Positions 1-64,000 of a DNA stretch of 64,000 bases are shown one piece after another. How positions within the stretch are numbered: position 1 is the stretch's first letter; each line of letters starts with the position of its first letter. The notes beneath the pieces are model-generated. The model was not told where the DNA came from. It saw only the letters and a list, made by a program, of their open reading frames with translations, and made no database searches. The translations under genes and the position numbers were made by a program. This DNA comes from Chitinophaga pinensis (GTDB taxonomy: Bacteria > Bacteroidota > Bacteroidia > UKL13-3), in contig CAMBSD010000012.1 of assembly GCA_945870425.1 (NCBI GenBank), positions 2,923 to 66,922 of the forward strand. Direction: 5' to 3'.

Positions 1-810
1 GTGAGCTATTTGCGAAGCAATATGCTCACTTAAGGTTGCCATTTTTTCTTGCTCACTTATGTCCAAATGCTTCTTAACGATGGGCCAAAAGTCAGAGTTA
101 ATCCATTCGCGACCCAATGATTTGGCTGCTGTTATTTTGTAAAAAGGTAATTGGTTTAATTCATTCAAAAGTATATCATCCGCATCTGCACTTTTAGCAA
201 TCTCTCCCCCACTATCATATGGCACTTCAAGCCATCGTGCTATTCTGTTAAAAACAATATTACATGGGCAAATATCAAAGGCCTTTACAGCCTCGTTTTG
301 TGTGAATGAAATATTGGCTATGCCTCCTAAATTTAAGCAAGCATCATACTCAGAAAAAAGCAATTTATCGCCAATAGGAACCAATGGAGCACCTTGACCG
401 CCAAGGATCACATCCATGTTTCTAAAATTATTTACTACTGGCAAACCTGTTTCTGCACTTATCGCTGCCCCATCTCCAATTTGGGCTGTAAAGCCACTTT
501 CGGGTTGATGAAAAATGGTATGCCCATGAGAAGCAATAAAATCAACTGTAAGGTTATTGGTTTTGATAAATTGACGAATTAACATTCCAAGGTATCGGCC
601 GTAATAGGCATCCGTTTTAGGATAAATTTCGATAGGTTGTTTGTATAGCTGAGATAAGCGTACCCTCCATTTCTCGTCATAGGGAATGGTTTCAGCTGCC
701 TTAATATCGTAGCTCCAAACTCGGTTGTTATAGACAAATTCACAATAAGCCAAATCAACCCCATCCATTGATGAGCCGCTCATGAGGCCTATTACTTTGT
801 ATGTGTTCAT
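1..810 (-). CDS. anmK: anhydro-N-acetylmuramic acid kinase; C-terminal end lies beyond the window edge
   Basis: Hand translation of the minus strand from ATG (810-808) gives MNTYKVIGLMSGSSMDGVDLAYCEF..ASHGHTIFHQPESGFTAQIGDG..ILGGQGAPLVPIGD. The frame stays open to base 1, so it is absent from the ORF track. Confidence 0.85.
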   Translation of the reverse strand, partial: MNTYKVIGLMSGSSMDGVDLAYCEFVYNNRVWSYDIKAAETIPYDEKWRVRLSQLYKQPIEIYPKTDAYYGRYLGMLIRQFIKTNNLTVDFIASHGHTIFHQPESGFTAQIGDGAAISAETGLPVVNNFRNMDVILGGQGAPLVPIGDKLLFSEYDACLNLGGIANISFTQNEAVKAFDICPCNIVFNRIARWLEVPYDSGGEIAKSADADDILLNELNQLPFYKITAAKSLGREWINSDFWPIVKKHLDISEQEKMATLSEHIASQIAH

Positions 811-913
811 TATCTATAAATTATGAAGTGGCGAAGTTATTATTTTAAATAAGATTTGCTATTTGACTTATATTATTTGAAAATTAGTATTTTTGATTAC
901 AATTGTTTCGATC

Positions 914-2194
914 ATGAGCAGCACAAGAAAAAATTTCATCAAACAAGTATCAGCCGCAACCCTTGCTGGAGTAAGCCTACAAGGACTTGCTAAATCGAGT
1001 ATCATACATCAAATATCAGCTGCTCATAAAACCATTGCACATGATGATGAAAGCTATTGGAAAACCGTAAGACAATTGTTTCCGCTCACTAAAGACCTGG
1101 CTTATTTAAACAATGGAACCATGGGCCCTTCGCCCTACCCAGTGATTGAAGCCATGCGCAGGGCTATGATGGATTGTGACCAATTGGGGAACTATGGAGG
1201 TTGGGAAGCAACAGCTAGCAAACTAGCCAAATTTGTAAATGTGAATGATGATGAAATCGCACTTACGCATAATGTAACAGAAGGTATCAATATAGCATGT
1301 TGGGGTTTACCCCTAAAAAAAGGTGATGAAGTAATCATGACTACCCATGAACATGTTGGAGGTGCATTCCCATGGCTTAATAGGAGAAAACTTCATGGTA
1401 TAGTTATCAAGACTTTTACACCTGCTTCAACGGCAAGTGAAACCTTAAACCTGATTTCATCTCTCATCAATAAAAAAACAAGAGCCATCGTTGTACCTCA
1501 TATTCCTTGCACTCAAGGACAAATTTTGCCCGCGAAAGAAATCTGTACTCTAGCCAAAGATAAAGGCCTTTTTTCTATAATTGATGGCGCTCATGGTGCG
1601 GGTATGATGCCCCTAAATCTTCACGATATGGGTTGTGATGTATATGCAAGTTGTTGCCATAAGTGGATGCTTGGACCTAAAGGCACAGGCTTCTTGTATG
1701 TAAGGAAAGAATTTCAAGACACGCTTCAGCCTTATTTTGTGGGTGGTGGAAGTGATAATGCCAAATGGAATATGATGACTGCCGTGCCTGAAATGGGTGA
1801 TTATGCACCAAGTGCCCATAGGTATTATGGTGCCACACAATCCATTGGTTTGTACAAAGGAGTGGAAGCTTCTATAGATTTTATTGAAACCATAGGTCAA
1901 GAAAATATATGTAGCAGGATAAAAGCGCTAGGTAAATACGCACAAGACCAGTTGCTTAAATATTCAGACAAATTAGACGTAATTACCCCAACTGAAGAAC
2001 AATCTAGGTGTTCAATTATGGGGTTTAAAATGAAATCGGTTGAGTATATGAAGTTTTATAATACTTGTGCCGAAAACAAAGTGAGAATAAGAGCAGTACA
2101 CGAAAATGGACTTGATTCATTGCGTGTATCTACTCATATTTATAATACTACAAATGATGTAGATAAGCTAATTGAATTAATTAAAAAGGCTTAG
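914..2194 (+). CDS. class V aminotransferase-fold PLP enzyme (cysteine desulfurase / isopenicillin-N epimerase-like) with a Tat-like leader
   Basis: ORF 893..2194; the ATG at 914 is preferred over the TTG at 893. The N-terminus STRKNFIKQVSAATLAGVSLQG resembles a twin-arginine leader (RK variant). PLP-lysine context is SCCHKWMLGPKGTG. Confidence 0.75.
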   Translation: MSSTRKNFIKQVSAATLAGVSLQGLAKSSIIHQISAAHKTIAHDDESYWKTVRQLFPLTKDLAYLNNGTMGPSPYPVIEAMRRAMMDCDQLGNYGGWEATASKLAKFVNVNDDEIALTHNVTEGINIACWGLPLKKGDEVIMTTHEHVGGAFPWLNRRKLHGIVIKTFTPASTASETLNLISSLINKKTRAIVVPHIPCTQGQILPAKEICTLAKDKGLFSIIDGAHGAGMMPLNLHDMGCDVYASCCHKWMLGPKGTGFLYVRKEFQDTLQPYFVGGGSDNAKWNMMTAVPEMGDYAPSAHRYYGATQSIGLYKGVEASIDFIETIGQENICSRIKALGKYAQDQLLKYSDKLDVITPTEEQSRCSIMGFKMKSVEYMKFYNTCAENKVRIRAVHENGLDSLRVSTHIYNTTNDVDKLIELIKKA

Positions 2195-2198
2195 CAGA

Positions 2199-2405
2199 TT
2201 AAGATTCCGGTTTATTCACCCATTTTCCATTTTTTGATTCACCATAAATAATTACATCTTTTATACCCTCTAAATCCTTTGCGGCTTGTATCATTTCTTC
2301 TTTGGTTTCTTTTCTTAATTTAATACCCGTTTTTGAGCCCTTATTTCTTACTTCAATGTAAAATCCATTTTTAAATTTTACAGGTTTTGTTCTTGGTCTT
2401 GCCAT
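2199..2405 (-). CDS. small basic hypothetical protein (68 aa)
   Basis: Intact Lys/Arg-rich ORF that fills the intergenic space. No motif recognised. Confidence 0.4.
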   Translation of the reverse strand: MARPRTKPVKFKNGFYIEVRNKGSKTGIKLRKETKEEMIQAAKDLEGIKDVIIYGESKNGKWVNKPES

Positions 2406-2669
2406 TTTTACTATTATTAACGTTTAATAATTACAAATACACTTTATATTATCCATTAATAACTAGGCATTTAATATGTATTGGTATGTAATTTTGCTGT
2501 GAATGTAATGTAATTATATGAAATAAACGCTATCGAGTGTGATAATATTTTAAAATCCACAGATAAAAGGCAAAAAATCGCTATTCAAATAAACTAAACA
2601 GATTGATAATATGTATTGCCAATTGGGGTATTTGCAATACTTTTGCCGTAAGAATTTTTATTGAATAAA

Positions 2670-4331
2670 ATGAACACAAACATGAGTTTATACGAAAAAC
2701 ATAAATCCACCCTAGATGCAGCTATTAAAGCATTAGGCGAACGCACCTATTATACACCTTATCCTGAAAACCCTAAGGCCTATGCTGAAGATGCTGATGC
2801 CAAAGCTAAAGCTTGGATAAGCACTACGATGAACAACGATTTTAAATCCTTGTCTCAAATCAATGAAGCGGGCTGGCATGGTGAAGAAGTATCTCCTTTC
2901 TTACAAGTGGGAATTGGTGTTAAATATCCTACCTTTTCAGTTGATAATTTAATAGCTAATGCCAAGCATGCACAAAAAAACTGGTCTGTAACAAGTCCTG
3001 AAACCCGCGCAGGTATTCTGATTGAAGCTTTAGACAAAGTAAGCAAACGCTTTTTTGATATTGCTTATGCCACCATGCACACCACAGGTCAAGCATTCAT
3101 GATGAGCTTCCAAGCCAGTGGACCTCATGCAAACGACCGTGCTTTAGAGGCCGTGGCCATGGGCTATTCTGAATTAACCCGTTTTGTAAAAGAAACAGAT
3201 TGGGTAAAATCTTTTGGCAAATTTGATTTAAAAATGCACAAAGATTTTAAACCTATGCCTAAAGGAATATCAATGGTAATTGGTTGTTCTACCTTTCCAG
3301 TTTGGAATACGGTACCAGGTATTTTTGCTGATATGATTACAGGAAATGCTTGTATTGTTAAACCTCATCCAAAAGCGATATTACCAATCGCTATTGTAAT
3401 AGAAGAAATTCAAAATACTTTAAAAGAAAATGGGTTTGATGCGCATATCTGTCAATTGGCAGTTGACGCTTCTTCAGAACCTATAACTAAATTATTAGCT
3501 GAACATAAAGAGGTAAAAATTATTGATTTTACGGGTAGCAGCGAGTTTGGAAACTATATAGAAACATTGCCTAAAACCACATTTACTGAAAAAGCTGGTG
3601 TAAATTCAATGATATTAGATTCTGTTAATGATTTAAAAGCTGTTTTAGGAAATATTGCTTTCAGTGCTTGTTTATATAGCGGACAAATGTGTACTGCGCC
3701 ACAAAACATTTTTGTGAGCAAAGATGGTGTTAAAACTTCTGAAGGTATTGTTAGTTTTGATGACGTGGTAAATGGATTATCAGCAGCTATTGCAGGCTTG
3801 GTAGACAATCCTAAAGCTGGACCCGGAACATTAGGCGCTATTCAAGCTGAAGCTACTTATAAAAGAGTAAACGAGGCTAGAAACCTTGGTGGCAATGTTG
3901 TTCTTGACACCAAAGCCATTAAAAACGAAGAGTTTGTAGATGCCAGAATTGCTACACCCGTAGTAATTTCATTAGATAAGACACAAAGCAGTATATATAA
4001 TACTGAAGCCTTTGGACCGATTGTGTTTGTAATAAAAACAGATGGCATTGAGGACAGCATAGCCCAAGCAAAAGCATTGGCTGAAAGCAAAGGTGCTCTA
4101 ACCTGCGGTGCATATACCACTGATGAGGCAATCAAAACAAAAATTGCAGATGAAATGAATTCGGCTTTTGTTCCAGTTAGTTTTAACTTTACAGGAGCAG
4201 GATTTATCAATTCTCATGCAGCATTCAGCGACTTCCATATGACTGGAGGTAACCCTGCTGGAAACGCAAGTTATACCAACCCTGAATTTGTAACTAAACG
4301 ATTTGTATGGGTAGGTAACAGATATATGTAA
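2670..4331 (+). CDS. paaN: PaaN-like aldehyde dehydrogenase family protein
   Basis: ORF 2661..4331 (TTG); ATG at 2670. ALDH hallmarks FTGSSEFG and catalytic-Cys context SGQMCTAPQNIF. The length (~553 aa) and N-terminus (LYEKHKSTLDAAIKALGERTYYTPYPENP) are typical of PaaN-type ALDHs. Confidence 0.7.
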   Translation: MNTNMSLYEKHKSTLDAAIKALGERTYYTPYPENPKAYAEDADAKAKAWISTTMNNDFKSLSQINEAGWHGEEVSPFLQVGIGVKYPTFSVDNLIANAKHAQKNWSVTSPETRAGILIEALDKVSKRFFDIAYATMHTTGQAFMMSFQASGPHANDRALEAVAMGYSELTRFVKETDWVKSFGKFDLKMHKDFKPMPKGISMVIGCSTFPVWNTVPGIFADMITGNACIVKPHPKAILPIAIVIEEIQNTLKENGFDAHICQLAVDASSEPITKLLAEHKEVKIIDFTGSSEFGNYIETLPKTTFTEKAGVNSMILDSVNDLKAVLGNIAFSACLYSGQMCTAPQNIFVSKDGVKTSEGIVSFDDVVNGLSAAIAGLVDNPKAGPGTLGAIQAEATYKRVNEARNLGGNVVLDTKAIKNEEFVDARIATPVVISLDKTQSSIYNTEAFGPIVFVIKTDGIEDSIAQAKALAESKGALTCGAYTTDEAIKTKIADEMNSAFVPVSFNFTGAGFINSHAAFSDFHMTGGNPAGNASYTNPEFVTKRFVWVGNRYM

Positions 4332-4355
4332 TTGTTTATTTAAACGATATTAAAC

Positions 4356-4388
4356 AAAAAAGGTTAGAAAATTTTCTAACCTTTTTTG
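4356..4388. terminator. bidirectional rho-independent terminator between convergent genes
   Basis: aaaaaAGGTTAGAAAatTTTCTAACCTttttt: a 10-bp perfect stem flanked by an A-run and a T-run. Confidence 0.8.
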
Positions 4389-4407
4389 TTTATCAATAAC
4401 AATAAAC

Positions 4408-5196
4408 TTATTTCTTGCAAAGTTTCATAAGGTTTTCGAAGTCACCTTTGAAAACATTAAAATCAACTCCCCCTCGAATACCATTTACTCTGCCACTTTC
4501 GTTGTGTTGCCAAAAATGCCAAGCGCTATGTTTTTGGTTTAAATCAGAAGTAGCATAATGAGCTAACCACAATGGATATTTTTCAAACTCCTTACCTTTT
4601 AAATAATGCTTATAGAAGCTGTAATTGGTATATAATATAGGAACCATTCCATATCTTCTTTCTGCTAAATCTAACCAACGTTTTACCTTTTGTCTCAAAA
4701 CTTTTGGAGAAGCACTGCCTTTCATTTCGATATCCAAAACTGGAGGTAAATCTTCTTTGTCAATAATCACATTGTTGCTAAAGAATTTGAATTGTTCTTC
4801 TGCGGTTAAGTGTGGGCGGAAGAAATGGTATGCGCCTCTCAAAATATTATTTTTCTTTGCCTCTTTCCAATTGTATTGGAAGTAATCATCTTTTACTGTT
4901 CGGCCTTCAGTTGCTTTAATAAATGCAAATGAAATGGATATATTATCATTTTTGGTAGCACTTACTGCACTCCAATCAATTTCCCTTTGGTGGCGACTTA
5001 CATCAATACCGTGAACTTCATAATTATCTGGAAGAGATATGCCCCATCCTGGGTATGTAGGAGAAAATGTCTTATGTATTTTGCTTGCCACATTGCGGCA
5101 AACAGCTTTAAACGTTGGGTATGAGACAAGCACAAAGGATAACACAAATACAGCCAACACAGACAAACTACCTAATAATACTCGCTTTAATTTCAT
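4408..5196 (-). CDS. glycoside hydrolase family 25 lysozyme (muramidase), membrane-anchored or secreted
   Basis: GIDVSRHQREIDWSAV and FAFIKATEG motifs typical of GH25; N-terminal hydrophobic segment. Confidence 0.8.
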   Translation of the reverse strand: MKLKRVLLGSLSVLAVFVLSFVLVSYPTFKAVCRNVASKIHKTFSPTYPGWGISLPDNYEVHGIDVSRHQREIDWSAVSATKNDNISISFAFIKATEGRTVKDDYFQYNWKEAKKNNILRGAYHFFRPHLTAEEQFKFFSNNVIIDKEDLPPVLDIEMKGSASPKVLRQKVKRWLDLAERRYGMVPILYTNYSFYKHYLKGKEFEKYPLWLAHYATSDLNQKHSAWHFWQHNESGRVNGIRGGVDFNVFKGDFENLMKLCKK

Positions 5197-5358
5197 TTGA
5201 ATAATATTTTTAACAAAAATATGATTTCAAGTTCTTTTATTGTGCCTACATTTAGATGGAGTTAAACCATTTATTGTGCAAAGTCTAAAGAAATGAACAA
5301 AACAATAACGTTGGCAATTTCGAAATCGTTTATCAAAAATAAAAATAAATTATTTGAA

Positions 5359-5386
5359 TTTGAAATACATTTTTTTCATACATTTG
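5359..5386 (+). promoter_or_regulatory. Bacteroidota-type promoter for tRNA-Met (-33 TTTG, -7 TAcaTTTG)
   Basis: TTTG at 5359-5362 and a perfect TAnnTTTG at 5379-5386, 16 nt apart and 20 nt upstream of the tRNA 5' end. Confidence 0.5.
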
Positions 5387-5405
5387 CAGCCCATTAATCA
5401 AAAAT

Positions 5406-5479
5406 GGCGGGGTAGCTCAGTTGGTTAGAGCGTAGGATTCATAACCCTAAGGTGGGCAGTTCGATCCTGCTCCCCGCTA
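5406..5479 (+). tRNA. tRNA with CAT anticodon (elongator Met; a lysidine-modified Ile2 cannot be excluded)
   Basis: Hand-folded cloverleaf: acceptor GGCGGGG/CCCCGCT (G1-U72), D arm GCTC-AGTTGGTTA-GAGC, anticodon loop TTCATAA, T arm GGCAG-TTCGATC-CTGCT, discriminator A. No encoded CCA. Confidence 0.9.
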
Positions 5480-5485
5480 CTAAGC

Positions 5486-5520
5486 GAGGCTGACTCTATT
5501 TGAGTTCAGCCTCTTTTTTT
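5486..5520 (+). terminator. rho-independent terminator after the tRNA (copy 1 of 4 of the same hairpin)
   Basis: GAGGCTGAcTC-tattt-GAgtTCAGCCTC followed by T7. Confidence 0.75.
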
Positions 5521-5799
5521 ATGATATTTTCTGTATATATTCTTTTTTCTGAAATCCATAAGAAAACTTATGTGGGTTATACATCCAACCTTATTAATAG
5601 AATGGCCTCGCATAATTCGCTTGCCACTTAGGGATACACTGTTGCTTATAGGCCTTGGAAAGTAATCCACCTAGAATATTTCCAATCAAAAACAGAGGCA
5701 TTAATTAGAGAGAAAGCTCTAAAATCTGGCAAAGGAAGGGAATATATCAAGAATGAAATTATACCATTTATGAAGGAGGTAGGATTCATATCCGCCCAG
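5521..5799 (+). pseudogene. GIY-YIG nuclease (YhbQ/UPF0213-like), copy 1, inactivated
   Basis: Colinear with the intact copy 2, but codon 37 AAG is TAG (5629-5631) and the normal stop is mutated to CAG (5797-5799). Confidence 0.8.
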
Positions 5800-5836
5800 G
5801 CGGAGGTCAGTTCTCCGCCTCTGGAGGACCCGCTAC
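5779..5836 (+). other. degenerate tRNA 3'-half-like segment (copy 1)
   Basis: Shares GTAGGATTCATA, GGCAGTTC (with the upstream G changed to T in this copy) and CCCGCTAC blocks with tRNA positions 5432-5480, but carries insertions (TCCGCCcAGGCGGA, CTCTGGAGGA). No 5' half is present. Confidence 0.7.
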
Positions 5837-5841
5837 CAAGC

Positions 5842-5876
5842 GAGGCTGACTCTATTTGAGTTCAGCCTCTTTTTTT
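5842..5876 (+). terminator. terminator hairpin, copy 2
   Basis: Same GAGGCTGACTC..GAGTTCAGCCTC stem plus a T-run. Confidence 0.7.
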
Positions 5877-6155
5877 ATGATATTTTCTGTATATATTCTT
5901 TATTCTGAAACCCACAAGAAAACTTATGTGGGATACACATCCAATCTTATTAATAGAATCGCCTCGCATAATTCTCTTGCCACTAAGGGATACACTGTTG
6001 CTTATAGACCTTGGAAAGTTATTCATGTAGAATATTTCCAATCAAAAACTGAGGCTTTAATTAGAGAGAAAGCTCTAAAATCTGGCAAAGGAAGGGAATA
6101 TATCAAGAATGAAATTATACCATTTATGAAGGAGGTAGGATTCATATCCGCCTAG
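5877..6155 (+). CDS. small GIY-YIG nuclease family protein (92 aa), the only intact copy
   Basis: ORF 5856..6155; ATG at 5877 gives MIFSVYILYSETHKKTYVGYTSNLINRIASHN...RPWKVIHVEYFQSKTEALIREKALKSGKG, which has the GIY..YIG, R, E and N hallmarks of the UPF0213/YhbQ-type GIY-YIG domain. Confidence 0.8.
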   Translation: MIFSVYILYSETHKKTYVGYTSNLINRIASHNSLATKGYTVAYRPWKVIHVEYFQSKTEALIREKALKSGKGREYIKNEIIPFMKEVGFISA

Positions 6156-6192
6156 GCGGAGGGCAGTTCTCCGCCTCTGGAGGACCCGCTAC
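6135..6192 (+). other. degenerate tRNA 3'-half-like segment (copy 2); overlaps the last codons of the GIY-YIG gene
   Basis: GTAGGATTCATATCCGCCTAGGCGGAGGGCAGTTCTCCGCCTCTGGAGGACCCGCTAC; the C-terminal residues ..EVGFISA and the stop codon are encoded by this segment. Confidence 0.7.
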
Positions 6193-6197
6193 TAAGC

Positions 6198-6232
6198 GAG
6201 GCTGACTCTATTTGAGTTCAGCCTCTTTTTTT
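6198..6232 (+). terminator. terminator hairpin, copy 3
   Basis: Same stem plus a T-run. Confidence 0.7.
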
Positions 6233-6512
6233 ATGATATTTTCTGTTTACATTCTTTTTTCTGAAACCCACAAGAAAACTTATGTGGTATACACGTCCAA
6301 TCTTATTAATAGAATGGCCTCGCATAATTCGCTTGCCACTAAGGGATACACTATAGCTTATAGGCCGTGGAAAGTTATTCATGTAGAATAATTTCCAATC
6401 AAAAACTGAGGCATTAATTAGAGAGAAAGCTCTAAAATCTAGCAAAGGAAGGGAATATATCAAGAATGAAATTATACCATTTATGAAGGAGGTAGGATTC
6501 ATATCCGCCTAG
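6233..6512 (+). pseudogene. GIY-YIG nuclease, copy 3, frameshifted
   Basis: Colinear with copy 2 but has a 1-nt deletion (tatgtggtatac vs tatgtgggatac) and an insertion (gaataatttcc vs gaatatttcc). No long ORF remains on the plus strand. Confidence 0.75.
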
Positions 6513-6549
6513 GCGGAGAGCAGTTCTCCGCCTCAGGAGGACCCGCTAC
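6492..6549 (+). other. degenerate tRNA 3'-half-like segment (copy 3)
   Basis: Same blocks as copies 1 and 2. Confidence 0.7.
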
Positions 6550-6554
6550 TAAGC

Positions 6555-6588
6555 GAGGCTGACTCTATTTGAGTTCAGCCTCTTTTTC
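6555..6588 (+). terminator. terminator hairpin, copy 4 (distal end of the array)
   Basis: Same stem; shorter T-run (T5). Confidence 0.6.
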
Positions 6589-6738
6589 CTTGCTTTTCGT
6601 TATATATCATCAAACATTGAACTATCAAAACAAAATATTAATTTCAAATTAGATTAGCAACTATGTTGTTCCGTAAATGACAAGGCTAATATATATTTGC
6701 CTTTTACAAAAAACCTTATCAATCAATAATTTCATCAC

Positions 6739-7203
6739 ATGAAAAAAATTCAGATTTGCTTATTGCTAGCTTGCTTCATATTACTATTTGCCTGTTCACA
6801 TTATGATAGCCTTCAAAAAAATGGAAAAGTAAGTGATACTAATAAAAAAAGTCATAACAGTGGTCAAGATTGTATGAGTTGTCATGGGAAAGAAATGAGT
6901 GAAGCTGCTAAAGAAGCATGGTGGAATGTGGCTGGGACGGTTTACAATAGTAATGGAGGATTGAATACCAATGCACGTATTGAACTTTGGACGGAACCGA
7001 ATGCCAAAGGTATAAAAATATTGAGTTTGAATACTGATAGAGATGCCAATTTTTATACTGAAAAAGCTGTCAACTTTAATGGAGGTTGCTACCCAATTGC
7101 TATAAGTGGAAATGATACCATGTATATGTCGAGCAAATTCAAAGGAACCGGATGCAACAGCTGCCACAACAATGTTACAACAAGCAAAATTTTTGTTAAC
7201 TAA
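6739..7203 (+). CDS. small lipoprotein with two CxxCH haem-c motifs
   Basis: Lipobox LLFAC at the N-terminus; CMSCH and CNSCH motifs near the two ends of a 154-aa protein. Confidence 0.6.
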   Translation: MKKIQICLLLACFILLFACSHYDSLQKNGKVSDTNKKSHNSGQDCMSCHGKEMSEAAKEAWWNVAGTVYNSNGGLNTNARIELWTEPNAKGIKILSLNTDRDANFYTEKAVNFNGGCYPIAISGNDTMYMSSKFKGTGCNSCHNNVTTSKIFVN

Positions 7204-7222
7204 TAAACCATAAAACCTCAAT

Positions 7223-8602
7223 ATGAAAGTAAAAATTACACTGTTATTTTTAGTAGGCTATAATTGTTTACTTGCACAAATCCCTCAAGCATTAAATGAC
7301 AATCTAAACCAAACCTATGATAGCCTATGCAATAAACTAAATTTGAAAGGTTCTTCGGCTGCTATTATTATACCGAATATGGGAACATGGAAGAGAAATT
7401 ACGGTATCTCACATATAGGAAAAAGTACTGATACCGAAATGCTTTTTACACTTGGCAGCAATACAAAAACCTATACTGCAACCGTGATTTTAAAGCTGCA
7501 TCAGATGGGCTTATTAAACTTAAATGATACTATAGGAAAATGGTTTAATAATGTAAAAAATGTTATAGGAAGTATTAAAGTCCAACAACTTCTTAATCAC
7601 ACAAGCGGTATTGCAGGCTATACTGATAACAGTGCTTTATGGACAGCAGTAAATACTAATCTTGGAAAAAATTGGACCATGGAAGAAATCTTGCCCTATA
7701 TAGGCACTCCTTCTTTTGCCCCAGGAAGCAATTGGGCTTATTCAAACTCAAATTTTTTGTTGGCAGGAATTATTATAAAACAAGTAACGGGTAAAACATT
7801 GGCAGATGCCTACCGCGCCTATATTTTCAATCCATGCAATTTATCAAAAACATTCCTATTGGCAGATGAGAGCGCTAATATGGATGTAGCGCATCATTGG
7901 AGTGTAAGGATTGGCAATACTTATTTAACAGATTGGGAAAGTCTAGGTCTAAGTTATATAGCCATGAATTCCGTGGCAAACGCTGCTGGAGGGCTTTACG
8001 CAACTGCTGAAGACAATGCTAAGTTTTATAATGCCTTGTTTAATACAAAAATCATCATTGCTGACAGCATGCTAGGAAAAATGAAAACGGTTAGAAACAT
8101 AGGTGGCGGTGCTGGTTATGGACTGGGTTTGTTTAGTTATTCAAATTTTAATGGAAGAACTGTTTACAGTCATGGAGGTACAAACTTGGGTGGCATAAAT
8201 GAGAATCTTTTTGACCCTCTAAACAATTGTAGCATATCAATCTTATCTAATCAAGATAGTGTTTCAAACAATCAATTATTGACACAAATAGTATTGAATT
8301 TACACAAACGGTTAATTTTGGCTAAGGCTAGTATCGAAGACATAGCCAAAGAATCAAGCGACAATTTTGAAGTATTTCCAAACCCTTCAAATGGTAAATT
8401 TAATTTTAGTTTTAAAGGCTTGAATGATGAAAAAATTGAACAAATTTTGTTATCAGATTTGAATGGTGAAAGCATCCAAAAATTCAGTGCTATCGACAAT
8501 GTTATTCAAATGCAATCAAAGCAAAATGGTGTATACGTATTAATAGTAAAACTAAGCTCTGGAAAAACCATTAGCCAAAAATTGGTATTGATAAATGATT
8601 AG
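7223..8602 (+). CDS. serine hydrolase (class C beta-lactamase / DD-peptidase fold) with a T9SS C-terminal sorting domain
   Basis: SxxK (GSNTKTYT) and YxN (YSNSN) motifs. The C-terminus FEVFPNPSNGKFNFSF...GVYVLIVKL..ISQKLVLIND is typical of a T9SS type A CTD. Confidence 0.75.
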   Translation: MKVKITLLFLVGYNCLLAQIPQALNDNLNQTYDSLCNKLNLKGSSAAIIIPNMGTWKRNYGISHIGKSTDTEMLFTLGSNTKTYTATVILKLHQMGLLNLNDTIGKWFNNVKNVIGSIKVQQLLNHTSGIAGYTDNSALWTAVNTNLGKNWTMEEILPYIGTPSFAPGSNWAYSNSNFLLAGIIIKQVTGKTLADAYRAYIFNPCNLSKTFLLADESANMDVAHHWSVRIGNTYLTDWESLGLSYIAMNSVANAAGGLYATAEDNAKFYNALFNTKIIIADSMLGKMKTVRNIGGGAGYGLGLFSYSNFNGRTVYSHGGTNLGGINENLFDPLNNCSISILSNQDSVSNNQLLTQIVLNLHKRLILAKASIEDIAKESSDNFEVFPNPSNGKFNFSFKGLNDEKIEQILLSDLNGESIQKFSAIDNVIQMQSKQNGVYVLIVKLSSGKTISQKLVLIND

Positions 8603-8818
8603 TAAAAAACTAGTTGGTTATATGCTGAAACTTTTATTTTAACAACTCAGCATTGATTGAATAGACATCCACCATTCAATTACATTAATCGTTGAGAACA
8701 TTATTACCTAACATAAAAACGAGACAAAGCTATGTATTTTATAAAGGTTAATTCAACCAAATCTGGAATATTGAATTCAGGAATTGCAGGGATGTTCAAT
8801 TATGAAACCAATTTACGA

Positions 8819-9493
8819 CTATTTCTTAATCAAATAATCGAAGCGATAATTTGAAAAGGGCAATTCACTTTTTTGTTGCATAAATTCACCTTTTAGTCCC
8901 AAGCTCTGGCAAATGCGATTCATCTCTTCTTCAGACCAAAACTTACCCATATCGTTTTGTCTAAAAAAATTTTGTTTTACCAATCTTAGTTTCTTGCTAA
9001 AGTTATCGTAGTAAACATCCTTTTTAGCCAAATCAGGAACATCTCCTATAAGCAATATGGCTCCTGGTTTCATGTGCTTGTTTAAATTATTAATAACCTC
9101 AAATCCTTTTTGGAATGTATCAAAATATTGGAATGAAAAATAGAGGATTATTTTATCAAATTGTTCATCAAGCTTAAGATTAAGTGCATCTACCTGCTTA
9201 AATAAAATGTTTGAATCTATATGTTTTACCATAGCATCATTTATGAGCATTTCAGAAAAATCAACTGCCGTGACTTGATTGCAATATTTGGCTAACTCCA
9301 AACTAAGCAAGCCGTTTCCACAGCATACATCAAGAAGTTTATCATTTGCTTGTAAATCTATTTTCTGCTTGATATCATCTGCAATAAGGCTTAAAGTTAG
9401 AAGTGGCATTACTACTCCATTCTTAATTCTTCCCACCTGCTTTTGGGCATTTCCTTCTAAGGACTTTTGATTCCAAAATTCTTTCCAATTCAT
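8819..9493 (-). CDS. class I SAM-dependent methyltransferase
   Basis: Motif I LLDVCCGNGLLSLELA; post-I VTAVDFS. Confidence 0.7.
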   Translation of the reverse strand: MNWKEFWNQKSLEGNAQKQVGRIKNGVVMPLLTLSLIADDIKQKIDLQANDKLLDVCCGNGLLSLELAKYCNQVTAVDFSEMLINDAMVKHIDSNILFKQVDALNLKLDEQFDKIILYFSFQYFDTFQKGFEVINNLNKHMKPGAILLIGDVPDLAKKDVYYDNFSKKLRLVKQNFFRQNDMGKFWSEEEMNRICQSLGLKGEFMQQKSELPFSNYRFDYLIKK

Positions 9494-9495
9494 GC

Positions 9496-9969
9496 CTATT
9501 CGTGGTGGTAAGGTTCGTTTTTGATGATGGTAAAAGCTCTATACAACTGCTCTGCAAAAATCAAGCGAATAAGTTGATGAGAAAAAGTCATTTCAGACAA
9601 TGAAATTTTAGCGTTGGCCCTATTGTATACATCTTGACTAAAACCATATGCCCCGCCTATTACAAAGCAAATATGGCTATGCTGAATAGATAACTTCTCG
9701 AGGTGTTTGGCAAAGGCAACAGAACCAAGAGTCTTTCCATTTTCATCTAATAAAATGATATAATCATTGGGTTTAATCTTGGCTAAAAGCAAATCAGCTT
9801 CATTCTTTTTTATCTGCTCAATTTGATTTGATTTTAGTCGAGAAGGCAATTCAATCAATAGGCTTTCAAACTTGCAGTAATGTTTGAGGCGAGACGCAAA
9901 CTCATCAAAGCCAGTATCTACAAACTTAAAATGTGTTTTACCTAATTGAATGAGTGTTACTTTTAACAT
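9496..9969 (-). CDS. rlmH: 23S rRNA (pseudouridine1915-N3)-methyltransferase
   Basis: 157 aa counted from Met18 of ORF 9496..10020 (MLKVTLIQLGKT...FVIGGAYGF...LSLSEMTFSHQL..EQLYRA). The upstream 17 codons are encoded by a terminator hairpin, so they are rejected. Confidence 0.8.
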   Translation of the reverse strand: MLKVTLIQLGKTHFKFVDTGFDEFASRLKHYCKFESLLIELPSRLKSNQIEQIKKNEADLLLAKIKPNDYIILLDENGKTLGSVAFAKHLEKLSIQHSHICFVIGGAYGFSQDVYNRANAKISLSEMTFSHQLIRLIFAEQLYRAFTIIKNEPYHHE

Positions 9970-9989
9970 TGTTGTTGGGTATAAAATAG

Positions 9990-10018
9990 GATGCGCCCCA
10001 GCGAAGCTGGGGCGCATC
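9990..10018 (-). terminator. 13-bp perfect hairpin with a GAA loop downstream of clpC
   Basis: GATGCGCCCCAGC-GAA-GCTGGGGCGCATC. On the minus strand it is followed by cTATTTTAT. It sits between the clpC stop and the rlmH start. Confidence 0.6.
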
Positions 10019-10088
10019 ACCTATGTCTTATCAAGGCGAAGCACGAAACCATCAATACTTTCAGATGGTTTCAGCTATGAGAATCAAA

Positions 10089-12644
10089 TTAATTGTTCTC
10101 TGGCTTTTCTGCTGTCGTGTCTTTTTTCTTCTTTTCTTTCTTTTTTACAGTTGATATTTTCAACTCATCAGGATTAGCTTCTTTGTCATAATCTACATCC
10201 AAAGTTTCACCTTCGCCTGTTTCAAATTTCAATACCTCTTCAGCCATTGGATCTTCAACATACTTTTGAATGGTTCGTGCCAAAGGCCTTGCACCTAAGT
10301 CTGCATCAAATCCTTTTTCAGCCAAGAATTCTTTTGCCACATCTGAAATTTTGAATTTAAAGCCAAGCTCTTCCACTCGTTTTACCAATTTAGCTAAACT
10401 CAAATCGAGGATTTTAACGATAGATTCTTTAGCCAATGAATTGAATACAATCACATCATCAATACGGTTTAAAAACTCAGGAGAAAAGAAACGCTTTAAA
10501 GCCGTTTCAATAATTATCTTAGTATTCTTATCTGAATCATTTTGTTTGCTAACGGTATTAAATCCAACTCCACCTCCAAAATCTTTCAACTGTCGACTGC
10601 CAATGTTAGAGGTCATAATGATGATGGTATTTCTAAAATCTACTTTACGCCCTAAACTATCAGTCAAGAAACCTTCATCCAATACTTGCAACAAGATATT
10701 AAACACATCTGGATGCGCCTTCTCTATTTCATCAAGCAATATTACAGCATAAGGTTTTCTACGAATCTTCTCTGTTAATTGACCACCTTCCTCATAACCT
10801 ACATAGCCCGGAGGCGCTCCTACCAATCGAGAAACCGCAAATTTCTCCATGTATTCGCTCATATCTATTCGCACGATTGAATCATCATTATCGAATAAAT
10901 ACCTTGCTAAAACCTTTGCCATTTCTGTTTTACCCACACCAGTAGGGCCAAGAAAAACAAATGAACCAATTGGTTTATTAGGGTTTTTCAAACCTGCTCT
11001 TGTGCGCTGAATAGCTTTGGCTAATTTCTTAATGGCTTCGTCCTGACCAATCACCTTGCCCATCAACTCAGTTCCCATGTTCAGCAAGCGCTGGCCTTCG
11101 CTTTGGGCAATTCGCTTAACAGGTATGCCTGTCATCATTGCTATTACTTCAGCCACATCATCAGTGGTTACATTGAAGCGTTGGTTTTTGGCATCGTCTT
11201 CCCATTTGGCTTTTTCAGTTTCTAACTGCTCAAGCAAATGTTTTTCTCTGTCACGCAGTTTGGCCGCTTCCTCGTATCGTTGGCTTTTTACTACTTTGTT
11301 TTTCTCTACTTTTATTTCTTCAACTTGTTTCTCAAGTTCAAGTATGCTTTCAGGAACATGGATATTGCTTAGATGCACCCTAGCCCCTACTTCATCCAAC
11401 ACATCAATGGCTTTATCTGGCAAAAACCTGTCTGTCATATAACGGTTACTCATTTTTACACAAGCCTCAATCGCTTCAGATTCGTATGTTACGCTATGAT
11501 GGTCTTCGTATTTATTTTTGATGTTATTTAAAATCTCAACGGTTTCTTCTGGACTGGTTGGTTCAACCATTACGATTTGGAACCTGCGCTCTAAGGCACC
11601 ATCCTTCTCGATATACTGGCGATACTCGTCAAGGGTGGTGGCACCAATACATTGGATTTCACCCCTTGCCAAAGCGGGCTTAAACATGTTGCTTGCATCC
11701 AAACTTCCACTTGCTCCACCTGCACCCACAATGGTATGTATCTCGTCAATAAACAAAATCACATCGGGCGATTTTTCCAATTCATTCATCACCGCTTTCA
11801 TGCGCTCTTCAAACTGTCCACGGTATTTGGTTCCTGCTACAAGGCTTGCCAGATCAAGCATCACCACTCGTTTATTAAATAAAACAAGTGATACTTTTCT
11901 TTGTATGATTCTTAAAGCCAAACCCTCAGCAATAGCGGTTTTTCCTACGCCTGGCTCACCAATAAGGATTGGGTTGTTCTTTTTACGTCTAGATAATATT
12001 TGAGAAACACGCTCTATCTCTTTCTCTCTGCCAACAATGGCATCAAGTTTACCTTCTTCGGCCGATTTGGTTAAATCTCTTCCAAAATTATCAAGCACAG
12101 GTGTTTTAGATTTCGAATCAGGCTTACGCAGAGGCTCTTGCTTGCGCTCTTCAGGCCTGCCACTATAATAATCTTCCTCATCAGCATTTGGCGTTTCGTT
12201 TTTCACTTCTGAAATATTGTTCTCAATAGCTGCTTTCATGATATCGTAGTTAATGCCAAACTGCGAAAGGATTTGCGAAGCCAAATTGTCTTCATCCCGC
12301 AATATTGACAGTAAAAGGTGCTCTGTACCTATGATATCAGTCTTGAAGATTTTTGCTTCAAGGTAGGTTATTTTAAGCACCTTTTCAGCTTGCTTTGTAA
12401 GGGGGATGTTTACAAAATTGGTATTGTTTGAGGCAGTATTTTTAATGGCATCTTCTATAGTTCTCTTTAGCTTTATCTTGTCTATATCCAAAGCCTGAAG
12501 GGTCTTAATAGCCTTGCCATCACCTTCCCTGATAAGGCCAAGCAGCAAGTGCTCGGTACCTATGTAATCGTGCCCTAATCTTATAGCCTCTTCACGGCTA
12601 TAGCTAATTACGTCTTTAACGCGTGGCGAAAATTTTGCTTCCAT
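10089..12644 (-). CDS. clpC: ATP-dependent Clp protease ATP-binding subunit ClpC (class I AAA+)
   Basis: Two Clp_N repeats (IGTEHLLLGLIRE, IGTEHLLLSILRD), Walker A GEPGVGKT and GPTGVGKT, and a UVR-like linker QRYEEAAKLRDREKHL. Confidence 0.9.
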   Translation of the reverse strand: MEAKFSPRVKDVISYSREEAIRLGHDYIGTEHLLLGLIREGDGKAIKTLQALDIDKIKLKRTIEDAIKNTASNNTNFVNIPLTKQAEKVLKITYLEAKIFKTDIIGTEHLLLSILRDEDNLASQILSQFGINYDIMKAAIENNISEVKNETPNADEEDYYSGRPEERKQEPLRKPDSKSKTPVLDNFGRDLTKSAEEGKLDAIVGREKEIERVSQILSRRKKNNPILIGEPGVGKTAIAEGLALRIIQRKVSLVLFNKRVVMLDLASLVAGTKYRGQFEERMKAVMNELEKSPDVILFIDEIHTIVGAGGASGSLDASNMFKPALARGEIQCIGATTLDEYRQYIEKDGALERRFQIVMVEPTSPEETVEILNNIKNKYEDHHSVTYESEAIEACVKMSNRYMTDRFLPDKAIDVLDEVGARVHLSNIHVPESILELEKQVEEIKVEKNKVVKSQRYEEAAKLRDREKHLLEQLETEKAKWEDDAKNQRFNVTTDDVAEVIAMMTGIPVKRIAQSEGQRLLNMGTELMGKVIGQDEAIKKLAKAIQRTRAGLKNPNKPIGSFVFLGPTGVGKTEMAKVLARYLFDNDDSIVRIDMSEYMEKFAVSRLVGAPPGYVGYEEGGQLTEKIRRKPYAVILLDEIEKAHPDVFNILLQVLDEGFLTDSLGRKVDFRNTIIIMTSNIGSRQLKDFGGGVGFNTVSKQNDSDKNTKIIIETALKRFFSPEFLNRIDDVIVFNSLAKESIVKILDLSLAKLVKRVEELGFKFKISDVAKEFLAEKGFDADLGARPLARTIQKYVEDPMAEEVLKFETGEGETLDVDYDKEANPDELKISTVKKKEKKKKDTTAEKPENN

Positions 12645-12851
12645 GTATATATACTTCGATTTTTATTATACTTAAAGATTAGTCAAACAATGTTCCAAAA
12701 CAGTTTACGCAATTTATAAATTGAATTTATAAAACAATGTCAATTATGTTCACAAATAGATGTTAGCTGTTTAGTGGTAACCATATCAAGTTTTATCAAT
12801 CGATAAATCTCTGATTATAAAAACTATACTCACACATATAAATTCGCAATA

Positions 12852-12875
12852 GATTCTTCGTGCCTCAGAATGACG
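12852..12875. repeat. REP-like box (GTCATTCTGAGGCACGAAGAATC on the minus strand)
   Basis: Member of the GTCAnnnnGAG/GCGA...GAAGCAATC-type family, which is also seen at 21320, 33215, 33789 and 33950. Confidence 0.5.
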
Positions 12876-12897
12876 AAATATTACTCATATCAAACAT

Positions 12898-13674
12898 CTA
12901 TTCCGAATTAGCTGCTTCTTGAATCATTTTCTCGGCCAGTTCTTTACCCAAATAAGCATCAATGAGCTTGTGAATAAAGTAAAGCAAAGGAATCATCACA
13001 AATGCTGCTGTGAATTTGTACACATAATTTACAATACAAATGGCCAAAACCTGCGACAATGGCCATTGGTCGGGGGTATTTAATTTGCCCAAATAAAAGG
13101 CAATGTAAAGCACCACGAAGCTATCTATCAGTTGAGACACCAAAGTGCTGATGGTGGCCCTAAGCCAAAGATGCTTATCTCCGGTGCTTTGACGCACCCA
13201 ATGAAATACCTTTACATCTATTAATTGCCCCAATAAAAAAGCCACCAATGAACCTATTATAATCCATAAACCTTGACCAAATATGGAATTATAAGCCAAA
13301 TTCATATCTAAAGGACCGCTTTCAGTTTGCTTGGTATTCCAAAAATCTGCACCTGTGGCATGTATGGCAGTAAAAACACCAATAAATGAATAAGCTATCA
13401 AAGTGGCTGCAATTAAAGAATAAAGCCTTACTGCTTTGTGCCCAAAATACTCGTTAATAATGTCTGTCATCACAAACACAATGGGCCACAGGATGACACC
13501 TGCAGTCATGTTAAAAGATAGCTCGAAGCCAAATAGATGCCAATTGGCAGGCTCGAATCCAAGAGTTTTTTCGAGCGAAAATATCTTCACACCTATAAAC
13601 TCGGCAATGATGGCATTGGCAATAAAAAACGAACTCAGTACTAAAAACAATATATTGCGTTTTGATTCCTTCAT
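12898..13674 (-). CDS. yhhQ: queuosine-precursor transporter (YhhQ/DUF165, VUT family)
   Basis: Polytopic membrane protein with the VFVMTDIINEYFG motif characteristic of YhhQ-type proteins. Confidence 0.7.
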   Translation of the reverse strand: MKESKRNILFLVLSSFFIANAIIAEFIGVKIFSLEKTLGFEPANWHLFGFELSFNMTAGVILWPIVFVMTDIINEYFGHKAVRLYSLIAATLIAYSFIGVFTAIHATGADFWNTKQTESGPLDMNLAYNSIFGQGLWIIIGSLVAFLLGQLIDVKVFHWVRQSTGDKHLWLRATISTLVSQLIDSFVVLYIAFYLGKLNTPDQWPLSQVLAICIVNYVYKFTAAFVMIPLLYFIHKLIDAYLGKELAEKMIQEAANSE

Positions 13675-13806
13675 ATCTTAATAATAACAATACAATTATA
13701 AACACAATAAGTTTGAAAGAAAGCGATTAAACAAAATGTTGAAAGTCTGTTAAAATCATCTCTTAACAATTAATTAAAATCGTAAGTTGAAATAAATAAA
13801 AAAAGT

Positions 13807-14418
13807 ATGCATTTAGCCATAGCAGGAAACATAGGATCGGGAAAAACAACATTGACTACACTTTTGTCGAAACATTACAAATTTGAGCCTCATTATGAGG
13901 ATGTGGAAGACAATCCCTACATCAGCGATTTTTATGAAGACATGCAAAGATGGAGCTTCAATTTGCAAATCTATTTTTTAAATAGCCGCTACAATACCGT
14001 TTTGGGTTTACAAAAATCTAAGAAAAACATCATCCAAGATAGAACCATATACGAAGATGCCAACATTTTTGCACCTAACCTTCATTCAATGGGATTGATG
14101 AGCACCCGAGATTTTGAAACCTACCAAAAACTTTTCGAATCGCTAAACCAAACAATTAAAGCACCAGATTTGTTGGTGTATTTAAGGGCTTCTATTCCAT
14201 CCTTGGTTAATAATATTCAAAAACGTGGCAGAGATTATGAAGATAGCATTCGTTTGGATTATTTAAAACGCCTAAACGAAAGATATGAAGCATGGATTAG
14301 CACATACAAACACAAGCATATTATTATTGAAGTAGATGATTTGAACTATGCCGAACGCCCTGAAGACTTGGGTAAGGTTATATCAAGAATTGAGACAGAA
14401 ATAAACGGTTTGTTTTAA
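13807..14418 (+). CDS. deoxynucleoside kinase
   Basis: P-loop IAGNIGSGKTTL, then DRTIYED and RASIPSLVNNIQKRGRDYE (dNK LID region). Confidence 0.8.
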   Translation: MHLAIAGNIGSGKTTLTTLLSKHYKFEPHYEDVEDNPYISDFYEDMQRWSFNLQIYFLNSRYNTVLGLQKSKKNIIQDRTIYEDANIFAPNLHSMGLMSTRDFETYQKLFESLNQTIKAPDLLVYLRASIPSLVNNIQKRGRDYEDSIRLDYLKRLNERYEAWISTYKHKHIIIEVDDLNYAERPEDLGKVISRIETEINGLF

Positions 14419-14442
14419 AAAAACTAAATATTTATATAGAGA

Positions 14443-14471
14443 AGTCAGGTGAAAACGCCTGACTTTTTTTT
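14443..14471 (+). terminator. rho-independent terminator after the dNK gene
   Basis: AGTCAGG-tgaaaacg-CCTGACT followed by T8. Confidence 0.75.
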
Positions 14472-14556
14472 CAAAAGAATCTCCGTTATATAATCTATAA
14501 CGCCTTGTGCAATGTCAATCAAACAATGTATGTTTGCCATACAGAAATAGAGAAAC

Positions 14557-15051
14557 ATGACAAGCATAGAAATAATACCTGCTGAAGAAAGCCATTTGCC
14601 CGCCATTTTTTCTATTTACAATGATGCCATATTGCATGGCACTGCCACCTTTGATACGGAAGCTAAAAGCGATTTAGAAATAGCCCAATGGTGGAAAAAA
14701 CACAATCAAAAATACTGTGTATTTGTTGCTATGCGTGGAGGTGAATTGCTAGGTTGGGCAAGTCTTAGCCAATGGAGCGACAAGCAAGCTTATAATGATT
14801 CGGCTGAATTAAGTGTCTATATTTTGCCTAGCTGTCAAGGACAAAACATTGGGCAAATGCTTATGACAGAAGTTTTGGAGCAAGGCAAGGCTGAAGGGGT
14901 TCATACCATTATATCACGCATTACCCAGGGAAATGACATCAGCATACACATTCACAAAAAATTTAACTTTGAAATGGTGGGTGTGCTGAAAGAAGTTGGA
15001 CGAAAATTTGGTCGTTTGCTGGATGTAACCATGATGCAAAAGATTTTATAA
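14557..15051 (+). CDS. GNAT N-acetyltransferase (phosphinothricin-acetyltransferase-like)
   Basis: ATFDTE..., the acetyl-CoA loop QGQNIGQMLM, and a 164-aa length. Confidence 0.7.
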   Translation: MTSIEIIPAEESHLPAIFSIYNDAILHGTATFDTEAKSDLEIAQWWKKHNQKYCVFVAMRGGELLGWASLSQWSDKQAYNDSAELSVYILPSCQGQNIGQMLMTEVLEQGKAEGVHTIISRITQGNDISIHIHKKFNFEMVGVLKEVGRKFGRLLDVTMMQKIL

Positions 15052-15056
15052 GAAAA

Positions 15057-15311
15057 TTAAACTCTTTTGCTTTGAAAGAAGATTCGATAACAATTTAAGC
15101 ATCTGAATTTTTTCAATTCACTCATATTCATTACCTGCAAATTTTTATAAAAAGCACTGCGCTTTAATCGTTCTGTCTTGTTTGATTTACATTTTGGGCA
15201 AACCAATTCTTTTGTAATTTTCCTCTTGAAATTTACATATAGATAAAACAAGACCAAAATGGGCCCAAATACTAAAATTTCATTCTTGTAAAATTCAATT
15301 AAATCAATCAT
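15057..15311 (-). CDS. small membrane protein with a zinc-ribbon (CPKC...CLNC)
   Basis: N-terminal TM helix followed by two CxxC pairs. Confidence 0.45.
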   Translation of the reverse strand: MIDLIEFYKNEILVFGPILVLFYLYVNFKRKITKELVCPKCKSNKTERLKRSAFYKNLQVMNMSELKKFRCLNCYRIFFQSKRV

Positions 15312-15469
15312 AATTTGCTCGAGATTATAAAATTTATTTCATTTTTGAAAAATAAATTTACAAGCAACCAAAATAACTTTACAATTGACTATAAATTTTA
15401 ATTTAATAAAAATATTGATAAAGATTATAAAACAAAGCTAATATCGCGCAATAGACTTGTAGATTTAAC

Positions 15470-16339
15470 ATGAAAAACCTATCTATTTCAATTTTATTAT
15501 TCAGCATTTTAGCCTTGGCTTGTTCACCAAAAACCTATGATTCAGTTGAATGGCAGAATTCAAGCGTAGGTGTGGATGGTGTAATTGATGATTGGGCTAA
15601 TCCTTTGCGTTTTTACGATAACAAAAGCAAAATCAATTATAGCATTTCCAACGACCTAAAGAATATTTACCTATGTATAAAAATTTCAGATAGGTCCACC
15701 CAGTTGAAAATACTTAGGGCAGGTATGGAATTTAAAATCGACACATTAAGTAAAAATGGATTCCCCATTTCATTTATGTATCCCTTACCAAATCAAAACA
15801 AAGCAAAACACCAACGAAATACGGACAATGAATTCAATATAAATACAGTTGACAAACAAGACCTTTCGCAAACAATGAAAAGGTATTTATTAGAAGCCAA
15901 AAACGCAGAACTAATAGGATTTAAGCCGGAATTGGGGAAAACTATTTCACTGTTTGAAAACACTACAGGTATACAAGCTGCCATACGTATTGACAATGGA
16001 GGCATTATGTGTTATGAGGCCATCATACCATTTGAAACCTTTTATAAAAAGGCGCTAGACAACGCTGACTCCAATCTAGTTTTTAATTATGAGATAAGAA
16101 TAAATGCTTTACCTGCACCTTCTATGAGTTCAGGTGGAGGTTATAATGGAGCAGAAATGAGTGATAGAGGTACGCGAGTTGTTGGAAGGTTACCCCAAGG
16201 TGGAGGTGGTATGCGAGGTGCAGAAAGTCAAGGAGAAAACTACAATAGTGCAACCTATTCTGAAATGTACAATACCAATGAGATAAAAATAAAATTGAAA
16301 TTTGCCTTAGGTCCTATATCTGCTGAAATAGCTCCATAA
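15470..16339 (+). CDS. hypothetical lipoprotein with a Gly-rich C-terminal region
   Basis: Signal peptide plus lipobox (LALAC); no recognised catalytic motif. Confidence 0.5.
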   Translation: MKNLSISILLFSILALACSPKTYDSVEWQNSSVGVDGVIDDWANPLRFYDNKSKINYSISNDLKNIYLCIKISDRSTQLKILRAGMEFKIDTLSKNGFPISFMYPLPNQNKAKHQRNTDNEFNINTVDKQDLSQTMKRYLLEAKNAELIGFKPELGKTISLFENTTGIQAAIRIDNGGIMCYEAIIPFETFYKKALDNADSNLVFNYEIRINALPAPSMSSGGGYNGAEMSDRGTRVVGRLPQGGGGMRGAESQGENYNSATYSEMYNTNEIKIKLKFALGPISAEIAP

Positions 16340-16368
16340 TATATCAAGTCATTATTGAATACCAAGCA

Positions 16369-17130
16369 TCAAATAAGGGTCCATATTTCCCAACTTTTTT
16401 CTGCTTGCAGGTGCAGCATTTCTAGTCCGTTTTTAATGGAAGCTCCTCGCATTTTTGCCTCATTTAAGAAACTTGGTTCTTCGGGTAGATAAATTAAATC
16501 GTAGCAGTAGTGTGAATCATTTATAAAATCAAATGGTAAAGGAAGCAAATCCTTTACATCAGGAAACATTCCTACAGGGGTGCAATTAACTATTAATTGA
16601 GATGATTCAATTATGTCTCTCGACAAATCTTCATAACCAATACAATCCTCTGTCGCTTGCCTTGTTAAAGTTATCATTCGCACGCCATGCTTTTGAAGCA
16701 CATATTTTATGGCCTTGGCAGCACCACCATTACCTATAACAATGGCATTTTTTATTTTTGAGATATCTTTTACAAAATTAATTAAAGATACTTCAAAACC
16801 ATATACATCAGTATTGTAACCAATCAACTTATATTCATCAAGATTTGCAGATTCTCTGATAACTTTCACGCAATTTACCGCGCCAATCTCCAGAGCGCTG
16901 ATGTCAATTTCATGAAGCATTTTGAGAATTTCTTGTTTAAAAGGAATAGTTACATTAAATCCTTTGATAGTAGGATGAAAAAGCAACATATCCTTAACCA
17001 ATTCAATATCGGGTAGAGGGAAGTTTCGGTAACTGTATTCTATTAAACCAAGCTCATTAAATTTCTTCGTAAAGAAATCCTTACTAAAGTTGTTTCTAAG
17101 AGGATAACCTATAAGGCCAAATTGATCCAT
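16369..17130 (-). CDS. aroE: shikimate dehydrogenase
   Basis: GLIGYPL..S.S, NVTIPFKQ and VIGNGGAAKA (NADP loop). Confidence 0.8.
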   Translation of the reverse strand: MDQFGLIGYPLRNNFSKDFFTKKFNELGLIEYSYRNFPLPDIELVKDMLLFHPTIKGFNVTIPFKQEILKMLHEIDISALEIGAVNCVKVIRESANLDEYKLIGYNTDVYGFEVSLINFVKDISKIKNAIVIGNGGAAKAIKYVLQKHGVRMITLTRQATEDCIGYEDLSRDIIESSQLIVNCTPVGMFPDVKDLLPLPFDFINDSHYCYDLIYLPEEPSFLNEAKMRGASIKNGLEMLHLQAEKSWEIWTLI

Positions 17131-17132
17131 AT

Positions 17133-17744
17133 TTAGCCCTTTGCTACGTTAAAGGATTTACTTATTTGACTGATGTAATCCAATAAATCTTCTCTTCCAA
17201 TTTTCTTTTCTGATGAGGTTTGAAAAACCTGTGGCATAGCAGCCCAATCTTTTAACATTTCCTCCTCAAAAGCAACTATATTGGCTTGCGCTTGAGCAGG
17301 TTTTAGCTTATCTAATTTTGTAAACACAATGGCAAATGGAACCCCTATTTCACCCAATAAATTAATAAAACTCAAATCACTTATTTGGGGTGGAACACGG
17401 CTATCAACCAACACAAAAACACATTGTAAGTTTTCACGCTTTCGCAAATAATTTTCCAAAGTTGCCTCCCATTCGGTTCTCAATGTTTTGCTGCGTTTGG
17501 CATAACCATAGCCGGGTAAATCGACCAAAAACCAATTTTCGTTGATTTTGTAATAGTTTAAACTTACTGTTTTTCCGGGGGTGGATGAGGTGCGGGCCAA
17601 TTGTTTTTTAGCCACTAGCATATTAATTAAGGAAGATTTACCCACGTTACTTCTACCAATAAATGCATATTCTGGCAGGTATTCGGTAGGGCAATCGCTT
17701 AGTTTGTTTGCACTTCTTTGAAAAACAGCCGACTTAATTTCCAT
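17133..17744 (-). CDS. engB: ribosome biogenesis GTP-binding protein YsxC/EngB
   Basis: G1 GRSNVGKSSLIN, G3 DLPGYG and G4 TKLDK. Confidence 0.85.
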   Translation of the reverse strand: MEIKSAVFQRSANKLSDCPTEYLPEYAFIGRSNVGKSSLINMLVAKKQLARTSSTPGKTVSLNYYKINENWFLVDLPGYGYAKRSKTLRTEWEATLENYLRKRENLQCVFVLVDSRVPPQISDLSFINLLGEIGVPFAIVFTKLDKLKPAQAQANIVAFEEEMLKDWAAMPQVFQTSSEKKIGREDLLDYISQISKSFNVAKG

Positions 17745-17872
17745 TCTGCGAAGTTAGTTTTTTTGAGTAGTTTCTACATAGACTTAAAACTTTATGCTTC
17801 TATAAGCCTTATTAAATTGAAATATTTTAACGAAAAAGCTATTAGTAATAGCTATTTTCGTAAGCGAAAAAG

Positions 17873-18598
17873 ATGAAAATAGTAAAACCAGACCAAAGTT
17901 CTGAAGCATCAAAAAAACAGCAGGTTGAAGCCATGTTTGATAGCATTGCCGAGAAATATGATTTCTTAAATCGTTTTCTGTCAATGGGTATAGATAAAGG
18001 ATGGAGAAAAAAAGCCATCAACGAATTAAAGGCAAGTGAGCCAAAATACATTTTGGATGTAGCTACCGGCACAGGCGATTTGGCATTGGAAGCCATAAGA
18101 TTGAATCCTGATAAGATTGTGGGGCTTGACCTTTCTGAACAAATGCTAGTGAAAGGAAGAGAGAAAATTACTGCAGCCAATCTTGGTTCAAAAATAGAAA
18201 TGGTGAAAGGCGATAGCGAAAACTTGCCTTTTGATAATGATAGCTTTGATGCGGTAACTGTTGCTTTTGGTGTCCGAAATTTCGAAAACTTGGATGCTGG
18301 ATTGAAAGAGATTAATCGTGTGATGAAAACCTCTGCAAAGCTTGTGGTGCTTGAATTTTCAAAGCCAAAGGTATTTCCTTACAAACAATTATACAATTTT
18401 TATTTTACCTACATCCTACCTGTTTGGGGTAACCTATTAAGCAAAAGCAGCAATGCATATACCTACTTACCAGAAAGCGTAAAACACTTCCCTGAAGGTG
18501 AGGAATTTGCCAGTCATTTGCGATTGTGCGGTTTTAAAAATATTATTGCTAAACCATTAACCCTTGGAACGTGTACGCTTTACGTAGCAGAAAAATAA
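17873..18598 (+). CDS. ubiE: demethylmenaquinone methyltransferase (UbiE/MenG)
   Basis: VEAMFDSIAEKYDFLNRFLSMGIDKGWRK and ILDVATGTGDLA. Confidence 0.85.
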   Translation: MKIVKPDQSSEASKKQQVEAMFDSIAEKYDFLNRFLSMGIDKGWRKKAINELKASEPKYILDVATGTGDLALEAIRLNPDKIVGLDLSEQMLVKGREKITAANLGSKIEMVKGDSENLPFDNDSFDAVTVAFGVRNFENLDAGLKEINRVMKTSAKLVVLEFSKPKVFPYKQLYNFYFTYILPVWGNLLSKSSNAYTYLPESVKHFPEGEEFASHLRLCGFKNIIAKPLTLGTCTLYVAEK

Positions 18599-19269
18599 TT
18601 TTTATACTATTTATTGGACTCGCAAGTTTGATAAAATCGTATGCCCAACCCAACCTTGAGCAATACGACTTGAAGAAGCTACACTTTGGATTTACCATAG
18701 CTACCAACATAGGTAGATTGCAGGTAAGTCCAAATACAGACTTCACTGCCAAAGATACATTGATGAATATCGGTGTAGTAAATTACCCAGGTATTGGTTT
18801 GGGAGCTATTACAAACTTAAACATAGGTAAATATTGGGACTTACGACTTATGGCACCTGTCATATCTTTTGTTCAACGCAACTTAAATTATACATTCCCT
18901 TCTGGAACCAAAGAGGTTAAAGTAGAATCTGCCTATTGTGATGCTTCTTTACTAGTTAAATACAAATCAGCCAGAAGAAAAAACTCAAGATTCTATGTAG
19001 TAGGTGGCCCTCGATTTAGTTATGATTTCTCATCGACCGTTTCAAGAAACAGAGGGATTGAAAAACCTGTTGTATCACTTAACCCAATTACTTATGGATA
19101 TGAGTTTGGTTTTGGATTCGATTTTTATTTCGAGTATTTTAAATTCTCTCCTGAAATAAAGAATTGCCAAACATGGGGAAGTGCCATGTATAAAGATGGT
19201 TTGATATATACCAATGCCATTCAAAGCATTTCACCACAAATGATTCAGATATCTTTACATTTTGAGTAA
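18571..19269 (+). CDS. porT: PorT-family outer-membrane beta-barrel protein (T9SS-associated)
   Basis: Signal peptide; the KKLHFGFTIATN motif typical of PorT. The position immediately after ubiE is as in other Bacteroidota. GTG start overlaps ubiE by 28 nt. Confidence 0.65.
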   Translation: MYALRSRKIIFILFIGLASLIKSYAQPNLEQYDLKKLHFGFTIATNIGRLQVSPNTDFTAKDTLMNIGVVNYPGIGLGAITNLNIGKYWDLRLMAPVISFVQRNLNYTFPSGTKEVKVESAYCDASLLVKYKSARRKNSRFYVVGGPRFSYDFSSTVSRNRGIEKPVVSLNPITYGYEFGFGFDFYFEYFKFSPEIKNCQTWGSAMYKDGLIYTNAIQSISPQMIQISLHFE

Positions 19270-19304
19270 AGACATTTCTATTACACATTTCTAATCATAC
19301 GCTT

Positions 19305-20423
19305 TTGAAATTTTCGATAACAAGCACAGATAAAAATAGCAAGGCACGTGCAGGTGTGATAAGCACCGATAGAGGCGAGATACAAACTCCCATATTCATG
19401 CCTGTTGGCACACAAGGCACTGTAAAAGGAGTAAACCAAGCCGAGCTTTCAGAACGCATTAAAGCACAGATTATTCTTGCCAATACTTACCATATTTTCC
19501 TACGTCCAGGTTTGGATGTGATAAACAAAGCAGGAGGCATACACCAATTTATCAATTGGGATAAACCCATGTTAACTGATAGTGGAGGTTTTCAGGTTTT
19601 CAGTTTGAGTGGCATACGTAAAATCAAAGAAGAAGGGGTTGAATTCCGCTCTCACCTTGATGGATCTAAACTATTCTTTACCCCCGAAAATGTAATGGAC
19701 ACGCAACGTATCATCGGTGCCGATATCATGATGGCTTTTGATGAGTGTACCCCCTACCCTTGCGATTATAACTATGCAAAAAATTCCATGCAGATGACCC
19801 ATCGTTGGTTGAAAAGATGTATTGAACGATTTGATTCTACCGAGCCTTTGTATGGCAAATCTCAAACCTTGTTTCCCATCGTACAGGGCAGTACCTATAA
19901 AGATTTAAGGAAAGAATCGGCTCAGTTTATTGCCGACCAAGGCCGAGAAGGCAATGCCATTGGTGGCCTGAGTGTGGGCGAACCAGCAGAGATGATGTAT
20001 GAGATGACCGAGTTGGTGTGTGATATTTTGCCTGCTGACAAACCACGTTATCTGATGGGGATTGGAACACCTGAAAACATCTTAGAAGGCATAAGCCTTG
20101 GAATAGATATGTTTGATTGTGTAATGCCAACACGCAATGCCCGTCATGGATTTATCTTTACATCACAAGGAATTATCAATATTAAAAACGAAAAGTGGAA
20201 AAACGATTATAGCCCACTTGACGAATTGTTTACCCCCGATTACTCGAAAGCCTATTTAAAACATTTGATTAAGTGTAATGAGTTTTTGGGTGCTTCTATA
20301 GCAAGTATTCAAAACTTAAGCTTTTACTTATGGCTTGTAGGCGAAGCCCGCAAACACATCATCGAAGGCGATTTTTGTGCTTGGAAAAAAAGCACCTTAG
20401 AGGTGGTGAGTAGAAGGTTGTAA
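19305..20423 (+). CDS. tgt: tRNA-guanosine(34) transglycosylase
   Basis: TTG start giving MKFSITSTDKNSKARAG; DSGGFQV and LMGIGTPE motifs. Confidence 0.9.
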   Translation: MKFSITSTDKNSKARAGVISTDRGEIQTPIFMPVGTQGTVKGVNQAELSERIKAQIILANTYHIFLRPGLDVINKAGGIHQFINWDKPMLTDSGGFQVFSLSGIRKIKEEGVEFRSHLDGSKLFFTPENVMDTQRIIGADIMMAFDECTPYPCDYNYAKNSMQMTHRWLKRCIERFDSTEPLYGKSQTLFPIVQGSTYKDLRKESAQFIADQGREGNAIGGLSVGEPAEMMYEMTELVCDILPADKPRYLMGIGTPENILEGISLGIDMFDCVMPTRNARHGFIFTSQGIINIKNEKWKNDYSPLDELFTPDYSKAYLKHLIKCNEFLGASIASIQNLSFYLWLVGEARKHIIEGDFCAWKKSTLEVVSRRL

Positions 20424-20450
20424 TGGTTTTTATTTCTCAATTAAATTTGG

Positions 20451-21050
20451 CTAATACTCACAATCCTCATGCAACTTAATAGCACGGCATCTATGAAAAT
20501 TCTTAAATTCATCGGTACTTCCAAACCAATCAATCACATCATTTCGAGATAATAGGGTTGGTCTATCAGACAAAATACTCCCATAGGAACTATATTTCCA
20601 ATCCGCTAGATTAGATACAAAACCATGTTTTATAAGATTTTGATGTATATAATTGATAACTGAAGTAAGGCATGAATCAGAATCAATAGAAAATCGTTTG
20701 GTATAATCAATCCATAATGCCCCTTTTCTTTGATAGGTTTTATTGTATGCTTTTGCATAAGAATTAAGCAGATTGCTTAACTCCTGCATAATTAACTTGT
20801 GTACATCCAACTTATATTTAGGATGTTCGATTAATTGTTTTTCCAAATGGGTTCTGATAAGAAAATGAATATGATTGGGTATTAAGCAATACTATAGTAT
20901 CGCGAACCGAAGGCATATCACAGCATATTTCCGAAGAAAAATAAGTAGTTTTCATCATTCCTAAAAAGATTTTCATTGCCCACTGCATGGTTAACTAGAT
21001 AGTAATAGGTGCTGTGATCAAATCTTTCGAGGCCTCTCATCTTTATTTCA
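20451..21050 (-). pseudogene. decayed RayT / IS200-like Y1 (HUH) transposase
   Basis: Hand translation. The N-terminal piece MRGLERFDHSTYYYLVNHAVGNENLFRNDENYLFFF (from 21050) shifts frame. An in-frame TAG (20894-20892) follows, just before YCLIPNHIHFLIRT (HUH motif). The C-terminal part is ORF 20451..20846 with YIHQNLIKHGF..DWKYSSY. Confidence 0.7.
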
Positions 21051-21063
21051 CTTATATAAAATT

Positions 21064-21096
21064 AAACCTATAAGATTTTTAAAACCTTATAGGTTT
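21064..21096. repeat. 11-bp perfect inverted repeat next to the transposase remnant
   Basis: AAACCTATAAG-(11 nt)-CTTATAGGTTT, 14 nt upstream of the remnant's ATG. Confidence 0.6.
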
Positions 21097-21286
21097 CGAA
21101 AGTAAATATTTTTGATAAAGAAAATAAACTCGAAAATCAGCTTGCACTAGGAATAACGTTTAAATGATATAGATAAAGCAGGGTAACTCTTGAAAAAGCT
21201 ATTCAATTCAACAAGCGTATTCATTTATGTTGGAAACTGCTTTCCAAGTTTTTATTATTCGGTTAGAAACGCCTGACCGCACAAAT

Positions 21287-21317
21287 CAAAAAAGCCAATT
21301 GATTTCTCAATTGGCTT
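21287..21317 (-). terminator. rho-independent terminator of the atp operon
   Basis: Minus strand: AGCCAATTGA-gaaa-TCAATTGGCT followed by T6. Confidence 0.75.
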
Positions 21318-21319
21318 TT

Positions 21320-21350
21320 AAGGATTGCTTCACTGCGTTCGCAATGACGG
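21320..21350. repeat. REP-like box (minus strand GTCATTGCGAACGCAGTGAAGCAATCC)
   Basis: Same family as 12852 and 33215; lies between the atpG stop and its terminator. Confidence 0.5.
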
Positions 21351-21364
21351 CTAGAAATATGTTA

Positions 21365-22237
21365 TTAGTTGCTGCTTAATGCGGCTGCACCACCTACGAT
21401 TTCGGAAATCTCGGTTGTAATAGCTGCTTGACGCGCTCTGTTGTATTCTAATTTCAGTGCTTTGATTAACTCACCAGCATTGTCGGTTGCTTTATCCATT
21501 GAAATCATACGTGCACCGTGTTCTGATGCCAATGAATCTAATAAACAACGATACACATGGGTCTTAAGAATTCTAGGAATTAAGTCTTCCAATATCTCGC
21601 CTTTGCTTGGCTCGAAGATATAGTCGTTTTTAGCATCACCAGCTCCACCAAAAGTTGATTTATCAATAGGTAAGAATTGGTCGTTGGTTAATATTTGAGT
21701 TGCAGCATTCTTAAATTGGTTGTATACAATTTCCACTGCATCATATTTACCTGCTTTAAATTCAGCTAAGATTCTTTCTCCAATACTAAAACCAGTTTCA
21801 GCATTAAGTGTTAAAAATGCATCTCTCGAATCATTTATAACCGTATGCTTGGTTTTACCAAAAAATTCAGAACCTTTTTTGCCTATTGGAAGAATGCTAA
21901 TGTTTTTACCTTGGTATTTCTCAGCAATTACTCTACCTGCAAGTTTGATAACATTGGCATTAAAACTACCGCACAATCCTCTATCAGAAGTGATAGGAAC
22001 GATGAGTACGTTTTTAACCTCACGTTTATCAAAGTAAACTTTCAAAGAATCTACATCAATGCTATCAGCCAAATTAGCCAACAAGCCATTCAGTTTTTGA
22101 GCATAAGGTCTCATTTGCGTAATAGCATTTTGTGCCCTACGCAATTTGGTAGCACTCACCAGCTTCATAGCTTTGGTGATTTGTTGTGTACTTCCAACCG
22201 ATGTTATTCTTATTCTTACTTCTTTTAAGTTTGCCAT
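21365..22237 (-). CDS. atpG: F1 ATP synthase gamma subunit
   Basis: Starts at Met21 of ORF 21365..22297 (MANLKEVRIRITSVGSTQQITKAMKLVSATKLRRAQ); C-terminus ITTEISEIVGGA. Confidence 0.9.
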   Translation of the reverse strand: MANLKEVRIRITSVGSTQQITKAMKLVSATKLRRAQNAITQMRPYAQKLNGLLANLADSIDVDSLKVYFDKREVKNVLIVPITSDRGLCGSFNANVIKLAGRVIAEKYQGKNISILPIGKKGSEFFGKTKHTVINDSRDAFLTLNAETGFSIGERILAEFKAGKYDAVEIVYNQFKNAATQILTNDQFLPIDKSTFGGAGDAKNDYIFEPSKGEILEDLIPRILKTHVYRCLLDSLASEHGARMISMDKATDNAGELIKALKLEYNRARQAAITTEISEIVGGAAALSSN

Positions 22238-22316
22238 ATATTCATGTGCAAATGTGCGAATGAAGAAAATGTGTGGATGAGAAATTCTCACATACACACA
22301 TTCTCACATACACATA

Positions 22317-23897
22317 TTAATTACTGTATTTCGCTGATAATTCTTTTGCTACTTTTTCGATTACTGAAGTTACATCATCATTGATATTGCCTTTTTTCAG
22401 TTCGTTCAAAGTGTCTTTATGTTTAGTTTCTAAGAAGTTAATTAAATCTGCTTCAAACTCTCTTACTTTATTTACAGGTACATTACGCAATAAACCTTTT
22501 GTACCTAAGTAAATGATAGCCACTTGTTGTTCAACTGTGCTAGGCGAAAATTGATTTTGTTTCAAAATTTCTACGTTACGAGCACCTTTTTCAAGCACTG
22601 CTTTTGTAGCTGCATCTAAGTCAGAACCAAATTTAGAGAACGCTTCCAACTCACGATATTGTGCTTGGTCTAATTTTAAAGTACCAGCCACTTTTTTCAT
22701 TGATTTGATTTGAGCGTTACCACCCACACGACTTACCGAAATACCCACGTTGATAGCTGGACGAACACCTGAATTAAACAAGTTAGATTCAAGGAATATC
22801 TGACCATCTGTAATAGAGATTACGTTTGTAGGAATATAAGCAGATACGTCACCTGCTTGTGTTTCGATGATAGGAAGAGCAGTTAATGATCCACCACCTT
22901 TCACCAAATGTTTGATTGAAGGAGGAATATCATTCATAGATTGTGCGATGCTATCGTTAGCGATAATTTTAGCAGCACGCTCTAATAAACGAGAGTGAAG
23001 GTAAAACACATCACCAGGATAAGCTTCACGTCCAGGAGGTCTGCGAAGAAGCAATGAAACCTCACGGTAAGCTACAGCTTGCTTTGATAAGTCATCAAAA
23101 ACAACCAAAGCTGGTCTTCCTGAATCGCGGAAGAACTCACCGATAGCAGCACCTGCCATTGGCGCGTAGAACTGCATTGGAGCTGGATCTGATGAAGTAG
23201 CTGTAACAATAACGGTATAAGGCAATGCACCATATTTTTCAAGGGTGTTTACCACTTGCGCTACGGTTGAAGCTTTTTGCCCGATAGCAACATATATACA
23301 ATAAACAGGTTTACCTGCTTCGTAAAATTCTTTTTGGTTGATGATAGCATCAATACATACTGCCGATTTACCAGTTTGACGGTCACCGATAACAAGCTCA
23401 CGTTGTCCACGTCCGATAGGAATCATGGCATCGATAGCTTTGATACCCGTTTGTAATGGTTCTTTAACTGGCTCTCGATAAATAACACCTGGCGCTTTAC
23501 GCTCTAATGGCATATCGTATAAATCACCAGCAATAGGACCTTTACCATCAATTGGTTGACCTAAAGTGTTTACTACACGACCAAGCATACCTTCACCCAC
23601 CCTGATAGAAGCAATTCTGCCTGTACGTTTTACTGAGTCTCCTTCAACGATTTTATCGCTAGAGCCCAATAATACAGCACCTACATTGTCTTCTTCTAAG
23701 TTAAGTACGATAGCTTCAGTACCATTGGTAAATTCTACCAACTCTCCTGATTGTACTTTGGTTAGTCCATAGATACGTGCAATTCCATCACCTACTTGCA
23801 ATACTGTACCTACTTCTTGCAATTCAGTTTCGCTTTTAAAGTTGCTCAGCTGTTCACGTATGATGGCTGATACTTCATCCGGCCTTATTTCTACCAT
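22317..23897 (-). CDS. atpA: F1 ATP synthase alpha subunit
   Basis: Walker A GDRQTGKS; 526 aa; conserved throughout. Confidence 0.95.
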
Positions 23898-23906
23898 AAT
23901 GCTTAT

Positions 23907-24458
23907 TTATTTTGAAATGTATGTATTTAATAATTCTTTTTTAGCCTGACGTAATTTGCCAGCGATGCTTGCATCAAAAAGTTTGTCTTCAACTTGAACA
24001 ATCAAACCACCAATTAATTCTGCATCTACTGAGGATTTCAGGTTAACCCTTTTGCCTGTTTCTTTTTCTAAGGCTTCTCTAATTTGTTGTTTTATCGAAT
24101 CATCTGTTTCAACAGCTGTTTTAATAGATGCCTCGATAATATTATTTAACTCATTGTATTGACCAATAAAAGCACTGGCAACAGCACCTAAATATTGTTC
24201 ACGTTTTTTACGCACAATGATTTCTAAAAATGATGTAGTAAGGGAATTGAACGAACGATCGAACAACATTTTCATTACAGCCATTTTTTTATCTCCATGT
24301 ATAATGGGGCTTTTAAGCATAGCAAGTAATTCATGACTATTTTCAAGTGTTTTTGAAAACAATTGTATATCATTAAAAATAGCCTCAAGAATATTTTTCT
24401 CTTGAGCTAAGTCTATTAACGATTTGGCGTATCTGCTGGCTACCCTAAATTCTGACAT
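23907..24458 (-). CDS. atpH: F1 ATP synthase delta subunit (OSCP)
   Basis: VASRYAKSL N-terminus, ~180 aa, operon position. Confidence 0.8.
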   Translation of the reverse strand: MSEFRVASRYAKSLIDLAQEKNILEAIFNDIQLFSKTLENSHELLAMLKSPIIHGDKKMAVMKMLFDRSFNSLTTSFLEIIVRKKREQYLGAVASAFIGQYNELNNIIEASIKTAVETDDSIKQQIREALEKETGKRVNLKSSVDAELIGGLIVQVEDKLFDASIAGKLRQAKKELLNTYISK

Positions 24459-24462
24459 TTTC

Positions 24463-24957
24463 TTAGTTTAAAGTGATTGATTTTAAATTGTCATTCACAA
24501 AAGACTCTTGTTGAGAGCGATCTTCCATCTTTTTACGAAGGATTTTTTCAGCCATGTCAACAGAAAGCACTGCAACTTGTGTTTTCAATTCGTTTAAAGC
24601 ATTTAGCTTTTCTTTTTCAATAGCTTCTTTAGCCGAAGTGATTAATTTATCACCTACGTCTTTTGCATCTTTAGTTGCTTTAGCTATGATTTGATCCTTC
24701 ATTTCTGAGGCCTCTTTAAGCATTCTATCGCGCTCAGCACGGGCTTCGTTCAATAACTTTTGATTGTCAGATTTCAAAGCATCCATTGCCTTACGAGCAT
24801 CATCAGCTGCGCTCAAAGCGTTGTTGATAGAATCTTCTCTTTCTTTTATTGAATTAAGAATTGGCTTCCAAGCAAATTTTGAAAGCAAGAACAACACAAT
24901 ACTAAATGTAATGGTCATCCAAAAAATCAAACCTATTCCAGGGGTTACTAATTGCAT
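24463..24957 (-). CDS. atpF: F0 ATP synthase subunit b
   Basis: One N-terminal TM helix followed by a long charged helix; operon position. Confidence 0.8.
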   Translation of the reverse strand: MQLVTPGIGLIFWMTITFSIVLFLLSKFAWKPILNSIKEREDSINNALSAADDARKAMDALKSDNQKLLNEARAERDRMLKEASEMKDQIIAKATKDAKDVGDKLITSAKEAIEKEKLNALNELKTQVAVLSVDMAEKILRKKMEDRSQQESFVNDNLKSITLN

Positions 24958-25078
24958 AGTAGTTTTTTATTTTTGGTTAATTTTTGTGAAGCACTTTCAT
25001 GCTTTAAAATTGATACTAAAAAATACAGAAACACATTCTTAGAATGTGCTTCCGTATTTTGTTATCTTGTTTCGTAGA

Positions 25079-25354
<276 letters not shown>

Positions 25355-25386
25355 TTATTGTGTTATTGATTTTTAAATTTAATTTT

Positions 25387-26538
25387 TTAGTGGTGTTCTT
25401 CATGATGATGTTCCTCTACTGCACTACCAAAATAGATAGCAGAAAGCAAAGTGAAAACATAGGCTTGAAGAAAGGCAACCAATAATTCTAAGAAACTCAT
25501 AAAGGTAGTAAAAGCTACTGAAAATGCCGATACACCGAATCCTAATCCAGTATTCATTTCAGCAAAAATGAAAATCAAACTAAAGAAACCTAAAATGATA
25601 ATATGTCCAGCTGTAATGTTAGCAAACAAACGAATGGTTAATACGATAGGTTTGTTTAGTACACCAATAATTTCGATAGGTATCATCAATGGTAATAACC
25701 AACCTGGCACACCTGGAGGCATAAAAATATGCGCCCAATAGTTTTTGTTACCATTAATCAAAGTGATTACAAATGTGAATGCTGCCAATACCATCGTAAC
25801 TGCGATATTACCTGTTACATTAGCTCCACCTGGGAAAATTGGTATTAAACCAAACATGTTATTAATGAAAATAAAGAAGAATATGGTTAACAAGAATGGC
25901 ATGAATCGATTGTATTGTTTGCCAATGGAAGGCTTGGCTACTTCATCGCGAATAAATATAATGAGCGGCTCAACAAACGATTGAATACCTTTTGGAGCTC
26001 TTAGTGCGTTTGATTTGTAGCTACCTGCAATTGACAACATGATAATTAATAGAACTATAACTGCTACAAACATGGCAAATACATTTTTGGTAATTGATAG
26101 GTCTAAAAACTCAGCACCTGCAAGATTTACCAATTTACCCTCTTTCAACTCATAACCCTCATAAGCCTCGTGGCCATGATGGAATTTGTTTGAAAGAAAC
26201 ACATGCAGGCCGTTATTGTCTTTTATGATTACAGGCAAAGGAATAGAGACGTGGGTATGGCCAATGGTAGCAATATGCCAATCATAAGCATCAGCGATGT
26301 GCTCCATGATTAATTTACCAGCATCTACCTTTTCAGTTTTATGCTCTTCGGTAGCTCCCTCATGAGAAGCTTCTCCGTGGGCAGTAGCTACTATTTCGCT
26401 ACTAGCATTTATTGCTGCTGAGTCAGTATGAACTTCGTGTTGCGCATTAGCAAGCTTTAATCCTGCATAAGTTACATACAAAACCACTAAAAAAGCGGGT
26501 ATTAAATATTTGGTTATCTTATACTTATTGCTAAACAT
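25387..26538 (-). CDS. atpB: F0 ATP synthase subunit a (with the long N-terminal extension common in Bacteroidota)
   Basis: LTIRLFANITAGH (essential Arg) and multiple TM helices. Confidence 0.9.
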   Translation of the reverse strand: MFSNKYKITKYLIPAFLVVLYVTYAGLKLANAQHEVHTDSAAINASSEIVATAHGEASHEGATEEHKTEKVDAGKLIMEHIADAYDWHIATIGHTHVSIPLPVIIKDNNGLHVFLSNKFHHGHEAYEGYELKEGKLVNLAGAEFLDLSITKNVFAMFVAVIVLLIIMLSIAGSYKSNALRAPKGIQSFVEPLIIFIRDEVAKPSIGKQYNRFMPFLLTIFFFIFINNMFGLIPIFPGGANVTGNIAVTMVLAAFTFVITLINGNKNYWAHIFMPPGVPGWLLPLMIPIEIIGVLNKPIVLTIRLFANITAGHIIILGFFSLIFIFAEMNTGLGFGVSAFSVAFTTFMSFLELLVAFLQAYVFTLLSAIYFGSAVEEHHHEEHH

Positions 26539-26541
26539 TTA

Positions 26542-26925
26542 CTAATTTGGCTTTTTTGAATCGGGTCGCAAGTTAACCACAAGGCAATAAATTTCAAACG
26601 ATGTGTAAAAGAAATATAAAAACAAGTAGGCAAATGCGAAGGACAATTGCTTTTGGGGCGAAAAAAGGAAATAAATAATCAGAGGAAAAAGTGAAAAAAG
26701 AAAACGTATGCCAATTGCACCATAGGTGCGATTAATAAAGGTTTTATTATCTTTTTTTAATCCAGATTGAGAGATGACATATATGGCCATTGTCAGCAAT
26801 GCGAAATAAGCTAATGCCCCCCATATGAGTTGACTAATATCATATTTAGATTGTATTAAATACAAAATTCCAGCAAGGACCAATGTGAATAAAGTTAATC
26901 GGGTGTAAAAAGTTTGCTTTGTCAT
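26542..26925 (-). CDS. four-TM membrane protein upstream of atpB (ATP synthase-associated, function unknown)
   Basis: ORF 26542..26964. Met14 (26925) is preferred because it abuts the stop of the upstream ORF. Assignment rests on position only. Confidence 0.45.
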   Translation of the reverse strand: MTKQTFYTRLTLFTLVLAGILYLIQSKYDISQLIWGALAYFALLTMAIYVISQSGLKKDNKTFINRTYGAIGIRFLFSLFPLIIYFLFSPQKQLSFAFAYLFLYFFYTSFEIYCLVVNLRPDSKKPN

Positions 26926-26926
26926 T

Positions 26927-27178
26927 TTACGATTTTGGTAAAAACTTAATAATATCTGCTGCAAGGGTGAAAATTCTAAAAATTAGCAATGCGGGCCAAA
27001 TCATGAAAGATTTGTTTTCAAACGAGGAAAGTAGCGCAGTTAGAAGTCCTACACTAAAAACCATCATCAATAAAGCCCAAAACTGCATTTTAACATTTTC
27101 ACGCATAGTAAAACTAAATATAGCCGATATTAATGTAAAAAACACAGAAACAACTAATAGAAAAGTCGGGAAATTCAT
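26927..27178 (-). CDS. small membrane protein at the head of the atp operon (possibly AtpZ/AtpI-like)
   Basis: 83 aa with three hydrophobic segments; assignment rests on position only. Confidence 0.35.
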   Translation of the reverse strand: MNFPTFLLVVSVFFTLISAIFSFTMRENVKMQFWALLMMVFSVGLLTALLSSFENKSFMIWPALLIFRIFTLAADIIKFLPKS

Positions 27179-27340
27179 TCAATAGTATTTTTCTGCAATT
27201 ATAAATTAATTAACATGGATTAGCACAAAGCCAATCAAATATTAAAAACAACATCATCAATAATTTAATAAATATTTTCCACTGAATTTATTTTATTCGA
27301 AAACCTTATTATTCTATATTTTTAATACGAACCTCAATTG

Positions 27341-28969
27341 ATGATAAACAAAATAATTAGCAATGTTATGTTACTTTGTGTTTGCTTATTTATAGGTTTA
27401 TACTCAAATGCACAAACACAAAAAACTGATAGCATCCATCAGGCTATCCTAGTATTGGAAAAAAATGCCAATTTTACTTCAGATACCAATTACATTAATG
27501 GACTAAATGACCTTGCTTCTGCATATAATAATGTAAATCCTGATAGTACCATTTCTATTGCTTTAAGTAGTTTAGGATATTCACAAAAAAACAAATTTTA
27601 TAAAGGAATATGCGAATCCTTAAGAATTATCGGTATGGGATTCGTGTCAAAAAGTGAATATACCCATGCATTATCATATTTCAACGAAGCCCTTGTGGTT
27701 GCCGAAAAAAACCACTTAGAGAAATGTTTAGGAAAAGTATATAATAATCTTGGAGTAGTTTACAAAAATTGGGGAGACTATCCCAAAGCTCTAGCATATC
27801 ATTTTAAGGCGCTCCAAATAAGAGAAAAACAAGGCGATAGCAAAGCCATTGCAAATAGTTTGGGGAATATCGCCATCATTTATAAAAACCTAAATAAGGT
27901 CAATTTATCGTTAACTAATTACGTTAAGGCATTAAAGATTTTTGAAAGCCAAGAAGATAAGTTGGGAATATCATCCTGCTTAAATAACATTGCCAATGTA
28001 TATATCATGCAGAACCTCTATGCTCAATCGATTTATTATAACCTCAGAGCGTTGCGCATACAAGAAGAAATTGGTGATAGAAAAGGATATGCTTATAGTT
28101 TGGGCTATTTGGGTGTTGGTAATTACTACTTGAAACACTATTCGGATGCGATTAATTATTTAGAACAGTCCATCAATTTGAATGATGAAATTGGCGATAA
28201 ATACGCTGTTGCCGAGAGTTACGAGCATCTTAATAAAGTATATCAAGCATTAAAGAATTACAGTAAAGCACTTGAATGTATTGATAAAGCCATGAATTTA
28301 GCAAAAAAAATTGGTCACAAACAACTTATTGCCAATTGCTATGATGGATACTATACCATTTACAAATTATCCAATCAACCAATTCTTGCCATGTCAAACC
28401 TTGAAAAAAGGGTGATTTATTACGATAGCTTAAGAATTTCTGAAAGTCAAATTCAAATGGTACAACTGCAAACCAAATATGAATATGATTTAAAAGAGAG
28501 TAAATTATTATCAGAGCAAAAACAAAAAGAGATTGACATTTCAAACCAATTAAAACAGCAGCGAATAATCATTTGGCTTGGATTATTAATTATATTAGTT
28601 GGTTCAATCGCTACAATGCAAATTATTAAAAGTAGAAAAAAATTACAAGAGGCATACAACAACCTAGAAGAGGCTAAGAACAAAATCTCTAATCTTAATA
28701 GCAATTTACAAGAAAGAGTAAAAGAAAGAACGATTAACCTTGAAAATGCCAACGATAAACTTAAGGAGCATATATACTCAATCAATCATATCATAAGAAA
28801 GCCACTTGCCAATATTTTAGGTATTATCAATCTAGTAAATAAGGAGGATTTCAGCGATCCTGCCAATTATGAATCTATTGAATTACTTGAGAAAACCACT
28901 AAACAACTTGATGAAATTATTAAGGAATTAAACAATAATCCTGACTATAAGATTGAAGTAGATAAATAA
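27341..28969 (+). CDS. TPR-repeat protein with a TM helix, a coiled coil and a HisKA-like H-box but no ATPase domain
   Basis: Signal peptide, ~8 TPR units (YNNLGVVYKNWGDYPKALAYHFKALQI and others), TM IIIWLGLLIILVGSIATMQII, then INHIIRKPLANILGI. The protein ends ~60 aa later. Confidence 0.65.
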   Translation: MINKIISNVMLLCVCLFIGLYSNAQTQKTDSIHQAILVLEKNANFTSDTNYINGLNDLASAYNNVNPDSTISIALSSLGYSQKNKFYKGICESLRIIGMGFVSKSEYTHALSYFNEALVVAEKNHLEKCLGKVYNNLGVVYKNWGDYPKALAYHFKALQIREKQGDSKAIANSLGNIAIIYKNLNKVNLSLTNYVKALKIFESQEDKLGISSCLNNIANVYIMQNLYAQSIYYNLRALRIQEEIGDRKGYAYSLGYLGVGNYYLKHYSDAINYLEQSINLNDEIGDKYAVAESYEHLNKVYQALKNYSKALECIDKAMNLAKKIGHKQLIANCYDGYYTIYKLSNQPILAMSNLEKRVIYYDSLRISESQIQMVQLQTKYEYDLKESKLLSEQKQKEIDISNQLKQQRIIIWLGLLIILVGSIATMQIIKSRKKLQEAYNNLEEAKNKISNLNSNLQERVKERTINLENANDKLKEHIYSINHIIRKPLANILGIINLVNKEDFSDPANYESIELLEKTTKQLDEIIKELNNNPDYKIEVDK

Positions 28970-28984
28970 TTAATGATTTTATCT

Positions 28985-29291
28985 AAGGTTGGTGTCCTTT
29001 CATCAATCCTTCCATATATCAAAATAGATTTGGTTTGTGGGGACACAAACCGAGGACAAAAGGTTGGTGTCCGTAACAATCCTTCCTTCCAAACATGAGA
29101 GTAGATTTGGTTTGTGAGGACACAAACCAAGGACAGTAAAACTATTCTACTTCTTAATCCTTGTTGGGTTTACACTTACAAAACTTTCCCAACTAGATGC
29201 CTTCTTTTTGTCCAAGGTTGGTGTCCGCACCAATCCTTCCATTTATCAAAATAGCTTTGGTTTGTGGGGACACAAACCAAGGACAGTAAAA
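28985..29291. repeat. three copies of a ~75-bp element with a perfect 10-bp hairpin TTGGTTTGTG-(G/A)GGA-CACAAACCAA
   Basis: Element starts (AAGGTTGGTGTCC) at 28985, 29060 and 29214. Hairpins at 29030-29053 (one mismatch), 29107-29130 and 29257-29280. Confidence 0.85.
29159..29210 (-). repeat. 52-bp exact duplicate of the ruvC 3' coding end
   Basis: Identical to 29314-29365. With its flank the duplicate encodes ..SVNPTRIKK-stop, versus ..SVNPTRVKK-stop in ruvC. Confidence 0.9.
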
Positions 29292-29301
29292 TTGACCGAC
29301 C

Positions 29302-29892
29302 TTATTTCTTCACCCTTGTTGGGTTTACACTTACAAAACTTTCCCAACTAGATGCCTTCTTTTTGGCAGGTATTTTAGATTTGCCTGTGCTTTTCAATTC
29401 GGGTATGACCAATTTGTTTTGCAAAAAATGGCAATAAGCAGCAGCCAAACCATCTGTAGCATCAAAAAATTTGCTATCGTTTTCAAATTTCAATATGCGT
29501 TGTAACATGGCCGAAACCTGCTCTTTACTTGCATTTCCGCTTCCTGTTATGCTTTGTTTGATTTTTTTAGGAGAGTATTCATTCACTGCCAATTCTCTGC
29601 TCATGGCTGCGGCTATAGCTACCCCTTGGGCCCTACCGAGCTTCAACATACTCTGTACGTTTTTACCGAAAAAGGGTGCTTCAATAGCCAATTCATCTGG
29701 CTTGTATTCATCAATCAATCCAACTGTTCGCTCGAATATCTTTTTTAGTTTAAGGGCATAATCGTCATACTTATCCAGTTTAAGCACGCCCAATGTAAGC
29801 AACTCGGCCTCTTTGCCTTTGCAATGAATAACTCCATATCCCATGACGATGGTACCAGGGTCGATGCCTAAAATGATGCGTTCTTTTACCAA
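29302..29892 (-). CDS. ruvC: crossover junction endodeoxyribonuclease RuvC
   Basis: ILGIDPGTIVMGYGVI, EAPFFGKN and ATDGLAAAYCH; Lys-rich C-terminal tail. Confidence 0.9.
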   Translation of the reverse strand: MVKERIILGIDPGTIVMGYGVIHCKGKEAELLTLGVLKLDKYDDYALKLKKIFERTVGLIDEYKPDELAIEAPFFGKNVQSMLKLGRAQGVAIAAAMSRELAVNEYSPKKIKQSITGSGNASKEQVSAMLQRILKFENDSKFFDATDGLAAAYCHFLQNKLVIPELKSTGKSKIPAKKKASSWESFVSVNPTRVKK

Positions 29893-29908
29893 GTTTTACG
29901 TTTCTTAA

Positions 29909-30946
29909 ATGCTTAGGGTTTCGATATTCGTATTTTTAAAGCGTTATTTGCACACAAACATACTTATTCTGTTGAAACAATTTATTTCAGACAACCCGAA
30001 GTTTGTGAAAACAATAAAAATTCTGCTATTGGTAACCACCCTTAGCTTTATTGTTTTTAAACTCAGCTACTCATACGACCTGAGGAAATTGTATTCAGAA
30101 TTCAATTTTGATTTTTCAGCCAAGGAAGTGGCAGGATTCGTTTTGGTATTCTTGCTCATGTTTGTGAATTGGGGTTTGGAAACCAGTAAATGGAAACTAT
30201 TAATTAACAAATATGAACCCATTGATTTTTTTAATGCTTTCAAGGCAGTTCTTTCGGGTGTAACCTTAAGTGTTATAACTCCCAATCAAATTGGAGATTT
30301 TATGGGTAGGGTGGTTCATTTGCAAGTGCTTAATAAAATTAAAGGTTCGTTGGTTACCATCATAGGACATACCGCACAAGTTATTATTACTGGGATATTG
30401 GGCACCTATGCCCTACTCACTTTTGTGGCCCTGATTGACATTGACATCTATTTTATTTGGCGAGAAATAGCCTTGGTATTATTGGCTTTTCACATACTCA
30501 TCATTTTCCTATACATCCGTTTCGATTTGTTGTATGGGTTGTTGAATAAAATAAAATGGCTACACAAATTCGAAAAGTATTTTGAGGTGTTTAAGGCATA
30601 TAGCAAAACCGAGTTGAGTAAGATTATTTTGATATCCTTTATTAGGTATTCTGTTTTTGTTATTCAATACTATATTCTTCTCCAAAACTTCGGGGTACAA
30701 ATACCTTTCATTACCTGCATTGCCGCTATTGTTGCTGTCTTTTGTGTGCAATCTGTTATTCCTTCTTTTATTTTAATAGAGATTGGGCTTCGTGGAGCTA
30801 GTGCCCTATTTTTCTTTGGTGAATTTAGTAGCAATAAAATTGGTATTCTCTTATCAGCCTATTCACTATGGATGATAAACATGATGCTGCCAGCCTTGTT
30901 AGGTTTGTTTTTTATCTTTCAACTTAAATACAAACGAACCAACTAA
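29909..30946 (+). CDS. polytopic membrane protein, lysyl-phosphatidylglycerol-synthase TM-region / flippase-like (UPF0104)
   Basis: About 8 TM helices. It overlaps the downstream GT2 gene by 1 nt, a pairing common for this family. The start codon is uncertain. Confidence 0.5.
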   Translation: MLRVSIFVFLKRYLHTNILILLKQFISDNPKFVKTIKILLLVTTLSFIVFKLSYSYDLRKLYSEFNFDFSAKEVAGFVLVFLLMFVNWGLETSKWKLLINKYEPIDFFNAFKAVLSGVTLSVITPNQIGDFMGRVVHLQVLNKIKGSLVTIIGHTAQVIITGILGTYALLTFVALIDIDIYFIWREIALVLLAFHILIIFLYIRFDLLYGLLNKIKWLHKFEKYFEVFKAYSKTELSKIILISFIRYSVFVIQYYILLQNFGVQIPFITCIAAIVAVFCVQSVIPSFILIEIGLRGASALFFFGEFSSNKIGILLSAYSLWMINMMLPALLGLFFIFQLKYKRTN

Positions 30947-32079
30947 TGCTTTCCATATCTATTGCACTTCTTGCTTTTTACGTAATACTAATTAGCTATT
31001 TTTTTATAGGATGGATGCTGGTAGTGGCCAGAAAAAAAACAAGCTCTGCATACAATAATTTAGCTGGTGTGGGCTTTAGTATTATTATCTCAGCCCGAAA
31101 TGAAGAAAAGAATATTGAAGCTTGTTTGAGAAGTATTATCAAACAAAACTATCCAAGTGATTTGTTTGAAGTTATTGTTATTGATGATGGTTCAACTGAC
31201 AAAACCGCTGATATCATCCATACATTTATCAATCAATCCCGAAGCATTGGGACCACATTCAACATTCATTATGTAAAGTCGGACTTAAAAAACAAAAAAG
31301 CTGCCATCACCATGGGAATTGGCCATGCGAAGCATGACTATATTATTCTTACAGATGCGGATTGCACCAGAAACAAACATTGGCTTTCTGCCATTAATAA
31401 ATTTGTCAAACAATCAGCATGCAAAATGATTTATGCTCCTGTGAGATTTAAGGCCCACAACATTTTCGAAAAAATGCAGGCACTTGAGTTTGCCGGTTTG
31501 GTAGGCATAGGCGCAGCTAGCATGGAACTCAAAAACCCCAATATGTGCAGTGCCGCCAATTTGATATTTGAAAAAAAGGCGTTCAATGAAGTCAACGGAT
31601 ACCAAGATAATATGCATTTATTATCAGGAGATGATGAATTTTTAATGCATAAATTTTTTAAACTTTACCCAGACAAGGTAAAATTTTTGCTCAACTACGA
31701 TGCGATGGTTACCACCACTGCAAGTAGTTCTGTTGAAGAATTGGCAGAGCAGCGCAAGCGTTGGGTAAGTAAAGCTACCAAGTACGAAAACAGATACATC
31801 ACACTCATTTTAATCTTGGCTTACCTCTTCAATGCAAGCATATTTGTCAATTTCGTATGGGGCTTTTTTGACGATTTTTATTTTAAATTATCTTTATCAC
31901 AACTACTCATCAAAATGGTTGTTGAATTTGCTTTTCTCTCACAAGTGGCAAGATATTTAAAACAATTTCATTTGATTAAATACTTAATCATTGCAGAACC
32001 ACTTCATGTAATTTATGTATTATTTGTAGGAATAGCGGGCAGTTTCGGCTCGTTTGAGTGGAAGGGAAGAGTGGGATAA
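30946..32079 (+). CDS. family 2 glycosyltransferase, membrane-bound
   Basis: SIIISARNEEKNI, DDGSTD, TDADC and QRKRW motifs; TM helices at both ends. Confidence 0.8.
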   Translation: MLSISIALLAFYVILISYFFIGWMLVVARKKTSSAYNNLAGVGFSIIISARNEEKNIEACLRSIIKQNYPSDLFEVIVIDDGSTDKTADIIHTFINQSRSIGTTFNIHYVKSDLKNKKAAITMGIGHAKHDYIILTDADCTRNKHWLSAINKFVKQSACKMIYAPVRFKAHNIFEKMQALEFAGLVGIGAASMELKNPNMCSAANLIFEKKAFNEVNGYQDNMHLLSGDDEFLMHKFFKLYPDKVKFLLNYDAMVTTTASSSVEELAEQRKRWVSKATKYENRYITLILILAYLFNASIFVNFVWGFFDDFYFKLSLSQLLIKMVVEFAFLSQVARYLKQFHLIKYLIIAEPLHVIYVLFVGIAGSFGSFEWKGRVG

Positions 32080-32168
32080 GACAATGTGTGAGTGTGGGTT
32101 AATGTGAGATTGATTTTTATATGGACTGAAAAGAGATACAATTTCTTCAAAAAAACTTCAAGTCAAAC

Positions 32169-33149
32169 CTACTCCTGTCTGCCAATCATTCTTTGTTCTG
32201 AAAGCACTTTTTGTTCCTCCTCCACTTTTTGTTTTCGTTCTTCGTCTTTAATTTTTTCAGGGGCTTTGTCTAATAGTGCATTCAAATCAGGCTGTCCAGC
32301 ATCTACCCATGCTGTGTACCAAATATCAGCCACTGCAGCAATGGAGGCTCTCATCCTTCGTTCCACCTGCCCATCAAGCATTTTATTGTATCGTGCAGAA
32401 TAATCTTTTGAATAAACCCTTGCTTGATTGGCTCCCTTTTGTTCGTAGCTGTATTTTTTATCCGAATCAAATTTGCTGTTTAAATTTCTTTCAAAAACCA
32501 AGACAGAATCAAGTGCAGCAAAACTACCTTCAGTAGCTTGCCAAGCTGCACTTTGCACATTTTGGATATAATCAGCTTTGCCTACAAACAAATCATAATC
32601 ATCACTATATAGCTCAGGCAATCTACTCTCCCAAAATCCATGAATACCATGCTGGTTGGTAAGCTGTCCGTTATAGTTAACACTGGCATGCAAAGGCACA
32701 TGGGCATCCGCAAAATAGTGGCCTATATCAGCAGATAGTTTCAAAATTCTTTCTTTATCTTTATTCTTCATAGACTCCACCAATCGATAGTACATCACAT
32801 TGATATGCCAAGGCACAATCCCATATGCTCTTAAAGTATCTTCAGTGAATTTTGTAATGGCATCCTTCCAAAATCTAGGAACAGTATCTACAGGCAACAT
32901 AGCCTCATAATGATCTAAATCTAAGTAGTGTCTTGGTGCTTCCAAACTATCAGAATACCTGCGTTTATCAGCATCAACCGCATGTTCTGTTAAGTATTCG
33001 ATATTGGCTTTATAAAACCCAAACATCTCAGGAGGTAAACTAAAAACAGCAACCCTATTTATGAGTTTATGAGAATAAAATCCCCAAGCATGTGCAGCTT
33101 GCTGAAAGGATAATACTAGAAGAAGAATGGAAAGCCTTGCTAGGTTCAT
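32169..33149 (-). CDS. zinc-dependent phospholipase C / S1-P1 nuclease-fold protein, secreted
   Basis: Signal peptide followed by AWGFYSHKLINRVAV, a Trp/His N-terminal zinc-ligand arrangement. His/Asp-rich motifs HAVDADKRR and ADAHVPLH. KE-rich tail. Confidence 0.55.
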   Translation of the reverse strand: MNLARLSILLLVLSFQQAAHAWGFYSHKLINRVAVFSLPPEMFGFYKANIEYLTEHAVDADKRRYSDSLEAPRHYLDLDHYEAMLPVDTVPRFWKDAITKFTEDTLRAYGIVPWHINVMYYRLVESMKNKDKERILKLSADIGHYFADAHVPLHASVNYNGQLTNQHGIHGFWESRLPELYSDDYDLFVGKADYIQNVQSAAWQATEGSFAALDSVLVFERNLNSKFDSDKKYSYEQKGANQARVYSKDYSARYNKMLDGQVERRMRASIAAVADIWYTAWVDAGQPDLNALLDKAPEKIKDEERKQKVEEEQKVLSEQRMIGRQE

Positions 33150-33214
33150 TTGATTTTATTTTCTAAGTCAAAGAAAATGAATGTCAGTCAAATTACAAGG
33201 GACTTCTTTTATTG

Positions 33215-33320
33215 ATAAACGTCTTTGCGAATCCCGTTTCCGATTTATCGGAACAGGATGAAGCAATCTTACAACAAATCAGATGGCTAACTCCCGTTCG
33301 AACGGGACACCATGATGTTA
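33215..33320. repeat. REP-like boxes with nested hairpins
   Basis: GTCTTTGCGAATCC-[GTTTCCGAT-tt-ATCGGAAC]-GGATGAAGCAATC, followed by the palindrome CCCGTTCGAACGGG. Confidence 0.55.
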
Positions 33321-33334
33321 AAAGTATTATTTAT

Positions 33335-33742
33335 TTAAACTAAATGCAAAGACCGATTTCCATCATCCAAAATCTGAATGGAGATTTCATACAAATCTTC
33401 TCCTTCCAAAATATCTTCAATCTTCTCAGGCCACTCAATTAAGCAGATTTGATTGGAATAAAAATAGTCTTCATAACCCATATCATATACTTCTTCTATG
33501 CTTTTGATGCGATAAAAATCAAAGTGAAATACTTTTTTTTCATCGGTAGTATGATACTCATTAACCAATGAAAAAGTAGGGCTGCTTATTTCATCCTTCA
33601 CTTGCAATTGTTGGCAAATACTTTTAATCAAAGTGGTTTTGCCTGCACCCATCTCTCCTCTGAAAACCCAAAGTTTTCTGTTGTTTGATTTAGCCACAAC
33701 ATGCGTGGCTGCATCAGCTATATTTTGAAGTGTGTATTTCAA
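33335..33742 (-). CDS. tsaE: tRNA t6A37 biosynthesis ATPase TsaE
   Basis: GEMGAGKTTLIK, SPTFSLVNEY, HFDFYR and EW. Confidence 0.85.
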   Translation of the reverse strand: MKYTLQNIADAATHVVAKSNNRKLWVFRGEMGAGKTTLIKSICQQLQVKDEISSPTFSLVNEYHTTDEKKVFHFDFYRIKSIEEVYDMGYEDYFYSNQICLIEWPEKIEDILEGEDLYEISIQILDDGNRSLHLV

Positions 33743-33769
33743 TTTTAATTTATTCTTTATTAAATTACG

Positions 33770-34078
33770 TAATTAATTCCTAATTCCCTGTCACCCTGAG
33801 CCTGTCGAATGGGTGAACGAATGCCTCAAATTTCCTCTTGCCTAAATCCTCTCTCCTCCCTTAACCACAAAGCCCACAGAGAATATACAACACAGAGGGC
33901 ACCAAGTTTACACTATTTCGTAATTCCTCATTCGCAATTCCTAACTCCCTGTCACCCTGAGCGGAGACGAATGGGTGAACGAATGCCTCAAATTTCCTCT
34001 TGCCTAAATCCTCTCTCCTCCATTAACCACAAAGCCCACAGAGAATATATAACACAGAGGGCACCAAGATTTTTCAGT
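33770..34078. repeat. two tandem copies of a ~161-bp composite repeat
   Basis: GTCACCCTGA at 33790 and 33951. Each unit is CTGTCACCCTGAGC..GAATGGGTGAACGAATGCCTCAAATTTCCTCTTGCC...CCACAAAGCCCACAGAGAATATA.AACACAGAGGGCACCAAG. Confidence 0.85.
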
Positions 34079-34087
34079 TACCACCTG

Positions 34088-34870
34088 TCAATTAATAACC
34101 ACAAATGAGAAATTCTTCACCCTCCGTTCGTCAGGGCTTATGGAATATATCCAATGCAAAATATCGTTCATATTTTCTTTGCCAGTAAATGGTATGTTGT
34201 TCTTTGTAAATACAAATATCAAATTATCTAATTCATTCTCTTTTTTCAGGTCTAATGAGTAGGCAATGCCTTTGTTTACTGGAAAGTGAATATGTTCAGA
34301 TTCCTTTATGTTATTAGCCTTTTCATATTGATTGGGAAATAATTGAAGGCATTGGCTATCGCTTAATAAAAATATTCTGAGGAAGCCATTCGCATAAGCA
34401 ATGGTTTCAAATGTCAGTGCTTCGTTGGCTTTATATGATTCCCTAATTCCTTTGATGTCAAACACAAAAGCAGGGTCACTTTTCTTTTCGTATTTTATGA
34501 CATCGGCATCAATTAAAGCTTCGTAATAATCTTGTTGGGCGCTTTCATCATGCTTTTTTTGCGTGCGAATATTTTGAATGTTTGTAATAGCCCCACTTAA
34601 CTCAACACTTGCGATGGAGTTAAAAACTTGAGAGATTTTCTTATTATTTTCTGTGGTTAGCAACACATTGCTCGAGCCAATGTATTCAGCAATTCCCGCT
34701 TTTTTCAAAGCATCTTTCTTGGCTTCTTCTATGGCATTGTCTTTTGTTTGGTTAGCCGTTTTATCATCCGATGTATAAGCTTTGCCCACAGCATCTTTTA
34801 TAAACAGCGTTTTTTGTGCAAATGCCAATTGGCAAACAAAAAACAAAATGATGAAAACAGAATACTTCAT
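34088..34870 (-). CDS. secreted protein, C-terminal DUF4384-like domain (frequent caspase partner)
   Basis: Signal peptide MKYSVFIILFFVCQLAFA. The start codon lies 1 nt after the stop of the caspase gene. The domain call is from memory of the family and is not verified. Confidence 0.45.
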   Translation of the reverse strand: MKYSVFIILFFVCQLAFAQKTLFIKDAVGKAYTSDDKTANQTKDNAIEEAKKDALKKAGIAEYIGSSNVLLTTENNKKISQVFNSIASVELSGAITNIQNIRTQKKHDESAQQDYYEALIDADVIKYEKKSDPAFVFDIKGIRESYKANEALTFETIAYANGFLRIFLLSDSQCLQLFPNQYEKANNIKESEHIHFPVNKGIAYSLDLKKENELDNLIFVFTKNNIPFTGKENMNDILHWIYSISPDERRVKNFSFVVIN

Positions 34871-34871
34871 A

Positions 34872-37157
34872 CTAATATTTAATAAATGCTTTTTCTTTCA
34901 TATCACCTGTAATGGTTGGGTGCTGCTCTATGCCATGTATGCGTGCAGCTTGGTATGGAACACCTTCGTTTCTGTCTGACACATATTCATACAATTCTTG
35001 ATAGGTAAGCGTTCCATCATGGTTTTTATCTGAATGCTCTTTGTCCTGTATGGCTTTCAAAAAGAAATAGGTAAACATACCATGTTGCTTTTCGTCATAC
35101 CAAGTAGATACTTCAGTGCCCGATGAAGAAGCAATAACCACCGCATTTTTCATGGTTAAAACAGGGTCAATAACTTTTATGGTTAAAGGACTTATTTTAT
35201 CAAACACATTAGCCCCCGAGAAACAAGCATCCAACACAATGGTTAAGGATTTTGCTTTAAGCTACGCCAAGTTTTGATAAAACACATCCAAGGAATAACC
35301 ACTGTTTTCAACATAATTGGGGTTGCACTCAACAGGCACAAAATAACCCTTGTTGTCTTTTAAGCCGGGAGCACCATGCCCTGCATAAAAAATAAATACA
35401 TCAGATAAGTTTTCTTTGATAGTGTTTGCCAATCTACCTTTTTGATTCTCTTTAGTACCAAACAAGGTATTAAAATCGCCAAGGGTAGCGTTTTCTTTAA
35501 ACAAAATATTACCTTCTTTAAACCCTAACACATTGATTAAATAATTCTTCATGCTTTGCGCATCGCTTATGGCGTAGGCTACCGATTTGGTATTTGCATA
35601 ATTGCTATTACCAATAATTACTGCTATGGAATTGGTATTATTACCATTGGCAATTGGCAAATTTTTATCAATATCTGATAACAATGAAACACTTTTTATT
35701 TCAATACTTTCTTGTTTAGTGCCCTGCACAATAATTTCGTTTTGCTGTTTAAGTTCGGTGTTTAGTTGTACTGTGTAGGTCTTGCTTTCTCCATATTTAC
35801 CATAGCTTTCGGTAATGTCTATCGTAACAGGAATATTGTTTTGCTTATAAATTCTGTTAGGGAAAAAATCAAAATTAATAACTTTACTTTCGTTTGGTTT
35901 AAGTAACGGAATGTTAAACTCTGTTTCGCCCGCGGCAAACACATTAGATGGAGGCAATGTACATACTATCTTTACATTTTTAGCTTCGCCTTGCCCTTTG
36001 TTTTGCACCGCAAAGTTAAGATTGATTACTTCTCCTAACTTAGCGATACCACCTTTTTCGCTACTGAAATTATAATCTACTACCGATACCAAAGGATTTA
36101 AAAACTTGGCTGTTTCTACATGTATTATTTCGTCAGGGGCATCAAAGCCATTGGCTTCTTTGGTTTTGATGATAAATTTCACATTGGCATTTTCTGTGTT
36201 AAAATCTGATGTGATTGGGATAACAATTTGTTTTTCTTCGTTAGGAGCAAGCTCATCTATCTTGTATTCTTTTTGGTAGCTTATCCCTTTTATTGTTTGT
36301 TCAGTGCTTAGCGAAATCACAATACCATAAGCACTCCCCTTCCCTGTGTTTTTGAGTTGAAAGCTAATTTGGGATTGTTCGTTAACGTCAATTATTCTAT
36401 TGTTATTAAATTTTTTATCAGAAAAAGAAAGATCATTAATAGAAATCAAAGGAGGCTGAAAAGGTTTTTTTTTCAACCAAAGTGCAGAATTAATTACAAT
36501 AGAGTTATTGAATTCAACAGTTTTTCTTTTAAACTCAAAGGAAAAATCCTTAAATTCTGTTAATTTAGGATAATTAAATTTTAATAAATCAATTTTTAAA
36601 GTACCATATTTATCTGTAGTTAACTTTACTTTACTTCCATTAGAATGCACTGTAACAGATTTATTCTTCAGAGGTTTATAATCTAGCTTTTTAAATTCAT
36701 CTGGGCCTCTTTCTAAATTATATTTATAGTAATACTTTGGATAATCTTTTTTGTAATCTAAAAAAAGCAAAGACCAGCTTGATACACCTAAAAGGATTAG
36801 AGGGGTGGGATTAATATTTTCAAGAGGTGCTAAAAGACCCATTACAGTAAAGAATCCGCCCAAAAATGTGCCTAAAAAACTCCAACCACCATCTTTGTGT
36901 TTATATTTATAATTAAAGTAATAATTACTTTTTAAGACTTGCGTTTTATATAGTGTGTATTCTGAATTTTCAACATTAACAAGCAAAAATGGTTCTTTTT
37001 CAGAAGGATTCTGTTTTAAGGTAACATTATACGAATTGCCTACCACTTTTGATGAATTTGGGTTTATTTTAGGCTCCGATACATTTGTTGATGAAACTAA
37101 AGTCCTGCAATTGCTTAAAATAAGCACTAAACATAATATGTATATTATCTTTTTCAT
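34872..37157 (-). pseudogene. lipoprotein-anchored CARDB-repeat caspase-family (peptidase C14) protein interrupted by one in-frame TAG
   Basis: ORFs 35262..37157 and 34872..35237 are in the same frame: ..FIFYAGHGAP..VFYQNLA-TAG(35264-35262)-LKAKSLTIVLDACFSG... The His (AGHG) and Cys (DACFSG) of the catalytic dyad fall on opposite sides of the stop. Lipobox LILSNC, a TM hairpin, and CARDB-like repeats (NLNFAVQNKGQGEAKNVKI). Confidence 0.7.
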
Positions 37158-37303
37158 TCACAAATTTATTAACCGAACAAGCGATGGGATATCAACCACC
37201 AAATGCAAAATACACTTATAATTTTGTTTAAATGCAAAATTACATGCAAATATTGTTAGTAATAAAAACAGAATATCTTTTATAGATGATGGCATGTCGT
37301 CAT

Positions 37304-38077
37304 TTATGTCAATTCTTCTATTATTATCAATCCAGAAACACATGAAGGTTCAATATGGATTGTGTCAAGTTTAAATTTAAATTCAAACTGCTTTTTGTAT
37401 GAATTATTTGCTATGTCTTGATATACAATTGAAAGTTTCAAAGATGGAAATTTATCGAAATACTCTGTCTTATTTTGTTTATGAGTTAGAGATAATACAA
37501 ATGCATTAAACATGGAGAGATAAATAGACGGTAGTTTTAATTTAAATGAATTATCTTCTCTCGGTATAAAAATTTCGCTATAACATATATCTGATTTAGC
37601 AATACTAAAACCCAAAGGTACTATTCCATATTTAGCTTCAAAACTCAACCCATTCTTTTCTAAATCAAGCGTTTCAACTTTCACTTCTCCAATGCTATGA
37701 AGCACATTTATGATTTTTCTATCATCAATTTTATAACTAAATCTTATGTTTTTAGCAGTACCTACGCCAATATTGAAAAGGTCAATATCAAATTTGTGAT
37801 ATGCTTTACTCTCAATCTGAATTGTATCAGTTAATCTAGTGTCATGCCAGTGCAAATATTCAAAATTATTTATGGTTGTATCTTTATAAAGATAAAATCT
37901 TTTTTCATTACGCAATATTAAGTTTGGCATATTGCTCTGTACCCTCTGTTTTTTCATTTCCAAAACTGTGTAGAATGTTGCTAAGGCAGTAATGAAAGTT
38001 ACTACTAAAACCCAATCAATCTGATTTAAAATGCAGCTAATTGTAAGTAAGTTTTTGTACAACGTTTCCATACACAC
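37304..38077 (-). CDS. orphan membrane-anchored protein (257 aa), no recognisable domain
   Basis: Intact ORF, very AT-rich, with one N-terminal TM (WVLVVTFITALATFYTVL) followed by beta-rich sequence. Confidence 0.5.
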   Translation of the reverse strand: MCMETLYKNLLTISCILNQIDWVLVVTFITALATFYTVLEMKKQRVQSNMPNLILRNEKRFYLYKDTTINNFEYLHWHDTRLTDTIQIESKAYHKFDIDLFNIGVGTAKNIRFSYKIDDRKIINVLHSIGEVKVETLDLEKNGLSFEAKYGIVPLGFSIAKSDICYSEIFIPREDNSFKLKLPSIYLSMFNAFVLSLTHKQNKTEYFDKFPSLKLSIVYQDIANNSYKKQFEFKFKLDTIHIEPSCVSGLIIIEELT

Positions 38078-38120
38078 AAATGTAAAAATGTTTTGCTATT
38101 TTCTTGCATTTGTAGAGACC

Positions 38121-38312
38121 CCATCAACTATGCGTAGTCTATAGCCAAGCCATAACCCCAACTATGCGTAGTCTGTAGACAAGCCATAGCGTTGCGACTA
38201 TGCATTTCAAATGAATTAGAGTTTGTAACTCGGTAAAAGAATAAAAAGGCTTGGTTTAGTCAATCTGTACTCCACATAGACATTCGACATGATTGGCTTA
38301 GAACCGCGCATT
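38121..38312 (+). repeat. structured intergenic repeat family, locus a (partial copy plus full ~155-bp copy)
   Basis: CCCCAACTATGCGTAGTCTGTAGaCAAGCCATAGCGTTGCGACTATGCATTTCAAATGaAtTAGAGTTTGTAACTCGGTAAAA ... CATTCGACA. Confidence 0.85.
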
Positions 38313-38404
38313 ACAAATGAAAAAGAGTTTTTAACTTAACAAAAAAATAGGATGTTTAAATTTTAATTTTTAGTATTTTTGTATGACCTTTACAATAAGT
38401 AAAA

Positions 38405-38632
38405 ATGAGAACAATACAGTTAAACATACCTGATGAAGTAGATTTAAAAGATTATGATTTTACTATGATAATTGCCTCTAAACTATACGAAGAGGGTGCA
38501 CTTACTTCTGGGCAAGCTGCACAAATGGCAGGATTGTCGAAAAGAACCTTTATAGAATTACTTGGCAGATATGGTGTTTCGGTATTTAGCAAATCTATTT
38601 CAGATTTACATTCAGATATAACCAATGCCTAG
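38405..38632 (+). CDS. UPF0175-family antitoxin-like protein
   Basis: 75 aa; the LYEEGALTSGQAAQMAGLSKRTFIELLGRYGVSVF helix-turn-helix is typical of UPF0175. Confidence 0.7.
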   Translation: MRTIQLNIPDEVDLKDYDFTMIIASKLYEEGALTSGQAAQMAGLSKRTFIELLGRYGVSVFSKSISDLHSDITNA

Positions 38633-39066
38633 TATAGTTATTTCTGATACAAGCAGTTTAATTCTCTTTGATAAAATTTTATTAGAGATGTTTATGACAC
38701 AATAATTACTACTCATGAAATAGCTGAAGAGTTTGGAGAAACACTGCCACATTGGATAGAAATAAAAGCTGTAACTGATAAAAATATCAGTTATTTTTAG
38801 AAACTCAAGTTGATATTGGAGAAGCAAGTGCTATTGCTTTAGCTAAAGAAATTGAAAATAGTCTTTTGTTATTAGATGATTTAAAAGCAAGAAAATTGGC
38901 GGGTAAACTTCATATCAAATATACAGGTACTTTGGGTGTTATTAATAAAGCAAAGCAACTAGGTTTGATTGATAAAATAAAACCCTTAATTGACAAATTA
39001 TTGTTAACTGATTTTAGAATTTCAGAAAACATTATACAAGAGTTGCTGAGAATAAATAATGAATAG
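38625..39066 (+). pseudogene. DUF3368 (PIN-like) toxin gene with two frameshifts
   Basis: ATG overlaps the antitoxin stop (ATGCCTAG). Three frames are needed: MPSIVISDTSSLILFDKI.. / ..DVYDTIITTHEIAEEFGETLPHWIEIKAVTD.. / ..LETQVDIGEASAIALAKEIENSLLLLDDLKARKLAGKLHIKYTGTLGVINKAK... Confidence 0.75.
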
Positions 39067-39145
39067 ATGAAAGTGTATTTTGCCTACAGGTGTTTCTGGG
39101 TAAAATACCAAGCATTGGCAAAAGATTTTAAGAGGTTTTAAATGT

Positions 39146-39390
39146 TCCCCAACTATGCGTAGTCTCTAGCCAAGCCATAGCGTTGCGACTAAGCATTTCA
39201 AATGGAAAAGAGTTTGTAACTCGGTAAAAAACAAAAGGTGATGGTTACTCTATATAGCCTCAGTTCAGCCATTCGACAAGCTCAGGCTGACAGCCGCACA
39301 TTTAAAATAGTTTTAACCAACTATACGTAGTCTGTAGCCAAGCCATTGCGTTGCGACTACGCATTTCAAATGCAATAGAGTTTGTAACTC
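39146..39390 (+). repeat. structured intergenic repeat family, loci b (full) and c (core)
   Basis: Cores at 39146-39230 and 39316-39390. The tail motif GCCATTCGACAAGCTCAGGCTGACAGCCGCACA lies at 39267-39299. Confidence 0.85.
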
Positions 39391-39495
39391 GCTTATCTTT
39401 ATTACTTTCGAGATATATTGCATCGGAGACACTACAATTCATTTATTCATTAAATATCTTTAGGGCGCTTTGCTAACTCTAAGGATAGTTGGGCG

Positions 39496-39752
39496 AATTA
39501 ATTTAGCTCAGAACAGAATTAATTAAGTAAAAAGTAGAATTAATTTAACTCAGAACAAAACTAATTCAGTTGATTAAGTGAACTAATTCAGCAAAAAGTA
39601 GAATTGATATAGATCAAACCAGAATTAATTCAGTAAAAAGTAGAAATAACTTAACTCAGAACAGAACTAATTCAGTTGATTAAGTGCACTAATTCAGCAA
39701 AAAGTAGAATTGATATAGCTCAGAGCGGAATTAATTCAGTAAAAAGTAGAAT
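39496..39752 (+). repeat. AT-rich higher-order tandem repeat (42-nt and 64-nt subunits; 106-bp unit x2 plus a partial unit)
   Basis: 39537-39642 closely matches 39643-39748. About 7 copies of A(A/C)TAATTCAG, and 5 copies of AAAAAGTAGAA. Confidence 0.9.
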
Positions 39753-39766
39753 TAGATCCTTCACTA

Positions 39767-39838
39767 CCCAACTATGCCCAGTCTGTCGCCAAGCCATAGC
39801 GCTGCGACTAAACAACTAAAATTGAAAAGAGTTTGCTC
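39767..39838 (+). repeat. structured intergenic repeat family, locus d (diverged core)
   Basis: CCCAACTATGCCCAGTCTGTCGCCAAGCCATAGCGCTGCGACTAA...AAAAGAGTTTGCTC. Confidence 0.7.
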
Positions 39839-40021
39839 TATTATAGGTCTGGCAAGCCCTTCTATTTGTTCCACAGGGCATCTTGATTAAAGATAAATGC
39901 ATATATCTGCTATACATACTACAAGCTAGCTTTTCAGTGAAGTAGTGTGTTCCACCCGACAAATAAGAAATAAAAATGTAGGAAGAAATTATCTACATCA
40001 CAAAAAACAATCATATAAAAA

Positions 40022-41164
40022 TTACAAGCCCTTCAAATCAATTTCGTCAGTGTTGCTCAATACCACTTGTTTTTTTATTTTTTTCTGAATAATTCCAAAA
40101 TGATGTTGCTCCTCCTTATTTACAAAACTAATGGCGGTCCCCGCATTTTCAGCTCGACCAGTTCTGCCAATGCGGTGAATATAATCTTTGGGGGACCTTG
40201 GCAGTTCGTAATTTATAACAAAGGGTAAAAAAGGAATATCAATTCCGCGCGACATTAAATCGGTTGCTACCAACACTTGAATATCGCCACTTTTAAATTT
40301 GTACAAGGCATTTTCTCTGGCTCCCTGACTTTTTTTGCTGTGCATTGCCATTGCGCTATAGCCATTGTTGCTTAATTTATCAGCAATCGCATCTGCTCGA
40401 TGCACCGATGAAGCAAAAACCAATACTTGGTTCATTTGGTGATGCTTTATTAAATAACGTAACAAAGGACCTTTTTTCAAATCTTCTACCGCATAAGCCA
40501 ATTGGGTTATCAAATCTATATTTTGTGTTTCAGCTTCAATCTCAACGGTTATAGGATTTTGTAATATCAATGCCTGAATTGCGCCCAAATCGGAACTAAG
40601 TGTAGCTGAAAATAATAAATTTTGACGTTTTTTAGGAAGCAAATTTAAGATGGTAGTCATCTCATCTTTAAATCCAAGATTTAACATTTTATCCGCTTCA
40701 TCCAAAACCAGTAGCTCAACCTCATTCAGGTAAAGAGCATTTTTTTCAAGCAACTCAATCAGTCGTCCAGGTGTGGCAACTAAAATTTCAACACCTTGCA
40801 GGTCCATCATTTGTGGGTTAATAGAAACACCACCATACACAGCTAAATATTTAATGCCTTGCTCTAGGTGATCATTAAATGATTTGTATACCTTTTGAAC
40901 CTGAATGGCTAATTCGCGCGTTGGCACTAAGACTAAGGTATTTATATGTCTGTTTTTTGCAACTGCTTTGCCCTGCAATAACTGTAAAGTAGGTAGTACA
41001 TAACTTGCAGTTTTGCCAGAACCTGTTTGGGCTATTCCTAACAAATCTTTTCCTTTTAATATTTGAGGAATGACCCTTTCTTGAATAGGATAAGGATGGG
41101 TATAATATTGCTTTTCTATAGCATATAATAAATAACGGTTCAAACCGAGTGTAACAAACGACAT
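40022..41164 (-). CDS. DEAD-box ATP-dependent RNA helicase (RhlE-like, core only)
   Basis: Q motif, AQTGSGKT, PTRELA, DEAD (LDEADKM), SAT and HRIGRTGR. Confidence 0.9.
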   Translation of the reverse strand: MSFVTLGLNRYLLYAIEKQYYTHPYPIQERVIPQILKGKDLLGIAQTGSGKTASYVLPTLQLLQGKAVAKNRHINTLVLVPTRELAIQVQKVYKSFNDHLEQGIKYLAVYGGVSINPQMMDLQGVEILVATPGRLIELLEKNALYLNEVELLVLDEADKMLNLGFKDEMTTILNLLPKKRQNLLFSATLSSDLGAIQALILQNPITVEIEAETQNIDLITQLAYAVEDLKKGPLLRYLIKHHQMNQVLVFASSVHRADAIADKLSNNGYSAMAMHSKKSQGARENALYKFKSGDIQVLVATDLMSRGIDIPFLPFVINYELPRSPKDYIHRIGRTGRAENAGTAISFVNKEEQHHFGIIQKKIKKQVVLSNTDEIDLKGL

Positions 41165-41255
41165 ATGATTAATTTTAAATGATAGGTCAAAGGTAACCTA
41201 ACTTGAGTGCAATGCCACCTATGAAAAAATCCGCCAACCATGCGAAGTCTGAATC

Positions 41256-41408
41256 CCCCAACTATGCTTAGTCTGTATCCAAGCCATTGGGTTGCGACTA
41301 TGCATTTCAAATGGAATAGAGTTTATAACTCGGTAAAATAAATTGAGTTGGATTTCTTAATCTGTCCTTTGTACAGCCATTCGACAAGTTCTGGCTTACA
41401 GCCTCACA
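41256..41408 (+). repeat. structured intergenic repeat family, locus e (full ~155-bp copy)
   Basis: CCCCAACTATGCTTAGTCTGTATCCAAGCCATTGGGTTGCGACTATGCATTTCAAATGGAATAGAGTTTATAACTCGGTAAAA ... GCCATTCGACAAGTTCTGGCTTACAGCCTCACA. Confidence 0.85.
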
Positions 41409-41427
41409 AGGTATAACAATGCAAAAA

Positions 41428-41766
41428 CTAATCATTAAGTAAACTTGTTACTTCTTCTTTAAGCTTTGGTAAATGATTAATAACTATTCCCCAAATGATA
41501 TCATCTGAAACGGTATCGTAGCCATTTGCAATTCTATTGCGGGTGTCAATTATTTTCCTAGAATTGCTAATATTAATTGCATTGTCTAATTTAATAATTC
41601 TATTTATAGCCTCACCAATAATTGTTAAATTCCTTTCAACTGCACGTTTGGTTTTTGTATCTGTAATAAATTCATCAAATCTTTTTGGTTTATTGTCAAA
41701 AAAACTTTCAATTTCGTTAATAGCCTTAATGATATCGAACAAATACGTTTTAATTTCATCAACCAT
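41428..41766 (-). CDS. hepT: HepT-like (DUF86 / HEPN) toxin homologue with Asn in place of the HEPN His
   Basis: 112 aa. The HEPN R-x4-H region reads TRNRIANGYDTVSDDIIWGIV (N81, codon 41526-41524). Overlaps the upstream MNT gene by 8 nt. Confidence 0.7.
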   Translation of the reverse strand: MVDEIKTYLFDIIKAINEIESFFDNKPKRFDEFITDTKTKRAVERNLTIIGEAINRIIKLDNAINISNSRKIIDTRNRIANGYDTVSDDIIWGIVINHLPKLKEEVTSLLND

Positions 41767-42061
41767 AAATCAATTGTTTATTCTGTTCAATATTTCCTCG
41801 TAAATACGGATTATTAATAGCCTTGTTTTCTAACAAATCAATTTTTCTCTTCAAAATATCTTCCAATGAAAATTTAAAATCGAAAAAATTATCAGCATAA
41901 TTATTAAAATCGACACCTTCAAAATCTACTAATAAATCAATATCACTATTGGCTTTAAAATCTTTCGTTAATACCGAACCAAAGGCATATAGATTTTTAA
42001 CTTTATGTTGTTTACATAAAGATTCAATCGTTTTTATATTATGGTTAATTATTGCTTGCAT
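41759..42061 (-). CDS. mntA: MNT-type nucleotidyltransferase antitoxin (MntA-like)
   Basis: Starts at Met13 of ORF 41759..42097. The NTase motif is AFGSVLTKDFKANSDIDLLVDF (GS...DxD). Confidence 0.75.
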   Translation of the reverse strand: MQAIINHNIKTIESLCKQHKVKNLYAFGSVLTKDFKANSDIDLLVDFEGVDFNNYADNFFDFKFSLEDILKRKIDLLENKAINNPYLRGNIEQNKQLIYG

Positions 42062-42186
42062 GTTTTCAAAAGTAAAAAAATATAGTTCAATTCTCAACTT
42101 TTACATCCACCTCTAAGCCCTCCAAGAACGGGAATAAGATATTTACTAATTCTTAATTCCTCCTGCCTTACTCCTTTAACCCTCCC

Positions 42187-43374
42187 CTACTTCAGTCTTC
42201 TTCTTTTCATTTCTTTCAAAATCAGTGTAAGTTCACGGCCGGCTTGCCCTTTGGCACTCGTGTTTTCTTGTGCTCTTCTGAACAAATAAGGCATAACTGC
42301 TTTAACGGGACCATAAGGAAGGTATTTGGCCACATTATAACCCTCATTGGCTAAGTTATAACTTAGGTTATCACTCATTCCAAACAATTGAGAGAAATAG
42401 ATACGTCTATCATTATTGCTCAAGTTAGCTTCAGCCATCATTTCAGCCAACACCCTGCAGCTTTCCTCATTGTGCGTACCCGCACAAATAGCTATTCTAT
42501 CTATATGTTTTACACAAAACTGAAGTGCTTCGTTGTAATCCTCGTCACTGGCTTCCTTATTTGGTTGAATTGGGTCAGTATAATTTAATTGTTTGGCTCT
42601 TTCTCTCTCTTTTTCCATGTAGGCACCTCTCACAAGTTTCACGCCCAAGTGGTAGTTTTTTTCTGCTGCCTTTTGATATGATTGTTTTAAAAACTCTAAT
42701 CTATCATGACGGTAAAACTGAAGTGTATTGTATATTATCACTTCATTCTTATTATACATCTCCATCATCTCATCCACCATATTGTCGATAGTGTTTTGAA
42801 TCCAACTTTCCTCAGCATCAATAAATAATCTAACATTTTTATCAAAAGCGGTTTTGCAAATCCTATTTACACGTTCTTTTACCCTAGCAAACTCAGCAGC
42901 TTCGGAACTGCTAAGGGTTTTTCCATCATTAACCTTATTAAGCAAATCCAAACGAGCTAGACCTGTAACCTTAAAAACACTAAAAGGAATTTTAGAGTTG
43001 TTTTGTGCCTTGGCAATGGTTTCAAGGGTTTCTTTGGTGGTATGTTCAAAATCTTCTTCGGCTTCTTTGCCTTCTACAGAATAATCTAAAATGGTTCCAA
43101 TACCATATTTATTTAGATTTTCAATGGTTTTAGCACAATCTTCAATGCTTTCACCTCCACAAAATTGTTTAAAAACAGTTGATTTAATTATCCCTTTAAT
43201 TGGCAGTGAAATGGCAAAGGCAGCATGCACTAAGGCAGGTCCAACTTGCACCAACCAGTTGTAGCCTAGTGCCTTAAAAAGCATGTACGAATTACGCAAA
43301 TCACCATTTGATTTGCCTTTAAAAGCTATTTCGGTGTTTGAAAAATCTATTGAAGTCGGCTTAAAACTATTCAT
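42187..43374 (-). CDS. proline dehydrogenase family protein (monofunctional)
   Basis: 395 aa TIM-barrel PRODH pattern: LFIDAEESW, VKLVRGAY, FGMSD (in QLFGMSDNL) and YLPYGP..YL.RR..EN. Confidence 0.75.
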   Translation of the reverse strand: MNSFKPTSIDFSNTEIAFKGKSNGDLRNSYMLFKALGYNWLVQVGPALVHAAFAISLPIKGIIKSTVFKQFCGGESIEDCAKTIENLNKYGIGTILDYSVEGKEAEEDFEHTTKETLETIAKAQNNSKIPFSVFKVTGLARLDLLNKVNDGKTLSSSEAAEFARVKERVNRICKTAFDKNVRLFIDAEESWIQNTIDNMVDEMMEMYNKNEVIIYNTLQFYRHDRLEFLKQSYQKAAEKNYHLGVKLVRGAYMEKERERAKQLNYTDPIQPNKEASDEDYNEALQFCVKHIDRIAICAGTHNEESCRVLAEMMAEANLSNNDRRIYFSQLFGMSDNLSYNLANEGYNVAKYLPYGPVKAVMPYLFRRAQENTSAKGQAGRELTLILKEMKRRRLK

Positions 43375-43454
43375 TATTATTATCTCAATGTTAAATATGT
43401 AAAATTAGTAATACCTTGCAGCAGCAAAAATAGCATTACTTATATAATATAATA

Positions 43455-44540
43455 ATGAAGGAAATTTTCAGCAAAGGGTTTAATGTATTTATGGGCGATG
43501 ATGTGTTTGAAAACATGGCTCAAAACCTCATTGAACGTGAGTACTCTAAAGTTTTTCTCCTGATGGACGAAAACACAGAACGTGATTGTTATTCTATTTT
43601 GAAAAATTTTTTGGTAAACGTTATCACAATTAAAATCAAGAGTGGCGAGCAACACAAAACGATAAAAACGGCTGAGTATATCTGGCATCAATTGCATGAT
43701 AATTTTGCAGATAGACGAGCTGTTATGATTAATCTAGGTGGTGGCGTGGTGAGTGATATTGGTGGATTTTGTGCAGCCACATATAAAAGAGGAATTGATT
43801 TTATTAATGTTCCTACAAGTCTTTTAGGAATGGTGGATGCGAGTATCGGAGGCAAACTAGCTTGTGATATTGATTCTCATAAAAACATGGTGGGCGTTTT
43901 TGCACACCCGAAGGACATCTATATTTACTCTAAGTTTTTGAACACTCTTCCGATTGCAGAAAAACGCTGCGGATTAGCAGAACTGAGTAAACATGCCTTA
44001 ATAGATAGCAAGCCACTTTGGAATGATATTTTAGAAAATTCTGTTTTTGAATTCCCTATTATCAATAATTTAATTCAGCAATCAGCTAAAATTAAAATTA
44101 ATATTGTTAAAAACGACCCTTACGAAAAGGGATTACGCAAGGTGCTTAATTTTGGCCATACGATTGGACATGCGATTGAAACCTGGAGTTTAAAAAACGA
44201 CAAAAACCCATTGAAGCATGGCGAAGCAGTGGCTATTGGTATGCTTTGCGAAGCATTCATCTCCAACAAATTATTAGGCTTGAGCAACAAAGAACTCAAC
44301 CAAATTGTACAGTTTGTAGGCAAAAATTTTAGCCATTACAAAAGCCAATGGGATGTGCATGAACTTATTTCTTACATGAAAAATGACAAGAAAAATTATA
44401 AAGGAAATTACAATTTCAGTTTGCTAAAAAAGGTAGGAAAAGCTAAAATTGATGTGGACTGCAGCACAGATTTAATTTTAGAGTCACTGTCATACTACCA
44501 AGGACTTGGCCAACAATTTCCTTCTCAACATAGTGCTTGA
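43455..44540 (+). CDS. aroB: 3-dehydroquinate synthase
   Basis: NLGGGVVSDIGGFCAATYKRGI, ASIGGK and LNFGHTIGHAIE. Confidence 0.85.
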   Translation: MKEIFSKGFNVFMGDDVFENMAQNLIEREYSKVFLLMDENTERDCYSILKNFLVNVITIKIKSGEQHKTIKTAEYIWHQLHDNFADRRAVMINLGGGVVSDIGGFCAATYKRGIDFINVPTSLLGMVDASIGGKLACDIDSHKNMVGVFAHPKDIYIYSKFLNTLPIAEKRCGLAELSKHALIDSKPLWNDILENSVFEFPIINNLIQQSAKIKINIVKNDPYEKGLRKVLNFGHTIGHAIETWSLKNDKNPLKHGEAVAIGMLCEAFISNKLLGLSNKELNQIVQFVGKNFSHYKSQWDVHELISYMKNDKKNYKGNYNFSLLKKVGKAKIDVDCSTDLILESLSYYQGLGQQFPSQHSA

Positions 44541-45847
44541 AAGCTGTTAGAGTAATATCACCCCAACATACAATAAATTGCAGCATTGATTTACCTGCAT
44601 CAAAGAGCATTGCAAACAGGGCATTAATCCTGCAAGCTATTTTACCAAATATTAGTCTAAAAAACATTTCAGAAGCGGATGATACCTTGCTTATGCAAAG
44701 TGCATTGAAAAGTGATGCGAATGAAATTCAACTAAAAAATGCAGGTACATGCATGCGATTTCTAACGGCATATTTTGCTTCAATAGACGGAAGAAAAGTT
44801 AAATTGATGTGTGATGATAGAATGAAGGAAAGACCCATCAAAACTTTGGTAGATGCGCTGAGAGAATTGGGAGCAGATATTACTTATCTGGAAAAAGAGG
44901 GCTATCCTCCGTTGGCCATTCAAGGGAAGAAATTACATGGTAAATCCATCCATATAAATGCAAGCGAAAGCAGTCAATTTATCAGTGCTTTGATGTTGAT
45001 TGGACATAGTATCGACAATGGGTTAGAGATTGTTTTGGAAGGAGAAATTTCTTCACTAGATTATATAGAAATGACTGCAAAACTCATGCAAGAATTTGGT
45101 TTAATAGTGCAATTTAAAAAGAATAAAATAAGCACTAAGAAACATAAAATTTCAAATTCTAAAAATCTAGAATACACTATTGAAGCAGACTGGAGCAGTG
45201 CAGCTTTTTGGTATCAGATTGCAGCCATGAGCTATGATTCAGAGATTACATTAAATAGCTTGAGCCTAGAAAATTTGCAAGGAGATAAAACCATTGCCAA
45301 ACATCTTTCAAATCAGGTTGAAACTCGAACTATTTCAGACAACATTGTCATTCATTCAAACCAATCAAAAATCAATAATCAAAATTATACAATCAACTTA
45401 AAGCATCAGCCCGACCTAGCCCCTGCCTTGGCAGTATGCCTTGCTGCATTAGGAGTTGATGCGAAAATTGAAGGACTTGAAAACCTAAAAATAAAAGAAA
45501 GTAACCGACTTCAAGCCCTGCATGATGAATTGAACAAACTAGGGTATGCTATTCAAATTGATGGAGACAGTTTAGAAATAAAAAATTCAGGAAATGTCGA
45601 CCCTTCAACTCCGCACAGGGTGACATCATCTTCTATTCAAATAGCGATTAATTCAACAATTCAAGTAAATAACAATCATCAAATCAAAACCTACAAAGAC
45701 CACAGGATGGCTATGGCTTTTGCACCATTGGCATTGGTATTTGGCGAAGTAATTATCGAAAATCCAGAGGTTGTGGAGAAATCCTATCCGCATTATTGGG
45801 ACGATCTAAAAAAAGCAGGATTTGGTTTGGAGTTTTTTGATGTGTAA
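44537..45847 (+). CDS. aroA: 3-phosphoshikimate 1-carboxyvinyltransferase (EPSP synthase)
   Basis: TTG start overlapping the aroB stop. LPASKSIANRALIL, NAGTCMRFL and KDHRMAMAF. Confidence 0.85.
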   Translation: MKAVRVISPQHTINCSIDLPASKSIANRALILQAILPNISLKNISEADDTLLMQSALKSDANEIQLKNAGTCMRFLTAYFASIDGRKVKLMCDDRMKERPIKTLVDALRELGADITYLEKEGYPPLAIQGKKLHGKSIHINASESSQFISALMLIGHSIDNGLEIVLEGEISSLDYIEMTAKLMQEFGLIVQFKKNKISTKKHKISNSKNLEYTIEADWSSAAFWYQIAAMSYDSEITLNSLSLENLQGDKTIAKHLSNQVETRTISDNIVIHSNQSKINNQNYTINLKHQPDLAPALAVCLAALGVDAKIEGLENLKIKESNRLQALHDELNKLGYAIQIDGDSLEIKNSGNVDPSTPHRVTSSSIQIAINSTIQVNNNHQIKTYKDHRMAMAFAPLALVFGEVIIENPEVVEKSYPHYWDDLKKAGFGLEFFDV

Positions 45848-45858
45848 TCTTGTAGCTA

Positions 45859-46932
45859 ATGAACTCATTTGGCGAAATTTTCAGAATCACCACCTTTGGC
45901 GAGAGTCATGGTGAAGCACTTGGTGTTGTCATTGATGGCTGTCCTCCAAACATTCACTTTGACTTTGATTTTGTTCAGAGCGAATTAAACCGAAGAAAAC
46001 CAGGGCAATCCAACATCAGCACAAGCCGAAATGAAGATGAAACATTCGAGGTCTTGAGTGGCGTATTTGAAGGCAAAACCACCGGTACCCCTTTAACATT
46101 AATAGTTAGAAATAACAATCAAAAATCAGAAGACTATAACAAGTTGAAGGATGTTTACCGACCTGGACATGCCGATTTCACCTACCAACAAAAGTATGGC
46201 ATAAGAGACCACCGAGGTGGTGGCCGACAATCAGCAAGGGAAACTGTGGCTAGGGTATTAGCAGGAGCTGTTGCCAAAATGTACCTTAAAAGTCAAGGCA
46301 TATCTATTCAAGCCTATGTAAGCCAGGTATACAATATCAAACTAGATAAAGCATATACTGATTTAGACCTCAATCAAATAGAAAACAACATCGTTCGCTG
46401 CCCTGACCCTGCAAAAGCTGAAGCGATGATTGCGCTAATAGCGCAAACAAAAGCAGAAGGAGATACCCTTGGAGGAGTAATTAGCTGTGTTTGTAAAGGT
46501 GTTCCAGTAGGATTGGGCGAACCTGTTTTTGATAAATTACATGCCCAATTAGGTAAAGCTATACTCAGCATCAATGCTTGTAAAGGTTTTGAAATAGGAA
46601 ATGGGTTTGAATCTGTAAACTTGAAAGGAAGCGAAAATAATGATGCTTTCGAAACTAATGAAAGCAAGCACATTGGTACAAAAACCAATCACAGTGGTGG
46701 CGTGTTAGGAGGTATTTCAAATGGAATGGACATTTTTTTTAGAGCAGCTTTTAAGCCTGTATCAAGCATAAAAAAATCACAAGAGACAATAAATACATCT
46801 TTCGAAAACACAAGTATTCAGATTGAAGGGCGACACGATCCATGCTTGGTTCCGCGCGCAGTGCCAATTGTTGAAGCCATGACAGCTTTGGTTTTAACAG
46901 ACATGTTGCTTAGAAACAAAATTTACAAGTAA
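45859..46932 (+). CDS. aroC: chorismate synthase
   Basis: [30 protein letters not shown] and GRHDPC. Confidence 0.9.
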
Positions 46933-47028
46933 ATAGTGCTTCGTACTTTTTTAGTCATAAAACTTGTTTTCAATTTGATATATTAAGAAAATCAATTGCT
47001 TTTACTTTATTTGAACAAAATTTTTATA

Positions 47029-48876
47029 ATGAGAAAATATTTTTTATTGACCCTTGCTTCTGCATTATTTCAGATTCACTCAAATGCCCAAACTGTTGTG
47101 CCTTGTGCTACTGATGAAATTCATCAGCAGATTTTGGAACAACATCCTGAGTTGAAAATGGAAGAGCAATTGATGAACGAAACCGCTCGCAGGTTTGTTC
47201 CCCAATTAAATAAAGCGGCAACAATAAAATATATTCCAGTTGTGTTTCATGTTATACATGGCTATGGCAACGAAAATATTAGCCAAGCGCAGATAAATGA
47301 CCAAATCAGAATATTAAACGAAGATTATAGAAAAATGGCTGGCACAAATGGAGGTGCCAGTACCGATCCTTTAGCCGTGGATATGGAATATGAATTCCGT
47401 TTAGCCCAATTCGACCCCAACGGAAAACCTACTGATGGTGTTAATCGAGTTAATAATTATGCCCTGAGCATTAATGCTACTGATAATACCAAGGCCTCGA
47501 TTTATTGGCCTAGTGATAAATATTTTAATATTTGGGTGGTTAACACTATCTTAAATAATTCAGGAAGTCAAAACAGTATTGTACTTGGTTATGCGCAATT
47601 CCCATTTGACAGGACTTCAAGACCAACAACCGATGGGGTAATAATACGCTCAGACCAAGTAGGTGTAATTGGTACGGGACAACAATCACAAGCCGGAAGA
47701 ACCATGACACACGAAGCAGGACACTGGGTGGGCTTATATCATCCTTTCCAAGGTGGCTGCGGATCATCTAGCTCAAATTGTGCCGTTCAGGGTGATCAAG
47801 TTTGTGATACCCCTCCAGTAGCTTCTTCAGCATCAGGTTGTCAAAATGGTAGAAACTCATGCTCCACTGATAACCCGAATTTGCCAGATTTGATAAGAAA
47901 TTATATGGATTATTCAGATGGTAATTGTGCTAATATGTTTACCAAAGGTCAAAAAACCAGAGCTGATGGGATTATGCCTAGCACTAGGTCTAATATATAT
48001 TCTGCTGCAAATCTAAGTAACATTGGTATTAACACGGATGGAACCTATAAAACCATTCCCGCTTCAAGCAAAAAAGCTCCTTTCAATTTTGATTTCAATG
48101 TAAGTTCATTAAATGGTTCTGGCTGGTTTACCGAAGCCTTCACCATTCAACCTGATACTGCATGGCAAATCAATCAAGCCATCGGTTACAACGACACAAA
48201 ATCAATATACAACCGCAATTTCTTAACTCAGAAATTAAACTCACGCTCATCTTTTTCAAGTGCAAGTTATGATATCAGTGCCTTAACAAATCCTAAGCTT
48301 TCTTTTGCCATTGCTTATGCTAAACGCATTAGTGCCAGCAACGACAAACTTACTATTTATGTTTCTGATAACTATGGCAGAACAGAAGAAGTACTAAAAA
48401 CATTGAGCGCTACCGATATATCAACTGCGGATGTTACTGCTTCAGAGTTTGTGCCAGCTAATACAGGTCAATGGAAAAAATTATCATACGACCTTTCAGC
48501 TTACAAATCATACACCAACCTGAGTGTGCGCTTTGAATTTATTAATGTAAGAGGAAATAATATTTTCATAGATGATATTAGCGTGGCTACGCCAACTAGT
48601 TCTGAGGAACTATTGAAAGAAAGTCTAGGATTTAACTTCTTTCCAAATCCTGTTAACCAAACAGCCCAAATCAAATTTAACCTAAGCAGTTCTGAAAATG
48701 TAGCTATAAACTTGTTTGACATTTCTGGCAGATTGGTTAAAACCATTGCTCAAGCTGATATGCCTGCAGGTTCTAATACTGTTAGTTTCGACAAAGCTGA
48801 AATAAACAAAGGCGTATACTTCTTGAAAGTTGAAACCTCAAAAGGTGCTTTCAGCCACAAGGTAATGATTGACTAA
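47029..48876 (+). CDS. M43 (pappalysin/cytophagalysin-like) zinc metalloprotease with a T9SS C-terminal sorting domain
   Basis: ATG at 47029 followed by a signal peptide. HEAGHWVGLYHPF zinc site. C-terminus FNFFPNPVNQTAQIKF...GVYFLKVET..FSHKVMID. Confidence 0.8.
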   Translation: MRKYFLLTLASALFQIHSNAQTVVPCATDEIHQQILEQHPELKMEEQLMNETARRFVPQLNKAATIKYIPVVFHVIHGYGNENISQAQINDQIRILNEDYRKMAGTNGGASTDPLAVDMEYEFRLAQFDPNGKPTDGVNRVNNYALSINATDNTKASIYWPSDKYFNIWVVNTILNNSGSQNSIVLGYAQFPFDRTSRPTTDGVIIRSDQVGVIGTGQQSQAGRTMTHEAGHWVGLYHPFQGGCGSSSSNCAVQGDQVCDTPPVASSASGCQNGRNSCSTDNPNLPDLIRNYMDYSDGNCANMFTKGQKTRADGIMPSTRSNIYSAANLSNIGINTDGTYKTIPASSKKAPFNFDFNVSSLNGSGWFTEAFTIQPDTAWQINQAIGYNDTKSIYNRNFLTQKLNSRSSFSSASYDISALTNPKLSFAIAYAKRISASNDKLTIYVSDNYGRTEEVLKTLSATDISTADVTASEFVPANTGQWKKLSYDLSAYKSYTNLSVRFEFINVRGNNIFIDDISVATPTSSEELLKESLGFNFFPNPVNQTAQIKFNLSSSENVAINLFDISGRLVKTIAQADMPAGSNTVSFDKAEINKGVYFLKVETSKGAFSHKVMID

Positions 48877-48894
48877 TTTCTCAAAGTCTTTTTC

Positions 48895-49356
48895 TTGAAA
48901 ACAAACAACTTTAAACAAAGTGTTATAGATACCTGTAAACACTTGCTACAACAGCGTGCCTTCACTGCAGAAAAAGCCATGAATGCGGCTCAAGAGGCTG
49001 CAAATGGCGAGGACAAAAGCAGCGCGGGTGACAAATATGAAACAAGCCGCGCTATGGGACAACTTGACCGCAACATGAATGCCAAGCAATTGGCAGAAGT
49101 GCAAAAGGAACTTGCCGAATTAGAGCGTTTGGAGAAAAACCCACCCAAAACAGATATGGTTTATAGTGGTTCGCTCATCAAAATAAGCATGGGTTATTTA
49201 TATATTGCAGTGGGTTTGGGAAAACAACAAATAGAAAACCAAAATGTGGTATTGCTATCCAAAAACTCACCTTTAGCGCTGGCCCTTTTGGGTAAAAAAC
49301 CACAGGAACAAATAAGCTTTAATGGGAATAAGATTGGTATTGAGGAAATACTCTAA
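48895..49356 (+). CDS. conserved hypothetical, GreA/GreB C-terminal-domain-like
   Basis: TTG start. The SAGDKYETSRAMGQLDRNM motif is recalled from a conserved Bacteroidota family; function unknown. Confidence 0.45.
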   Translation: MKTNNFKQSVIDTCKHLLQQRAFTAEKAMNAAQEAANGEDKSSAGDKYETSRAMGQLDRNMNAKQLAEVQKELAELERLEKNPPKTDMVYSGSLIKISMGYLYIAVGLGKQQIENQNVVLLSKNSPLALALLGKKPQEQISFNGNKIGIEEIL

Positions 49357-49451
49357 AAAAATTTCATGATTTGAATAATCCTTTTCTGATAGCAATTAAT
49401 TAATCTAAGTGATTTGACAAAGGACATGCAAAAGATTAATTTTCACTACTT

Positions 49452-50456
49452 TTATTTAAACACTTTTTCTTCGTTTCTACCATCTATATCCATTATACAG
49501 ATATCGGACTTTTTCAGAAGGTTATTATCTGGCATCAATTGGTAATCTTGCCTTTCGGCAATAATCTTTTTTCCGTCAGGCGAAATGCTTAGCAAACTAT
49601 AGGAACGACTGTTACAAGCATTTTTTATAAGCACATTTTCTTTGCTATCCTTATTTAACCTGCAAATACCAACGAGACCCGAATTATTTTCACCAACCAC
49701 AGTTGTTGAATAATATATATCGTTGTTGTTAGGATGCCAAGTTACACCTGTTGTGTAGTGTATTATATTACTTGTATCCTTTACTAAATAATTTAACTGC
49801 TTTGATTTCAGATTCATAAACACAATATCGGATACGCCACCACCTAGACCAGCAAGTTCCATTAAATCATTTATGGAGTTATAGGTAATAACAGTATTCA
49901 TAACAGTGGCTTGGATACTATCCAATCTTGTACCATCAAATCCAATTATTTTATTCCCTGCAATTTTATCACTACCACTAGTTACTGAAAAAAATATTTT
50001 ATCAGTACCATACCATTCAGGATACGTATTGCTATATACTGAGGTAAGTTGAGTTAAGCTATCTCCATTATCTTTCACTTTATAAATCTGTAGATTTAAT
50101 CCTGCAAAAACAATCCAACCATTTTTACCCCATTTGGGCTGACCAACGATTCTTTGACCCCTTAAAATAACTGTTTCTTTTTTTGTTACTAGGTTGTATT
50201 TTGCAAGTGAATTATAAAACAAAGAATCTTGGGTGAGATATATAATCTCATTTCCATTTAAAGGATTGAAACAAGGCGCCAATCTCTGAAAAGTAGTTCC
50301 CTTTGTTTGCCTTGGAATAGGAGATATACTAGGAGGTATTTTGGCACAAGGCTCGCATGATGCACAATAAGCATTGGCGTTTATTTGTTTATCCTTTTCG
50401 CAAGAAGTAATTGCAAAAATAACAACGAAGAAAAAACATAAAACACGATTTTTCAT
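49452..50456 (-). CDS. lipoprotein with TolB-like beta-propeller repeats
   Basis: Lipobox AITSC. Repeated P.W..dG..I.F-type blades (QPKWGKNGWIVF, SISPDGKKII). The start overlaps the stop of the S8 peptidase gene. Confidence 0.5.
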   Translation of the reverse strand: MKNRVLCFFFVVIFAITSCEKDKQINANAYCASCEPCAKIPPSISPIPRQTKGTTFQRLAPCFNPLNGNEIIYLTQDSLFYNSLAKYNLVTKKETVILRGQRIVGQPKWGKNGWIVFAGLNLQIYKVKDNGDSLTQLTSVYSNTYPEWYGTDKIFFSVTSGSDKIAGNKIIGFDGTRLDSIQATVMNTVITYNSINDLMELAGLGGGVSDIVFMNLKSKQLNYLVKDTSNIIHYTTGVTWHPNNNDIYYSTTVVGENNSGLVGICRLNKDSKENVLIKNACNSRSYSLLSISPDGKKIIAERQDYQLMPDNNLLKKSDICIMDIDGRNEEKVFK

Positions 50457-52924
50457 TATTCAATTATTAGCTTGCGTGAAACAGAATACGAGTCTGTAAT
50501 TAAATGGCAAATATAAAAGCCTGTATTTAAGCTAGTACAATTAATATTATACTTCTTAACACCTTCATTTTCTGAATCTATTGGCATTTCATAAACTATC
50601 TTTCCTGTCATATCTCTTAATTCAATTTTTACTTGTGATGAACTTGGCAAAGAAAATTGCAATGTAAAGCGATCCTTCACAGGATTCGGATATATTGATA
50701 TAGATTCTGCAATATCATTTGAAGATGCATCTCTACTACTAGTAGACTCAGCTTTTTTATTTGAATAAGGTGGTGGAATGTTTATCACTGAAGAGGGAGC
50801 GGTATAAGCTGTTAGTGCCATTTTACAAATAGCATTGGCATTTTTAGCAGTTGCAGGTATCCATTCATTAAAATTTAAAAGTTGATTATTGTTACCCACT
50901 TTCTTTTTAAGTTGATAAACATAACCACGCATAGTTGCTGAGGTCTGATTCCAGCTAATAACTTCACAATTAGGTCCCGCTATAATATTTGATTGTATAG
51001 TGGCATTATTTATATCATTTCCATACAAATTTGAAATACTGTTTAATTTCCATACATCAAGCACACCGCGATATTGGGGTTGGGTAATATTTATTGTTTG
51101 GGTAATTTCATATATATCTCCGTAGTAATTTCCCGCTGGAATATTATAAGCAGCAAGGGGATTTGTACTTGTATTAATATTTTCAAAAACACGAATTAAA
51201 ACATTTGATGTTTTCTTTGTAGTGCCTGGTGCAAACAAAGGTGTTGTTGATACATAATGTTTTAATTGATAGGTTGGTAGTTGTATTGCTTCAAGTGCTG
51301 CTCCTGCATCAAGTAATCCATAGCCTGTAAAGATGTCAGGACCAATCCCAGTATTTTTTATATCTTTTGCTGTATTTTTTATAATGTTTTCAACATCTTC
51401 GGGTGCCAATAAATTAGGCGCAAGTGTTGGATTGTTTTTTATATAACCTTGCATTAAAGCAGATACACCTGTTGCATGTGGAGTAGCACCAGATGTGCCA
51501 TCAAATGACTGCGTCTGATTATTAATTGTTCCAATACTAGTTATTAATTGCTCAACACCAGGTGCAATAAAATCCAAATTGTAATCATAATTAGACCTAA
51601 ACCATTTTTCACCGTCTACATTACTTGCACCAACTTTCATAATAAAATCATCTCTATAGCTCGATGGGAATAAAATGCCTCTATTACCATCATTACCTGA
51701 AGCACCAGCAATTGACACATTATTCCTAAATGAATAAATAATAGCATCTCTCAATGGCTCTAAATTTAGCGGATAAACTACATTATAAAAAGTACTAAAG
51801 TTCATGCAATGTAATCCGTAGCCATAAACATTTGGTAAATTTGGTGCAATTGCGGGGGCAATAGCAGTTGAAGATGTTGCACCTTCTACAATAGCACTGC
51901 AAATAGCACTTAGAGGAGCCAATGCATTACCAGGTCCGGTAACTTTCATAGAATAAAGATCCGCTCCCCAAGGTTGTGTAGGATTTGTAGCATCACCACC
52001 AGCAATACCTGCAATGTGAATTCCATTGTTTCTAATTGCACCAATAATACCAGCTACACAAGTACCATGATCATTTGAATAAGGTTCTTGTTGATTAGCG
52101 GGCGACTGGTTATGTGTAGTTATAAAATAATCTCTACCACCCTTTACTCTCGATTTTGCCCATGTAACAACACTTCCATCTTCTCTAAAATCTTCATGTC
52201 TCCAATTGATACCAGTATCGTAAATTCCAACTTTAATGGCTTTTGTATTCCCAGTATTATTTTTGGTAATATTACCAGTACTTAGGCTCCACGCTTTGTC
52301 AATATTTATGTTTGCATTTGGGTAGGTATTATTTGGATATAAATTTGGCTGCAAATTATTAATAATTGCAGGGTCATTATTAAAAACAGATGCTTCTCTC
52401 ATCATGGCATTTGGTACTGCAAATTCAATTAAAGTATCCAAATTGTTAAGCATGGTAATTGCTGAATCTAAACTTAAACCATTCGACTCGCTATGCCAAG
52501 TTAGTAAAAGTGTTGACCAAAACTTTGGAATTTCGATTGTATCTTCTAATCTAGTAATGGAAGAGGTATCAGAGGTTCTTAAATTATGATAAATTTTATA
52601 TACACTAAAGGAGTTAAGCAATTCAGAATTAATATAGCCACTTCTAATCATTATTTCTCTGCCATAACTTGTTATAAATGTTGAGATATTCCCACTCCTT
52701 AATTCTACATTATCAATATTATCTTTATTAATAATTTCAGGGTTAAATTTTACCAATAATTGATCTTGGTAATAAAGTGGAACATTTGCAGAATCATAAA
52801 CAATACGCGCAGATTCGAAATCTTGAGCAAGTCCAAGTTTTGTAATAGCAGTAATTAGAATCAACAAAAGAAACTTAGATTTTTTATAATTTAAGGTTTT
52901 AACAAAACAAATATTAAGAAACAA
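50456..52924 (-). CDS. S8 (subtilisin-family) serine peptidase with a T9SS C-terminal sorting domain
   Basis: Catalytic triad contexts YDTGI, DHGTCVAGIIG and GTSGATPHATGVSAL. C-terminus ISIYPNPVKDRFTLQF...GFYICHL...RKLIIE. Confidence 0.85.
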   Translation of the reverse strand: MFLNICFVKTLNYKKSKFLLLILITAITKLGLAQDFESARIVYDSANVPLYYQDQLLVKFNPEIINKDNIDNVELRSGNISTFITSYGREIMIRSGYINSELLNSFSVYKIYHNLRTSDTSSITRLEDTIEIPKFWSTLLLTWHSESNGLSLDSAITMLNNLDTLIEFAVPNAMMREASVFNNDPAIINNLQPNLYPNNTYPNANINIDKAWSLSTGNITKNNTGNTKAIKVGIYDTGINWRHEDFREDGSVVTWAKSRVKGGRDYFITTHNQSPANQQEPYSNDHGTCVAGIIGAIRNNGIHIAGIAGGDATNPTQPWGADLYSMKVTGPGNALAPLSAICSAIVEGATSSTAIAPAIAPNLPNVYGYGLHCMNFSTFYNVVYPLNLEPLRDAIIYSFRNNVSIAGASGNDGNRGILFPSSYRDDFIMKVGASNVDGEKWFRSNYDYNLDFIAPGVEQLITSIGTINNQTQSFDGTSGATPHATGVSALMQGYIKNNPTLAPNLLAPEDVENIIKNTAKDIKNTGIGPDIFTGYGLLDAGAALEAIQLPTYQLKHYVSTTPLFAPGTTKKTSNVLIRVFENINTSTNPLAAYNIPAGNYYGDIYEITQTINITQPQYRGVLDVWKLNSISNLYGNDINNATIQSNIIAGPNCEVISWNQTSATMRGYVYQLKKKVGNNNQLLNFNEWIPATAKNANAICKMALTAYTAPSSVINIPPPYSNKKAESTSSRDASSNDIAESISIYPNPVKDRFTLQFSLPSSSQVKIELRDMTGKIVYEMPIDSENEGVKKYNINCTSLNTGFYICHLITDSYSVSRKLIIE

Positions 52925-53132
52925 AACTGTATTTCCAACAATTAAATAAAATAAAAAGCCTCTTAAATAGAAAAAAGCTGAGTATAAATTACCAACGCAC
53001 CAACTTTTTAGGATTAGTTCTCATAATGGTTATTAAAATAATTAGGCTAAAAATAAGCTTGATTTATTAAGTTCTTTATATATAAAATGTTACTATATTA
53101 AAGATAAAAGATAGTTGGAACCACAAATTCAA

Positions 53133-54437
53133 CTAAATACTATTCGTCAAGGTAAAAACCGTTATCTCAGGCAGAATACCCACACGGCCAGGATATCCCA
53201 AAAAGCCATAACCACGGTTTACATAAAGCTTTTGGTTTTCTTTAGTCTCATACAATCCCGCCCAATGTGGGTAGATATATTGTGATGGACTCCATTTGAA
53301 CTTACCTAATTCAACACCAAACTGGAAGCCATGTGTATGCCCACTAAAGGTAACATCAATGTCTTTGTGTTTCTGACTCACAATGGTATCAAAGTGCGAA
53401 GGATCATGAGAAAGTAACAGCTTCACTGGGGTGTTTTCCATTCCTTTTTGAGCTACTTCTACATTGCCATATTTTTGAAAACGTCCTCTATCTCCCCAAT
53501 TCTCAACCCCTATCAAACCAATCTTATTAAATTTTCTATCTATCACCACGTTCTCATTTCGCATTAGATGCCAACCCATTTGCTTGTGAACATCATACAA
53601 ATCTGTTAGGTTCTTCTGTTTCTCTTCTGGGCTTTTCCAATTGTTTACATAATCGCCATAATCATGGTTACCAAGGATGGAATACACGCCCATTGGGGCT
53701 TTCATTTCGGCAAACATTTCCATCCAATCGTAAGCCTCATCAGTTTTGTTGTTTACAAAATCACCAGTAAAAAAAGCCAAATCTGCATTTTGCTCTTTAA
53801 TCAATTTTATGCCTTTATATACAGCATCTTTATCTGTAAAGCTGCCCGAATGCACATCTGAAATTTGCACAATTTTCAACCCCTCGAAAGCATCAGGAAG
53901 ATTGGGCAAATACAACTCAACTTTATGAACCCTATAATCATAAGCACCTTTCATAATGCCTCTTGAAAGAATAACAAAAGGAACAGCACCTGCTATCAAA
54001 CCTGTGCGGGCCAAGAATTCAGAACGGGTAATCTTTTCGCTTTTCTCTTCTATTTCAGCTTCGTATTCTTCAAGTTCAGCCTCTGCCTTGGTTTCAAAAA
54101 GCTCTTTGATTTTCCTAAAAATCATTGTTATCAATCGCTTCACATCGTCTAACAACATGAAGATACATATAAAGAACTTAGACAAATAAAATACGAAATA
54201 AAAACCAGCAAAATATACCCTATAGGCTTTGTTGCCATCCATGTCAGGGAAGAAAAAGCTTCCTAAAAGTATGATTGAAACAAGGGTTGGAATGGCCCAA
54301 AACACAATAGCAATAAACCTACGAACATTTTTATGTCGCTTGTTGTAGAGTGTTTTATAAGCTTGCCAAGCGTATGCATCTATCAAAAAGGCAAAGGCAA
54401 TGAGCGAAAGCGTAAGTTTTATTTTAAATTCGAGCAT
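53133..54437 (-). CDS. membrane-anchored metallophosphoesterase
   Basis: N-terminal TM helices followed by SDVHSG, GDFVNN, GNHD and GHTH. Confidence 0.8.
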   Translation of the reverse strand: MLEFKIKLTLSLIAFAFLIDAYAWQAYKTLYNKRHKNVRRFIAIVFWAIPTLVSIILLGSFFFPDMDGNKAYRVYFAGFYFVFYLSKFFICIFMLLDDVKRLITMIFRKIKELFETKAEAELEEYEAEIEEKSEKITRSEFLARTGLIAGAVPFVILSRGIMKGAYDYRVHKVELYLPNLPDAFEGLKIVQISDVHSGSFTDKDAVYKGIKLIKEQNADLAFFTGDFVNNKTDEAYDWMEMFAEMKAPMGVYSILGNHDYGDYVNNWKSPEEKQKNLTDLYDVHKQMGWHLMRNENVVIDRKFNKIGLIGVENWGDRGRFQKYGNVEVAQKGMENTPVKLLLSHDPSHFDTIVSQKHKDIDVTFSGHTHGFQFGVELGKFKWSPSQYIYPHWAGLYETKENQKLYVNRGYGFLGYPGRVGILPEITVFTLTNSI

Positions 54438-54500
54438 CTTAATTTTTTAGGTGATTGATTGAATATACAAAATAACAAGAATGTTTGAAATGTTTTATCA

Positions 54501-54528
54501 TTTGCCATGATGCAAACATTTATAATTG
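54501..54528 (+). promoter_or_regulatory. candidate Bacteroidota promoter for mtgA
   Basis: TTTG at 54501-54504 and TAtaATTG (7/8 match to TAnnTTTG) at 54521-54528, followed by CAGCC; 14 nt upstream of the ATG. Confidence 0.35.
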
Positions 54529-54541
54529 CAGCCGAAATTAC

Positions 54542-55258
54542 ATGAACAAAACGCTAAAAGCCATAAAAAATAAATTAGCAAAGTTTAAAGACTGGTGTCT
54601 GAAAGTGGCTTTATTGGCATTTCAGGTCAGTTTCTTGATGATTGTATTGTATCGTGTTATCCCAGTGCCCATTACTCCTTTTCACATTATCAGGGTGTTT
54701 GAGCAAATTGGAAGCAGTGACGAAGTGCGATTGAAAAAGAGTTGGCGAGGCATTAACGACATAGGCGATAAAATAGTTTTAGCCGCAGTTACCTCAGAAG
54801 ACCCCAAATTTTTCCAACATTTTGGTTTTGATTTTGAGCAAATACAAAAAGCCATAGAGCGCTCCATAAATGGTGGTAAGAAACTTAGAGGGGCTAGTAC
54901 CATAAGTCAACAAACTGCTAAAAATTTATTTTTCACACCCAAGCGCAGTTGGATTCGTAAAGGATTGGAAATGTACGTCACCATTTGCCTTGAGGTATTG
55001 TGGACCAAGAAAAGAATCATTGAAGTATATTTAAATATCATCGAAATGGGCAATGGCATCTATGGTGCAGAGGCTGCTTCGGAGTTTTATTTCAACAAAT
55101 CATCTGATAAACTAACAAAAGGTGAAGCCGCTATGATAGTGGCGTGTTTCCCGAACCCTCGAAGGTGGCGCCCCGACAAACCCACACGTTATATAGTGCG
55201 CAAGCAAGCCATCATCACCCGATTTATGAATAAAATTGGTGAATTACCTTGGAAGTAG
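54542..55258 (+). CDS. mtgA: monofunctional biosynthetic peptidoglycan transglycosylase
   Basis: Starts at Met20 of ORF 54485..55258. GT51 motifs EDPKFFQHFGFD, GASTISQQ and RKGLE. Confidence 0.85.
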   Translation: MNKTLKAIKNKLAKFKDWCLKVALLAFQVSFLMIVLYRVIPVPITPFHIIRVFEQIGSSDEVRLKKSWRGINDIGDKIVLAAVTSEDPKFFQHFGFDFEQIQKAIERSINGGKKLRGASTISQQTAKNLFFTPKRSWIRKGLEMYVTICLEVLWTKKRIIEVYLNIIEMGNGIYGAEAASEFYFNKSSDKLTKGEAAMIVACFPNPRRWRPDKPTRYIVRKQAIITRFMNKIGELPWK

Positions 55259-55390
55259 TGATTTGCAAATAGGGTTTGATAAAAACCATTTTTCAGAAAT
55301 GAATGGCACAAAAATCTGAGCCTATCAAATATTATTAACTAAAGATAAGAACTGACTTAATGATGCCGAAGGCATCGCACGTTTGAAAAC

Positions 55391-55419
55391 AAAAAAGCCG
55401 CGCAGCGAAGCTGCGCGGC
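55391..55419 (-). terminator. rho-independent terminator of the peroxiredoxin gene (GCGAAGC-type hairpin)
   Basis: Plus strand aaaaaaGCCGCGCAGC-GAA-GCTGCGCGGC; on the minus strand the stem is followed by T6. Confidence 0.75.
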
Positions 55420-55439
55420 TTTCTGATAATAAAATTCAA

Positions 55440-56084
55440 TTAGTGATGAGCTAAATAATTAGCAACACCTTCAGCAGTGGCATTCATGCCATCTTTGCCT
55501 TTTTCCCAATTTGCAGGGCAAACTTCACCTTTTTCTTCAAAAAATTGTAATGCATCAATCATACGCAAAGCTTCGTCAATATTACGACCCAATGGCATGT
55601 CATTTACCACTTGGTGACGAACGATTCCATCTTTGTCGATTAAAAACAAACCACGGTATGCTACTGCATCTTCGCCTAAATTACCTACCCATACCAATTC
55701 ATCTGCTTCATTGTAAGCAAATGCACCAGCCAACACACCAAAGTTAGTAGCAATGGTTTTGTTCACATCCGCTACCAATGGGTATTTTACACCTTGAATA
55801 CCACCATCATTTTGCGGTGTATTCAACCATGCCCAATGACTGAATTTGCTATCAATTGAGCAACCTATTACTTGCACGCCACGTGCTTCAAAATCGGCTA
55901 TGCGGTTTTGGAAAGCAATGATTTCTGTTGGGCAAACAAAAGTGAAATCCAATGGATAAAAATAAAACAATACGTGTTTTTTCCCTATGTATTGCTCTAA
56001 TGAAAAATCGTCTACAAAATCGCCACCATCTACTACTGCCGAAGCTCTGAACGAAGGGGCTTTACGTCCTACTAACATTGTCAT
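55440..56084 (-). CDS. typical 2-Cys peroxiredoxin (AhpC/Tsa family)
   Basis: Peroxidatic Cys in FTFVCPTEI; resolving Cys in EVCPANW. Confidence 0.9.
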   Translation of the reverse strand: MTMLVGRKAPSFRASAVVDGGDFVDDFSLEQYIGKKHVLFYFYPLDFTFVCPTEIIAFQNRIADFEARGVQVIGCSIDSKFSHWAWLNTPQNDGGIQGVKYPLVADVNKTIATNFGVLAGAFAYNEADELVWVGNLGEDAVAYRGLFLIDKDGIVRHQVVNDMPLGRNIDEALRMIDALQFFEEKGEVCPANWEKGKDGMNATAEGVANYLAHH

Positions 56085-56182
56085 AATTATATATTCTCCT
56101 TATTTAAGTTTGTTATTTTTGAACAGCAATATTAAGGCAATTGTTTTATTTTAGATGAATGATTTTTGGCAAATGGCCAGAA

Positions 56183-57484
56183 TTAACTTCTAAATAATAT
56201 AGAGCTATCGCCATAACTTAAAAACCTAAAATCATTTGCCAAGGCATACTCATAAATGCGTTTCCATTCATCACCTACAAAAGCCGAAACCAATAACAAC
56301 AGAGTACTTTCTGGCTGATGAAAATTGGTTATAATCGCATCTGCTACTTTTATTTTATATGGTGGAGCAATGATAATCTGAGTGGCACCTGTCAAAACCG
56401 TTTTGTCTTTATATTGCATCCAATCCAAAATCGCTTGAAGGGAAGTTTGTAAGTCTACCTCAGGCTGAGCGGAATCGAATCCTTCCGTTTGGATTTCCTT
56501 ATCTAAAATTCCTAATTCATAATTGTCAATTCTTAATTGATAAGGCTCCCATTGTTCAACATATAGATGCCCAATTTCTTCCCATTTATCTTTTTGCATA
56601 AATAGCCTTCTTCCAAACCAATATATGCTTTCAAGGCTGCGCAGCGAGGTTGTTCCAACCACTACAATGCGACCCGATTTCCCAACAACTTGAGATAATA
56701 ATTTTTCAATTATCGATTTTTCAATATGTATGCGCTCCTCATGCATCTCATGACCGTGCATGGTTTCAGCCTTCACGGGTTTAAAGGTTCCTGCTCCTAC
56801 ATGTAGGGTTAAATAATTTGTCGAAATGCCTTTGCTATGATGCGATTGAATGACATTTTCGGTAAAATGAAGTCCAGCAGTGGGCGCAGCCACAGACCCA
56901 TCATGCTTAGCATACACCGTTTGATATCGGTTCTCGTCTTCGCCCTCCACATCTCTATTCATATAGGGAGGAAGAGGAAGCACCCCAGCCATTTCAAGCA
57001 TCTCAGCAAAGCTGATATCTGCATCCCAAGTAAAACGAACGGTGTAAGTATCTTCGTTTTGAGACAATTTCTGCACCTTTAAAGTGAACTTGTTTTCATT
57101 CAAAGAGATTTCTTTAGCAAGAACACCCTCCTTCCAACGTTTCGAGTTGCCTATCATCACTTTCCAAGTAGCACTTTTCTTTTGTTGAAAGGCCACTTGC
57201 GTATCACTTGAATCCAATGGTTCAAGGCACATTATCTCTATTTTTGCTCTGGATTCTTTGAAAAAGAAAATTCGGGCATGAATAACCCTTGTATTATTAA
57301 AGAGTAACGCATCGCCTGCTTCCAACAAGCCACCTAGCTGACTAAAAATGGTTTCGCTAATCTGACCATCATTCCAAATCAAGAGTTTACTTTGGTCACG
57401 GGCATCTAAAGGAAACTGGGCGATTCGCTCTTCAGGCAAATCGTATGAAAAATCTTTAATACTTAGTTCTTGAGGGTTGTTCAT
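56183..57484 (-). CDS. queA: S-adenosylmethionine:tRNA ribosyltransferase-isomerase
   Basis: DFSYDLPEERIAQFP, PLPPYM, TAGLHFT and TNFHQPESTLLLLVSAF. At 433 aa it is longer than the ~350 aa I recall as typical. Confidence 0.85.
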   Translation of the reverse strand: MNNPQELSIKDFSYDLPEERIAQFPLDARDQSKLLIWNDGQISETIFSQLGGLLEAGDALLFNNTRVIHARIFFFKESRAKIEIMCLEPLDSSDTQVAFQQKKSATWKVMIGNSKRWKEGVLAKEISLNENKFTLKVQKLSQNEDTYTVRFTWDADISFAEMLEMAGVLPLPPYMNRDVEGEDENRYQTVYAKHDGSVAAPTAGLHFTENVIQSHHSKGISTNYLTLHVGAGTFKPVKAETMHGHEMHEERIHIEKSIIEKLLSQVVGKSGRIVVVGTTSLRSLESIYWFGRRLFMQKDKWEEIGHLYVEQWEPYQLRIDNYELGILDKEIQTEGFDSAQPEVDLQTSLQAILDWMQYKDKTVLTGATQIIIAPPYKIKVADAIITNFHQPESTLLLLVSAFVGDEWKRIYEYALANDFRFLSYGDSSILFRS

Positions 57485-57495
57485 ACAATCAAAAA

Positions 57496-58275
57496 CTATT
57501 TACCCTCAAACTTCGGTTTCCTTTTTTCAACAAAGGCTTGCATACCTTCTTTTTGGTCTTCGCTGGCAAAACACATATAAAAGTTTTTACGTTCAAAGTA
57601 AAGTCCCTCTTGCAATCCGCTATCGAATGCTTTTAATACAGACTCTTTAGCCAATCTTATTGAAATTGGGCTCATTTGTGTAACTTCTTTTGCCAACTTA
57701 ACTGCTTCGTCCAAATACAATTCCTCGGCCACTACCCTATTCACCAATCCAGCTTTCATGGCTTCTTCGGCTGAAATAAATTTGCCTGTTAATACCATTT
57801 CCATGGCAAGAGCTTTACCCACGGCTCTGGTAAGTCGCTGTGTGCCACCTGCACCTGGCATAATACCTATTTTAATTTCTGGTTGACCAAATTTAGCAGT
57901 CTCACTAGCCACAATCATGTCGCAGGTCATGGCCAACTCGCAACCTCCACCCAAAGCAAATCCGCTAACAGCAGCTATTATTGGCTTCTTGGTCTTTCTA
58001 ATTTGGTCCCAAGTTTCAAACTGATCAATTTTCAACAAATCAATAGCAGTCTTGCTTTCCATTTGTTTGATATCGGCACCCGCAGCAAAAGCTTGTTGGT
58101 TACCCGTTATAATTATACATCTCACATTATCATCTTCGTCCAAACTGGCCAGGGCTGCTTTAAGCTCAAGCATCAATTGAAGGTTCAATGCATTTAATTC
58201 TTTAGGGCGATTAAGCCTAATGATTGCTATGTGTGGTTGGTATTCTGATTCAACCAAGATAAATTCGTAGTTCAT
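57496..58275 (-). CDS. enoyl-CoA hydratase (crotonase family)
   Basis: Starts at Met8 of ORF 57496..58296. AFAAGADI and AAVSGFALGGGCELAMTCD. Confidence 0.85.
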   Translation of the reverse strand: MNYEFILVESEYQPHIAIIRLNRPKELNALNLQLMLELKAALASLDEDDNVRCIIITGNQQAFAAGADIKQMESKTAIDLLKIDQFETWDQIRKTKKPIIAAVSGFALGGGCELAMTCDMIVASETAKFGQPEIKIGIMPGAGGTQRLTRAVGKALAMEMVLTGKFISAEEAMKAGLVNRVVAEELYLDEAVKLAKEVTQMSPISIRLAKESVLKAFDSGLQEGLYFERKNFYMCFASEDQKEGMQAFVEKRKPKFEGK

Positions 58276-58397
58276 TTTCGAAAAATTATGTGGCAATATT
58301 AATTTTTAATTTTCGAGAAAAATATAGCTTTATACAGCATTGGGCAAAGATTAAAGGATAGAGACAAATAAATTTATTAATATTTCTTGTCACAGTG

Positions 58398-58427
58398 TTG
58401 CATTTTATAAAAAATATCAGATATTTG
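58398..58427 (+). promoter_or_regulatory. candidate promoter of rpmB-rpmG-DUF4295
   Basis: TTG at 58398-58400 and GAtaTTTG (7/8) at 58420-58427, followed by CAGCCC. The same TTTGCAGCCC string sits upstream of the tRNA-Met. Confidence 0.4.
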
Positions 58428-58453
58428 CAGCCCTTATAAAGAAAAACACGGCA

Positions 58454-58684
58454 ATGAGAGTTTGTGATTTAACCGGTAAGAAAGCGATAAAAGGAAACAA
58501 TGTATCGCATTCCAATGCCAAAACAAAAAGACGTTTTTACCCAAATTTACAGGAGAAAAAATTTTTCATCCCTGAGGAAAATCGTTGGATTAGATTGAAA
58601 GTATCAACTAAAGCTATTAAAACCATCAACAAAAAAGGCATAAATGCTGTGTTGAACGATTTTATACGTGATGGTATAATTTAA
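58454..58684 (+). CDS. rpmB: 50S ribosomal protein L28
   Basis: [33 protein letters not shown]. Confidence 0.95.
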
Positions 58685-58701
58685 CAATAGGAGAATACGA
58701 A

Positions 58702-58884
58702 ATGGCAAGAAATAGAAATAGGATACAAGTTATACTTGAGTGTACCGAGCATAAAACTACGGGCATGCCAGGTATGAGTAGATATATTACTACCAAAAAC
58801 AAAAAAAACACAACCGAACGACTTGAGTTGAAAAAATTCAACAATGTTTTGAGACGTGTTACTGTTCATAAAGAAATTAAATAA
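58702..58884 (+). CDS. rpmG: 50S ribosomal protein L33
   Basis: [21 protein letters not shown]...[17 protein letters not shown]. Confidence 0.95.
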
Positions 58885-58897
58885 AGGAGCGTAAAAA

Positions 58898-59047
58898 ATG
58901 GCTAAGAAAGTTGTTGCAACATTAAAAACCGGTTCGGGCAAAGAATTTGCTAAAGTTTACCGTGCAGTAAAAAACAAAAAAGGAGCATACTCTTTTAAAT
59001 CTGAAATCGTACCTAACGATAGCGTAAAAGGCTATTTCAAAGGTTAA
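58898..59047 (+). CDS. DUF4295-family small protein (49 aa) conserved after rpmB-rpmG in Bacteroidota
   Basis: Hand translation gives MAKKVVATLKTGSGKEFAKVYRAVKNKKGAYSFKSEIVPNDSVKGYFKG. It falls below the ORF-track length cutoff. An AGGAG-like sequence precedes it. Confidence 0.7.
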   Translation: MAKKVVATLKTGSGKEFAKVYRAVKNKKGAYSFKSEIVPNDSVKGYFKG

Positions 59048-59072
59048 TTTCGATAATAAATTATTCAAACGA

Positions 59073-59104
59073 AAGCATCCTGATACAATTCAGGGTGCTT
59101 TTTG
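59073..59104 (+). terminator. rho-independent terminator of the r-protein operon
   Basis: AAGCATCCTGA-tacaat-TCAGGGTGCTT followed by TTTT. Confidence 0.75.
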
Positions 59105-59178
59105 TATTTTATTTTATGCCAATTCATCCAAATTATGAATTGTATTAGCATATTTGCAAGTATTATCAATTAAGTAGC

Positions 59179-60132
59179 ATGGGAATATTCAGTTTTTTTA
59201 GCAAGGAGAAAAAAGAAAAACTCGACCAAGGTCTTGAAAAAACGAAGACAAGCTTGTTTGAAAAAATAAGTAAAGCGCTTGTTGGCAAATCCTCTGTAGA
59301 TGATGATTTTTTAGATAAACTTGAAGAAATTCTTGTGACAAGTGATGTGGGAATTGAAACCACACTCAAAATAATTGATAGGTTGCAAAAGCGAGTTGCC
59401 AAAGACAAATACACAGGCACTAGCGAATTACAAAACCTCCTGCGCCAAGAAATTGCCCTGCTATTAGATGAAAACAAAAGCGAAATCCCAGTGGATTTTA
59501 GCGACTTGCAAGGCAAAAAGCCCTATGTGATAATGGTTGTTGGGGTTAACGGAGTGGGAAAAACAACCACGATAGGCAAACTTGCCAACCAATTTAAAAA
59601 AGCAGGAAAGAAAGTAGTTTTAGGTGCGGGGGATACTTTTAGAGCGGCTGCGGTTCAACAATTAAAAATTTGGGGTGAGCGAAATGAGGTGCATGTGGTA
59701 GAACATGGCATGAACACCGACCCTGCTTCAGTTGCCTTTGATGCTGTGAAATATGCAGTTGACAATGGTGCCGATGTTTGTATTATAGATACGGCTGGCC
59801 GATTACACAATAAAATCAACCTAATGACCGAATTATCCAAAATTAAACGTGTGATGAGTAAGGTTTTAGATGGCACACCCCATGAAATACTTTTGGTATT
59901 GGACGCTTCAACAGGGCAAAATGCCTTTGAACAAGCCAAACAATTCACAGCCGCAACCGAAGTAAATGCACTTGCGTTAACTAAATTAGATGGCACTGCC
60001 AAAGGTGGTGTGGTGATTGGCGTGGCAGACCAATTTAAAATACCTGTGAAATATATTGGTGTAGGAGAAGGAATTGATGATCTGCAATTATTCAACAAAC
60101 ACGAGTTCGTAGATTCCTTGTTTAAGAGTTAG
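59179..60132 (+). CDS. ftsY: signal recognition particle receptor FtsY
   Basis: GVNGVGKTTTIGKLA, DTAGRLH and TKLDGTAKGG. Confidence 0.95.
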   Translation: MGIFSFFSKEKKEKLDQGLEKTKTSLFEKISKALVGKSSVDDDFLDKLEEILVTSDVGIETTLKIIDRLQKRVAKDKYTGTSELQNLLRQEIALLLDENKSEIPVDFSDLQGKKPYVIMVVGVNGVGKTTTIGKLANQFKKAGKKVVLGAGDTFRAAAVQQLKIWGERNEVHVVEHGMNTDPASVAFDAVKYAVDNGADVCIIDTAGRLHNKINLMTELSKIKRVMSKVLDGTPHEILLVLDASTGQNAFEQAKQFTAATEVNALALTKLDGTAKGGVVIGVADQFKIPVKYIGVGEGIDDLQLFNKHEFVDSLFKS

Positions 60133-60345
60133 CCACCGATTTCACAAATTATCACAGAAAATTTTTGAAAAGATTTGTCTGACAACTCACATTTAAATGG
60201 ATTAAGTTTAAATGGAGGAATGAATGATACCTGATAACAGAAATTTTATACTAATTATAGAATAGATTAATAATAGCCATACATATCATTTGAAAACGGA
60301 GAATTTTAATCAGCGTAATCTGTGCAATCTGTGGCTAAATAAAAC

Positions 60346-61656
60346 ATGAAAACAAAAAACAAAAAGCAAGATAAAATAAACATCATTACACTTGGATGTA
60401 GCAAAAATATTGTTGATAGCGAAGTGTTATATAGCCAACTTAAAGCAAACGATTTTGACGTAACACATGAGTCGGCTAAGGATGATGCCAATATAGTAGT
60501 TATCAATACCTGTGGTTTTATAGACAATGCTAAGCAAGAAAGCATTGATACCATTCTTAGGTATGCTGAGGCCAAACAAACAGGAGAAATAGACAAATTA
60601 TATGTGACTGGCTGTTTAAGTCAAAGGTATAAGCCAGATTTGGAAAAAGAAATTCCAGATGTGGATGAATATTTCGGCACACTTCATTTGCCTCAATTAA
60701 TTAAAACCCTAGGTGCGGATTATAAACATGAACTTATTGGAGAAAGGTTATTAACCACCCCTAGCCATTATGCCTATTTAAAAATTGCTGAAGGCTGCGA
60801 TAGACCTTGCTCATTCTGCGCCATTCCCATCATGAGAGGTAAGCACGTTTCCAAATCTTTTGAAGAAATAGAAACTGAAGTGAAAAATTTGGTTAAAAAT
60901 GGAACTAAAGAAATATTACTTATTGCCCAAGATAGCACCTATTATGGCCTAGATTTATATGGCGAAAGGAAATTAGCGGAACTATTAAGACGTATTTCTG
61001 ATATCGAAGGTGCAGAATGGATCAGGTTGCATTATGCATACCCAAGTCAGTTTCCTTTGGATGCCTTGGAAGTAATAGCAGAAAGAAAAAATATTTGTAA
61101 ATATATAGACATCCCTCTTCAACATACCAGCGACAATATGTTGAAAATTATGCGCAGGGGAATAACTACTGCAAGAACCCAAGAAGTGGTTGACAATATA
61201 CGAGCTAAAGTTCCAGGTATTGCAATTAGAACCACTTTAATAGCTGGTCATCCAGGCGAAACCGAACAAGACTTTGAAGATTTATGCGAATTTGTTAAAC
61301 GAAATCGATTTGATAGACTTGGTATTTTCACCTATAGTCATGAAGATGGAACACATGCAGGCACCATGTTAGATGATGTGCCGCAAGAAGTAAAAGAAGA
61401 TCGTGCTGCCATTATCATGGAGATACAACAAGGCATTTCTGCAGAGATAAACCAAGAGAAGATTGGCAAAACATACAGAGTTTTGTTTGATAGAAAAGAA
61501 AATGGTATGTGGGTGGGAAGGACCGAATTTGATAGCCCTGAGGTTGACAATGAAGTATTGGTAGACGCTAAAAAATTCTATGCCAAAATTGGAGACTTTG
61601 CCAATGTTAAAATAACCCATGCCGAGGATTTTGATTTGTATGGCGAAATAGTGTAA
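60346..61656 (+). CDS. rimO: ribosomal protein S12 methylthiotransferase
   Basis: MTTase N-terminal domain (ITLGCSKN, NTCGF), radical SAM CDRPCSFCAIP, and a C-terminal TRAM domain. Confidence 0.9.
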   Translation: MKTKNKKQDKINIITLGCSKNIVDSEVLYSQLKANDFDVTHESAKDDANIVVINTCGFIDNAKQESIDTILRYAEAKQTGEIDKLYVTGCLSQRYKPDLEKEIPDVDEYFGTLHLPQLIKTLGADYKHELIGERLLTTPSHYAYLKIAEGCDRPCSFCAIPIMRGKHVSKSFEEIETEVKNLVKNGTKEILLIAQDSTYYGLDLYGERKLAELLRRISDIEGAEWIRLHYAYPSQFPLDALEVIAERKNICKYIDIPLQHTSDNMLKIMRRGITTARTQEVVDNIRAKVPGIAIRTTLIAGHPGETEQDFEDLCEFVKRNRFDRLGIFTYSHEDGTHAGTMLDDVPQEVKEDRAAIIMEIQQGISAEINQEKIGKTYRVLFDRKENGMWVGRTEFDSPEVDNEVLVDAKKFYAKIGDFANVKITHAEDFDLYGEIV

Positions 61657-61702
61657 GCTACTATTTCAAAAGTATTTCCTTTAAAAGCTAAACCTATTTT
61701 TT

Positions 61703-63280
61703 ATGAAATTAACCGAATCAGGATTACTTCCTCAAATAAGCATTGACTATCTTAACGAAAAAGATCCGCTCAAAGGTTTTTACCAATATAGCCCAAATAT
61801 TGATTCATTTGCAGATGCCATAAAAAATAAAAGCTTTGGTCAAGATAAAAGGAACTTGCTTTCAGAGGTTTTGTTGGAGCAATACAAGAATTCTGAATTA
61901 GAACTATCGGAGTTAAGCATTTCACAAATTGAAAGCCTAAAAAACGATAACACATACACGGTAACAACGGGTCATCAATTATCCATTTTTACAGGTCCAT
62001 TATACTTCATATATAAGATTGTTACTGCCATCAATTTAGCCAAGCAACTCAATGAAAAATACTCGGATAAACATTTTGTTCCCGTATTTTGGATGGCAAG
62101 TGAGGATCATGATTTTGAAGAGATCAACTCAATAAATCTATTCGGAAAAGATATAAAATGGAATAAACAATCATATCAGCAACCCGTTGGCAGGCTCAAT
62201 CTTGTTGGGCTGAAAGAAGATATGTACAATATTGAACTGATGCTTGGTAGCAAGACAAAGGCAAAATATTGGAGTGAACTTCTTGAGTCGAGTTACAATG
62301 ATAAATACAAGCTAAGTCAAGCCACAAGAAGATTGGTGCATCAACTCTTTGCTAAAGAAGGACTCTTGATAATAGATGCTGATAATGCCAAGTTGAAAAA
62401 CGAGCTAAAACCAATTATCAAAGCAGATATTTTAGAACAGCAAAGTTTCAAAACCATTCAAAAAACGAATGAAGAACTCAGCAAAAACTATAAACTTCAA
62501 ATCAATGGACGCGAAATAAATTTCTTTTACCTACATGATGAATTAGGCCGAAAGCTTATTAGACCTGAAGGTGATGAGTTTAAATTACAAGATACAGATA
62601 TCGTTTTCACAAGAAATGAAATCGAAAACTTGATAGACAGTAAACCGGAATTATTTAGTCCCAATGTGGTTTTGCGTCCCGTATATCAAGAACTTATTTT
62701 ACCCAATTTGGCCTATATTGGAGGCCCAGCCGAAGTGGCTTATTGGTTACAACTGAAGGGCGTTTTTAATAATTATTCAGTTCCATATCCTGTTGTCATG
62801 CAACGCAATTCATTTTTATTATTAGGGTCAAGCCTAAAAACCAAAATAGAAAAATCAGGACTTCAATTAGCTGATTTCTTTACAAACGAATCTGTTTTGC
62901 TAGACAAGTTTGTGAAGTTAAAATCAGAGTCAAATTTCCATATGTATAGCCAACAAATCGAAGTGTTGTTTCAAAAATTAATAGACGAGGCAAAAACCAT
63001 TGACAACCAATTGGGCAAGGATTTATTGGAAACAAAGCTTTCAACAAAAGATTTTTTAAACAAGGCTAATAAAACCTTCAAAAAACAGCAGGAATCCAAA
63101 CTTGAAACGGATATTGAGAAATTATTAAAAACGAAATCTCAAATCTTCCCGAATGGTGTATTTCAAGAAAGGAAAGAAAATATCATGACTTATGGTGTCA
63201 ACACGGAGAAAGATATTATCGATTTGGTTTTAGAAAAAGCAGATGCTTTTGGTCAAGATTTAATCATTATTGATTTGTAG
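61703..63280 (+). CDS. bshC: bacillithiol biosynthesis cysteine-adding enzyme BshC (UPF0747)
   Basis: 525 aa. Blocks TGHQLSIFTGPLYFIYKI, FWMASEDHD, LRPVYQE..LPN.AYIGGP.E..YW. Family recalled from memory. Confidence 0.7.
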   Translation: MKLTESGLLPQISIDYLNEKDPLKGFYQYSPNIDSFADAIKNKSFGQDKRNLLSEVLLEQYKNSELELSELSISQIESLKNDNTYTVTTGHQLSIFTGPLYFIYKIVTAINLAKQLNEKYSDKHFVPVFWMASEDHDFEEINSINLFGKDIKWNKQSYQQPVGRLNLVGLKEDMYNIELMLGSKTKAKYWSELLESSYNDKYKLSQATRRLVHQLFAKEGLLIIDADNAKLKNELKPIIKADILEQQSFKTIQKTNEELSKNYKLQINGREINFFYLHDELGRKLIRPEGDEFKLQDTDIVFTRNEIENLIDSKPELFSPNVVLRPVYQELILPNLAYIGGPAEVAYWLQLKGVFNNYSVPYPVVMQRNSFLLLGSSLKTKIEKSGLQLADFFTNESVLLDKFVKLKSESNFHMYSQQIEVLFQKLIDEAKTIDNQLGKDLLETKLSTKDFLNKANKTFKKQQESKLETDIEKLLKTKSQIFPNGVFQERKENIMTYGVNTEKDIIDLVLEKADAFGQDLIIIDL

Positions 63281-63378
63281 TTTCCTTTGTTTAATGATTA
63301 TTTTAACTTAGTAATTTAGGATTTCGAATGAGTATTATATAATTCAAATATGTAATTTTAACCCTGTTTCCTCTCCTT

Positions 63379-64000
63379 CTATTTGATGTTATAAAACAAC
63401 TCAATATTGCCATTGATAAATAAGCCATGATTTGAACCTATGTAACCAATAGCTGGTAGAGTAGTTATTGGAATACCCTCTTGCTTATACGAATCTACTA
63501 GTCCAGTGTTAATATAGGTTATCAAATAAAATTTATTATTCAATTTAATGAATTTACCTAATTGCAAATCTATTGATTTTGTATAAAAATTCAGTGGAAC
63601 AGAATACGATCTCACATATCCAAATGCATCACTAATATTAACCTCATGATTAATATTATACGAAGAAATTGCAAAACCAAATCCAATAAAATTATTTGTA
63701 AATTTTGGAGACTTCATGTTTGCATTCAGAATCATTTTAAGCCCCACTTTTAGTTGCCCACCTTTAATTTGAAAATTAGTCTCACCTCCGAGTATATCCT
63801 TATAACTATTCCCACCTTTATTATAATATGAAAATGTTGTATTTGAAATAAAAAAGTCAGACAATTTATATGAATAACATCCTGAAAATGCTAGAGCTTT
63901 TTTTATAAATATTGTCTCCGCCACTGGTAAAATCGAAAGACCTACGGACTGTTTGCTAATAAATGAAATACTTTCGCTTTTTTGAGAATTTGAATGCTCA
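63379..64000 (-). CDS. hypothetical beta-rich (possibly outer-membrane) protein; N-terminus probably beyond the window
   Basis: ORF 63379..63924 (GTG). The same frame remains open to base 64000. Alternating hydrophobic pattern, C-terminal ...IELFYNIK. Confidence 0.35.
   Translation of the reverse strand, partial: EHSNSQKSESISFISKQSVGLSILPVAETIFIKKALAFSGCYSYKLSDFFISNTTFSYYNKGGNSYKDILGGETNFQIKGGQLKVGLKMILNANMKSPKFTNNFIGFGFAISSYNINHEVNISDAFGYVRSYSVPLNFYTKSIDLQLGKFIKLNNKFYLITYINTGLVDSYKQEGIPITTLPAIGYIGSNHGLFINGNIELFYNIK

Follow-up and report, generated by a model that had tools for sequence, protein, structure and literature searches.

The locus described here raises the question why a tRNA gene is followed by a tandem series of small nuclease genes, each joined to a degenerate piece of a tRNA, and whether such an arrangement belongs to the host or to an element that has settled in it. 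The window, by which we mean the whole analysed stretch of 64,000 nt, carries a tRNA-Met(CAT) gene on the + strand at 5406-5480 as detected by ARAGORN. This tRNA is of the elongator type, Met or Ile2 (GGCGGGG...GGATTCATAACCC...), and scores 60 bits with the Rfam tRNA model (RF00005) over 5406-5479, the interval for which the first-pass annotation had claimed a complete tRNA(CAT). It passes as the sole tRNA of the locus, whereas none of the three pseudo-copies downstream yields a cloverleaf above the gathering threshold of RF00005, all being undetected even at E up to 10. At 5379-5386 (+), 20 nt 5' of the tRNA, a motif scan found TACATTTG, a match to TAnnTTTG, which we take to be the Bacteroidetes -7 promoter consensus. 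This is the only match on the + strand from 5334 to 6692, but the whole window holds 106 matches against 104 expected, so that the motif is not enriched and the evidence for a promoter is weak.

Tandem Repeats Finder reports one array at 5473-6587 (period 356, 3.1 copies, 95% matches, score 2018), and an alignment of the window units makes four registers visible. In each 356-bp unit a terminator is followed by a GIY-YIG gene of 92 codons and by a degenerate 3' part of a tRNA, which bears out the three tandem cassettes proposed before. The periods given for them, 356, 356 and 357, hold at CCCGCTAC (5473, 5829, 6185, 6542) but not at GTAGGATTCATA, where the first spacing comes to 347, the pseudo-tRNA exceeding the corresponding part of the tRNA by 9 nt. 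CCCGCTAC and the terminator are present four times as a direct repeat, and unique sequence starts after terminator copy 4. The array has a GH25 lysozyme, a cytochrome-c-like protein and a beta-lactamase-family protein as neighbours.

The terminator is a bulged hairpin, GAGGCTGACTC-TATTT-GAGTTCAGCCTC-T7, and in all gene copies the ATG follows its T-run directly, as first noticed for a repeated rho-independent hairpin. Its copies lie on the + strand at 5486-5520, 5842-5876, 6198-6232 and, with T5, at 6555-6587, the last one also being covered by Tandem Repeats Finder. The hairpin was recovered by RNA folding, with the whole module more stable than shuffled sequence (z = -3.8), and it was missed in a simple terminator scan of the window because of the bulge. 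Only the middle of the three GIY-YIG copies, all read on the + strand, is intact, in agreement with the first reading: copy 2 (5877-6155) is open throughout its 92 aa from ATG 5877 to TAG 6153-6155. Copy 1 (5521-5796, ATG 5521) is a pseudogene with AAG changed to TAG at codon 37 (5629-5631) and with its normal stop lost, and copy 3 (6233-6512, ATG 6233) is frameshifted by one added A at 6390/6391. The C-terminal end of the nuclease, ..EVGFISA*, is indeed encoded by the tRNA-like piece, namely by GAGGTAGGATTCATATCCGCCTAG; in the intact gene the final 5 codons and the stop fall within the pseudo-tRNA and the palindrome loop.

The pseudo-tRNAs are located on the + strand at 5779-5836, 6135-6192 and 6492-6549. 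The tRNA-like blocks GTAGGATTCATA (5432 in the tRNA, then 5779, 6135 and 6492), GGCAGTTC and CCCGCTAC named in the first-pass annotation were all found. In the case of pseudo-tRNA 1, tRNA positions 27-37 are followed by a palindrome (pal1, 5791-5804), GGTCAGTTC, a second palindrome (pal2, 5814-5828) and CCCGCTAC. The same order is seen in pseudo-tRNA 2 with pal1 at 6147-6160, pal2 at 6170-6184 and the 3' acceptor strand at 6185-6192, supported also by RNA folding, and in pseudo-tRNA 3 with pal1 at 6504-6517, pal2 at 6527-6541 and CCCGCTAC at 6542-6549. Insertions able to form hairpins had been described here; they are not arbitrary, being two copies of one conserved palindrome, TCCGCC-TA-GGCGGA (pal1) and a degenerate TCCGCC-TCT-GGAGGA (pal2). 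Further copies were not found elsewhere in the 64,000-nt window. That a 12-mer agrees with the tRNA in the correct order and register has a chance probability of about 6e-8 per position, and more than 200 other loci repeat the nuclease/pseudo-tRNA architecture; the resemblance lies far beyond chance.

The tRNA-like piece combines an att-like duplication of the tRNA 3' end with the conserved palindrome, and TCCGCC-N(1-4)-GGCGGA stands at tRNA positions 38-48. The palindrome occupies the anticodon/variable region at all loci; in L069 and L082 it has additionally taken the place of the D-arm, and in L102, L292 and the window lineage that of the T-arm. It is kept as the sequence TCCGCC/GGCGGA in nearly all copies, beyond mere pairing, while rare symmetric arm variants (TCAGCC/GGCTGA, TCCGTC/GACGGA) preserve the pairing. 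Since it replaces any of three tRNA arms, the palindrome could be a module that is mobile or templated in its own right. The pseudo-tRNA has no 5' acceptor strand, its T-arm is destroyed in the window lineage by the second palindrome, and its 27-37 relic is decayed where non-coding, for example in Flavobacterium. No Rfam family matches it.

The 92-aa protein matches Pfam GIY-YIG (PF01541) with 62.6 bits (cut-off 22.6; E 4.5e-17) over residues 4-72. The expected catalytic residues (two Tyr, Arg, His/Asn and a metal-binding Glu) are all present, and in an alignment of 26 sequences of 50-93% identity Y6, Y17, G19, R27, H31, N32 and E64 are invariant. An AlphaFold model (pLDDT 94.9) comprises a single GIY-YIG domain and one C-terminal helix. 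A phmmer search against the PDB lists only EF2693, SLX1, an SLX1 homologue and BH0048, with modest E values of 5e-4 to 7e-3 for the best matches (1ywl, 4xlg, 1zg2). The top 13 Foldseek matches are without exception Slx1, UPF0213 or At-HIGLE; Slx1 gives the best structural matches (TM about 0.62-0.66; rmsd 2.0-2.8 A over about 72 columns for the better-fitting chains). On sequence and model, the protein is best classified as Slx1/UPF0213-type with the catalytic domain only, in line with the YhbQ/UPF0213-like 92-codon GIY-YIG gene recognised initially. The fold suggests nuclease activity with structure-specific cleavage of branched or hairpin DNA. A homing enzyme of the I-TevI/Seg type was ruled out, as the Pfam match (residues 4-72) and the model leave no sequence-reading DNA-binding domain within 92 aa; the group I intron endonuclease model TIGR01453 reaches 14 bits against a cut-off of 56. 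A search for a curated NCBIfam family found none, and PADLOC gave PDC-S14 matches only, all of them sub-threshold.

Within Bacteroidota the nuclease family as a whole shows linkage to tRNA(CAT) and a pseudo-tRNA, the cassette being scattered across this phylum. Of the first 36 loci, for which the protein was the only query, 27 show a tRNA on the same strand whose end lies within about 130 bp 5' of the gene. In a second sample of 80 Bacteroidota species, obtained by protein alignment search, a tRNA lies upstream in 66/80; the anticodons of these tRNAs are CAT in 81 cases and different in 1. TCCGCC-N(1-4)-GGCGGA occurs in 71/80 of these species, and 22/80 have 2-5 gene copies. Searching for the palindrome and the T-loop, with a pattern that does not include the anticodon, delivered at least 120 loci, and at the 80 loci L037-L116 from this search every same-strand tRNA beside the motif is a tRNA(CAT). 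The invariant stretch TCATAACCCnnAGG, positions 33-46 of the window tRNA(CAT), is common to 187/187 adjacent CAT tRNAs, initiator as well as elongator-type, and the palindrome occupies exactly this stretch in the pseudo-copies. The T-arm/acceptor part of the pseudo-tRNA is identical to that of the local tRNA in 65% and has at least 90% identity in 77%, compared with 37% at that level for a same-type tRNA from another locus. The pseudo-copy thus usually matches its own neighbouring tRNA, a point on which the first-pass annotation had asked for a scan. Two unrelated tRNA classes share the design of palindrome and pseudo-tRNA, which also turns up in many genomic contexts; since the pseudo-copy is matched to the local tRNA, repeated new insertions are required. 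A description of the cassette was not found in the literature searched.

Both empty and occupied states of an orthologous tRNA-Met site, a comparison that the first-pass annotation had called for, were found in Flavobacterium: 72/80 species are empty and 8/80 hold 1-4 cassettes at the one site. An empty site reads tRNA, native terminator; an occupied site reads tRNA, element terminator, GIY gene, pseudo-tRNA, native terminator. After insertion the tRNA is still complete and is followed by the element terminator, and the pseudo-tRNA abuts the native downstream sequence, so that the tRNA 3' segment is directly repeated in a Campbell- or att-type layout; the duplication covers about 26-40 bp. Presence/absence polymorphism at one defined site among close relatives, the pattern by which homing genes are recognised, is seen here. 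With a flanking START_2 protein that is 100% identical, L162 is empty, L161 and L163 carry one element lineage and L157 carries another lineage twice. The GIY genes at this site share 74-84% identity whereas the flanks share 86-95%, the element lineages being more divergent than their surroundings. The window's own lineage was searched as well and gave no empty site. A tyrosine or serine recombinase was not found in or near the cassette, of which the GIY-YIG gene is the sole ORF.

Three independent metagenome assemblies of the window locus also hold the array, with 2 cassettes (L159) and at least 2 cassettes (L160), both 97% identical to the window, and with 3 cassettes and a stub at 88% identity (L321); near-identical strains of the window organism have 2 or 3 copies. 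That a single cassette was mis-assembled into three is conceivable, as short tandem repeats are a classic cause of mis-assembly and several related contigs (L001, L160) terminate within cassettes. However, the window copies differ by about 5%, each inactivated copy has its distinct mutation, the independent assemblies agree on multiple copies, and arrays occur also in complete genomes (e.g. CP158861.1, OY970287.1), so that we give an artefact hardly any credence. Arrays reach 5 copies (L318). In total about 188 intact ORFs stand against about 247 detectable copies, about a quarter being degraded. Gene-less mini-units retain TTTTTTATG and the pseudo-tRNA and look like internal-deletion derivatives, judged by sequence; L048, L082, L086 and L103 have arrays of 3-5 gene-less pseudo-tRNA units by a single nuclease gene.

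Our preferred explanation, to which we assign a probability of about 0.6, is that of a selfish cassette without integrase, which gains entry to tRNA(CAU) genes through homology-dependent repair initiated by its nuclease, is then multiplied in tandem and finally decays. Of the earlier proposal of a selfish, possibly homing-type element, the selfish tRNA-linked nature is retained on the grounds of linkage, empty and occupied sites, copy-number variation and decay, but not a homing enzyme of the Seg type with its DNA binding. Empty and occupied sites, copy-number polymorphism and degraded copies likewise support the view that this is not a housekeeping nuclease. A resident gene that serves the cell in tRNA-linked or branched-DNA repair or in RNA metabolism, and is merely co-transcribed with the tRNA, would explain the array and pseudo-tRNAs as by-products of unequal crossing-over between short tRNA-derived repeats, and presence/absence by loss and ordinary homologous exchange instead of self-promoted mobility. 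Such a role would fit the conserved active site, the intact state of most copies, the fidelity of lineages to one tRNA type and the tRNA adjacency that reaches distant phyla, with a Pelagibacterales gene that looks fixed and has no repeats seen after it. A 2006 survey reported fusions and operons of the clade with COG4123 and TrmH-like methyltransferases, a hint of nucleic-acid housekeeping (PMC1564403). We nevertheless consider a host gene unlikely, in view of the 72 empty Flavobacterium sites, closest relatives that differ in occupancy and element lineage, one design at two tRNA classes with a locally matched pseudo-copy, the common pseudogenes and gene-less derivatives, and the lack of a curated NCBIfam family.

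The first-pass annotation named an RNA processing or stability signal as an alternative. The pseudo-tRNA could be such a signal, or a decoy or antitoxin presenting the CAU anticodon loop, with the nuclease as a tRNA-Met toxin or defence effector similar to type III TA. The terminator between repeats and nuclease gene, the gene-less units beside one nuclease gene, the retained 5' side of the anticodon loop (..CATA) with a stable hairpin next to it, the arm variants that keep pairing, a fold stability above shuffled sequence and a patchy distribution like that of defence genes are compatible with this. Yet the palindrome is conserved in sequence and not in pairing alone, the T-arm/acceptor of the pseudo-copy follows, as DNA, the sequence of the local tRNA, the relic of positions 27-37 has decayed wherever it does not encode protein, and in the window pal2 has moreover destroyed the T-arm. 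Recognition by RNase P or RNase Z is not expected because the 5' acceptor strand is missing. Given further the missing Rfam match, the sub-threshold PADLOC matches and a Foldseek fold of DNA-structure nucleases, an RNA-level function is disfavoured and appears improbable to us. An adaptive 'genomic accordion', in which the nuclease serves to multiply the adjacent tRNA locus when selection, such as that exerted by anticodon nucleases, favours it, and the window array is a leftover, has its model in SegB, which amplifies a unit of tRNA-Tyr and segB (PMC13096335). In Flavobacterium, L273, L242 and L245 have 2-3 intact tandem tRNA(CAT) genes directly 5' of cassettes. However, the window and most loci have one intact tRNA only, tRNA dosage does not rise because the amplified unit is a nuclease gene with a dead tRNA fragment, and arrays last across lineages of 88-97% identity, unlike the unstable T6 repeats; we rate this explanation slightly lower still.

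For the selfish cassette, we infer nuclease activity, cut site, read-through expression and repair pathway from the sequences. The unit would be one copy of a tiny mobile cassette at the 3' ends of tRNA(CAU) genes in Bacteroidota. It would bring its own terminator, a gene without its own promoter for an Slx1/UPF0213-type GIY-YIG nuclease of 80-92 aa, whose presumably weak expression would come from tRNA-promoter read-through, and a pseudo-tRNA arm composed of the relic of about 27-37, the palindrome in place of 38-48 and a copy of T-arm and 3' acceptor. The nuclease would break the tRNA gene at TCATAACCCnnAGGTC, a stretch common to both target tRNA classes and destroyed by the palindrome in the pseudo-copy, or the palindrome extruded as a hairpin or cruciform. 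The break would be repaired by homology-dependent synthesis on an occupied template, with re-annealing at the T-arm/acceptor of the pseudo-tRNA instead of the tRNA's own, so that one cassette is copied in. Tandem arrays would be built up by further rounds of this kind or by unequal exchange among the 3' repeats, and their redundant copies would decay, as copies 1 and 3 may have done in the window; recombination between repeats could delete a cassette cleanly. Comparative anatomy is what points to mobility, and cleavage, excision and transposition are proposed on this ground.

Some observations do not sit easily with this explanation. A protein of 80-92 aa with a catalytic domain only has no obvious means to read a 16-bp sequence, and since Slx1-type enzymes are structure-specific, homology or DNA structure alone may decide on the target. 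In occupied loci the putative target persists in the intact tRNA, so a resident nuclease would keep cutting an essential tRNA gene unless its expression were very low. Searches for a horizontal vector yielded 0 motif matches in viral contigs and no close homologues in phage or plasmid collections. Nearest-neighbour analysis found target-faithful lineages in 131/146 cases, which would also fit long vertical residence and loss. In Pelagibacterales, the distance from a tRNA-Glu or tRNA-Arg to the start of the related gene is 5-25 nt; the seven loci that were read show no pseudo-tRNA behind the gene, and the order tRNA-Pro ... tRNA-Glu-GIY is common to 12 loci; by its sequence context this gene looks like a resident host gene.

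By analogy, the closest precedent of the cassette is phage T6 SegB, a GIY-YIG nuclease that cuts within tRNA genes and whose locus undergoes nuclease- and recombination-dependent tandem amplification of a tRNA with a truncated segB (PMC13096335). In T4/T6 (PMC2330249; PMC13096335), too, the nuclease gene is embedded by tRNA genes, a unit of nuclease gene and tRNA sequence is amplified in tandem, and the junction arises by microhomology between tRNA and nuclease gene and changes the nuclease 3' end; the preferred motif of SegB, RAWTSGAAC, is read here as the reverse complement of the T-loop. In contrast, SegB is of the phage Seg/I-TevI type with a DNA-binding region, whereas the 92-aa protein of the window is encoded on a bacterial chromosome and is a catalytic domain only. 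In T6 the amplified unit contains a full tRNA and raises its dosage whereas the window repeats a dead 3' fragment only, and the cassette has an integral palindrome, an att-like duplication and presence/absence at fixed sites across a phylum. With the Slx1/UPF0213 proteins (YhbQ, EF2693, BH0048) the window protein shares the catalytic residues and the small stand-alone size of the bacterial members, but sequence similarity is marginal and a RING domain and an Slx4 partner are absent. In the literature searched (including PMC1564403), no link of bacterial members to tRNA genes, pseudo-tRNAs, palindromes or mobility was found.

Integrase islands and prophages at tRNA 3' ends likewise regenerate the tRNA, leave a direct repeat of its 3' segment at the far end and can be lost cleanly by repeat recombination. 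The cassette differs in having no recombinase, only about 350 bp and a single nuclease gene, frequent tandem arrays, and a conserved palindrome and anticodon-arm relic before the repeat. As in IS200/IS605 (TnpA) and REP/RAYT, a short palindrome is the sole cis feature common to gene-bearing and gene-less units, and gene-less derivatives are amplified near a single enzyme gene; the enzyme, however, is GIY-YIG and not an HUH Y1 transposase, and the units are bound to tRNA homology and not dispersed in the genome. A ToxIN locus likewise unites short tandem repeats, a terminator and the gene of a small nuclease in a single transcription unit, but its nuclease has another fold, and the cassette repeats are tRNA-derived, track the local tRNA at the DNA level and follow each gene in most loci including the window. 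A ToxIN-like type III TA system was rejected, as the repeats are located 3' of the gene and not as an array upstream of a toxin, and the fold is that of a DNA nuclease.

More tentatively, at somewhat less than even odds, the loci may represent a phylum-wide class of integrase-free elements of about 350 bp, in which an Slx1-type nuclease, a 6+6 palindrome and a pseudo-tRNA arm jointly achieve homing into tRNA(CAU) genes of the initiator and the elongator kind. The target would then be selected through DNA structure and homology and not by a reading head of the protein, and the same principle might explain UPF0213-type nucleases directly 3' of tRNA genes in Pelagibacterales and Patescibacteria. 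If true, a 92-codon gene, a palindrome and a scrap of tRNA would be among the smallest autonomous site-specific mobile elements in bacteria, using a route into tRNA sites without integrase. They would be a chromosomal counterpart of phage SegB, with a GIY-YIG nuclease remodelling tRNA loci, and would offer the first concrete biological setting for the uncharacterised bacterial Slx1/UPF0213 (YhbQ-like) nucleases. They would also account for many assembly breaks and annotation oddities at Bacteroidota tRNA-Met loci, such as ORFs with ...GFISA or ...GLISA ends and pseudo-tRNA arrays. Because initiator and elongator tRNA(CAU) genes are both targeted, the question of a cost to the translation machinery arises. 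Strains of the Flavobacterium johnsoniae group, with natural empty and occupied sites, would be experimentally tractable for such work.

The only tRNA gene in the whole 64 kb of the window is a tRNA(CAT) at 5406-5480, on which ARAGORN and Rfam agree. It leads into one tandem array (5473-6587), for which Tandem Repeats Finder gave 3.1 copies, a period of 356 and 95% matches. Alignment of the array registers revealed the order within a unit: a bulged hairpin with a run of seven T (5486-5520, 5842-5876, 6198-6232 and 6555-6587), an ORF whose ATG start codon abuts the T-run in each unit, and a 58-nt segment aligning to tRNA positions 27-74, the pseudo-tRNA. A simple terminator scan of the window called no terminator because the hairpin is bulged; RNA folding and the sequence both reveal it. 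The middle ORF (5877-6155) is an intact reading frame of 92 aa, with a Pfam GIY-YIG match at an E-value of 4.5e-17, while the first copy is inactivated by an in-frame TAG at 5629-5631 and the third by an additional A at 6390/6391. The tRNA calls, the repeat finder, the alignment and Pfam thus bear out the array as described in the first-pass annotation, except for two details. Its 356-nt spacing holds at CCCGCTAC (5473, 5829, 6185, 6542), but the first interval is 347 at GTAGGATTCATA. The insertions it saw in the tRNA-like segments are present, but are really two copies of one palindrome: pal1 (TCCGCC-TA-GGCGGA), immediately 3' of ..TTCATA, and the degenerate pal2 (TCCGCC-TCT-GGAGGA), immediately 3' of ..CAGTTC.

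The array locus was recovered between the same neighbouring genes in three independent metagenome contigs. L159 contains two cassettes and is 97% identical to the window across 14 kb, L160 (also 97%) contains at least two and ends within the array, and L321 (88%) has three cassettes and a 17-nt stub of a fourth. The array is therefore real and polymorphic in copy number, and the intact gene copy occupies a different array position from contig to contig. In L321 the second palindrome is perfect (TCCGCC-TCA-GGCGGA between GTTC and CCCGCTAC), hence pal2 of the window is the decayed form of a genuine second palindrome. Next to the array lie genes for a GH25 lysozyme, a cytochrome-c-like lipoprotein and a member of the beta-lactamase family that carries a T9SS sorting domain; this neighbourhood assigns the organism to Bacteroidota. 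The 154-aa lipoprotein-like ORF just 3' of the array (6739-7203) has CxxCH-type motifs and weak cytochrome c matches; the beta-lactamase-family gene follows at 7223-8602, its sorting domain being C-terminal, and this order is also kept in L159 and L321. The latter has a run of about 100 N within its first cassette (L321:3790-3889), where the repeat was difficult to assemble or scaffold.

The linkage of the nuclease gene to tRNA genes, proposed from the window alone, was found in other genomes as well. A protein-only search with one genome per species yielded 36 loci, 27 of them with a same-strand tRNA within ~130 bp 5' of the gene. The partner varies by group: Bacteroidota have tRNA(CAT), Pelagibacterales tRNA-Glu or tRNA-Arg, and Patescibacteria tRNA-Gly or tRNA-Asp. 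A second sample, collected via protein alignment without bias to the palindrome, comprised 80 Bacteroidota species, of which 66 have the 5' tRNA (81 CAT, 1 other), 71 the palindrome and 22 two to five tandem gene copies. At least 120 loci matched a pattern of palindrome and T-loop only; the matches listed are nearly all from Bacteroidota, and in the 80 loci laid out among them (L037-L116) every motif-strand tRNA adjoining the motif is tRNA(CAT). Two MAGs labelled Caulobacter sp. and Bifidobacteriaceae (L043, L045) also carry the Bacteroidota-type motif beside tRNA(CAT), which is probably binning contamination and not a true cross-phylum occurrence.

In the Bacteroidota loci a pseudo-tRNA comes after the gene. 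It consists of a relic reaching from the D-loop or anticodon stem to ..CATA, then TCCGCC-N(1-4)-GGCGGA plus C replacing positions 38-48, then the T-arm and the 3' acceptor strand. Two classes of tRNA are targeted, initiator (GGGCTCATAACCC) and elongator-type (GGATTCATAACCC), the window belonging to the latter. All 187 adjacent CAT tRNAs (187/187) share TCATAACCCnnAGG at positions 33-46, usually with TC next, and the palindrome interrupts exactly this stretch in the pseudo-copies. In 65% of cases the T-arm and acceptor of the pseudo-copy match the local tRNA exactly. In the window tRNA the lowest pair of the anticodon stem is an A-C mismatch (UAGGA/CCCUA; 5437 and 5445, tRNA positions 31 and 39), and the Rfam alignment flags a non-standard pair in this stem; corresponding elongator-type tRNAs of L006, L069 and Flavobacterium have CAGGA/CCCUG with the same A-C pair.

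Different arrangements occur in other groups. In Pelagibacterales (L018, L020, L021, L024, L028, L033 and others) the gene begins 5-25 nt past the CCA end of tRNA-Glu(TTC) or tRNA-Arg(TCT). Twelve loci have tRNA-Glu directly 5', seven of these with a tRNA-Pro ~2.3 kb further upstream, and no pseudo-tRNA was found 3' of the gene in seven loci read. This homologue looks like a fixed resident gene of streamlined genomes. At two Patescibacteria loci (L013:2865-3001, L015:2852-2992) the GIY-YIG ATG is separated from the tRNA (Gly or Asp) by a GC-rich hairpin, GAGCGAGGCTCGCC...GGCGGCCCGC(T/G)C, whose 3' arm has the same sequence as the final 7-8 nt of the tRNA acceptor strand. This appears to be another architecture built on the same idea, a palindrome joined to a duplicate of the tRNA 3' end. 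Some Flavobacterium loci (L273:1159-1448, L242, L245, L258, L271) have 2-3 intact tRNA(CAT) genes ~106 nt apart directly 5' of the array, so the true tRNA itself may at times be amplified, as by T6 SegB.

The palindrome arms are nearly invariant, with a few symmetric variants (TCAGCC/GGCTGA, TCCGTC/GACGGA, TCCGCT/AGCGGA). Gene-less mini-units, in which TTTTTTATG and the pseudo-tRNA are retained, seem to derive from internal deletions and can be amplified in their own right (L103, L040). The L103 contig (Huijunlia) also carries an Acido-Lenti-1 RNA (RF01687) at 271-315, scoring 41.6 bits, above the gathering score, and unrelated to the cassettes. A second unit type lies 5' of the tRNA and comprises a spacer, a full tRNA 5' half, the palindrome and the T-loop to GTTCRA; such units build arrays whose last member is the true tRNA (L048, L082, L086). 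The palindrome is also found in place of the D-arm (L069, L082) or the T-arm (window lineage, L102, L292), and behaves like a module able to replace any tRNA arm. In upstream-type pseudo-tRNAs the D-arm is swapped for a like hairpin, ATCCGCCTCAGGCGGAG in L069:1-100 and GCTCGCCTGAGGCGAGC in L082:7150-7715; at L075:6560-6650 the D-loop has a different one, CCCGATATCCATCGGG. In Flavobacterium the palindrome is a perfect 14-mer, TCCGCCGCGGCGGA (L157:5899-5914 and other loci), containing CCGCGG, which two restriction enzymes of the GIY-YIG type, Eco29kI and Cfr42I, recognise. This link was set aside as a likely coincidence, since palindromes of other lineages lack CCGCGG.

Evidence for mobility comes from a tRNA site marked by a START_2 gene beside one Flavobacterium cassette, which was taken from 80 Flavobacterium species. 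The comparison of orthologous sites suggested for the tRNA-Met locus showed both states here: 72 species are empty and eight hold 1-4 cassettes. At the empty junction, tRNA..CGCTAC is followed by the native terminator; at the occupied one it is followed by the element terminator, the GIY gene, GGATyCATA, the palindrome, exact tRNA positions 49-74 and then the native terminator. The insert thus comes with a terminator of its own, and ~26-40 bp from the 3' end of the tRNA are present twice. Judged from these junctions, the layout is an att-type (Campbell) insertion topology, and no recombinase gene was found in the insert. Where the START_2 protein is 100% identical, the site is empty in L162, carries one element lineage in L161 and L163 and has two copies of another in L157; the GIY genes at this site are 74-84% identical, the flanks 86-95%. 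This variation of lineages and the lower identity of the GIY genes argue for independent acquisitions. In 131 of 146 cases the nearest GIY relative at a different locus has the same tRNA class, which indicates two lineages that are largely faithful to their target, with occasional switches. An intact gene remains in about 188 of the roughly 247 copies that could be detected. In phage and plasmid collections tblastn found distant chromosomal-type homologues only. The pseudo-tRNA motif did not occur in any of 2.9 million viral contigs, and no vector emerged.

The catalytic residues of the nuclease are invariant in an alignment of 26 homologues, and AlphaFold predicts a confident single domain (pLDDT 94.9). 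The best matches in sequence and fold are Slx1 nuclease domains, the UPF0213 proteins EF2693 and BH0048, and At-HIGLE; I-TevI, UvrC and restriction enzymes are not among them, and NCBIfam, PHROGs and PADLOC offered no meaningful family. The enzyme has no reading-head. In window-type lineages the ORF extends into the pseudo-tRNA, and the C-terminal GFISA (GLISA at initiator loci) and the stop are encoded by anticodon relic and palindrome loop. A search for Bacteroidetes-type -7 motifs found none inside the cassettes; the sole one nearby, 20 nt 5' of the tRNA, is weak evidence. Expression probably occurs via terminator read-through.

Family-wide tRNA linkage, empty versus occupied sites and copy-number polymorphism support the first-pass reading of a selfish, possibly homing-type element. 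We favour, at a probability of about 0.6, a selfish cassette spread by nuclease-initiated, homology-dependent repair. A synthesis-dependent model, whose steps we infer, would account for the largest number of features. A break would arise within positions 38-48 of the tRNA(CAU) gene and the left end would prime on the donor tRNA; synthesis would copy the donor 3' part, terminator, nuclease gene, relic and palindrome, and the new strand would then pair with the recipient's own T-arm and acceptor. This would leave the tRNA intact with the element terminator after it, and a pseudo-tRNA with local 3' part followed by the native terminator. Recurrent breaks would add units, and recombination between repeats would cause clean loss. 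The weak point is site choice by a catalytic-domain-only Slx1-type enzyme; the substrate may alternatively be the palindrome itself or tDNA secondary structure.

Other explanations were weighed against this repair-driven spread. A resident host gene, as the Pelagibacterales homologue appears to be, is an unlikely description of cassettes whose site is empty in most Flavobacterium species. Lower still we rank a decoy or processing module acting at the RNA level; Rfam matched true tRNAs only, both in the window at permissive E and in 10 related loci at the gathering threshold, with no known RNA family fitting the pseudo-tRNA. An adaptive accordion of tRNA dosage seems slightly more doubtful again; some Flavobacterium loci have two or three intact tRNA(CAT) genes, the window has one. 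Misassembly of a single cassette into an array is hardly credible beside the independent contigs. An IS200/IS605-like model (unit from palindrome start to CATA end, inserted 3' of CATA) suits upstream-type units (L048), but was rejected as a general model because for window-type arrays it would put a pseudo-tRNA at the start and a truncated native tRNA at the end, which is the wrong order. 'Ends-in' integration after a palindrome cut was rejected as main route, since gap repair from the tRNA would erase the palindrome. Hypermutation of the palindrome centre as a cleavage footprint was unconvincing, the loop mismatch between neighbouring units being 8.4% versus 4.5% in the flanks (~2-fold).

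By analogy, SegB of phage T6 is the closest experimental precedent. This GIY-YIG enzyme is encoded in a tRNA cluster and cuts within tRNA genes (PMC13096335; PMC2330249). Under its action a 718-bp unit, tRNA-Tyr plus a segB with a truncated C-terminus, is amplified in tandem, which requires the nuclease and UvsX/UvsY and produces unstable arrays (PMC13096335). In contrast to SegB, the enzyme of the window cassettes is from a different clade, the cassettes sit on a bacterial chromosome, the amplified window-type unit lacks an intact tRNA, and palindrome and att-like topology are features of the cassette. A survey of the superfamily in 2006 placed the small bacterial proteins in the Slx1 cluster and mentions methyltransferase fusions, not tRNA-gene linkage (PMC1564403). 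A full-text literature search of incomplete coverage found no description of the cassettes, so there may be an earlier one. The cassettes come closest to two known kinds of element, free-standing nuclease elements and tRNA-site insertion elements.

Follow-up and report, generated by a model that had tools for sequence, protein, structure and literature searches.

The CARDB-caspase gene on the minus strand of the 64-kb stretch of DNA analysed here (the window) is probably the allele that one strain carries of a conserved chromosomal gene encoding an exported caspase-like protease, in which a single recent nonsense mutation has converted a CAG (Gln) codon into TAG. Judged from its sequence, we propose that this allele is most likely a young loss-of-function variant, that is, an incipient pseudogene.

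A premature TAG codon precedes the catalytic cysteine

The reading frame (34872..37157, minus strand) comprises 762 codons, namely 761 sense codons if the premature TAG is read and a natural TAG stop at 34874-34872, and translation of the window recovers one internal stop within it, as a first-pass annotation of this DNA had described. This stop lies at codon 632 (35264-35262, minus strand), in the context ...VFYQNLA*LKAKSLTIVLDACFSG.... The codon for the catalytic His594 (35378-35376, minus strand), part of a YAGHG motif, lies 5′ of the TAG, and the codon for the catalytic Cys645 (35225-35223, minus strand), part of an LDACFSG motif, lies 3′ of it and is untranslated in the present allele. 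Aligned with legumain (6xt5) and metacaspase-9 (8a53), both residues fall on the catalytic positions of those enzymes. The TAG separates His from Cys, which do not share one uninterrupted polypeptide, and the predicted truncated product is 631 aa long. On sequence grounds, the present allele is a member of peptidase C14 by descent, without an active protease.

Translation is expected to stop at codon 632, past His594 and short of Cys645, and the truncated product would retain its putative anchor and both Ig-like CARDB spacers, but only half of the protease fold. Because this product would end before Cys645, an active protease should be impossible. The 129 codons downstream of the TAG have no start that carries an export signal, and thus their product probably could not rejoin the exported N-terminal fragment. 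It is also conceivable, if quite improbable, that the allele is a leaky hypomorph, through basal read-through of UAG-C by near-cognate tRNA-Gln, or that it encodes a split enzyme, in which a product re-initiated at GTG 35237 complements the N-terminal fragment. Near-cognate read-through of UAG in bacteria does often insert Gln, but basal read-through of stop codons is usually well below 1%. For a split enzyme speaks the GTG start of the ORF at 34872-35237, which the gene caller made a 121-aa gene; however, the re-initiated fragment would begin inside the strand 'IVLDAC' and would have no signal peptide, which would place it in a different compartment from the exported N-terminal fragment, and no orthologue has a split gene.

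The first-pass annotation had considered it notable that the TAG falls exactly between the catalytic His and Cys, a position that does not go beyond chance. Of the single-base changes that could create a stop in the CARDB-caspase gene, 6.4% fall in the His-Cys interval, and since 85% fall at or before the Cys and so remove it, the placement of the TAG is not special.

Related loci have a sense codon at the site

At the DNA level, 13 related loci were read; every one of them has a sense codon where the present allele has TAG, and the TAG is conserved in none. The codon is CAG or CAA (Gln) in ten close relatives and GAG or AAA in three distant ones; because the close relatives have these Gln codons, the TAG can be placed a single C-to-T step from CAG. 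The homologous proteins that were inspected likewise run uninterrupted through the site (seven of seven), the six close ones with Q. Loci L001, L002 and L005 are syntenic, with a gene order that begins at a DEAD helicase and continues through caspase, DUF4384, tsaE, S1/P1 nuclease, GT2 and LPG synthase to ruvC, and from this shared order we infer that their caspase genes are true orthologues. Compared with the syntenic L001, the 129 codons past the TAG have 5 synonymous changes and 1 non-synonymous change (dN/dS about 0.05), and the part of the gene upstream of the TAG has a dN/dS of 0.047. Given that no signal of decay is seen downstream of the TAG, the mutation appears to be recent. P0050 is an intact, full-length relative of 758 aa that shares this architecture, with 35% identity over the whole length.

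The present gene resembles ordinary amber pseudogenes in its single C-to-T change from a conserved CAG, its otherwise intact frame, its unconserved stop and the decayed gene nearby, and it is unlike them in nothing but its membership of a poorly understood family. The second broken gene, 1.5 kb off, is a DUF3368 toxin gene with two frameshifts, and its presence indicates that gene decay occurs in this variable region. A recent nonsense pseudogene was the first of three options raised in the first-pass annotation, and it is the one that the Gln codons of the orthologues and the still intact downstream part favor.

Support for the base call

A Logan assembly of run ERR5863100 contains a contig that matches the window with 100% identity over 5573 nt, carries the same TAG and is continuous through the site, although it may stem from the same reads as the window's assembly, in which case it is not independent for the base call. 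This contig weakens the second option, a sequencing error, which we still carry as unlikely. Under that reading, an error of sequencing or consensus calling, or a minority variant picked by the assembler, gave rise to the TAG, while the organism itself would carry CAG and encode the full 761-aa protease. A systematic sequencing error, or a variant fixed in the sequenced sample alone, may also lie behind the TAG. The source assembly looks draft or metagenome-derived (contig 122,753 nt), the relatives are all MAGs, and the change is a single base in a gene that is otherwise flawless. In addition, a 38-nt pattern able to detect either allele was run against public metagenome contigs, a narrow test in that exact flanks were demanded, and gave a single other matching contig, which has CAG. 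Against an error, however, stand the same TAG from a second assembly pipeline and the rarity of consensus substitution errors at normal coverage.

TAG is a normal stop codon in the window

TAG terminates 13 of the 41 open stretches of at least 200 codons in the window, the natural end of the caspase gene itself included, and is thus a normal stop here. Elsewhere in the window, TAG interrupts no frame of gene size; one TAG-separated pair at 25469-25984 (plus strand), with stretches of 90 and 80 codons lying over a minus-strand gene, was set aside as spurious. The 64-kb window contains no suppressor tRNA, its sole tRNA being a tRNA-Met, and RNA folding around the TAG is unremarkable as a read-through signal (z = -2.2; 6 of 200 shuffled sequences fold equally well).

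These observations bear on the third option, a conditional protease, in which the TAG would be kept as a switch and the full-length enzyme would be made only with an amber suppressor tRNA, for example one from a phage that has recoded TAG to Gln. Phages are documented to recode TAG to Gln by means of suppressor tRNAs, a trait reported to be particularly prevalent in those of Firmicutes and Bacteroidetes (PMC9523058). A Gln-inserting suppressor would give back the ancestral residue exactly, and, also in its favor, the downstream codons are intact. We nevertheless give this reading very little credence. A switch should be conserved, yet none of the 13 related loci has the TAG, and restoration of Gln is the automatic outcome of the commonest nonsense route, CAG to TAG. 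Because TAG is the normal stop for a third of the genes, a suppressor would act genome-wide rather than as a specific switch. The window's lack of a suppressor tRNA and the RNA fold also count against it, and export takes both the protein and its partner out of the compartment where infection would be sensed or aborted, a poor match for an intracellular phage sensor. TAG and Gln are indeed the codon and amino acid of genetic code 15 in crAss-like and other Bacteroidota phages (PMC9523058). Unlike code 15 genomes, which have many in-frame TAGs and their own suppressor tRNA, the present case involves one TAG in one host gene, in a window where TAG is a normal stop and no suppressor tRNA is encoded. 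Were the conditional reading true, an exported caspase-like protease would serve as a read-out of phage code switching.

Architecture of the CARDB-caspase

Profile searches recovered all three domain assignments of the first-pass annotation, namely C14, CARDB and DUF4384. The C-terminal peptidase C14 domain (caspase-like, clan CD; aa 505-761; 34875..35645, minus strand) is interrupted by the TAG and matches PF00656 on both sides of it, with 33.8 bits upstream (profile positions 3-101) and 21.9 bits downstream (profile positions 116-230), relative to a cutoff of 21.4. Intact relatives score 29-85 bits with the same profile. NCBI names relatives 'caspase family protein'; P0002 matches the NCBIfam model caspase_w_EACC1 with an E value of 4e-18, yet falls under that model's cutoff. 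Upstream of the protease domain lie two Ig-like CARDB domains (aa 238-349 and 357-465; 35763..36446, minus strand), detected as two stretches matching PF07705 in Pfam (37.3 bits vs a cutoff of 22.7, E 3e-9) and modeled by AF2 as two beta-sandwiches with pLDDT mostly 80-93, within a model of the 631-aa product that is multi-domain and has a pTM of 0.35.

The remaining N-terminal module (aa 1-240; 36438..37157, minus strand) is strain-specific. It begins with a signal peptide carrying a lipobox-like Cys17, followed by a beta-rich domain; a hydrophobic helical hairpin (aa 91-134) and a beta-sandwich (aa 141-223) complete it. The first-pass annotation had spoken of several CARDB-like repeats; CARDB is correct, but the number is two, with one more beta-sandwich in the N-module. 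As to its proposed lipoprotein signal, a hydrophobic h-region spans aa 1-22 and Cys17 is invariant in 9 aligned relatives, but the lipobox L-S-N-C is atypical in having Asn at -1, and the Pfam LPAM_1 match reaches only E 0.076. Similarly, the two-helix hairpin it described is found both by hydropathy (segments aa 94-112 and 118-134) and in the AF2 model, with membrane insertion a prediction. An exported location, which it had also put forward, is borne out by the signal-peptide and hydropathy analysis, and signal peptides are found in every N-terminal variant of the caspase and in the DUF4384 partner.

We propose that in the intact system the protease would be exported through its signal peptide and held at the membrane by the lipid anchor and/or the hairpin, or by another N-module in other strains, and that it and the co-transcribed, secreted DUF4384 protein would act jointly, either in the periplasm or on the cell surface. 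The family has clear affinities with the bacterial caspase homologues (orthocaspases or metacaspase-like C14 proteins, clan CD), given the C14 match above cutoff and the aligned YAGHG/DACFSG dyad. Orthocaspases, cyanobacterial ones included, recurrently have WD40 and DUF4384 as accessory domains (PMC7475262). Unlike in orthocaspases, however, the protease here is C-terminal, following a signal peptide, a variable N-module and two CARDB domains, and is predicted to be exported; moreover, DUF4384 is a separate secreted protein rather than a fused domain, and the present allele is truncated before the Cys.

The DUF4384 partner and neighboring genes

The secreted partner (260 aa; 34088..34870, minus strand) comprises a signal peptide, an alpha/beta N-domain with a weak FlgT_N-like match and a DUF4384 Ig-like beta-sandwich. 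Its match to DUF4384 (PF14326) covers profile positions 1-79 of 81 and, at 27.0 bits, lies exactly at the cutoff of 27; all 12 of 12 partner homologues have a precomputed PF14326 match, and the AF2 model places an Ig-like sandwich at aa 137-222. The ATG of the partner lies 1 nt past the natural TAG stop of the caspase gene, and 15 related loci have a caspase gene with a linked homologue of the partner, down to 34% identity, both of which agree with the operon-like coupling that the first-pass annotation had suggested. A Foldseek search of the partner against the PDB returned generic Ig-like folds only, with TM 0.2-0.3 (GbpA, ICAM-1, PapD-like chaperones and complement MG domains), and gave no functional lead. 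Because the partner contains only an alpha/beta domain and an Ig-like sandwich, with no catalytic signature, it would most simply be a binding partner, substrate or regulator of the protease.

DUF4384 is often fused to protease domains (bioRxiv 10.1101/2022.08.17.504292). The C-terminal DUF4384 of Csx30, from the type III-E CRISPR system (Craspase), is similar in being linked functionally to a caspase-like protease. Unlike Craspase, the present pair has no CRISPR or Cas7-11/Csx29 context and consists of exported proteins. PADLOC returned its generic 'caspase' model only (P0002, E 2.5e-10), with no match for the partner or for the upstream 257-aa protein. The latter is a predicted membrane protein with no family assigned (37304..38077, minus strand); it shares the strain-specific segment with the N-module, and its gene is absent from L001, L002 and L005. 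A 61-aa ORF at 37158-37343, which abuts the caspase start, has no family match and is taken as spurious intergenic or promoter DNA.

Exchange of the N-terminal module

Among near-identical strains, the N-terminal module encoded at this same locus differs, whereas the CARDB-caspase body is 88-92% identical and the locus flanks are 96-98% identical. The variants include a WD40 module, a small beta domain and the lipoprotein-hairpin module. The N-module of the present allele has no homology with the N-terminal parts of the syntenic orthologues; its own distant relatives are P0050-P0058, and when relatives of this module were scanned against Pfam, six of eight had a caspase domain. The more distant locus L003 encodes a homologue of one such N-module as a gene of its own, which lies upstream within the same cluster. 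Within the window, no silent copy of an alternative N-module (WD40 or P0002-type) and no second caspase copy was found. On a speculative reading, exchange of the N-module on a conserved body would represent selection-driven retargeting of a cell-surface protease.

Implications

For this freshwater Bacteroidota gene, the stop codon itself carries little weight and is best filed as a young nonsense allele, and it should therefore not be taken to show that host genes can rely on suppressor tRNAs from phages. Instead, it serves as a useful negative example, in that any CAG-to-TAG change will look 'restorable to wild type' by a Gln suppressor. The replacement of the N-module between strains, together with the occurrence of an N-module homologue as a separate gene at L003, suggests that a modular domain targets or anchors this extracytoplasmic protease. 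The gene family, in which an exported CARDB-caspase stands beside a secreted DUF4384 protein across Bacteroidota, may merit more attention than the stop codon.

A premature amber codon in the caspase gene

On the minus strand, 34872-37157 translates as one frame of 762 codons with exactly one internal stop, a TAG at 35264-35262 (codon 632, context GCG TAG CTT); no frameshift or second stop occurs in this frame, whose natural stop is also TAG. A mechanical ORF list divides it into 35262-37157 (631 aa) and 34872-35237. Pfam finds CARDB in two stretches (E 3e-9) of the upstream piece. Peptidase_C14 is shared between the pieces, its first half lying on the upstream one (33.8 bits, profile 3-101) and its second half on the downstream one (profile 116-230, 21.9 bits against a cutoff of 21.4). 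The catalytic His (codon 594, YAGHG motif) precedes the TAG and the catalytic Cys (codon 645, LDACFSG motif) follows it, both on the minus strand; in a PDB sequence search the two fall on the catalytic positions of legumain and metacaspase-9. The frame, the position of its stop and the domain assignments thus agree with the first-pass annotation, including the DUF4384 match of the following gene (34088-34870, minus strand), which at 27.0 bits equals its cutoff.

The 631-aa product was modelled with AlphaFold from an alignment of 9 sequences (mean pLDDT 75.5). The model begins with a signal helix and a beta-rich domain (aa 18-82); a helical hairpin (aa 91-134) then leads to a beta-sandwich (aa 141-223) and two Ig-like domains (aa 238-349 and 357-465), and the chain ends in a disordered linker and half a caspase fold. 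Hydropathy also backs the signal peptide and two hydrophobic segments. Cys17 does not vary in the relatives aligned; the lipobox itself (L-S-N-C) is atypical, however, and matches LPAM_1 weakly.

The stop's placement between the dyad residues is not a designed-looking feature. A single base change can create a stop codon in this gene by 357 routes; only 6.4% of these lie in the His-Cys interval, but 85% lie at the Cys or ahead of it, so that most nonsense mutations here would remove that residue.

Age and nature of the interruption

Searching with the read-through protein yields 49 relatives. Over the CARDB-caspase body, 14 of them are close (P0002-P0013, P0015, and P0014 at 61%). All seven relative proteins inspected are uninterrupted at the TAG site, and the six close ones among them read ...YQNL[A/G]QLK[A/V]KS..., with Gln in its place. 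The codon is CAG in related loci L001, L003/L004/L007, L006, L010, L011, L012 and L020, and CAA in L002 and L005; three distant relatives have GAG or AAA. The orthologue comparison that the first-pass annotation had proposed therefore returns a sense codon and no conservation of the TAG, which is one C-to-T transition from the CAG of relatives. The window, L001 (a 3.25-Mb JGI contig), L002 (GCA_027485105.1) and L005 have a common gene order: proline dehydrogenase, DEAD-box helicase, a variable segment, caspase, DUF4384, tsaE, S1/P1 nuclease, glycosyltransferase, LPG synthase and ruvC. With flanks 96-98.5% identical in DNA, the L001, L002 and L005 genes are true orthologues in close relatives, a group that lies among uncultured freshwater Bacteroidota MAGs.

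Over the 129 codons after the TAG, the window and L001 differ by five synonymous changes and one non-synonymous change (dN/dS 0.05, against 0.047 upstream of the TAG), and this sole amino-acid difference (S/T) also occurs in other intact orthologues. The downstream part has thus not drifted, so the mutation is either recent or an error. We consider a sequencing error unlikely: the only other public metagenome contig matching a 38-nt pattern around the site has CAG, but the exact 631-aa product is recorded on two contigs, the window's own and a 5573-nt Logan contig of run ERR5863100 that is 100% identical to window 34039-39611, TAG included. A second assembly pipeline thus reproduces the base, possibly from the reads behind the window, which makes an assembler artefact unlikely but does not speak against a systematic read error. 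Gene decay in the variable segment of this strain is also real, since the DUF3368 (PIN-like) toxin of a UPF0175/DUF3368 pair, 1.5 kb upstream (38625-39063, plus strand; antitoxin gene adjoining at 38405-38629), is a pseudogene, with two frameshifts and in-frame stops when compared with the intact L005 copy (151 aa).

The first-pass annotation had also raised a conditional switch, in which the protease is completed only when the TAG is read through, for instance by a suppressor tRNA. A Gln-inserting amber suppressor, of the kind found in TAG-to-Gln recoded phages (PMC9523058), would restore the ancestral protein, as it would after any CAG-to-TAG mutation. The TAG occurs in no relative, RNA folding around it is unremarkable (z = -2.2), the protein and its partner are predicted to be exported, and PADLOC matches a generic caspase model only. 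ARAGORN finds only tRNA-Met in the window, and neither code 15 nor a suppressor leaves a sign in these 64 kb; TAG ends 13 of the 41 stop-to-stop stretches of at least 200 codons, and a single TAG interrupts no other gene-sized frame in the window. We regard the switch as extremely improbable. Re-initiation at GTG 35237 could instead yield a fragment that complements the exported N-fragment, but it would start inside the Cys-bearing strand without a signal peptide, probably leaving the two in different compartments. Functional readings of the broken gene, taken together, are very doubtful. The three readings first offered thus fare differently: the recent nonsense allele is supported, the error is disfavored and the switch is not borne out. 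We conclude that the observation is real but unremarkable, and that it is probably a young nonsense allele in a gene whose kind is already known.

Replacement of the N-terminal module

Homology between the window and L001 begins at window 36433 (codon 242). Ahead of this point lie four kinds of N-terminus at the same locus, joined to CARDB-caspase bodies 88-92% identical: the lipoprotein-hairpin type of the window, a small secreted beta domain (L001/P0002 and P0003), a WD40 propeller type (L005/P0004) and a second one about 36% identical to it (L002/P0009). These modules are unrelated in otherwise near-identical strains (window 36434-38143; L001 10001-10532; L002 6015-7064; L005 1403-2407), and the window holds no silent copies of the others. 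A 257-aa membrane protein of unknown family also lies within the strain-specific segment. The window module is not a junk fusion, for P0050-P0058 are distantly related to it. Pfam scans of eight of these show a caspase domain in six, five of which also have CARDB, and the window protein can be aligned with P0050 over the full length of both (35% identity). In L003, a separate 253-aa gene (6712-7473) that precedes the caspase gene in one cluster with it encodes an N-terminus with 39-40% identity to the P0002-type module, a fusion/fission pattern that ties the modules functionally to the protease.

Divergence is mosaic within the body as well (window 34875-36433 versus L001 10533-12091): dS reaches 0.58 from CARDB to the His and 0.065 in the codons that follow the TAG, both parts being under strong purifying selection (dN/dS about 0.05). 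The pattern suggests recombination inside the gene.

A dispersed intergenic repeat of ~90 nt (CCCCAACTATGCGTAGTCTGTAG.CAAGCCATAGCGTTGCGACTATGCATTTCAAATG...), which looks REP/MITE-like, has 5-6 copies around the variable segment (38125-38245, 39147-39236, 39315-39404, 39766-39855, 41256-41345) and many in L001 intergenic DNA. The DEAD helicase gene is separated from the toxin-antitoxin remnant by a tandem array (39495-39754; 21-nt sub-period, 106-nt period; GAATTAATT.AG...), within which the Logan contig (L021) ends. The genes for proline dehydrogenase and the DEAD helicase flank a HepT-like RNase/MNT nucleotidyltransferase toxin-antitoxin pair (41431-42097, minus strand) that L001 lacks at the matching site. 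A 104-nt segment occurs twice, with a spacing of 162 nt, in the interval from the DUF4384 gene to tsaE (33806-34071); L001 has more copies, so copy number varies between strains. P0012 (476 aa, 1786-nt JGI contig) has an LptF/LptG-like permease N-terminus (PF03739) in frame with the second CARDB domain and caspase, which may reflect chimeric assembly or a true rearrangement.

The DUF4384 partner and the intact system

As first annotated, the DUF4384 gene starts (ATG) one base past the natural caspase stop. In close relatives it directly follows the caspase gene; distant ones have it on the same strand, no more than a few kb away (identity down to 34%), which supports a functional link. In the partner model (mean pLDDT 77.8), a signal peptide is followed by an alpha/beta domain, for which there is a weak FlgT_N-like match, and by an Ig-like sandwich; Foldseek with this model returned generic Ig-like matches only. 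DUF4384 is an accessory domain of orthocaspases (PMC7475262), is often fused to proteases and forms the C-terminal domain of some Csx30 proteins (bioRxiv 10.1101/2022.08.17.504292). The minimal family form (P0014 and P0016, about 560 aa) has a signal peptide, CARDB domains and caspase. We propose that the intact protein would be an extracytoplasmic, membrane-tethered cysteine protease working with the secreted DUF4384 protein, which may be its binding partner, substrate or regulator. The amber codon itself is of low interest; a separate, modest lead lies in the modularity of the N-terminus in this exported caspase family.
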